The translations under genes and the position numbers were made by a program. From assembly GCA_045803465.1 (NCBI GenBank), contig JBJMOZ010000213.1, positions 1 to 26,396 of the forward strand: a DNA stretch of 26,396 nt, read 5' to 3'. This DNA comes from Gemmatimonadales bacterium. Its GTDB lineage: Bacteria > Gemmatimonadota > Gemmatimonadetes > Gemmatimonadales > GWC2-71-9. Positions 1-26,396 of the stretch are shown here, piece after piece (position 1 is the first letter of the stretch; each line of letters starts with the position of its first letter). The notes below the pieces were generated by a model. The model was given only the letters and a program-made list of their open reading frames with translations, made no database searches and was not told where the DNA came from.

Positions 1-1056
1 CGCGGCGCGAAGCCGGGGCGCACCGTCGGGGTGCGCGCCGACATGGACGCCCTCCCCGTCGTCGAAACCACGGAGGTGGCGTACCGATCGACGACGACCA
101 CGCAGTACCTCGGTCGGGATGTGGGTGTCTCGCACGCATGCGGCCACGACGTGCACGTAGCCGTGGCCCTCGGCGTGGCGGAGGTGCTGGCGGGGATGCG
201 GCAGAAGCTGGCGGGCACCGTGGTGTTCGTCTTCCAACCGGCCGAGGAGGGACCGCCGCCGGGGGAGGCAGGTGGGGCAGAGCTGATGGTGAAGGAGGGG
301 GTGCTCCGCGAGTACCACCCCGACGTCATGCTCGCGCTGCACACCAACGGTTCACCACCCGACGATGCGGGCGACAACGAGCGCACGGGCTCGGTGAGCT
401 GGCGAGCGGGCCCGTTCGCGGCTTCCTCGACGGCCTGGCGGGCCCGGATCATCGGTCGCCAGTCGCATGGCGCCTACCCGCACATCGGCATCGACGCCAT
501 CGTCACCGCCGCGCAGGTGGTGCAGGCGCTCCAGACCATCCGGTCCCGCACGGTGGATCCGACGGCCGCGGCCGTGGTCACGGTCGGCACCCTGCACGCG
601 GGCGATCGCAACAACGTGGTGGCCGGCGAGGCGCTGCTCTCGGGCACGGTCCGCACCTTCAGCGATTCGCTGACCACCGTGATTCGCGAGCGCATGACGG
701 CCATCTTCGACGGCGTCACGAAGGCGGCCGGCGCCACCTACGAGCTCGACTTCTATCAGTGGAACCCGGTCACGGCCAACGACACCGCGCTCGCGCTCCG
801 TTTCGCGCCCGTGCTCGAACGGGTGGTGGGCAAGGCGAACGTGCAGTCGGCGCAGCTCGCGATGGGCGCCGAAGACTTCGCCTACTTCTCGCGGGAAGTG
901 CCGTCGTTCTACTACGAGCTCGGGGTGGTCAACCCGGGCAACGAGTCCGGCGGGCACCACACCCCGACCTTCCGGGCCGACGACGAGGCCATTCCGGTGG
1001 GAGTGCGCACCATGACCGCACTGGTGCTGGATTACCTCCTCGGCAAGGGGAAGTAA
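1..1056 (+). CDS. M20 family amidohydrolase (5'-truncated by window)
   Basis: Frame is open from base 1 (RGAKPGRTVGVRADMDALP). M20 motifs RADMDALP, HACGHD, QPAEE, HGA, GAEDF and HHTP are present. Stop TAA at 1054-1056. Confidence 0.9.
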   Translation, partial: RGAKPGRTVGVRADMDALPVVETTEVAYRSTTTTQYLGRDVGVSHACGHDVHVAVALGVAEVLAGMRQKLAGTVVFVFQPAEEGPPPGEAGGAELMVKEGVLREYHPDVMLALHTNGSPPDDAGDNERTGSVSWRAGPFAASSTAWRARIIGRQSHGAYPHIGIDAIVTAAQVVQALQTIRSRTVDPTAAAVVTVGTLHAGDRNNVVAGEALLSGTVRTFSDSLTTVIRERMTAIFDGVTKAAGATYELDFYQWNPVTANDTALALRFAPVLERVVGKANVQSAQLAMGAEDFAYFSREVPSFYYELGVVNPGNESGGHHTPTFRADDEAIPVGVRTMTALVLDYLLGKGK

Positions 1057-1154
1057 AGGCCTTTCACCGGCCGCTTGACGCTTCCGGTGCGCGGGTGGAG
1101 CTTTCCTCGCGCCGGCCGGCTCCGGGCGGCCCTGACCTTCTGAAAAGTCATCTC

Positions 1155-1775
1155 ATGCGCCTGCTGCCCCGCGACGAGCAATTCTTCCAGTTGTTCGGTG
1201 AGATCGCGATCCGTGCGGTCGATGCCTCCCGATATCTCGGGGAACTGTTCTCCACGGATGGGGAGCGCACCAGCTACCTCATCGAGACCATCGGTCGCAT
1301 CGAGCGCGAAGCCGACAGCCTCACCCACGAGGTGCTCACGCGCCTCGACACGTCGTTCATCACCCCGCTCGACCGCGAGGACATCCATCTCCTGGCCCAG
1401 AGCCTCGACGACGTCATCGACCGCCTCGACGGCATCGCGCGGCGCACGAAGATCTTCCGGGTGGGCACGGCGCCGCGCGGCGCCATGCTCATGACCGGCG
1501 TGATCCACCGGGCCACGCTCAAGATCCACGAGGCGGTCAAGGAACTCGGACTCGAGCGCACCGAGGCGGTGCTCGTCGCCACCCGGGAGGTCCGGCGACT
1601 CGAGGAGGAGGGCGATGCGCTCTACCACGAATGGATGGCGGAGCTCTTCGACGGCAATCCCGACCCGCTCACCGTGATGAAGTGGAAGGAGCTGTACGAC
1701 AAGCTCGAGGACACCCTCGACGGCGCCGAAGACGTCGCGAACACGCTCGAGTCCGTGGCCATCAAGCACGGCTGA
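1155..1775 (+). CDS. DUF47 family phosphate transport regulator (PhoU-like), 206 aa
   Basis: ATG at 1155 (MRLLPRDEQFFQLF) in the 3' part of the 138..1775 ORF. Motifs EREAD, FITPLDREDI and KWKELYDKLE..D..EDVA match DUF47. Lies directly upstream of a PiT gene, the usual pairing. Confidence 0.9.
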   Translation: MRLLPRDEQFFQLFGEIAIRAVDASRYLGELFSTDGERTSYLIETIGRIEREADSLTHEVLTRLDTSFITPLDREDIHLLAQSLDDVIDRLDGIARRTKIFRVGTAPRGAMLMTGVIHRATLKIHEAVKELGLERTEAVLVATREVRRLEEEGDALYHEWMAELFDGNPDPLTVMKWKELYDKLEDTLDGAEDVANTLESVAIKHG

Positions 1776-1777
1776 GC

Positions 1778-2818
1778 ATGGAACCGACCCTCACGTTCGT
1801 CCTCTTCATCCTCGTCGTCGCGCTCGTCTTCGACTTCATCAACGGCTTTCACGACAGCGCCAATTCCATCGCCACCGTCGTCTCGACGCGGGTCCTGCCG
1901 CCCGGCGTCGCCGTGGCCTGGGCGGCGTTCTTCAACTTCGTCGCGGCCTTCACGGTGGGCACGGCGGTGGCGAAGACGATCAGCAAGGGCCTGGTGCGGC
2001 CCGACGTCATCGACCCGACGGTGCTGCTCGCCGCACTGATCGGTGCGATCGTCTGGAACCTGATCACGTGGTATTTCGGGCTGCCCAGTTCGTCGTCGCA
2101 CGCGCTGCTGGGCGGGTTCGCGGGGGCGGCGATCGCCAAGGCGGGCATGGGCGCGCTGATCCCCTCGGGCTGGGTGAAGCCGCTCGTCGGCATCGTCATC
2201 TCGCCGGTGCTGGGGCTGATCCTCGGACTCGGGCTCAAGGTCGGGCTGTCGTGGCTGCTCTACAAGCGCCCGGCGCGCCCGCTCGACAAGCTGTTCCGCC
2301 GGCTGCAGCTCGTCTCCGCTGGCCTCTATTCGCTCAGTCATGGTGCAAATGATGCGCAGAAGACGATGGGCATCATCGTCGGCCTGCTCGTCTCCACCCA
2401 GTCGCTCTTCGCGCAGAGCACCGGATGGATGCGTCACCTGCACCTCACGAGCTCCGATCACGTGCCCATGTGGGTGGTGCTCGCGGCCCACTCCGCGATC
2501 GCCGCTGGCACGGCGCTGGGCGGCTGGCGCATCGTGAAGACCATGGGGACGCGCATCACCAAGCTCACGCCCTTCGGCGGCTTCTGCGCGGAGACGGGCG
2601 GCGGCGCCACGATCCTGCTCGCGTCGGCGTTCGGCGTGCCGGTGAGCACGACGCACACCATCACGGGCGCCATCGCCGGCGTGGGCGCGAGCAGCCGGCT
2701 CTCGGCGGTGCGCTGGAACATCGCCGGCACCATCGTCTGGGCCTGGGTGCTGACGATTCCCGTGTCGGCCGTCATCGCGGCGCTCGCGTACGTGGCCCTG
2801 CTCGCGGCGGGCCGCTAG
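1778..2818 (+). CDS. pit: Inorganic phosphate transporter, PiT family, 346 aa
   Basis: ATG 2 nt after the DUF47 stop. Both PiT signatures are present (NGFHDSANSIAT, HGANDAQK), plus PVSTTH and many hydrophobic helices. Confidence 0.93.
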   Translation: MEPTLTFVLFILVVALVFDFINGFHDSANSIATVVSTRVLPPGVAVAWAAFFNFVAAFTVGTAVAKTISKGLVRPDVIDPTVLLAALIGAIVWNLITWYFGLPSSSSHALLGGFAGAAIAKAGMGALIPSGWVKPLVGIVISPVLGLILGLGLKVGLSWLLYKRPARPLDKLFRRLQLVSAGLYSLSHGANDAQKTMGIIVGLLVSTQSLFAQSTGWMRHLHLTSSDHVPMWVVLAAHSAIAAGTALGGWRIVKTMGTRITKLTPFGGFCAETGGGATILLASAFGVPVSTTHTITGAIAGVGASSRLSAVRWNIAGTIVWAWVLTIPVSAVIAALAYVALLAAGR

Positions 2819-2860
2819 CCGCCGCGTCCCGGTCGCGCTGGTCCCCCGGCTGGACGATAT

Positions 2861-5251
2861 TTGGAGAACCCTCCGCCGGAAGACCAGGTGCCGCCGGACC
2901 CGAACGACCGCCTTCGTCGCGCGCTCACCGATCGCTACAGGCTCGAGCTCGAGCTCGGGCGCGGGGGGATGGCCACGGTCTGGCGCGCGCGCGACCTGCG
3001 GCACGATCGCGACGTCGCGATCAAGGTGCTTCGGCCCGAGCTCGCCGCCGCGCTGGGCGCTGAACGGTTCCAGCGCGAGATTCGCCTCACCGCCAAGCTT
3101 CAGCATCCCAACATCCTGCCCGTTTTCGACTCCGGTGGCACCGACGGCGTGCTCTGGTACGCGATGCCGCTGGTCGAGGGCGCCTCGCTGCGCGACCGGT
3201 TGGAGCGCGAGGGACGCCTTCCGGCACACGAAGCGATCGCCCTGACCGGCGAGCTGGCCGACGCGCTCGAGCACGCTCACGCGTCCGGCATCGTGCATCG
3301 CGACATCAAGCCCGAGAACATCCTGCTCGCGCACGGCCATGCGCTCCTGGCCGACTTCGGCATCGCGCGCGCCGCGGCGACGGTGGAGGGCGCCCGGCTT
3401 ACGGAGACCGGCATGGCCATCGGCACCCTGAGCTACATGAGCCCCGAGCAATCCACGGCCGATCCCGCGGTCGACGGACGCTCCGATCAGTACAGCCTCG
3501 CGTGCGTGCTTCACGAGATGCTCACCGGCGCCGTGCCATTCGCGGAGACCGCCGGTCCGGCGCTGCTGGCACGGCGGCTGACCGAGGCGGTGCCCCCGCT
3601 TCCGCCAGAGATCGCCGTGACGGCGGACGTGCGCGCCGCGGTCGCGCGCGCACTCGAGCGCGACCCGTCGCGCCGCTACCCATCACTCGGGGCCTTCGCG
3701 ACCGACCTGCGACGTGCGCCCGCTTCAGGGGAAGTGGTTTCTGCGCACCGGCCGCACCATCGACGCTCGCGAACGCTGCTACTCGGTGCGGTGACGGTGC
3801 TTGGCCTCATCGCGACCGCGGTCCTGCTGCTCCGGCGCCCGCCCACCGACGTGTCGACCGACCCCTCGGTGGCCGTACTCCCCTTCGAGAATCGAAGCGG
3901 CGACGCCGCGTCCGACTACCTGAGTGAAGGCGTCGCCGACGAGCTCATCGTCCGCCTTACGGCGCAACAGGCGCTCCGGGTCGCTCCGCGGAGCTCGGTG
4001 GCGCGCCTGCGCGGCTCCGCGCTGCCGCTGGACTCGATCGCCCGCCGGCTCAACGTGGCGCACCTCGTCACCGGGTCGGTGGCCCGGCTCGCCGACAGCG
4101 TGCGCGTCAACGTCGAGCTCGTCGACGTGGCGGGCCAGCGACAGCAGTGGGCGCGCCAGGAGGTGGTGCCGGCACGCGGCGTCGGCGGGCTGGTGGCATC
4201 GCTCGCCGATGGCATCCTGGGTTCGCTGCGGCCGGGGTCGGCCGGCACGCCGGCGCTGCGAGCGCCGATCACGCGCGACTCGCAGGCGTACGACAGCTAC
4301 CTGCGGGGGCGCTTCCTCTTCTACCGCTTCACCGAGCGCGATCTCCTCGCCTCGCTCGCCGAATTCGACGCGGCCGTCGCGCGCGATCCGGCATTCGCCG
4401 CCGCCTGGCTGGGTCGTGGCAGCGCCCTGATGGCGAACATGTCGGGCATCGGGCGCCTTGCACCACGCGAAGCCATCCCGGCCATCCGGGAGGCCGTGGA
4501 CACTGCGCTCGCGCTGGACCGATCGCTCGGGCTCGCCTACTCCCTCCGCGGCCAGCTCGCCACCTGGTTCGAATGGGACTGGACGTCCGCCGAACGCGAC
4601 GTGGCACGAGCGCTCGCGCTCGCCCCGCGAGACGCGATCGTGCTGCAGCGCGCCGGGTTCTACTCATCGGTGCGCGGTGACCACGATTCGGCGCTTGCGT
4701 TGAGTGCCCGAGCCCGGCAGCTCGAGCCGGACAACGCGCTGATGTGGGCCGGAGCGGCCAACTTCCACTTCTACGCGCGTCACCTCGATTCCAGCCTCGC
4801 CATGTCGGACCGGGTGCTGGCGCTCGATCCGCGCTTCGTGCCGGGTCTCCAGTTGCGGGCGCAGGCGCTGTCGCTCCAGGGAAGACACGACGAGGCTATC
4901 GCCACGGCGCGCGAGCTGGTCGCCGCCGTGCCGACACTGGGCTGGTCGCACGCGACCCTCGCCACTGTGCTGGCACGCGGCGGCCGTCGCTCGGCCGCAC
5001 GCGCGCTGCTCGATTCACTCGCACACGCGGAAGTGCAGGACCCCACCTACGCGGGCGACATGGCCCGCGCGCTCGTGGCGCTGGGTGATCGGGACGGCGC
5101 CTTCGTCTGGCTGGAACGGGCGCTGCGGGAGCGCTCCAACGCCATTGCGTACCTGCGCGTCGATCCGCAATTGGACGGACTGCGCACCGATTCCCGCTTC
5201 CCGGCGCTGGTGCGCGATGCCGGACTGGCGGACACGCCGCCGTCGCGGTAG
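2861..5251 (+). CDS. Hanks-type Ser/Thr protein kinase with TM segment, TolB-N-like adaptor and TPR-like repeats
   Basis: Intact kinase motifs GRGGMATV, VAIKVL, HRDIKPEN and DFG. Hydrophobic stretch LLLGAVTVLGLIATAVLLL, then SVAVLPFEN and helical repeats. Start uncertain (TTG 2861 or GTG 2888). Confidence 0.88.
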   Translation: MENPPPEDQVPPDPNDRLRRALTDRYRLELELGRGGMATVWRARDLRHDRDVAIKVLRPELAAALGAERFQREIRLTAKLQHPNILPVFDSGGTDGVLWYAMPLVEGASLRDRLEREGRLPAHEAIALTGELADALEHAHASGIVHRDIKPENILLAHGHALLADFGIARAAATVEGARLTETGMAIGTLSYMSPEQSTADPAVDGRSDQYSLACVLHEMLTGAVPFAETAGPALLARRLTEAVPPLPPEIAVTADVRAAVARALERDPSRRYPSLGAFATDLRRAPASGEVVSAHRPHHRRSRTLLLGAVTVLGLIATAVLLLRRPPTDVSTDPSVAVLPFENRSGDAASDYLSEGVADELIVRLTAQQALRVAPRSSVARLRGSALPLDSIARRLNVAHLVTGSVARLADSVRVNVELVDVAGQRQQWARQEVVPARGVGGLVASLADGILGSLRPGSAGTPALRAPITRDSQAYDSYLRGRFLFYRFTERDLLASLAEFDAAVARDPAFAAAWLGRGSALMANMSGIGRLAPREAIPAIREAVDTALALDRSLGLAYSLRGQLATWFEWDWTSAERDVARALALAPRDAIVLQRAGFYSSVRGDHDSALALSARARQLEPDNALMWAGAANFHFYARHLDSSLAMSDRVLALDPRFVPGLQLRAQALSLQGRHDEAIATARELVAAVPTLGWSHATLATVLARGGRRSAARALLDSLAHAEVQDPTYAGDMARALVALGDRDGAFVWLERALRERSNAIAYLRVDPQLDGLRTDSRFPALVRDAGLADTPPSR

Positions 5252-5297
5252 CGCAACCCCAATCATGACATGGGGTTCCGGCCCGACGTCGCGCGGT

Positions 5298-5303
5298 TAT
5301 CTT
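5298..5303 (+). promoter_or_regulatory. Candidate sigma70 -10 element (TATCTT) for the E1alpha operon
   Basis: TATCTT lies 8 nt before the ATG at 5312. No Shine-Dalgarno and no convincing -35. Confidence 0.45.
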
Positions 5304-5311
5304 TGTCCCCC

Positions 5312-6409
5312 ATGACCGCCACGTCCGAACCCCGAGCCGCCGCACCTCCGCACGGCCTCACGCGCGACCAACTGCTCGAGCTGTACTACTGGATGCGCCT
5401 CACGCGCACCCTCGAGGAGCGGCTCGTGGCGCTGTACCGCCAGACGAAAGTGGTCGGTGGGCTCTTCCGGTCGCTCGGCCAGGAGGCGTGCGCCGTCGGA
5501 TCCGCCTTCGCGCTGCAGCAGGGCGACATTCTCTCGCCGCTGATCCGCAACCTCGGCTCGATGCTGGTGAAGGGCGCGCTGCCCATCGAGATCCTGCGCC
5601 AGTACATGGCCAAGGGCGACAGCATGACGCGCGGCCGGGAACTGAACATCCACATCGGCGACCTCGAGCGCGGCTTCGTCGGCCAGATCTCGCACCTCGG
5701 CGACATGGTGCCGGTCATGGCGGGCGTGGCGCTCTCGTTCAAGCTGCGGAAGGAGCCGCGCGTCGGCCTCGCCTACGTCGGTGACGGCGCCACATCGACC
5801 GGCGCGTTCCACGAGGGCATCAACCTCGCCGCCGTGCAGCGCGTGCCGCTCGTGGTGATCGTGGAGAACAACGGCTACGCCTACTCCACGCCCACCGAGA
5901 AGCAGACGGCCGCCAAGTGGTTCGTCGACAAGGCGCCGGGCTACGGAGTGGTCGGCGCGCAGGGCGACGGCAATGACGTGCTCGAGGTGTACCGCGTCAC
6001 GAAGGAGGCGGTGGATCGCGCGCGTGCCGGCGGCGGGGTGAGCCTGCTCGAGTTCCTCACGTATCGCCGCAAGGGGCACGCGGAACACGACAACCAGAGC
6101 TACGTCCCGCCGGGCGAGATCGAGAAATGGGCCACGGAGAACGACCCGCTCGACCGCTTCATGAAGGTGCTGACGGAGACCTACGGCTTCGCCGCCGCGG
6201 AGCTCGACGCGGTCGATGAGCGCGTGCGTACCGAGGTCGATGAAGCCACCGAGATCGCCGAGCGCTCGGCGCCGCCGGAGGCGCTTGACGCGCTCAACGG
6301 CGTCTACGGCGATCCGGCCGTGATGCCGGCGCTGTGGTACCGCGAGGGCGTGCGTTCAGCGGTAGAGAAGCACGAGCGCGCCCAGGGTTGGGGAACGTTC
6401 AATGGCTGA
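5312..6409 (+). CDS. 2-oxoacid dehydrogenase E1 alpha subunit (TPP-dependent; pyruvate or branched-chain type), 365 aa
   Basis: TPP-binding motif GDGA...ENNGYAYS and YRRKGHAEHD loop. Followed by E1beta and E2. ATG 5312 is preferred over 5270. Confidence 0.9.
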   Translation: MTATSEPRAAAPPHGLTRDQLLELYYWMRLTRTLEERLVALYRQTKVVGGLFRSLGQEACAVGSAFALQQGDILSPLIRNLGSMLVKGALPIEILRQYMAKGDSMTRGRELNIHIGDLERGFVGQISHLGDMVPVMAGVALSFKLRKEPRVGLAYVGDGATSTGAFHEGINLAAVQRVPLVVIVENNGYAYSTPTEKQTAAKWFVDKAPGYGVVGAQGDGNDVLEVYRVTKEAVDRARAGGGVSLLEFLTYRRKGHAEHDNQSYVPPGEIEKWATENDPLDRFMKVLTETYGFAAAELDAVDERVRTEVDEATEIAERSAPPEALDALNGVYGDPAVMPALWYREGVRSAVEKHERAQGWGTFNG

Positions 6410-7379
6410 GGTCACTTTTCTTGAGGCGATCCGCGAGGGCCTCAGCGAGGAGATGGAGCGCGACCCGTCCGTCTTCCTGATGGGCGAGGACATCGGCGCG
6501 TACGGCGGCGCCTTCAAGGTCACCGAGGGCCTGCAACAGAAGTTCGGCGCGGAGCGCGTCATCGACACGCCGATCAGCGAGGCTGGCTTCGTGGGCGCGG
6601 CGGCGGGCGCGGCGCACATGGGACTGCGCCCGGTGTGCGAGCTGCAGTTCATCGACTTCATCTCGTGCGCCTACGACATGCTCACCAACTACGTGGCCAC
6701 GGCGAGGTACCGCGCCTTCCTGCCATGCCCGATGGTGGTGCGTGGCCCGTCGGGCGGGTACGTACGCGGCGGCCCGTTCCACTCGCAGAATCCCGAGGCC
6801 GCATTCCTGCACACGCCCGGGCTGAAGATCGTGTATCCGTCCACGCCATCGGATGCGAAGGGCCTCATCAAGTCGGCCATCCGCGACGACGACTGCGTGC
6901 TCTTCTTCGAGCACAAGTACCTCTACCGCCGCATCAAGGAAGTGATGCCGGCGGGCGATCACGTCGTCCCGATCGGCAAGGCGCGCGTGGCGCGGGAAGG
7001 GAAGGACCTCACCATCGTGACGTACGCCGCGACGGTCTGGAAGGCGCTCGAGGCGGCCGAGCAGCTGCAGCAGGAGGACGGGCTATCGGTCGAGGTGATC
7101 GATCTGCGCTCGCTGCTGCCGATGGACGACGAGGCCATCGTGCGGTCGGTGAAGAAGACCAACCGGCTCCTCGTGGTGCATGAGGACACGGTGACCGGCG
7201 GCGTGGCCGGCGAGATCACCGCGCGGGTGAACGAGCTCTGCTTCGAATGGCTGGATGCGCCGGTGCGGCGCGTGGCGGCGCACGATGTGCCGCTGCCCTA
7301 CGCGCCGGCGCTGGAGGATTTCGTGCTGCCGCAGACCAGCGACATCGTCCGCGCGGCCCGGTGGGTAGCGGCGTACTGA
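6402..7379 (+). CDS. 2-oxoacid dehydrogenase E1 beta subunit
   Basis: GEDIGAYGGAFKVTEGL, RVIDTPISE, ELQFIDF and EHKYLY motifs. 8-nt overlap with the E1alpha stop. Confidence 0.93.
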   Translation: MAEVTFLEAIREGLSEEMERDPSVFLMGEDIGAYGGAFKVTEGLQQKFGAERVIDTPISEAGFVGAAAGAAHMGLRPVCELQFIDFISCAYDMLTNYVATARYRAFLPCPMVVRGPSGGYVRGGPFHSQNPEAAFLHTPGLKIVYPSTPSDAKGLIKSAIRDDDCVLFFEHKYLYRRIKEVMPAGDHVVPIGKARVAREGKDLTIVTYAATVWKALEAAEQLQQEDGLSVEVIDLRSLLPMDDEAIVRSVKKTNRLLVVHEDTVTGGVAGEITARVNELCFEWLDAPVRRVAAHDVPLPYAPALEDFVLPQTSDIVRAARWVAAY

Positions 7380-7412
7380 CGCGCCAACATCAACGACAGG
7401 ACAGCAGACATC

Positions 7413-8804
7413 ATGGCCCGAGTCGACGTGATCATGCCCCAGATGGGCGAGTCGATCGCTGAAGGCACCATCTCCCGCTGGATGAAGAAGGCGGGCGACG
7501 CGGTCAAGCGCGACGAGCCGATCTTCGAGATCTCCACCGACAAGGTGGACGCGGAGATCCCGGCGCCCACGGCGGGCGTGCTTGCGGAGATCCTGGTGCA
7601 GGAAGGCACCACGGTTGCCATCAACACCATCGTCGCGCGCATCGAGACCGATGCATCGGCCGCCGCCGCCGCGCCGGCTCCGAGCGCGCCGGCGCCCGCC
7701 GCCAGTGCACCGGCCGCTCCTGCGCCTGCACCTGCCGCTCCACCGTCGCCCGCTCCGCCGAAGCCCGCAGCCGCGGCACCGGCACCGGCACCTGCACCGG
7801 CCGCCCCGCCCGCGAGCGGCGACGGCAGCGAGTCGATGGAGGAGCGCCTGCGCCGCCGCTCGACGCCGTTGGTGCGGAAGATGGTCGCCGAGCACGGCAT
7901 CGACCTCGGCGCGATCCCCGGCAGCGGGATGGCCGGGCGCGTCACCAAGAACGACGTGCTGAGCTATCTCGAGTCCGGCGCGCCCGCCGAAGCACCGGCC
8001 GCGGTTGCACCTGCTCCAGGCGCTGCCGCGGCGCCGGCGCGTCCGGCGGCGCCCGCAACCGTTCCGTCCGCCGCGCCGGGCTATCCGGCCGCCGATCCGT
8101 GGGAGGGCGACCGCGTCGAGCCGTGGTCGCGCATCCGCAAGCTCACCGCGGATCACATGATCATGTCGCGCCGCACCTCGGCGCACGTGGCCACGTTCTT
8201 CGACATCGACTACACGCGCGTCGCCCAGCTGCGCGCGAAGAAGAAGGCGGAATACGCCGAACGCGGCGTCAACCTGACGTTCCTCGCATTCATCGTGAAG
8301 GCGATCGCCGACGGCCTCCGCAAGCATCCCAACGTGAACGTGTCGGTGGGTCACGACACGACGATCTACCGCCGGGACATCAATCTGGGCATCGCGGTGG
8401 CGCTCGACTGGGGGCTCATCGTCCCCGTCATCAAGCATGCCGACGAGCTCTCGCTGCTCGGCGTGTCGCGCGCCATCACCGATCTCGCCGAGCGGGCGCG
8501 GTCGAAGAAGCTGAGTCCCGACGAAGTGCAGAAGGGGACGTTCACCATCACCAACCCCGGCACCTTCGGCTCGACGATCGGTATCCCGATCATCAACCAG
8601 CCGCAGACGGCAATCCTGGCGGTCGGCGCGATCACCAAGCAGCCCGCCGTGGTCACCGTGGACGGGGTGGATGCCATCGGCATTCGCACGATGGGCATGC
8701 TGTCGCTTTCCTTCGACCATCGCGTCATCGATGGCGCCGACGCCGATCGCTTCATGGCCGACGTCAAGAAGTCGCTCGAGTCGTTCGCGGAGGGGTCGGT
8801 CTGA
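7413..8804 (+). CDS. Dihydrolipoamide acyltransferase E2 (single lipoyl domain)
   Basis: Lipoyl motif EISTDKVDAE, E3-binding domain (STPLVRK...GSGMAGRVTKND), catalytic SFDHRVIDG, and Ala/Pro linkers. Confidence 0.93.
   Translation: MARVDVIMPQMGESIAEGTISRWMKKAGDAVKRDEPIFEISTDKVDAEIPAPTAGVLAEILVQEGTTVAINTIVARIETDASAAAAAPAPSAPAPAASAPAAPAPAPAAPPSPAPPKPAAAAPAPAPAPAAPPASGDGSESMEERLRRRSTPLVRKMVAEHGIDLGAIPGSGMAGRVTKNDVLSYLESGAPAEAPAAVAPAPGAAAAPARPAAPATVPSAAPGYPAADPWEGDRVEPWSRIRKLTADHMIMSRRTSAHVATFFDIDYTRVAQLRAKKKAEYAERGVNLTFLAFIVKAIADGLRKHPNVNVSVGHDTTIYRRDINLGIAVALDWGLIVPVIKHADELSLLGVSRAITDLAERARSKKLSPDEVQKGTFTITNPGTFGSTIGIPIINQPQTAILAVGAITKQPAVVTVDGVDAIGIRTMGMLSLSFDHRVIDGADADRFMADVKKSLESFAEGSV
7655..7815 (+). 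repeat. Low-complexity Ala/Pro linker-coding repeats within E2 (approximate bounds)
   Basis: Imperfect gcaccg/gcgccg/gctccg repeats encoding AAAAAPAPSAPAPAASAPAAPAPAPAAPP, the standard flexible E2 linker. Confidence 0.75.
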
Positions 8805-9082
8805 CGCGACGTGCGTTGCAGGTGGCCCGGGCGCGCGTGCCGCGGGCCCGGCAGGAGGAGTACCTGACGGTGATCGCCGAACTGGCCGACGCCGCGCGTG
8901 CCGGCGGCGGGCACCTGTGGGTGTTCCGCCACCGGGAAGATGCCGAGTTGTTCATCGAGTTCCGTGAGGGAGCCGGCGAGCCGCCACGCGATCCGGCTCC
9001 CGCTGCTTCCCGCCTCGCCGCCCTCGCCACGTACGAGCCGGGCGGCGCGGAAATCTGGGAGGAATTGCCGACGGATGCCTAG
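8801..9082 (+). CDS. Small hypothetical protein (about 93 aa), possibly a dimeric alpha-beta barrel fold
   Basis: Fills the E2-to-next-gene gap in frame. GGAGG at 8789-8793 is 7 nt before a CTG at 8801 that overlaps the E2 stop (CTGA). Alternative starts are TTG 8816 and GTG 8822. Sequence includes HLWVFRHREDAELFIEFRE. Confidence 0.7.
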   Translation: MTRRALQVARARVPRARQEEYLTVIAELADAARAGGGHLWVFRHREDAELFIEFREGAGEPPRDPAPAASRLAALATYEPGGAEIWEELPTDA

Positions 9083-9341
9083 ACGACTGATCGACCGAGG
9101 TGCGGAGCAGTGGGAGGTCGCCGTGAGCGGCCGTCGCACCCAGTACACGAAGGATGAGTTCGGCCTCATCTTCACGCGCGTTGCCGGCGGGCCGGTCGAG
9201 CAGCGTGTCGCACGCTACACGCCGCTCGGGCCCAAGAGCCGAGAACTCTCGCTGGCGCGGCTCGTCGACGCCGATCTGCGTGAGCTCCTCGGGCGGTCGC
9301 AACCCTCGTGGACAGCGCCGGAGACGGGATACCGCCGGTGA
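9075..9341 (+). CDS. Small hypothetical protein, 88 aa
   Basis: ATG 9075 overlaps the previous stop, and the stop overlaps the next GTG (GTGA). Sequence MPRRLIDRGAEQWEVAVSGRRTQYTKDEFGLIF is protein-like and unlike the Arg/Ala/Pro-rich shadow ORFs. Confidence 0.75.
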   Translation: MPRRLIDRGAEQWEVAVSGRRTQYTKDEFGLIFTRVAGGPVEQRVARYTPLGPKSRELSLARLVDADLRELLGRSQPSWTAPETGYRR

Positions 9342-10207
9342 GCGACGCCGCAAGCGCCGGCGCCACCGAGCGCTGGGTTGATCTGCATGTGCACACCACC
9401 GCCTCCGACGGCGAACGCCCTCCGGCCGACGTCGTGGCGCGCGCCGCGGCGGCAGGGCTCGCCGCCATCGCCATCACCGACCACGACACGGTGGCCGGCG
9501 TGGCCGAGGCCGAGGCGGCCGGCGCATCGCGGGGCGTGCGCGTGGTGGCCGGATGCGAGTTCTCCGTCGATGCCGGCTGGGGCGAGATGCACCTCCTCGG
9601 CTACTTCCTGCCGGTCACGTCGCCGGAGCTCGCGACGTTCCTGTCGAGTGCCCGGGCGGACCGCGAGCGGCGGGCGCGCGAGATGGTCGAGAAGCTCGTG
9701 ACGGCAGGCGTGAACATCGACGACCAGATGGTGCTCGCCGCCGCGGCCGGCGGAGCCGTGGGCCGGCCGCACGTCGCGCGAGCGCTGCTCGAGATGGGGG
9801 CGGTGCGTTCGCTGGACGAAGCATTCGACCGCTATCTGGGCCGCGGTCGCGCCGCCTACGTGGACAAGCGGCTGCCGGCATTCCGCGACGTGGCGGCGCT
9901 CGTGCACCGCCTGGGTGGCGTGGTGTCGGCGGCGCACCTGAAGGATCGCGGCTCGAGGGGCAATCTCGAGCGCCTGCGCGCCGCGGGGCTCGATGCCGTC
10001 GAGACGCGGCACCCGAGCCACGATCCGGACACGCGCGCCCGGCTCACCGACCTGGTGCTCAAGCTGGGACTCGGCCGCTCGGGTGGCTCCGACTGGCACG
10101 GCGAGCCCGAGGGCGGCTGGAGCCACGGCGCCCTCGGCTCGCAGCAGGTACCGTACGAATGGCTCGAGGCGCTGGAGGCGCGCCGTCCGCAGGCGGCCGC
10201 ATGCTGA
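9338..10207 (+). CDS. PHP-domain metal-dependent phosphoesterase (TrpH/YciV-like), 289 aa
   Basis: DLHVHTTASDG, AITDHDT, GCEFS, MHLLGY, GRPHVA and GGSDWHG motifs. GTG start at 9338. Confidence 0.92.
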   Translation: MSDAASAGATERWVDLHVHTTASDGERPPADVVARAAAAGLAAIAITDHDTVAGVAEAEAAGASRGVRVVAGCEFSVDAGWGEMHLLGYFLPVTSPELATFLSSARADRERRAREMVEKLVTAGVNIDDQMVLAAAAGGAVGRPHVARALLEMGAVRSLDEAFDRYLGRGRAAYVDKRLPAFRDVAALVHRLGGVVSAAHLKDRGSRGNLERLRAAGLDAVETRHPSHDPDTRARLTDLVLKLGLGRSGGSDWHGEPEGGWSHGALGSQQVPYEWLEALEARRPQAAAC

Positions 10208-10647
10208 AGCTGCTGCGTCCCGGCGACGCGGCGCCCGACGCCGAGCTGGCCTCATCTGCAGGTGGCGTGGTGCGGCTCTCCGATTGCTGGCGCACCTCGC
10301 ATGTGCTCTTGCTGTTCTATCCGGGGAACGACACCCCCGGCTGAAACCGCCAACTCTCCGCCGTGCGCGATGAGCTGACGAAGTTCGAGGCCCGGCAGGT
10401 GCGGCCCTTCGGAGTGAACCCCGCGCCGGCCGAGCGACATTCGGAGTACGCGCAGCGTCTCGAGCTGCCATTTCCGCTCCTCAGCGATCCCGATCTCGCG
10501 GTGAGCGCTGCGTACGGGGCGGTGCATCCGGGCGGGGCGTCGATCAGCCGCACGGTGGTGCTGGTGGAGCAGGGGGGCATCGTTCGATTCGCGCAGCCCG
10601 GGGCGCCGGGCGCGGATCTCGTGCTGGAAGCGCTGGGGGAGCCATGA
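10201..10647 (+). CDS. Peroxiredoxin (AhpC/TSA, BCP-like) with in-frame TGA at the peroxidatic position; probable selenoprotein (Sec48), 148 aa
   Basis: One frame from ATG 10201: LRPGDAAPD...VLLLFYPGNDTPG-TGA(10342-10344)-NRQLSAVRD...FGVN...LPFPLLSDPD..VSAAYG..SRTVVLVEQGGIVRF. The TGA occupies the Cys of the PxxxTxxC motif. Confidence is high for the family and lower for Sec versus a nonsense mutation or sequencing error. Confidence 0.8.
10348..10380 (+). promoter_or_regulatory. Putative bacterial SECIS element
   Basis: Hand-folded imperfect hairpin from +4 to +36 after the UGA. The apical loop contains GU at +19/+20. Confidence 0.55.
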
Positions 10648-11375
10648 ACGACAACGCCGAGTTCGATTTCCGCGACCGGGTCGTCCTCGTCACCGGCGTG
10701 GGCCGCGTGGGACAGATCGGCAATGCGACTGCGCGCGCGTTCGGACGCCTGGGCGCGAAGCTCGTGATCTGCGACCTGAACGCGGTCGCCGTGACCGAGC
10801 GCGCGAAGGAGTTCGCCGGCGAGGGGATCGTCGTGCAGCCCGCGGCCGGCGATCTGACCGAGCCCGACGTGGCACGATTCGCGGTGGAGGTGGCGCTCAA
10901 GCACTTCGGACGGCTCGACGTGCTCGTCAACATCGCCGGCGGTCTCACCACGCTCGGTCCCATCGAGCAGGCCACGGTGAAGGACTTCGATCGCGAGATC
11001 GGCATCAACCTGAAGACGACGTTCGTGGTCTCCCAGGCGGCCATCCCGGCGCTCACGGAAACGAAGGGCTCCATCGTCAACGTCGCGTCCATCGCCTACA
11101 TCCAGCCGCAGGCCAACTTGGCGGTGTACACGGCGGCCAAGGCGGCCATCGCGGGCTTCACCCGGAGCCTCGCGCTCGAGCTCTTCGACCGCGGCGTGCG
11201 CGTCAACGCCATCGCGCCGGGCATGGTGCGCACCACCGACAACGTGGCGGCGGTCGGCGCCGAGGCGCATTACGTCGAGATGGAGCACATCACCGCCGGC
11301 GTGGTCTTTCTGGCCAGCCACGCCGCCGAGGCCATCACGGGCCACATCCTGCCCATCACGCGCGGCCGGCTGTAG
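10644..11375 (+). CDS. Short-chain dehydrogenase/reductase (SDR)
   Basis: VLVTGVGRVGQIG, LDVLVNIAG, IVNVAS, catalytic YTAAK and [12 protein letters not shown] overlap with the Prx stop. Confidence 0.9.
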   Translation: MNDNAEFDFRDRVVLVTGVGRVGQIGNATARAFGRLGAKLVICDLNAVAVTERAKEFAGEGIVVQPAAGDLTEPDVARFAVEVALKHFGRLDVLVNIAGGLTTLGPIEQATVKDFDREIGINLKTTFVVSQAAIPALTETKGSIVNVASIAYIQPQANLAVYTAAKAAIAGFTRSLALELFDRGVRVNAIAPGMVRTTDNVAAVGAEAHYVEMEHITAGVVFLASHAAEAITGHILPITRGRL

Positions 11376-11377
11376 CC

Positions 11378-12109
11378 GTGGAACTGGCCGGCCGGGTGGC
11401 CCTCGTCACCGGCGCCGGGCGCCGGTTGGGCCATGCCATGGCCTCGGCGCTGGCCGGCCGAGGGATGACGGTGGCCATTCACTACCGCGAGTCGCAGGCG
11501 GGCGCCGACGCGCTGCGTCGCGACATCGAGGCGGCTGGCGGTCGCGCGGCCTGCTTCGCCGCCGACCTCGCCGACCCGCAGGCCGCCCGCGCCCTGCCGG
11601 CTCGCGTCGTCGACGAGCTCGGCCGGCTCGACGTGCTCGTCAATTCGGCAGCCGTCATGCACCATCTGCGATTCGAGGACACGACCGTCGCGCAGTACGA
11701 CGAGATCCTCGACCTCAACCTGCGCTCCGTTTTCTTCTGCACGCAGGGTGCAGCCGAGGCGCTGCGCCGCGTGCACGGCAAGGTCATCAACATCGCCGAT
11801 CTTGGCGGCCTCGAGCCGTGGCCGGGCTACGCGGCCCACTCGGTGAGCAAGGCCGGCGTGGTCATGCTCACGAAGGTCCTGGCCCTGAGCCTGGCGCCGG
11901 ACGTGACCGTCAACGCCATCGCCCCTGGGGCCGTGCTGGTCCCGGAGGCCTACGACGAGGCCGAGCGCGCGCGGCTGGCCCGCACCACGCCCGCGCAACG
12001 CCTCGGCAGTCCGGACGACGTGGTGGCCGCCTTGCTCTACCTGCTGGAGGGCGGCGATTTCGTGACCGGCGAGGTGCTCGCTGTGGACGGCGGCCGGCGC
12101 CTGCGCTGA
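11378..12109 (+). CDS. SDR, pteridine reductase/FolM-like
   Basis: [23 protein letters not shown] (Asp141), HSVSK, VNAIAPG and VDGGRRL. The Asp at the catalytic Ser position is typical of PTR1/FolM. Confidence 0.85.
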
Positions 12110-12112
12110 ACC

Positions 12113-12130
12113 GTCCCGGGCCTCCGGGAC
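12113..12130 (+). terminator. GC-rich hairpin after the SDR stop (possible terminator or pause)
   Basis: GTCCCGG-gcct-CCGGGAC perfect 7-bp stem. No clean U-tract follows. Confidence 0.35.
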
Positions 12131-12134
12131 CACC

Positions 12135-12140
12135 TATATT
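12135..12140 (+). promoter_or_regulatory. Candidate -10 element (TATATT) for trxB
   Basis: Near-consensus AT-rich hexamer in the 88-nt intergenic gap. No clear -35. Confidence 0.5.
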
Positions 12141-12197
12141 TGTATGACAGCGATCGGCGGCCGGAGTGGCCGCCCGGATACCAGTCAGAGGCAGCGC

Positions 12198-13232
12198 ATG
12201 GCAGACGAGATGGTGCAGCGGGAGACGGTGGTGGTGATTGGGAGCGGGCCGGCGGCGTGGACGGCCGCCGTGTACCTCGCACGGGCGAACCTGCACCCGC
12301 TCGTGCTCGAGGGCGCCCCGTCCCGGGAGATGATTCCGGGCGGCCAGCTCATGTACACCAGCGACATCGAGAATTTTCCGGGCTTCCCCGAGCCGGTCGG
12401 CGGCCAGGAGCTCATGGGCCGCATGCGCGAGCAGGCCGAACGCTTCGGCACGCGCATCGCGACCGATGACGTCACCCGGGTGGACTTCACCTCGTACCCG
12501 TTCCGGCTGTGGACCGGCTACAGCGGACTCGTGGAGGCGAAGGCCGTCATCATCGCCACGGGCGCGCGGGCCAACTGGATCGGCTTGCCCAACGAGGAGC
12601 GCCTCGCCCGCAACGGCGGCGGCGTCTCGGCGTGCGCGGTCTGCGACGGCGCCTTGCCGTTCTTCCGCAACCAGCGCCTCGTGGTGGTCGGGGGCGGCGA
12701 CAGCGCCATGGAAGAGGCCAGCTACCTCACCAAGTTCGCCAGCGAGGTGGTCATCGTGCATCGCCGCGACAGCTTCCGCGCGTCGAAGGTGATGGCCGAC
12801 CGTGTGCTCGCGAACCCCAAGATCCGGGTGGAGTGGAACACGCACATCGTCGACGTGCTGGGTGACGACTTCATCACGGGTGTGCGTCTCGAGGACGCCG
12901 TCACCGGGGCGCAGCGCACGCTCGAATGCGCCGGTCTGTTCGTCGCCATCGGGCATACCCCGAACACCGGCTTCCTGGCCGGGCAGCTCGCGTTGCAGGA
13001 CAGCGGCTATCTCGCCACGCCGGAACCGTGGCGCACGGTGACGAGCGTGCCCGGCGTCTTCGCTGCCGGCGACGTGATGGACGCGTACTACCGACAGGCC
13101 GTGACGGCGGCCGGCACCGGCTGCATGGCGGCGCTCGAGGCGGAGCGGTGGCTGGCGCACCATGGCGTGGAGGCGGCGCAGTCGCCCGTGGTGGAAACGG
13201 CCGAGGCGCCGACCGGAGTCGCAGGTGCCTGA
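12198..13232 (+). CDS. trxB: Thioredoxin-disulfide reductase, 344 aa
   Basis: GSGPAA, GGQL..T..IENFPGF, redox [20 protein letters not shown] and FAAGDV...[11 protein letters not shown] 12198 is preceded by GAGG. Confidence 0.95.
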
Positions 13233-13869
13233 GCTGGTCGTCACGCAACTCGTGAACGGGCGTTTCGCCGAGAATTGCTGGCTCCTCGGCGATGCGGAGA
13301 CGCATGACGCCGTGCTCATCGATCCCGGCGAGGAGCCAGCGCGGTTCCTCGCCGCGGTGCATTCAGGCGGCTGGCGTGTGAACGCCGTCTGGCTGACGCA
13401 TGCGCACATCGACCACGTGCTGGGCGTGCCCGAGGTGAGGAGCGCAACGGGCGCGCCCGTGCTGCTGCACCCGTCCGACCGGCCGCTGTACGACGGCGTG
13501 TCCGCCCAGGCGCAGTGGATGGGATTCGAGGCGGCGAGTCTGCCCGCACCCGACGGCGAGCTGGTGCCTGGCGACACACTGAGCGTGGGAGGCCTGCGCT
13601 TCACCGTGCGACACACGCCGGGCCACTCGCCCGGCAGCGTGAGCTTCGTGGGGCACGGGCGCATCTTCGGCGGCGACGTGCTGTTCCGCGAGTCGATCGG
13701 CCGCACCGACCTGCCGGGCGGCGACTTCTTCACGCTCATGCGCAGCATCCACGCCGAGTTCCTGGTGCTGCCCGACGCCACGATCGTCCACAGCGGCCAC
13801 GGGCCCGACACCACCATCGGCGCCGAGCGCGTCGACAACCCGTATCTGGCGGGAGCCATCCGCGCATGA
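13225..13869 (+). CDS. MBL-fold metallo-hydrolase (glyoxalase II/YcbL-like), 214 aa
   Basis: [25 protein letters not shown]...IGRTD and SGHG motifs. GTG start overlaps the trxB end. Confidence 0.92.
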
Positions 13870-15116
13870 CGTCGGGCGTGCTCGTCGAGCAGCGCCTGCT
13901 GTCGGAGAGTGCCCGCGTCCCGCTCGACATCGCACGCTCGGAGCTGCCCCCGCGCCTGCGCACCGACGCCTCCCTCGGCCTGCTCGACATCTCGGAGTAC
14001 TTCTCCGACACCAGCGGCGGCGTGCGCACCTACCTCATGCAGAAGGCCCGCTACGTCGAGCGGCGTCCCGAGCTGCGCCAGGCGATCCTCGTCCCGGGCG
14101 AGGCCGATGCGATCGTCGAGACCTCGGGCGTGCGGTGCTACCGGCTGCGCGGGCCGCTCATCCCGTTCCAGGCATCGTATCGCTTCCTGCTCGCCACGCG
14201 CTCCACGAGCCGCATCGTGGCGCACGAGCGGCCCGACATCATCGAAGTGGGCAGCAACTACTTCGCGCCGTGGCTCATCCAGCGCGCCCGCCGGCACTGG
14301 GATGCGCCGGTGGTGTGGTTCTATCACGCGCACCTGCCGCGAGTGGTCGCGCCGAACGGTTCGCGGGAAGGTGCACCGCGCCGCGCCGCCGCCTCGGTCA
14401 TGGCCGCGTACAGCCGCCGCATCGCCGGCAGCGTGGCGTGCACCATCGTCGCCTCTGAATTCGTGCGACGCGAGCTCGCGCAGTTGGGCATCGCGCGCAC
14501 CGCGCGCGTGCCGCTGGGGGTGGACCTGGAGCTGCATCACCCGCGGCGCCGCGCGTGGGCGGCGGAGACGCGCCGCCGCTACGAGCTGCCCGAGGGTCCA
14601 CTGGCGCTCTATCTCGGCCGCTTCTCGCGCGAGAAGCGCGTGGACGTGGCGCTCGACGCGTGGCCCGAGGTGCATCGCCGCACCGGCGCGCACCTGGTGC
14701 TTGTGGGAGCGGGAGCCGCAGGCGCGACGCGATTCGCGTCGCGCGCCGGTATCCTCACGCGCCCATTCGAGCGGAATCGCGAGGCGGTCGCGGACCTGCA
14801 CGCGGCCGCCGACATCTATCTGGCACCTGGGCCAGCCGAGACGTTCGGCCTGGCGGCACTCGAGGCGCTCGCGTCGGCGACGCCCGTGCTGGCACCGGAT
14901 GCCGGCGGCGTCACGGAGCTCGTGGAGCGGTCGGGCGGCGGACGCATCTTCCGCACGGGCGAACGGGAGTCGCTGGCGGCGCAGGCCATCGCCCTGCTGG
15001 GCGACGATCTCGCCGTGCTCGGCGCACGCGCGCGCGAGTACGCGGAACGCGAGCACGATTGGGGATCGGTCTTCGATCGGCTGTTCGAGGTCTACCGGCA
15101 CGTCGGCCGGGGATGA
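13866..15116 (+). CDS. Glycosyltransferase family 4 (GT-B), 416 aa
   Basis: SGGVRTY, LYLGRFSREKRVD and ETFGLAALEALASATPV. ATGA overlap with the upstream gene. Confidence 0.88.
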   Translation: MTSGVLVEQRLLSESARVPLDIARSELPPRLRTDASLGLLDISEYFSDTSGGVRTYLMQKARYVERRPELRQAILVPGEADAIVETSGVRCYRLRGPLIPFQASYRFLLATRSTSRIVAHERPDIIEVGSNYFAPWLIQRARRHWDAPVVWFYHAHLPRVVAPNGSREGAPRRAAASVMAAYSRRIAGSVACTIVASEFVRRELAQLGIARTARVPLGVDLELHHPRRRAWAAETRRRYELPEGPLALYLGRFSREKRVDVALDAWPEVHRRTGAHLVLVGAGAAGATRFASRAGILTRPFERNREAVADLHAAADIYLAPGPAETFGLAALEALASATPVLAPDAGGVTELVERSGGGRIFRTGERESLAAQAIALLGDDLAVLGARAREYAEREHDWGSVFDRLFEVYRHVGRG

Positions 15117-15829
15117 CCCTCCTCGTTTCCATCCATGATGTCGCTCCGCCCAATCACGAGCCGGTCACGCGGCTGTGGGCGATGTGCCGCGCCGTGGGCG
15201 TGACGCCGGCGCTGCTCGTCGTGCCCGACTGGCATGGCGCGGCGCCGATCGAGCAGCATCCGGCGTTCGTGGCGTGGGTACGCGACGCGGCCGCCGCGGG
15301 CGCCGAGATCGTGCTGCACGGGGAGCGGCATGACGAGGTCGGGCGTCCGCGCACGCGGGCCGACGCAGTACGAGCGGCCGGCCGCACCGACCGTGAGGGC
15401 GAGTGCCTCACGCTCGAGCCCGATGCGCTGCGGCAGCTCGTCGAGCGCGGCGTCGCGCGTCTGCGTGCGCTCGGGCTCGAGCCGAGTGGCTTCATTCCGC
15501 CGGCGTGGCTGCTCAGGCCGGGCGCCGAAGTGGCGGTGGGGCAGGCGGGCCTCGCATTCACCGAGGACGCGGTCGCGATCCATCGGTTTCCCGGCGGCCG
15601 CATTCCCTCGCCCGTGGTGCGCTGGAGCGCGCGCACGCCGACGCGGGCGTGGGGCTCGGTGATGGTCGCGGCGGCGCGCTGGCGCCTGCAGCGTACGGTT
15701 CCCGTGATGCGCCTGGCCCTCCACCCACGCGACCTGTCGCATCCCGCCGTCGCGGCCTCCCTGACGCGCGCGCTCCGCGACTGGACCGGGGCGCGTCGCG
15801 TGGGCCGTTACGCCGCACTGGCGGCCTGA
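15113..15829 (+). CDS. Polysaccharide deacetylase-like protein (DUF2334 family), 238 aa
   Basis: SIHDVAP, LHGERH, FIPPAW and RLALHP, a NodB-like motif pattern. ATGA overlap with GT4. Confidence 0.8.
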   Translation: MTLLVSIHDVAPPNHEPVTRLWAMCRAVGVTPALLVVPDWHGAAPIEQHPAFVAWVRDAAAAGAEIVLHGERHDEVGRPRTRADAVRAAGRTDREGECLTLEPDALRQLVERGVARLRALGLEPSGFIPPAWLLRPGAEVAVGQAGLAFTEDAVAIHRFPGGRIPSPVVRWSARTPTRAWGSVMVAAARWRLQRTVPVMRLALHPRDLSHPAVAASLTRALRDWTGARRVGRYAALAA

Positions 15830-15831
15830 CG

Positions 15832-16716
15832 ATGCGCCTCACGCCTGTCGAGGCGCACCTGATCTGCCTCGCGCTCGTCGTCGTCGACATGCTCGGGCGC
15901 ACGCTCCGGTTGCAGTACCTGGTGCACGGCTGTGGCCATCGCCTGGGCTTCCGCGACAGCCTGATGAGCAATCTCTTCGCCGAGGCGGGGGCCACGCTCA
16001 CGCCTTTGCGCGTGGGCGGGGAGCCGGCGCGGCTGGCCGGCATGCTGGCGTCCGGGGTTCCCGCCACCGCGTCGTTCGTGGCCATCGCATTCGAGGTCAT
16101 CACGGCGTGGCCCGCGATGATCGTGGTGGCCGCCTGGGTCTTCGGCCGCTACGCTCCCGAGTGGTGGAGCAATGCCGGCATGCACGTCGGCGCCACGCTG
16201 CGCGAACAATGGCCATGGGCGATCGCCGTCGTGCTGTTGAGCGCGGTGGCGTGGTGGTTCGGGCGGCGCCTCGCGCGCGTGGCGCCGCACCGCCTGCAGC
16301 GGCCGATGCGGCGCATCATGGTCTATTGGCGCCGCATGCCGTGGTGGCCGCTCGCCGCAAGCTTCGCGTTCTCGATCGTGAACGTGCTGACCCGACTCGC
16401 GCTGCTGCCGGTGCTGGCGCTCTCGCTTCCCACGGCGCCATCGCTTCCGACGCTGCTGGTGGGATCGTTCGTGCTCATCTACGGCCAGATGATCCTGCCC
16501 ACGCCCGCCGGCGCCGGCGCGGTGGAACTGGGCTTCTTCGCGGGCGCCGCCGGTGACCTGGGCGGCGGCGGCAGTTGGCTGCTGCTGATGTGGCGGGTCT
16601 ACTCGAGTGGACTGGGCACGGCGGCGGGTGTGGCGTGGGCGGTGCGCGCGTACGGCTGGCCCGCGTTGCGGCGCTTCGGCGCGCGAATCCTGGGCGCGCC
16701 GGCGGGGCCGGGCTGA
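15832..16716 (+). CDS. Lysylphosphatidylglycerol-synthase TM domain / flippase-like membrane protein, 294 aa
   Basis: Multi-pass hydrophobic protein with TP.RVGGEPAR, PTPAGAGAVE and WRVYS motifs of the LPG_synthase_TM (UPF0104) family. Confidence 0.8.
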   Translation: MRLTPVEAHLICLALVVVDMLGRTLRLQYLVHGCGHRLGFRDSLMSNLFAEAGATLTPLRVGGEPARLAGMLASGVPATASFVAIAFEVITAWPAMIVVAAWVFGRYAPEWWSNAGMHVGATLREQWPWAIAVVLLSAVAWWFGRRLARVAPHRLQRPMRRIMVYWRRMPWWPLAASFAFSIVNVLTRLALLPVLALSLPTAPSLPTLLVGSFVLIYGQMILPTPAGAGAVELGFFAGAAGDLGGGGSWLLLMWRVYSSGLGTAAGVAWAVRAYGWPALRRFGARILGAPAGPG

Positions 16717-16717
16717 C

Positions 16718-17044
16718 TCAGCGCCCCGGCGGCGGGGCGATGGCCACGAGCATCACGGTGCGCTCGAGCGCCTCGTCGACGCCGTGCGGCACGTCGGCCG
16801 GCGCCCAGACCACGGTGCCGGCCTCGGCGATGCGCGTCTCGCTGCCCACGGTCATCCTCGCCTTTCCCGAGATGAGGAAGTAGAATTTGTCCGCACCGGC
16901 GTGCGTGTGCGCGTGCTGCGACTGCCCGGGCTCGAAGCAGTTCAGTCCCACGAACAGCTGCTTGCCGCGCGCCAGGTCGGCCTTGGATGCCTTCGCCGCG
17001 TCGAAGCGCGTCGCCTCGCCGGCCGATACGAAGAATTCGCTCAT
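16718..17044 (-). CDS. Cupin-domain protein, 108 aa
   Basis: ATG at 17044 (-) with SD GAGGGGAG. Contains FEPGQSQHAHTH...KFYFLISG and VVWAPADVPHGV cupin motifs. Confidence 0.88.
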   Translation of the reverse strand: MSEFFVSAGEATRFDAAKASKADLARGKQLFVGLNCFEPGQSQHAHTHAGADKFYFLISGKARMTVGSETRIAEAGTVVWAPADVPHGVDEALERTVMLVAIAPPPGR

Positions 17045-17086
17045 GTCTCCCCTCGTTTCCCGACTCTCGATCCCCACGTCGCCCTC

Positions 17087-18505
17087 ATGACCACCCGCAT
17101 CGAGAAGGACCCCCTCGGCGAGAAGCCCGTCCCCGCGGATGCGCTCTACGGCATCCAGACGTTGCGCGCCGCCGAGAACTTTCCCATCTCCGGGCTCCGG
17201 CCGCTGCCCCAATTCGTCGATGCGGTGATCTGGATCAAGCGCTCGGCCGCACGCACGCACAAGGAGACCGGGCGCCTCGAGCCGCGCCTCGCCGACGCGA
17301 TCGTGCAGGCGGCCGACGAGATTCTCGGTGGAAAGCATCGCGACCAGTTCATCGTGGACGTGTATCAGGCGGGCGCCGGCACGAGCCACAACATGAACGT
17401 AAACGAGGTCCTCGCGAACCGGGCCAACGAACTCCTGGGCGGCGCGCGTGGCACGTATGCGCCGGTGCACCCGAACGATCACGTCAACATGGCGCAGAGC
17501 ACGAACGACGTGATCCCCACCGCCATGCGCCTCGCCACGCTCGCGGCGCTGCCCGCGTTCCTCGCGTCGCTCGATCGCCTCGCCGACAGCCTGCTCGCCA
17601 AGGGACGGCAGTTCGACCACGTCATGAAGTCGGGCCGCACGCACCTGCAGGACGCCACGCCCATCCGGCTGGGCCAGGAGTTCACCGCCTACGGCCGCAC
17701 GGTCGCGCGCCACCGCGAAAAGCTCGCCCACGCCGCCGGATGGCTGCGCGAGATGGGCATCGGCGGAACGGCCGTGGGCACCGGACTGAACGCGGAGGTG
17801 CAGTATCCCGAGCTGATGGTGAAGCACCTCGCGGAGGTCAGCCATCTCGAGCTGCGCGTCGGCGAGGACCGCATCCAGCTCATGCAGTCGATGGGCGACA
17901 TCGCAACCTTCTCGGGGGCCTTCCGGGCCTACGTCCTCGACCTCGCGAAGATCGCCAACGACATCCGCCTCATGGCGTCGGGTCCGCGCACGGGGCTCGC
18001 CGAGATCCTGCTGCCGGCCGTGCAGCCGGGGTCGAGCATCATGCCGGGCAAGGTGAACCCGTCCATCGCGGAGATGGTCAACCAGGTCTGCTTCCAGGCG
18101 CTGGGGCTCGACACCACGGTGGCGCTGGCCGCCGAGGCGGGTCAGCTCGAGCTGAACGTGATGATGCCCGTCATCACCCACAACATCGTGTTCGGGCTGA
18201 TCATCGTCGGCAACGCGAGCCGCGTCTTCGCCGACAAGTGCATCGACGGCATCGAGGCCGACGAGAAGCAGTGCCTCTACTGGCTGGAGCGAAGCCCGGC
18301 GCTGGTGACGGCCTTGGCGCCGAAGATCGGGTACGCGGAGTCGGCCAAGCTGTCCAAGGAGGCCATCGCCACCGGGCTCACGGTCAAGGAACTGGTGGTG
18401 AAGAAGAAGTTGCTCGAGGGCGCCGAGCTCGAGGACACGCTCGACCTGCGGGCGATGACCGAGCTGGGCGTGCCGGGCGGGCACGGCTTGCCCGGCGGCG
18501 GTTGA
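17087..18505 (+). CDS. Aspartate ammonia-lyase / class II fumarate hydratase family lyase, 472 aa
   Basis: Signature GSSIMPGKVN, plus GRTHLQDA, HPNDHVN..QSTND and RIEKDPLG. Motifs are mixed: GAGTS is AspA-like, while GGTAVGTG and DATP are FumC-like, so no symbol is given. Confidence 0.9.
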   Translation: MTTRIEKDPLGEKPVPADALYGIQTLRAAENFPISGLRPLPQFVDAVIWIKRSAARTHKETGRLEPRLADAIVQAADEILGGKHRDQFIVDVYQAGAGTSHNMNVNEVLANRANELLGGARGTYAPVHPNDHVNMAQSTNDVIPTAMRLATLAALPAFLASLDRLADSLLAKGRQFDHVMKSGRTHLQDATPIRLGQEFTAYGRTVARHREKLAHAAGWLREMGIGGTAVGTGLNAEVQYPELMVKHLAEVSHLELRVGEDRIQLMQSMGDIATFSGAFRAYVLDLAKIANDIRLMASGPRTGLAEILLPAVQPGSSIMPGKVNPSIAEMVNQVCFQALGLDTTVALAAEAGQLELNVMMPVITHNIVFGLIIVGNASRVFADKCIDGIEADEKQCLYWLERSPALVTALAPKIGYAESAKLSKEAIATGLTVKELVVKKKLLEGAELEDTLDLRAMTELGVPGGHGLPGGG

Positions 18506-18568
18506 TGAAGGGATGATGTGGGTGGAGCGAAGAAGCCCTCATCGGCCCCGGCGGCCGTAATTGCCATC

Positions 18569-18597
18569 TTGAGGGTTCGGGGCCGTTGTCGCATAAT
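18569..18597 (+). promoter_or_regulatory. Sigma70-type promoter for the Rrf2 gene (leaderless geometry)
   Basis: TTGAGG(18569-74)-N17-CATAAT(18592-97)-N6-ATG(18604). Confidence 0.7.
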
Positions 18598-18603
18598 TGG
18601 CCC

Positions 18604-19074
18604 ATGCGCGTAACGACATGGACGGAATACTCCCTGATCATCACCCTGCACCTGGCGCGGCGTGGCCGCTCGGGTACGGGACCCATGGCGGCCCGCGAGC
18701 TGGCCGACTCGGAACGCCTGCCGCCCGACTACGTCGAGCAGATCCTGCTGCGCCTGCGGCGAGCCGGGCTGGTCGAGAGCGTGCGTGGCGCCAAGGGCGG
18801 TTACTTCCTCGCGCGCCCGCCTGTGGAGATCTCGGTGCGGGACGTCATGGCGGCATCCGAGCACCAGACGTTCGAGGTCAACTGCGACGCGCATCCGGTC
18901 AACGAGGAACGCTGTCATCCCGACTCGACCTGCTCGATCCGTCCCGTCTGGTACGCGCTTCAGAACCGGGTCGACGAATTCCTCGCCAGCATATCGCTCG
19001 CGGACCTGCTGCAGGATGCGACGAAGGTGCAGGAACTCGTGACGCTCTCGTCGTCGAGCACACCCGCCGCCTGA
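18604..19074 (+). CDS. Rrf2 family transcriptional regulator (IscR-like, 3 Cys), 156 aa
   Basis: MRVTTWTEYSL, YVEQILLRLRRAGLVESVRGAKGGY and C-x9-C-x5-C near the C-terminus. Confidence 0.92.
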   Translation: MRVTTWTEYSLIITLHLARRGRSGTGPMAARELADSERLPPDYVEQILLRLRRAGLVESVRGAKGGYFLARPPVEISVRDVMAASEHQTFEVNCDAHPVNEERCHPDSTCSIRPVWYALQNRVDEFLASISLADLLQDATKVQELVTLSSSSTPAA

Positions 19075-19111
19075 CCGGGCACGGCCGCACCGCGCCCGAC
19101 CGCACATCGAC

Positions 19112-20269
19112 GTGACCGACAGCCTGAACAATCTCCCCGAGCTCGACGCCGCCGAGGCGATGCGCTACGCTCGCCACCTGACGTTGCCCGACGTCGGCGT
19201 GGCGGGGCAGCGCCGACTCAAGGCGGCACGCGTGCTGCTCATCGGGGCTGGTGGCCTGGGCTCGCCGGCGGCGATGTATCTCGCAGCGGCGGGCGTCGGC
19301 ACCCTCGGCATCGTCGACCACGACGTGGTGGACCTGACCAACCTGCAGCGGCAGATCCTGCACGGCACCGCGTACGTGGGCCAGCGGAAGGTCGTGTCGG
19401 CGGCGGATCGGCTCGACGACCTGAATCCCAACGTGCGCGTGGTGCCGATCGATCAGCGCCTGTCGTCGGCGAACGCCCGGGAGATCGTCCGCGACTACGA
19501 CATCGTCGTCGACGGCAGCGACAATTTCCCCACGCGCTATCTCGTCAACGATGCCTGCGTGCTCGAGGGCAAGCCGCTGGTGTACGGCAGCATCTTCCGC
19601 TTCGACGGTCAGGTGTCGCTGTTCCACCCGCCGGCAGGACCGTGCTACCGCTGCCTCTTCGCCGAGCCGCCAGCGCCGGACGCCGTGCCGAGTTGCGCCG
19701 AGGGCGGTGTGCTGGGCGTGTTGCCTGGTATCGTCGGAAGCCTGCAGGCGCTCGAGGCCATCAAGTGGATCGTCGGCGCAGGTGAATCGTTGCTCGGACG
19801 TCTGCTGTTGTTCGACGCGCTCAAGGTACGCTTTCGCGAGATCGCGCTGCGACGGGATCCCGCATGTCCGGTGTGCGGCGACGCGCCGAGCATTACCGAG
19901 CTGATCGACTACGAGGCGTTCTGCGGCCTCACGCCAGCCGAGGGTCCCACCGAGCTCGAGACCAGCGTCGCCGCATTGCATCGTCGGCAAGCCGACGGCG
20001 ACACGCCCGTCCTGCTCGACGTGCGCGAGCCCTGGGAGCACCGCATCGCGCACCTCGACGGAGCGGTGCTCATTCCGCTGGGCCAGCTCGCCCAGCGCAT
20101 TCGTGAGCTGCCACCTCGCGCCGAGATCGTGGCCTACTGTCATCACGGGGCTCGCAGCCTGAGCGCCGCCCGACTCCTGCGCGCCGCCGGCTTCTCCACC
20201 GCGACCAGCCTCGCCGGCGGCATCGATGCCTGGGCGCGGGAAGTGGAGCCGGAGATGGCGAAGTATTGA
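19112..20269 (+). CDS. moeB: MoeB/MoeZ-type sulfur-carrier adenylyltransferase with C-terminal rhodanese domain
   Basis: RYARHL, GAGGLG, DVVDLTNLQRQ, Zn-binding CYRC and CPVC, PSCAEGGVLG, and rhodanese YCHHGARS. Confidence 0.92.
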   Translation: MTDSLNNLPELDAAEAMRYARHLTLPDVGVAGQRRLKAARVLLIGAGGLGSPAAMYLAAAGVGTLGIVDHDVVDLTNLQRQILHGTAYVGQRKVVSAADRLDDLNPNVRVVPIDQRLSSANAREIVRDYDIVVDGSDNFPTRYLVNDACVLEGKPLVYGSIFRFDGQVSLFHPPAGPCYRCLFAEPPAPDAVPSCAEGGVLGVLPGIVGSLQALEAIKWIVGAGESLLGRLLLFDALKVRFREIALRRDPACPVCGDAPSITELIDYEAFCGLTPAEGPTELETSVAALHRRQADGDTPVLLDVREPWEHRIAHLDGAVLIPLGQLAQRIRELPPRAEIVAYCHHGARSLSAARLLRAAGFSTATSLAGGIDAWAREVEPEMAKY

Positions 20270-20287
20270 GGAGCGCGGAAATGCCAG

Positions 20288-20322
20288 GCGGGGTCGGGAT
20301 CTCATCGAGCTCCCGACCCCGC
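20288..20322. terminator. Strong hairpin between convergent moeB and tRNA-Leu (likely bidirectional terminator or processing stem)
   Basis: GCGGGGTCGGGA(20288-99)...TCCCGACCCCGC(20311-22) perfect 12-bp inverted repeat. No U-tract. Confidence 0.6.
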
Positions 20323-20348
20323 GCGTGCATCGTTGGCCTTGCCTGTAG

Positions 20349-20432
20349 TGCCGAAGGGGGGACTCGAACCCCCACGGGCTATCGCCCACTGCGCCCTGAA
20401 CGCAGCGCGTCTACCAATTCCACCACTTCGGC
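20349..20432 (-). tRNA. tRNA-Leu (anticodon CAG)
   Basis: Reverse complement GCCGAAG TGGTGGAATTGGTAGAC GCG CTGCG-TTCAGGG-CGCAG, a long variable arm, GGGGG-TTCGAGT-CCCCC, then CTTCGGC A. CCA is not encoded (CTA follows). Confidence 0.96.
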
Positions 20433-20442
20433 GAAGGGCGTA

Positions 20443-20471
20443 AAGGTATCGACCACCTCAGGTGCGGGCAA
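20443..20471 (-). promoter_or_regulatory. Sigma70-type promoter for tRNA-Leu
   Basis: Minus strand TTGCCC(20471-66)-N17-TACCTT(20448-43), 10 nt upstream of the mature 5' end. Confidence 0.65.
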
Positions 20472-20480
20472 GGCGTTTGG

Positions 20481-20509
20481 TTGACCCGGCCCAAGTGCAT
20501 TTCTATCCT
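20481..20509 (+). promoter_or_regulatory. Sigma70-type promoter for smpB
   Basis: TTGACC(20481-86)-N17-TATCCT(20504-09), 9 nt before the ATG at 20519. Confidence 0.75.
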
Positions 20510-20518
20510 TCGCTTACG

Positions 20519-21007
20519 ATGGCTCGCACTTCCACCGACGACGATGGGGACGGCACGCAGGTCGTGGCCCGCAACCCCAAGGCAACACACGACTACCACA
20601 TCCTCGAGACGTGGGTGGCGGGCCTCGTGCTGACGGGCACCGTGGTGAAGTCGCTGCGTTCGGGAAAGGCCTCCATCAAGGAGGCCTACGCCCACGTCCG
20701 CAACGGCGAGGCCTGGGTCGAGGGCGTGAACATCACCCCCTACGAGCAGGGCAATCGCTACAATCACGATCCGGTGCGGTCGCGAAAGCTCCTGCTGCAT
20801 CGCGGCGAGATCGAACGGCTGATCGGGGCCACCGAGCAGAAGGGACTGACGCTCGTCCCACTCGAGCTGCGCTTCCGCCGCGGACGCGCCAAGCTCGTCA
20901 TCGGGCTGGGCCGCGGCAAGAAGCAGCACGACCGACGCGAGGACATCAAGAAGCGCGACGCCGATCGCGAGATTGCGCGCGCGCTTTCCGCGAGGCATCG
21001 CCAGTGA
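20519..21007 (+). CDS. smpB: SsrA-binding protein SmpB, 162 aa
   Basis: N.KA.HDY.I, VKSLR.GK, RKLLLHR.EI and GRGKKQHDRREDIK.RD tail. Confidence 0.96.
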   Translation: MARTSTDDDGDGTQVVARNPKATHDYHILETWVAGLVLTGTVVKSLRSGKASIKEAYAHVRNGEAWVEGVNITPYEQGNRYNHDPVRSRKLLLHRGEIERLIGATEQKGLTLVPLELRFRRGRAKLVIGLGRGKKQHDRREDIKKRDADREIARALSARHRQ

Positions 21008-22209
21008 CGGGACTCCTGGCCCTGCTGGCGCTGCTCGCCGCGCCGGGCACCGTCACGGTGGCCAGTGTGCGCGGAGAGCAGCGGCTGCCCGTGCGTGTCA
21101 TCGGCGAGACGCCGGTCGTCTCCGCCAGGGCGCTGGTCACTGCGCTCGGCGGTACGCTGCGGCGGCAGGAGGAATGGCTGGACGTCTTTCTCGCCCGCCA
21201 GCAGGTGCGGTTCCTCGTGGGAGCCCCGTTCCTCGTGGCCAACGAGCGCGCCGAGCCGCTGGTGACGTCGGTCCTGTTCGAGGGCGATTCCGTGTACCTG
21301 CCGTTCCAGGTCATCGCCGAGGTGCTGCCACGACTGTTCCGCGACCGCTACCGCTACGAGGCGGATCGCCAGCGCTTCATCGATGCGGGCTGGCAACTGG
21401 TGAAGGGCGCCGGCAAGGCGGCCCCCGTCGACAACACCGCGGCCGTCGACGGCGACGATCGCCTGCCCAGCGGGCTTCGGCGTGGCCACCAGGTCACCAT
21501 CGATCCCGGACACGGCGGCGAGGACCCCGGCAACCCGGGTCAGTTCTTCCCGCGCGGCCTGCGTGAGAAGGACGTGACGCTGCAGGTGGGCGTGCTGCTC
21601 CGTGAGGAGCTCAAGTCCCGCGGCGTGGGCGCGCGGATGACGCGCGCGAAGGACACCCTCATCGCGCTCGGCGATCGCGGCCGCTACTGCGCGAAGAACT
21701 GCGACCTGTTCGTGAGCCTGCACGTCAACTCGCTGCCGCGACGGTCGGGCTACACCGAGGTGCGCGGGTTCGAGACCTACTTCCTCGCCGAGGCGAAGAC
21801 CGAGGATGCCGAGCGCGTGGCACGGATGGAGAACGACGCCGTGCGCTTCGAGACCGAAGCCGAGGCCGGCGCGTCCGAGCACGGCCTCGACTTCATCCTC
21901 AAGGACCTGGCGAGCAACGAGTACCTGCGTGAATCGGCGCGGCTCGCCGAGCTGGTCCAGGACAATCTTGGCAAGGTGCACGATGGCGGGGATCGCGGCG
22001 TGAAGCAGGCCGGTTTCATGGTGCTCACGACGGCGCGCCGGCCCGCGGTGCTCGTCGAGCTGGGTTACAGCACCAACCGCGCGGACGCGCGCGTGCTCAC
22101 CGACCGGGCATCGCAGCGACGACTTGCGGCACGGATCGCCGACGCCGTGGTGGCGTACCTGCGCGAATACGAACGCAAGACCGGCGGCAGGCCGGCGGAG
22201 GGCGGCTGA
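21004..22209 (+). CDS. N-acetylmuramoyl-L-alanine amidase (Amidase_3), secreted, 401 aa
   Basis: Signal-like N-terminus, with Zn motifs IDPGHGG, REKDVTL, SLHVN and LVELGY. GTGA overlap with smpB. Confidence 0.9.
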   Translation: MTGLLALLALLAAPGTVTVASVRGEQRLPVRVIGETPVVSARALVTALGGTLRRQEEWLDVFLARQQVRFLVGAPFLVANERAEPLVTSVLFEGDSVYLPFQVIAEVLPRLFRDRYRYEADRQRFIDAGWQLVKGAGKAAPVDNTAAVDGDDRLPSGLRRGHQVTIDPGHGGEDPGNPGQFFPRGLREKDVTLQVGVLLREELKSRGVGARMTRAKDTLIALGDRGRYCAKNCDLFVSLHVNSLPRRSGYTEVRGFETYFLAEAKTEDAERVARMENDAVRFETEAEAGASEHGLDFILKDLASNEYLRESARLAELVQDNLGKVHDGGDRGVKQAGFMVLTTARRPAVLVELGYSTNRADARVLTDRASQRRLAARIADAVVAYLREYERKTGGRPAEGG

Positions 22210-23642
22210 TGCGACGCTGGCTTCCCGGCCTCCTGCTGCTGGCCGGCTGCGGCTACTACAGCGGCTACAACGGCATCTACACCGCCAACAAGTTCGCGAA
22301 CCAGGCCCGCCAATCGGCGGAGGCCGGCCGGCCGGGCGAGGCGCAGAACCTCTGGGGCCAGGCTGCGGTGAAGGCCGAGTCGCTGCTCGCGCGGCAGCCG
22401 CGCGGCAAGTGGCGGCATGATGCGCTCGCCATCCGCGGCGAGGCACTCTCCTCGCTCGGCCGCTGCAGCGAAGCGTCGACCTACCTGCGCGAGGCGCAGG
22501 AACACCTCACCGACCGGACCGCGCGTGAATACGCCGCCCTGGCACTCGGCCGGTGCGAGCTCGCACTGGGCCAGCCCACGGCCGCCCTCGTCACCCAGGA
22601 ACCGATCGAGTCGAGCAAGGACGAATACCGTCGTGACGAGGCGCACCACCTGCGAGGACGCGCGCTCGTGCTCACGGGGGATTACGACGCGGCGCTCGCG
22701 GACCTGCTCGATGCAGGCGCGGACCCCACCTCCCCCGAGGTGCTCGGAGCATTCGCCGGACTGGGTCGCACGGAGGACGTGCACGCATCGATCGATGCCC
22801 TGATCCAGCGACACGACAGTTCCCAGCGCTGGGATTCCGTGCTCACCGTGATCGGCCAAAGGAACCCGACGCTGGGGTCGGAGGTGCTCGAACAGATCCG
22901 CACCGCGAACGCCGTGCGGGCGGGTGATCTACCTGCGCTCCTTGGCGCCGACGCGGCACGCCTCTCCGGGCCGGCACGCGATCGCCGTCTCGAGGAGCTC
23001 GTGCTGCTGGCGCCCCAAAGCGACGCGGGCGACGCGGCGCACCTGGAGCTCACCCGTCGCCGGTTGCGCGGCGTGCAGTCGCCGGCCGAGCTGCAGGTGC
23101 TTGCCGATTCGCTCGTGGCGATCGCGGGCAAGGGGCTCGGGTCGTCGACCATGGCCGAGCAGCTTGCGCAGCGGGCAGGGGCGGTGGCCCGTGTCGCCGA
23201 TTCGGTGACGGCCGGTGCGCCGCAAGGCGACCTGCGGCTCTTCCTCGCCGCGGAGTCGGCGCGCGATTCCCTGGGCGCGAGTGCGCTGGCGATGTCGCTG
23301 TTCCAGCGCGTGGTCGTCGAATGGCCCGACGGTGCCTACGCGCCGAAGGCCCTGCTGGCCGGCCGGCAACTCGATCCGGCGTGGGCGGAGCAGACCGATT
23401 CGCTGCTCGTGGGCCGCTACGCCGAAAGCCCCTACGTATTGGCGGCACGCGGCGGCGACCGCTCCGCGTTGCTGCAGCTGGAGGACTCGCTGGCGGCGTT
23501 CGAGCGCCTGATGCTCGGCAAGCCCGCCGCAGAAGCGCGCCCGGCGCGCGCGCGGCCGCGCGTCTCCACGCCGGGTGCCGACGACGCAGCCGCGAAGCGC
23601 ACCGCACCGGGCCGGAGCACGAAGCTGGAGGACGTCCGGTGA
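22209..23642 (+). CDS. Hypothetical TPR-like lipoprotein, 477 aa
   Basis: Lipobox MRRWLPGLLLLAG-C and helical Ala/Leu-rich repeats (e.g. LFQRVVVEWPDGAYAPKALL). TGATG overlap with the amidase. Confidence 0.75.
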   Translation: MRRWLPGLLLLAGCGYYSGYNGIYTANKFANQARQSAEAGRPGEAQNLWGQAAVKAESLLARQPRGKWRHDALAIRGEALSSLGRCSEASTYLREAQEHLTDRTAREYAALALGRCELALGQPTAALVTQEPIESSKDEYRRDEAHHLRGRALVLTGDYDAALADLLDAGADPTSPEVLGAFAGLGRTEDVHASIDALIQRHDSSQRWDSVLTVIGQRNPTLGSEVLEQIRTANAVRAGDLPALLGADAARLSGPARDRRLEELVLLAPQSDAGDAAHLELTRRRLRGVQSPAELQVLADSLVAIAGKGLGSSTMAEQLAQRAGAVARVADSVTAGAPQGDLRLFLAAESARDSLGASALAMSLFQRVVVEWPDGAYAPKALLAGRQLDPAWAEQTDSLLVGRYAESPYVLAARGGDRSALLQLEDSLAAFERLMLGKPAAEARPARARPRVSTPGADDAAAKRTAPGRSTKLEDVR

Positions 23643-24517
23643 GCGCCGCGGCACTGGCGCGCGACGTGTTCGGCACCCGCTTCCAGAATCCGATCCTGCT
23701 GGCCTCGGGCACGGCGGGCTTCGGCCGCGAATTGATGGGTGTGATGGACCTCGAGCGGCTCGGCGGCATCGTCACCAAGGCCGTCTCGGCCACGCCGCGG
23801 ATGGGCAATCCGCCGCCGCGCGTGGCCGAGTTCGCCGGGGGCATGATGAATTCGGTGGGCCTCGCCAACCCGGGCCTCGCCCACGTGCGCGAGCACGAGC
23901 TCCGCTGGCTGCGGGAGCACCTGCGGCGCGCCAAGGTCCTCGTCAACGTCGTCGGCTTTACGATGGAGGAGTACGGCGAGGTCGTCGACGGGCTCGAGGA
24001 CGTCGAGGGGATCGTGGGCTACGAGCTCAACCTGTCGTGCCCCAATACGCACGCCGGAGGAATGGAATTCGGCGCGGACTCGGACTGCGTGCGCCGCATC
24101 GTGGCGGCGGCACGCGCGCGCACGAAGCGCGCGGTCGTTCCCAAGCTCTCGCCGGTGCTGCCCGACATCGCGGGCATCGCACAGGTGGCGCAGGACGCCG
24201 GGGCCGACGGCATCACGGTCGTGAACACGCTTCCCGGCCGACTCTGGCACGAGGACGGCGCGCCGCGGCTGGGGCAGGGTCAGGGCGGCGTGAGTGGTCC
24301 GGCGCTCCTCCCCATCGGCGTGCTGGCCACGGCCAAGGTGGTCGAGCGCACCGGGCTGCCCGTGATCGGGGTGGGCGGCGTGCGAACCGCGAACGATGTG
24401 CGGCAGTACCTGCGGGCCGGCGCCAGCCTCGTGGCCATCGGCACGGCGGGCATGGTGGACCCGCGCGTGCCCGAGCGCATCGTGCGCGACCTCGAGCGGC
24501 ATGGTATCGATGGCTGA
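23639..24517 (+). CDS. pyrD: Dihydroorotate dehydrogenase, class 1 catalytic subunit, 292 aa
   Basis: NPILLASGT, TKAV, GNPPPR, NSVGLANPG, catalytic NLSCPN, KLSP and GGVSGP. Adjacent to pyrF. Confidence 0.93.
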   Translation: MSAAALARDVFGTRFQNPILLASGTAGFGRELMGVMDLERLGGIVTKAVSATPRMGNPPPRVAEFAGGMMNSVGLANPGLAHVREHELRWLREHLRRAKVLVNVVGFTMEEYGEVVDGLEDVEGIVGYELNLSCPNTHAGGMEFGADSDCVRRIVAAARARTKRAVVPKLSPVLPDIAGIAQVAQDAGADGITVVNTLPGRLWHEDGAPRLGQGQGGVSGPALLPIGVLATAKVVERTGLPVIGVGGVRTANDVRQYLRAGASLVAIGTAGMVDPRVPERIVRDLERHGIDG

Positions 24518-25196
24518 ACTCATCCTCGCGCTCGACCTGCCGAGCGGTGCGGAGGCATTCCGCCTGCTGGATCGGGTGCCGGAGGCGCGCTGGGTAAAGG
24601 TCGGACCGATTCTCTTCACCAGCGCCGGCCCACCGCTCGTGCGGGCGCTCAAGGCCCGCGGCCTCGAGATCTTTCTCGACCTCAAGTGGCACGATATCCC
24701 CAACACGGTGGCCGGGGCGATAACCGCGGCGGTGGATGAGGGCGTGTCCCTCGTCACCATCCACGCCCTCGGCGGGCAGGCGATGATGGAAGCCGCTGCG
24801 CGCGCCGCCGATGGGCGGGTGGCGATCGTCGGAGTCACCGTGCTCACCTCGCATGACCCGGTCTCCTTCGCAGGGGTTGTAGGACGCGCCGTGCCGGATC
24901 TCGAGGCGGAAGTGGTGCGTCTGGCGCGGATGGCGGGGCAGGCGGGGCTGTCGGGCGTGGTCTGCTCCCCCCACGAGATCCGCGCGGTCCGGGCGGCGCT
25001 GCCGGCCCAGGCCTGGGTGGTGGTTCCGGGCATCCGCCGGGCCGACGACGCGGCGGGCGACCAGGCCCGGACGGCGGCTCCGAGCGCCGCTGCAGCGGCA
25101 GGCGCCACGCATCTGGTGGTAGGGCGCCCGGTGCTGCGGGCCGCCGATCCAGCGACGGCGTTTCGGGCCATGTCCGCCGAGGCTGCGGGGTCGTAA
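24510..25196 (+). CDS. pyrF: Orotidine-5'-phosphate decarboxylase, 228 aa
   Basis: LILALD, KVG, DLKWHDIPNT, VTVLTS, VPGIR, DQAR and VVGRP. Confidence 0.95.
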   Translation: MAELILALDLPSGAEAFRLLDRVPEARWVKVGPILFTSAGPPLVRALKARGLEIFLDLKWHDIPNTVAGAITAAVDEGVSLVTIHALGGQAMMEAAARAADGRVAIVGVTVLTSHDPVSFAGVVGRAVPDLEAEVVRLARMAGQAGLSGVVCSPHEIRAVRAALPAQAWVVVPGIRRADDAAGDQARTAAPSAAAAAGATHLVVGRPVLRAADPATAFRAMSAEAAGS

Positions 25197-25205
25197 ACCG
25201 TTCCC

Positions 25206-25234
25206 TTGCGTCATGATGCCAAGCCCAGTATGTT
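25206..25234 (+). promoter_or_regulatory. Sigma70-type promoter for the rpmJ/alpha operon
   Basis: TTGCGT(25206-11)-N17-TATGTT(25229-34). SD GGAGA at 25262-25266. Confidence 0.75.
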
Positions 25235-25274
25235 CCCAAACTGTGTTCTAACCGGGCCTCTGGAGAGAAATCGC

Positions 25275-25391
25275 GTGAAGGTTCGTTCGAGTGTCAAGCC
25301 GATCTGCGAGCACTGCAAGGTGGTAAAGCGGCAGGGCGTGGTGCGGATCATCTGCAAGCGAAACCCCAAGCACAAGCAGCGGCAGGGATAA
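25275..25391 (+). CDS. rpmJ: 50S ribosomal protein L36 (Zn-binding form), 38 aa
   Basis: GTG start; [38 protein letters not shown]. Confidence 0.97.
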
Positions 25392-25394
25392 CGC

Positions 25395-25775
25395 ATGGCA
25401 CGCATCGCAGGCGTGGACCTTCCGCGCGAGAAGCGCGTTGAAATCGCGCTCACGTACATCTTCGGCATCGGCCGTCCCACCAGCGCCCGTCTCCTCGAGG
25501 AGACCGGGGTGACGGCGGCGACGCGGGTGCGTGACCTGACGGACGCCGAAGTGGCCCGTCTCCGCCAGGTGATCGAGCGCTCCGTGAAGGTCGAGGGCGC
25601 GCTCCGCACCGAGGTGGCGATGAACATCAAGCGCCTCATGGACATCGGCAGCTATCGCGGCATCCGGCATCGCCGGGGCCTGCCGGTCCGTGGACAGCGC
25701 ACGCACACGAATGCGCGCACCAAGCGGGGGCGCCGCATCGCCATTGCCGGCAAGAAGAAGGCGACGAAGAAGTAA
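25395..25775 (+). CDS. rpsM: 30S ribosomal protein S13
   Basis: [26 protein letters not shown]...[16 protein letters not shown]. Confidence 0.98.
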
Positions 25776-25777
25776 TC

Positions 25778-26236
25778 ATGACGACACCGACTGAGACCGT
25801 TCCCGCGGCGCCGACGGCGCCTGCTGCCGCCGCCCCCGTTGCCGCGACGCCTGCGCCTCGTGCCGCCGGCAAGCGCGGCAAGAAGGTCGTGGAGTCCGAG
25901 GGCATCGTGCACATCTCGGCCACGTTCAACAACACGCTCGTCACCATCACCGACATGAAGGGCAACGCCCTCACGTGGGCGACGTCGGGCAAGGCCGGCT
26001 TCAAGGGCTCGAAGAAGTCCACGCCGTTCGCCGCCACCGTGGCCGCCGAGAACGCGGGCCGCGAGGCGGTCAACCTCGGTGTCCGGCGCGTGCACGTGCG
26101 CGTGCAGGGCCCGGGCAGCGGCCGCGAGTCGGCCATCCAGGCGCTCGCCGCGGCGGGCCTGCAGGTGAAGTCGATCAAGGACGTGACGCCGATCCCGCAC
26201 AACGGCTGCCGTCCCCCGAAGCGTCGGAGAGTCTGA
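25778..26236 (+). CDS. rpsK: 30S ribosomal protein S11 with N-terminal Ala/Pro/Thr extension
   Basis: [35 protein letters not shown] and [18 protein letters not shown]. Confidence 0.98.
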
Positions 26237-26237
26237 G

Positions 26238-26396
26238 ATGGGTCGCTATACAGGTCCGAGCTGCCGCCAGTGCCGCCGCGAGGGGACGAAGCTCTTCCTC
26301 AAGGGGGCCAAGTGCTTCACCGAGAAGTGCCCGGTGGAGCGGCGGCCGTACGCGCCCGGCCAGCACGGCCAGAGCCAGGCGCGGCGCCGTAAGGTC
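26238..26396 (+). CDS. rpsD: 30S ribosomal protein S4 (3'-truncated by window; Zn-binding form)
   Basis: [44 protein letters not shown]. Confidence 0.97.

What the first reader, a model, noticed from the sequence alone, without database searches (positions are those of the whole stretch)
10201..10647. Hidden selenoprotein: peroxiredoxin with UGA at the peroxidatic cysteine
Seen: the ORF track splits this gene (one ORF ends at 10344, another starts at 10363 in the same frame). Reading through gives a full 148-aa AhpC/TSA protein with P41-x3-T45-x2-[TGA48] and the downstream conserved Arg (SRTVVLV). Both ends overlap neighbours (ATGCTGA, ATGA), as for an intact operon gene. TGA is a true stop in many other genes here. 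Established: Sec-containing Prx-like proteins are known from bacterial selenoproteome surveys and need SelA/SelB/SelC/SelD, none of which are in this window. Inference: a Sec enzyme that standard pipelines would call a pseudogene or two fragments. Whether it is described for this lineage I cannot tell. If the genome lacks sel genes, conserved UGA read-through would be more novel still.
Basis: partly seen in the sequence, partly recalled or inferred. Interest (0 to 1): 0.85.

Follow-up and report, generated by a model that had tools for sequence, protein, structure and literature searches.

The report
Selenocysteine peroxiredoxin gene, split by annotation
The apparent stop codon inside this small antioxidant-enzyme gene of a soil Gemmatimonadales bacterium is almost certainly read as selenocysteine at the catalytic site; this enzyme type is already known, but gene callers routinely cut it in two in this bacterial order.

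Summary
Observation confirmed and interpretation supported. Window 10201-10647 (+) is one 148-aa AhpC/TSA (BCP/AhpE-like) peroxiredoxin. Its peroxidatic position, residue 48, is TGA (10342-10344).

- **Sec machinery:** the genome, a Gemmatimonadales MAG, has selA, selB, selD and tRNA-Sec.
- **Conservation:** in a 300-genome phylum sample, 79 other genomes carry the ortholog. Counting the window's own copy, 71 have TGA at this codon and 9 have Cys.
- **Recoding signal:** in 101 distinct TGA forms, a 19-nt hairpin starting 11 nt after UGA (10356-10374) is almost invariant. Four 4- or 6-fold degenerate codons show no synonymous change, while its bulge base varies freely. Two lineages carry compensatory changes, and a distant lineage has a different hairpin at the same place. 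Cys forms lack this constraint.
- **Not a sequencing error:** an independent metagenome assembly about 98% identical keeps TGA.
- **Annotation:** public protein sets hold the TGA forms only as 90-95-aa C-terminal fragments.
- **Context:** the gene sits in a conserved run E1-E2-small ORF-(PHP)-Prx-SDR-SDR-TrxB.

Sec peroxiredoxins (PxxxTxxU) are an established selenoprotein family, and this scan already holds over 1000 such notes on other DNA. The finding is solid but ordinary: a new member of a known kind. Selenium insertion itself is untested.

The parts
10201..10647 (+). Complete coding sequence of the selenocysteine peroxiredoxin (148 aa plus TGA stop). It has a BCP/AhpE-like thioredoxin fold.
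   Evidence: Translation. Pfam AhpC-TSA E 3.5e-28, full length. Profile against PDB: best hits are BCP and AhpE chains, E 8e-26. AlphaFold model pLDDT 96; Foldseek gives Bcp1 3DRN and AhpE 1XVW with TM 0.86-0.89.
10342..10344 (+). In-frame UGA read as selenocysteine. This is residue 48, the peroxidatic position of the PxxxTxxC motif.
   Evidence: It aligns with the peroxidatic Cys of BCP (YPKDNTPGC). It is the first residue of helix 48-57 in the model. The codon is TGA in 28 of 29 orthologs among relatives, 78 of 80 motif-selected loci, and 71 of 80 in a phylum sample; it is Cys in the rest.
10345..10355 (+). 11-nt spacer between UGA and the hairpin (AACCGCCAACU).
   Evidence: Third codon positions still vary here: AAC/AAT, CGC/CGG/CGT/CGA, CAA/CAG. 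CAA is preferred 81:20 in Sec forms, against CAG 8:1 in Cys forms.
10356..10374 (+). Proposed SECIS hairpin. Pairs are 10356-10358 with 10372-10374 and 10359-10361 with 10367-10369. A 2-nt 3' bulge lies at 10370-10371, and the loop CGUGC at 10362-10366 has G-U at 10363-10364.
   Evidence: There is zero synonymous variation at TCC GCC GTG CGC in 101 distinct Sec forms, while the bulge base Y is 51:48. 99% of cells are paired, two pairs show changes on both sides, and the covariation score is 0.173 against 0.046 in shuffles. The alternative MFE register is paired in only 87.7% of cells with no covariation. A distant Sec form has a different hairpin at the same place, and Cys forms are not constrained.
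9308..10207 (+). Upstream PHP-domain phosphoesterase gene, overlapping the Prx start by 7 nt. It is present in this position in family f1 and f2 orthologous loci and absent in f3.
   Evidence: Pfam PHP; synteny.
9075..9341 (+). Small conserved ORF of about 88 aa with no family assignment and no Cys. It always lies between E2 and the Prx (or PHP) gene.
   Evidence: No Pfam or NCBIfam hit. tblastn finds it in every locus where upstream DNA was available.
5270..8804 (+). 2-oxoacid dehydrogenase E1 alpha, E1 beta and lipoyl-E2 genes heading the gene run.
   Evidence: Pfam E1_dh, Transket_pyr/Transketolase_C, and Biotin_lipoyl + E3_binding + 2-oxoacid_dh. E2 lies upstream in orthologous loci.
10644..12109 (+). 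Two short-chain dehydrogenase/reductase genes directly downstream. The first overlaps the Prx stop (ATGA).
   Evidence: Pfam adh_short. At least one is conserved downstream in 26 of the 28 orthologous loci; in the other two (L020, L022) trxB follows directly.
12144..13232 (+). Thioredoxin-disulfide reductase (TrxB) with a CAVC redox motif. It is the candidate electron source for recycling the Sec-Prx.
   Evidence: TIGR01292 scores 365.2 bits, above the cut-off of 343.45. Sequence. It is also adjacent in other loci.

Best explanation
Window 10201-10647 is a single functional gene for a cytoplasmic 1-Sec peroxiredoxin of the BCP/AhpE type.

**Decoding.** When the ribosome reaches UGA 10342-10344, SelB carrying Sec-tRNA(Sec) is recruited by a small hairpin. 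The hairpin begins 11 nt downstream (10356-10374) and has a pentaloop CGUGC presenting G-U. Selenocysteine is inserted as residue 48.

**Catalysis.** Sec48 sits at the N-terminus of helix 2, in the pocket formed by P41, T45 and R117. Its selenolate reduces H2O2 or organic hydroperoxides to give a selenenic acid.

**Recycling.** No second Cys is conserved in the family, and the BCP resolving position +5 is Ser. The oxidised enzyme must therefore be recycled by an external thiol. The most likely donor is a thioredoxin kept reduced by the TrxB encoded three genes downstream.

**Shown:** gene integrity, conservation of UGA, Sec machinery, RNA-level constraint, fold.

**Inferred:** actual Se insertion, SelB binding to this hairpin, substrate and reductant.
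For: - **One gene, not two.** The AhpC/TSA domain spans the UGA. Residues upstream of U48 (G8, A11, P12, L26, L37, F39, Y40, P41, P46, G47) are invariant in 27 orthologs of 45-63% identity. The N-terminal part is therefore under protein-level selection.
- **Position.** U48 aligns with the peroxidatic Cys of solved BCPs and starts helix 48-57 in a pLDDT-96 model. That model matches Bcp1 and AhpE at TM 0.86-0.89.
- **Machinery in the same MAG.** selA scores 313.8 and 228.3 bits on two contig ends. selB scores 329.9 bits over positions 1-579 of 581. selD scores 381.9 bits. tRNA-Sec is called by ARAGORN and by Rfam RF01852 at 68.3 bits. selA is found in 55 of 61 related genomes.
- **Sec/Cys pairs.** TGA occurs in 71 and Cys in 9 of 80 orthologs in a phylum sample. 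Cys forms are nested among Sec forms in the tree.
- **SECIS.** See, as listed under parts.
- **Independent assembly keeps TGA**.
- **TGA is the normal stop in this genome**.
- **TrxB passes its equivalog cut-off**, and the gene order is conserved.
Against: - There is no direct evidence of selenium in the protein or of translation past the UGA.
- The hairpin is small (6 bp). The folding energy of the region is not better than shuffled sequence (z = -0.19).
- The three upper pairs and the loop never vary, so they carry no covariation.
- The 12:30 C-G to G-C switch is a single evolutionary event in one clade. The second compensated pair is seen in one sequence only. My alignment for searches was deliberately enriched for the variant clade.
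- RNAfold prefers a different lower-stem register.
- No Rfam family matches.
- No thioredoxin gene lies in the gene run, so the reductant is a guess.
- The protein reaches no NCBIfam equivalog cut-off.
Confidence: 0.93

Rival explanations
1. The gene is a genuine Sec gene, but the 10356-10374 hairpin is not the SelB-binding element. On this view the nucleotide invariance reflects another constraint, such as a different or larger RNA structure, a regulatory site or an overlapping signal.
For: The hairpin is only 6 bp, and the folding energy is not significant. RNAfold prefers other registers. The upper stem and loop are invariant, so they are unsupported by covariation. The own genome's selD has a hairpin of unrelated sequence after its UGA.
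Against: - The invariant block begins and ends with the hairpin.
- The only freely varying base inside it is the predicted bulge (51:48).
- Three lineage variants (a 16-member clade, L019, L024) each keep a 6-bp hairpin starting at nt +12.
- A distant Sec form replaces it with a different perfect hairpin, with GU in the loop, at the same distance.
- Cys forms lose the constraint.
Confidence: 0.08
2. UGA is decoded, but not as selenocysteine. It would instead be read by near-cognate read-through (Trp, Cys or Arg) or by a local recoding event unrelated to SelB.
For: No proteomic or labelling evidence exists, and the identity of the inserted residue is inferred.
Against: - The codon is at the redox-active Cys position, and the only alternative residue in orthologs is Cys.
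- The full Sec machinery is present.
- A conserved hairpin lies at SECIS distance.
- TGA terminates most genes here, including this one.
Confidence: 0.03
3. The gene is a pseudogene or an assembly or sequencing error. On this view a Cys codon mutated to TGA, and only fragments or nothing are made.
For: Gene callers treat it this way. Public sets hold only the 94-aa fragment.
Against: - TGA is at the identical codon in more than 100 orthologs down to 42% identity.
- Both halves are under purifying selection.
- Operon overlaps are intact.
- An independent assembly from another study keeps TGA.
Confidence: 0.01

Closest known systems
Sec-containing peroxiredoxin family ('Prx', PF00578 / COG1225 Bcp, PxxxTxxU). 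The prototype is PrxU of Eubacterium acidaminophilum (Sohling et al. 2001). The family is listed in PMC1794560, PMC5029168, PMC9312934 and PMC13188914.
   Same: It has the AhpC/TSA fold. Sec replaces the peroxidatic Cys in PxxxTxxU. Cys-containing homologs exist at the same site. A SECIS hairpin follows directly 3' of UGA. The organism carries SelA, SelB, SelD and tRNA-Sec.
   Different: It is not an ortholog of PrxU: NCBIfam peroxi_PrxU scores 27.9 bits against a cut-off of 270. It is a short 148-aa BCP/AhpE-like form without any conserved second Cys. It is confined largely to Gemmatimonadales and embedded in a 2-oxoacid dehydrogenase / SDR / TrxB gene run. I found no paper in the searched library that describes selenoproteins of this phylum. 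That is absence of evidence only.
BCP/PrxQ peroxiredoxins (Sulfolobus solfataricus Bcp1, PDB 3DRN; Burkholderia ambifaria, PDB 5ENU; E. coli BCP family NF006960)
   Same: These are the best sequence and fold matches: E 8e-26 and 1e-25, and TM 0.87-0.88. Size, active-site motif and conserved Arg are the same.
   Different: It has Sec instead of Cys. The resolving Cys five residues after the peroxidatic one is Ser here (U-N-R-Q-L-S). The score is below the NF006960 equivalog cut-off, 68.4 against 140.
AhpE of Mycobacterium tuberculosis (Rv2238c; PDB 1XVW, 1XXU, 4X0X), a 1-Cys peroxiredoxin
   Same: The size is similar, identity is 31-33%, and TM is 0.86-0.89. Both use a single redox-active residue and depend on an external reductant.
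   Different: AhpE uses Cys. From my own knowledge, not tested here, its known reductants are mycothiol/mycoredoxin, which are not expected in Gemmatimonadota.
Minimal SECIS of E. coli fdhF (recalled from the literature, not checked here: a roughly 17-nt upper stem-loop placed 11 nt after UGA, with G-U in the loop and a bulged U; the bSECISearch model places the apical loop 16-37 nt from UGA)
   Same: The hairpin starts exactly 11 nt after UGA. The loop begins 17 nt after UGA. G-U lies in the apical loop, and there is a small bulge in the stem.
   Different: The sequence is different. The bulge is 2 nt and on the 3' strand. The stem is only 6 bp. Binding to SelB is untested.

Membership tests
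Sec-containing peroxiredoxin (Prx, PxxxTxxU selenoprotein family) | AhpC/TSA (thioredoxin-fold) peroxiredoxin domain spanning the UGA | tested here: met
   PF00578 E 3.5e-28, residues 7-130 on profile 1-123/124. Model pLDDT 96; BCP and AhpE folds at TM 0.86-0.89.
Sec-containing peroxiredoxin (Prx, PxxxTxxU selenoprotein family) | UGA at the peroxidatic position of PxxxTxxC, with the conserved active-site Arg | tested here: met
   P41, T45, U48 and R117 are present. P41, U48 and R117 are invariant and T45 nearly invariant (90% or more) in 27 orthologs. U48 aligns with the Cys of YPKDNTPGC in 5ENU.
Sec-containing peroxiredoxin (Prx, PxxxTxxU selenoprotein family) | Orthologs with Cys at the same codon (Sec/Cys pair) | tested here: met
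   TGC or TGT occurs in L028, L087, L104, L124, L125 and in 9 of 80 orthologs of the phylum sample.
Sec-containing peroxiredoxin (Prx, PxxxTxxU selenoprotein family) | Bacterial SECIS stem-loop immediately 3' of UGA | tested here: met
   A conserved hairpin lies at nt +12 to +30. It shows synonymous-site invariance, compensatory changes and a free bulge base, is absent from Cys forms, and is replaced by a different hairpin in a distant Sec form. Thermodynamics alone is not significant.
Sec-containing peroxiredoxin (Prx, PxxxTxxU selenoprotein family) | Host genome encodes SelA, SelB, SelD and tRNA-Sec | tested here: met
   All four were found above the curated cut-offs in the same MAG.
Sec-containing peroxiredoxin (Prx, PxxxTxxU selenoprotein family) | Selenium actually incorporated, and peroxidase activity | not testable with these tools
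   This needs 75Se labelling, mass spectrometry or an enzyme assay.
BCP/PrxQ subfamily (NCBIfam NF006960, thioredoxin-dependent thiol peroxidase) | Score above the equivalog cut-off | tested here: not met
   68.4 bits against a cut-off of 140. The protein is BCP-like by fold and best hits, but it is not a member of the curated equivalog.
BCP/PrxQ subfamily (NCBIfam NF006960, thioredoxin-dependent thiol peroxidase) | Resolving Cys five residues after the peroxidatic residue (typical, not universal, of BCPs) | tested here: not met
   The sequence U48-N-R-Q-L-S53 has Ser there. No other Cys is conserved in the family.
PrxU (NCBIfam NF040737, the experimentally shown Sec peroxiredoxin of Eubacterium acidaminophilum) | Score above the equivalog cut-off | tested here: not met
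   27.9 bits against a cut-off of 270.
SelL-related redox protein (NCBIfam NF040769) | Score above the subfamily cut-off | tested here: not met
   35.6 bits against a cut-off of 120.

The most novel reading that the evidence does not exclude
The Sec-peroxiredoxin may be a dedicated accessory of the co-transcribed 2-oxoacid dehydrogenase. On this reading it would be re-reduced by the dihydrolipoyl arm of the E2 encoded upstream, or directly by the operon's TrxB without a thioredoxin. That would resemble the AhpC/AhpD/DlaT/Lpd relay of Mycobacterium tuberculosis and would make it a lipoamide-linked selenoperoxidase. The gene order E1-E2-small ORF-(PHP)-SecPrx-SDR-SDR-TrxB is kept across three families of the order. 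No E3 or thioredoxin gene lies in the run. No test of binding or electron transfer was made.
Probability: 0.1. Interest if true: 0.55.

Novelty: new member of a known kind. Interest (0 to 1): 0.3.

Why it matters
- **Annotation.** In a common soil order, a conserved antioxidant enzyme is recorded as a 90-95-aa fragment or not at all. More than 596 species-level genomes matched the motif scan, and about a quarter of a phylum-wide sample carry the gene. Functional inventories of oxidative-stress defence and of selenium use in soil Gemmatimonadales are therefore biased.
- **A clean natural SECIS example.** The locus gives a minimal bacterial SECIS with Sec and Cys forms side by side. The effect of the RNA signal on synonymous sites can be read directly. 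This is useful as a training case for selenoprotein finders.
- **Ecology.** It adds to the evidence that Sec peroxiredoxins are used by largely aerobic soil bacteria, not only by anaerobes.
- **Limits.** It does not change the understanding of Sec decoding or of peroxiredoxins.

Tried and rejected
- **Thermodynamic test of the 69 nt after UGA:** z = -0.19, uninformative in a 70% GC genome.
- **Rfam scan of the window:** only a tRNA at 20349-20432. No SECIS family matched.
It is rejected in favour of 10356-10358 with 10372-10374. It is paired in only 87.7% of cells with zero covariation, against 99.0% and a score of 0.173.
- **Search for the hairpin core 12-mer elsewhere in the genome:** 33 chance hits in GC-rich DNA, none behind a TGA except this one.
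- **Comparison with the hairpin after the UGA of the genome's own selD:** the two hairpins are unrelated in sequence, so there is no support from similarity.
- **NCBIfam:** no equivalog or subfamily cut-off was reached.
- **Co-occurrence of the Sec form with selA among relatives:** uninformative, because selA is nearly universal in the order (55 of 61).
- **Expression:** RNA runs held only 5-8% of the sampled words, probably the conserved 34-nt block.
- **Annotated Sec forms in public sets:** the full-length database proteins I read all show Cys at the site. The two checked against their DNA are true Cys forms, not annotated Sec forms.
- **No complex prediction was run,** because I do not claim binding.
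Full report
**1. The observation**

Window 10201-10647 (+) contains an ATG at 10201, an in-frame TGA at 10342-10344 and a terminal TGA at 10645-10647. One ORF, 9553..10344, ends at the internal TGA. Another, 10363..10647, starts at a GTG in the same frame.

Read with TGA=U, the frame gives 148 residues with ...FYPGNDTPG-U48-NRQLSAVRDE... and R117 in SISRTVVLV. Pfam AhpC-TSA matches residues 7-130 over essentially the whole profile (E 3.5e-28), so one domain spans the TGA.

The start overlaps the stop of the upstream PHP gene (ATGCTGA), and the stop overlaps the ATG of the next gene (ATGA). Nine of the eleven genes I checked in the window end in TGA, so the codon is not reassigned genome-wide.

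**2. The organism and its Sec machinery**

The window is contig C114 of a 2.7-Mb, 393-contig, 84%-complete MAG with 70% GC. Titles of related public contigs place it in Gemmatimonadales.

The same MAG carries the full Sec machinery:
- selA, split over two contig ends (313.8 and 228.3 bits).
- A full-length selB (329.9 bits, profile positions 1-579 of 581).
- selD (381.9 bits), which itself has an in-frame TGA at the SxGxG-U-xCK site.
- A tRNA-Sec with anticodon UCA, found by ARAGORN and by Rfam RF01852 at 68.3 bits.

selA is present in 55 of 61 sampled relatives, so Sec decoding is a general trait of the order.

**3. Orthologs**

A six-frame search of 60 relatives found 28 orthologs (45-89% identity) in three families of the order. 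All have one TGA, and one further ortholog has none.

Translating them shows the TGA always at the same codon within FYPGN(N/D)TPG-U-NRQLSAVRDE. The exception (G018) has TGC.

A motif scan of one genome per species found at least 596 stretches encoding a relative. Of the best 80, 78 have TGA and 2 have TGC. That sample is selected by the motif, so its ratio is biased.

A protein-level search of 300 genomes drawn evenly across the phylum is less biased. It found the ortholog in 79 other genomes (80 including the window's own). TGA occurs in 71 and no stop in 9. The Cys forms are confined to a few genera (g8, g55, g98 and one f2 genome). These tallies include one genome, G188, that is flagged as unpublished. 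Nothing else in this report rests on it.

In a maximum-likelihood tree, the three Cys forms included are nested among Sec forms at two separate places. These are L087/L104 beside L021/L027, and L028 beside L049.

Residues upstream of U48 (G8, A11, P12, L26, L37, F39, Y40, P41, P46, G47) are invariant in 27 orthologs. The part that gene callers discard is therefore under protein-level selection.

**4. Not an error**

Contigs of four public soil or rhizosphere metagenome runs from four different studies were laid on 10101-10747. One contig of 1517 nt covers the whole stretch with 15 differences. It differs at 10341 (GGC to GGT, synonymous) but keeps TGA. No run shows another letter at 10342-10344.

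Several contigs of other organisms match only 10341-10374 and then diverge. This is the same ultra-conserved block seen in the ortholog comparison.

**5. The recoding signal**

I took 101 distinct Sec-form sequences and asked, codon by codon, how much synonymous variation exists among sequences sharing the majority amino acid.

- Conserved 4- or 6-fold degenerate codons away from the UGA have 0.9-1.7 bits. These are P, G, T, P, G at -7, -6, -3, -2, -1 and R, P, G, V at +20, +21, +23, +24.
- Codons +5 to +8 (TCC GCC GTG CGC) have zero.
- Codon +10 is always GAG when it encodes Glu.
- Codon +9 between them is GAT 51 : GAC 48.

The invariant nucleotides form a hairpin that starts 11 nt after UGA:
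- C12-G30, U13-A29, C14-G28.
- A 2-nt bulge A26-Y27, containing the freely varying base.
- C15-G25, G16-C24, C17-G23.
- Loop C18-G19-U20-G21-C22.

In window coordinates this is 10356-10374.

Among all column pairs, the highest mutual information is between +12 and +30. Counts over 95 distinct sequences are 82 C-G, 12 G-C, 1 C-U, and no uncompensated G-G or C-C. The G-C state couples a synonymous CTC to CTG change with a Glu to Asp change. It marks one 16-member clade, so it is a single event.

Two single sequences show further variants. One ortholog (L019) changes U13-A29 to G..C and folds into a perfect 6-bp stem with the same loop. Another (L024) changes G16 and Y27 together and keeps six contiguous pairs from nt +12.

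On a 37-sequence alignment the proposed structure is paired in 99.0% of cells, with two pairs changed on both sides. The covariation score is 0.173 against 0.046 in shuffles (0 of 500 reach it). Slid controls are much lower on cells paired (16-63%), and their best covariation score is 0.105. I deliberately enriched this alignment for the variant clade, and cells count sequences, not events.

It is paired in only 87.7% of cells and shows no covariation.

Two natural controls strengthen the case:
- **Cys forms.** In nine distinct Cys forms the same codons vary, both in amino acid (S/T/A, A/M/V/I, V/L, R/Q/E) and synonymously (TCG, GCA, CGT). One Cys form with the identical peptide NRQLSAVRDD uses AAT, TCG, CGT and GAT where Sec forms are fixed.
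- **A distant Sec form.** In another lineage of the phylum (G065) the peptide is NRQLSSLRDD. The RNA there is CUCUCA-AGUU-UGAGAG, a different perfect 6-bp hairpin with G-U in its loop, at the same place.

Caveats remain. The hairpin is small. The folding energy of the region is no better than shuffled sequence (z = -0.19). The upper stem and loop never vary. No Rfam family matches.

From memory, not checked here: the minimal E. coli fdhF SECIS is a short hairpin 11 nt after UGA with G-U in the loop, and the bSECISearch model places the loop 16-37 nt from UGA. The present element fits both.

**6. The protein**

A profile of the family finds BCP/PrxQ and AhpE chains first in the PDB. These are 5ENU at 8e-26, 3DRN at 1e-25, and AhpE at about 3e-21. 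U48 aligns with the peroxidatic Cys.

An AlphaFold model (pLDDT 96, pTM 0.91) places U48 as the first residue of helix 48-57, as in all peroxiredoxins. Foldseek returns Bcp1 and AhpE at TM 0.86-0.89.

No NCBIfam equivalog cut-off is reached. BCP scores 68.4 against 140, PrxU 27.9 against 270, and SelL-related 35.6 against 120.

No second Cys is conserved, and the BCP resolving position is Ser. I therefore infer a 1-Sec mechanism with an external reductant.

**7. Context**

The gene lies in a tightly packed run:
- E1 alpha, E1 beta and lipoyl-E2 of a 2-oxoacid dehydrogenase.
- A small ORF of about 88 aa with no family.
- A PHP phosphoesterase.
- The Sec-Prx.
- Two SDRs.
- A bona fide thioredoxin reductase (TIGR01292, 365 bits against a cut-off of 343).
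- A metallo-beta-lactamase-fold protein.

E2, the small ORF, (PHP), Prx and downstream SDR genes are in the same order in nearly all of the 28 orthologous loci, as far as the fetched DNA reaches. Two loci (L020, L022) have trxB directly after the Prx and no SDR. PHP is absent in family f3. The Cys-form loci have the same neighbours.

TrxB as the ultimate electron source is the simplest reading. A link to the lipoyl-E2 is possible but untested.

**8. What is known**

Peroxiredoxin with TxxU / PxxxTxxU (PF00578, COG1225 Bcp) is listed among the experimentally supported bacterial selenoprotein families, with the prototype from Eubacterium acidaminophilum. It ranked seventh in frequency in a survey of 5200 genomes, with 91 genes in 78 organisms (PMC1794560, PMC5029168, PMC9312934, PMC13188914).

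None of these four papers mentions Gemmatimonadota, and no paper in the searched library links the phylum to selenoproteins in title or abstract. That is absence of evidence only.

This scan's own notes already hold over 1000 entries on Sec peroxiredoxins in about 970 genomes. One concerns a different, exported Sec-Prx of Gemmatimonadales, part of which later failed a check. I therefore make no claim of lineage novelty beyond saying what I did not find.

**9. Annotation status**

The public protein collection holds the window's gene only as a 94-aa fragment starting at GTG 10363. Many orthologs appear as 82-95-aa fragments named 'peroxiredoxin'. The full-length entries I read all show Cys at the site, and the two checked against their DNA are true Cys forms.

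**10. Verdict**

This is a real, intact selenoprotein gene (confidence about 0.93) with a well-supported minimal SECIS. It is a new member of a known kind. Interest is moderate to low (0.3). The value lies in correcting a systematic annotation error in a common soil order, and in a clean natural Sec-versus-Cys contrast for the RNA signal.

Noticed in passing
G000 contig C197, TGA at 13529 (locus L011): The genome's own selD has an in-frame TGA at the SLSHGAG-U-ACKLG active site, so it is a Sec-containing SelD. A 7-bp hairpin (AGCUCGG-GCUCU-CCGAGUU) starts 7 nt after the UGA. Its sequence is unrelated to the Prx hairpin.
   Followed up: partly
G000 contigs C271:3-743 and C45:1874-2512: selA is split across two contig ends, with profile positions 2-255 on one and 237-453 on the other. 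This looks like an assembly break rather than a broken gene.
   Followed up: no
window 9075-9341 (+): A small Cys-free ORF of about 88 aa has no Pfam or NCBIfam family. It is conserved between E2 and the PHP or Prx gene in every orthologous locus with upstream DNA. Some loci (L124) have two such small genes. Its function is unknown.
   Followed up: partly
window 5270-13232 (+): The 2-oxoacid dehydrogenase genes (E1 alpha, E1 beta, E2) have no E3 (dihydrolipoyl dehydrogenase) gene in the run. The only flavoprotein disulfide reductase there is TrxB. I confirmed the gene content and its conservation only.
   Followed up: partly
window 10341-10374: When metagenome contigs are laid on the stretch, summed depth spikes three- to seven-fold over 10343-10386. 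Contigs of other organisms match just this 34-nt block and diverge at 10374. It is the most conserved DNA in the gene across species.
   Followed up: yes
loci L099 and L111: Two contigs with Gemmatimonadales-type Sec-Prx genes sit in MAGs labelled Acidimicrobiia and Bacillota. L099 is nearly identical in protein to L084, which comes from a Gemmatimonadales MAG. Mis-binning seems more likely than transfer.
   Followed up: no
window 13162-13869 (+) versus 12144-13232 (+): The longest ORF of the metallo-beta-lactamase-fold gene overlaps the end of trxB by 71 nt. Its true start is probably further downstream.
   Followed up: no
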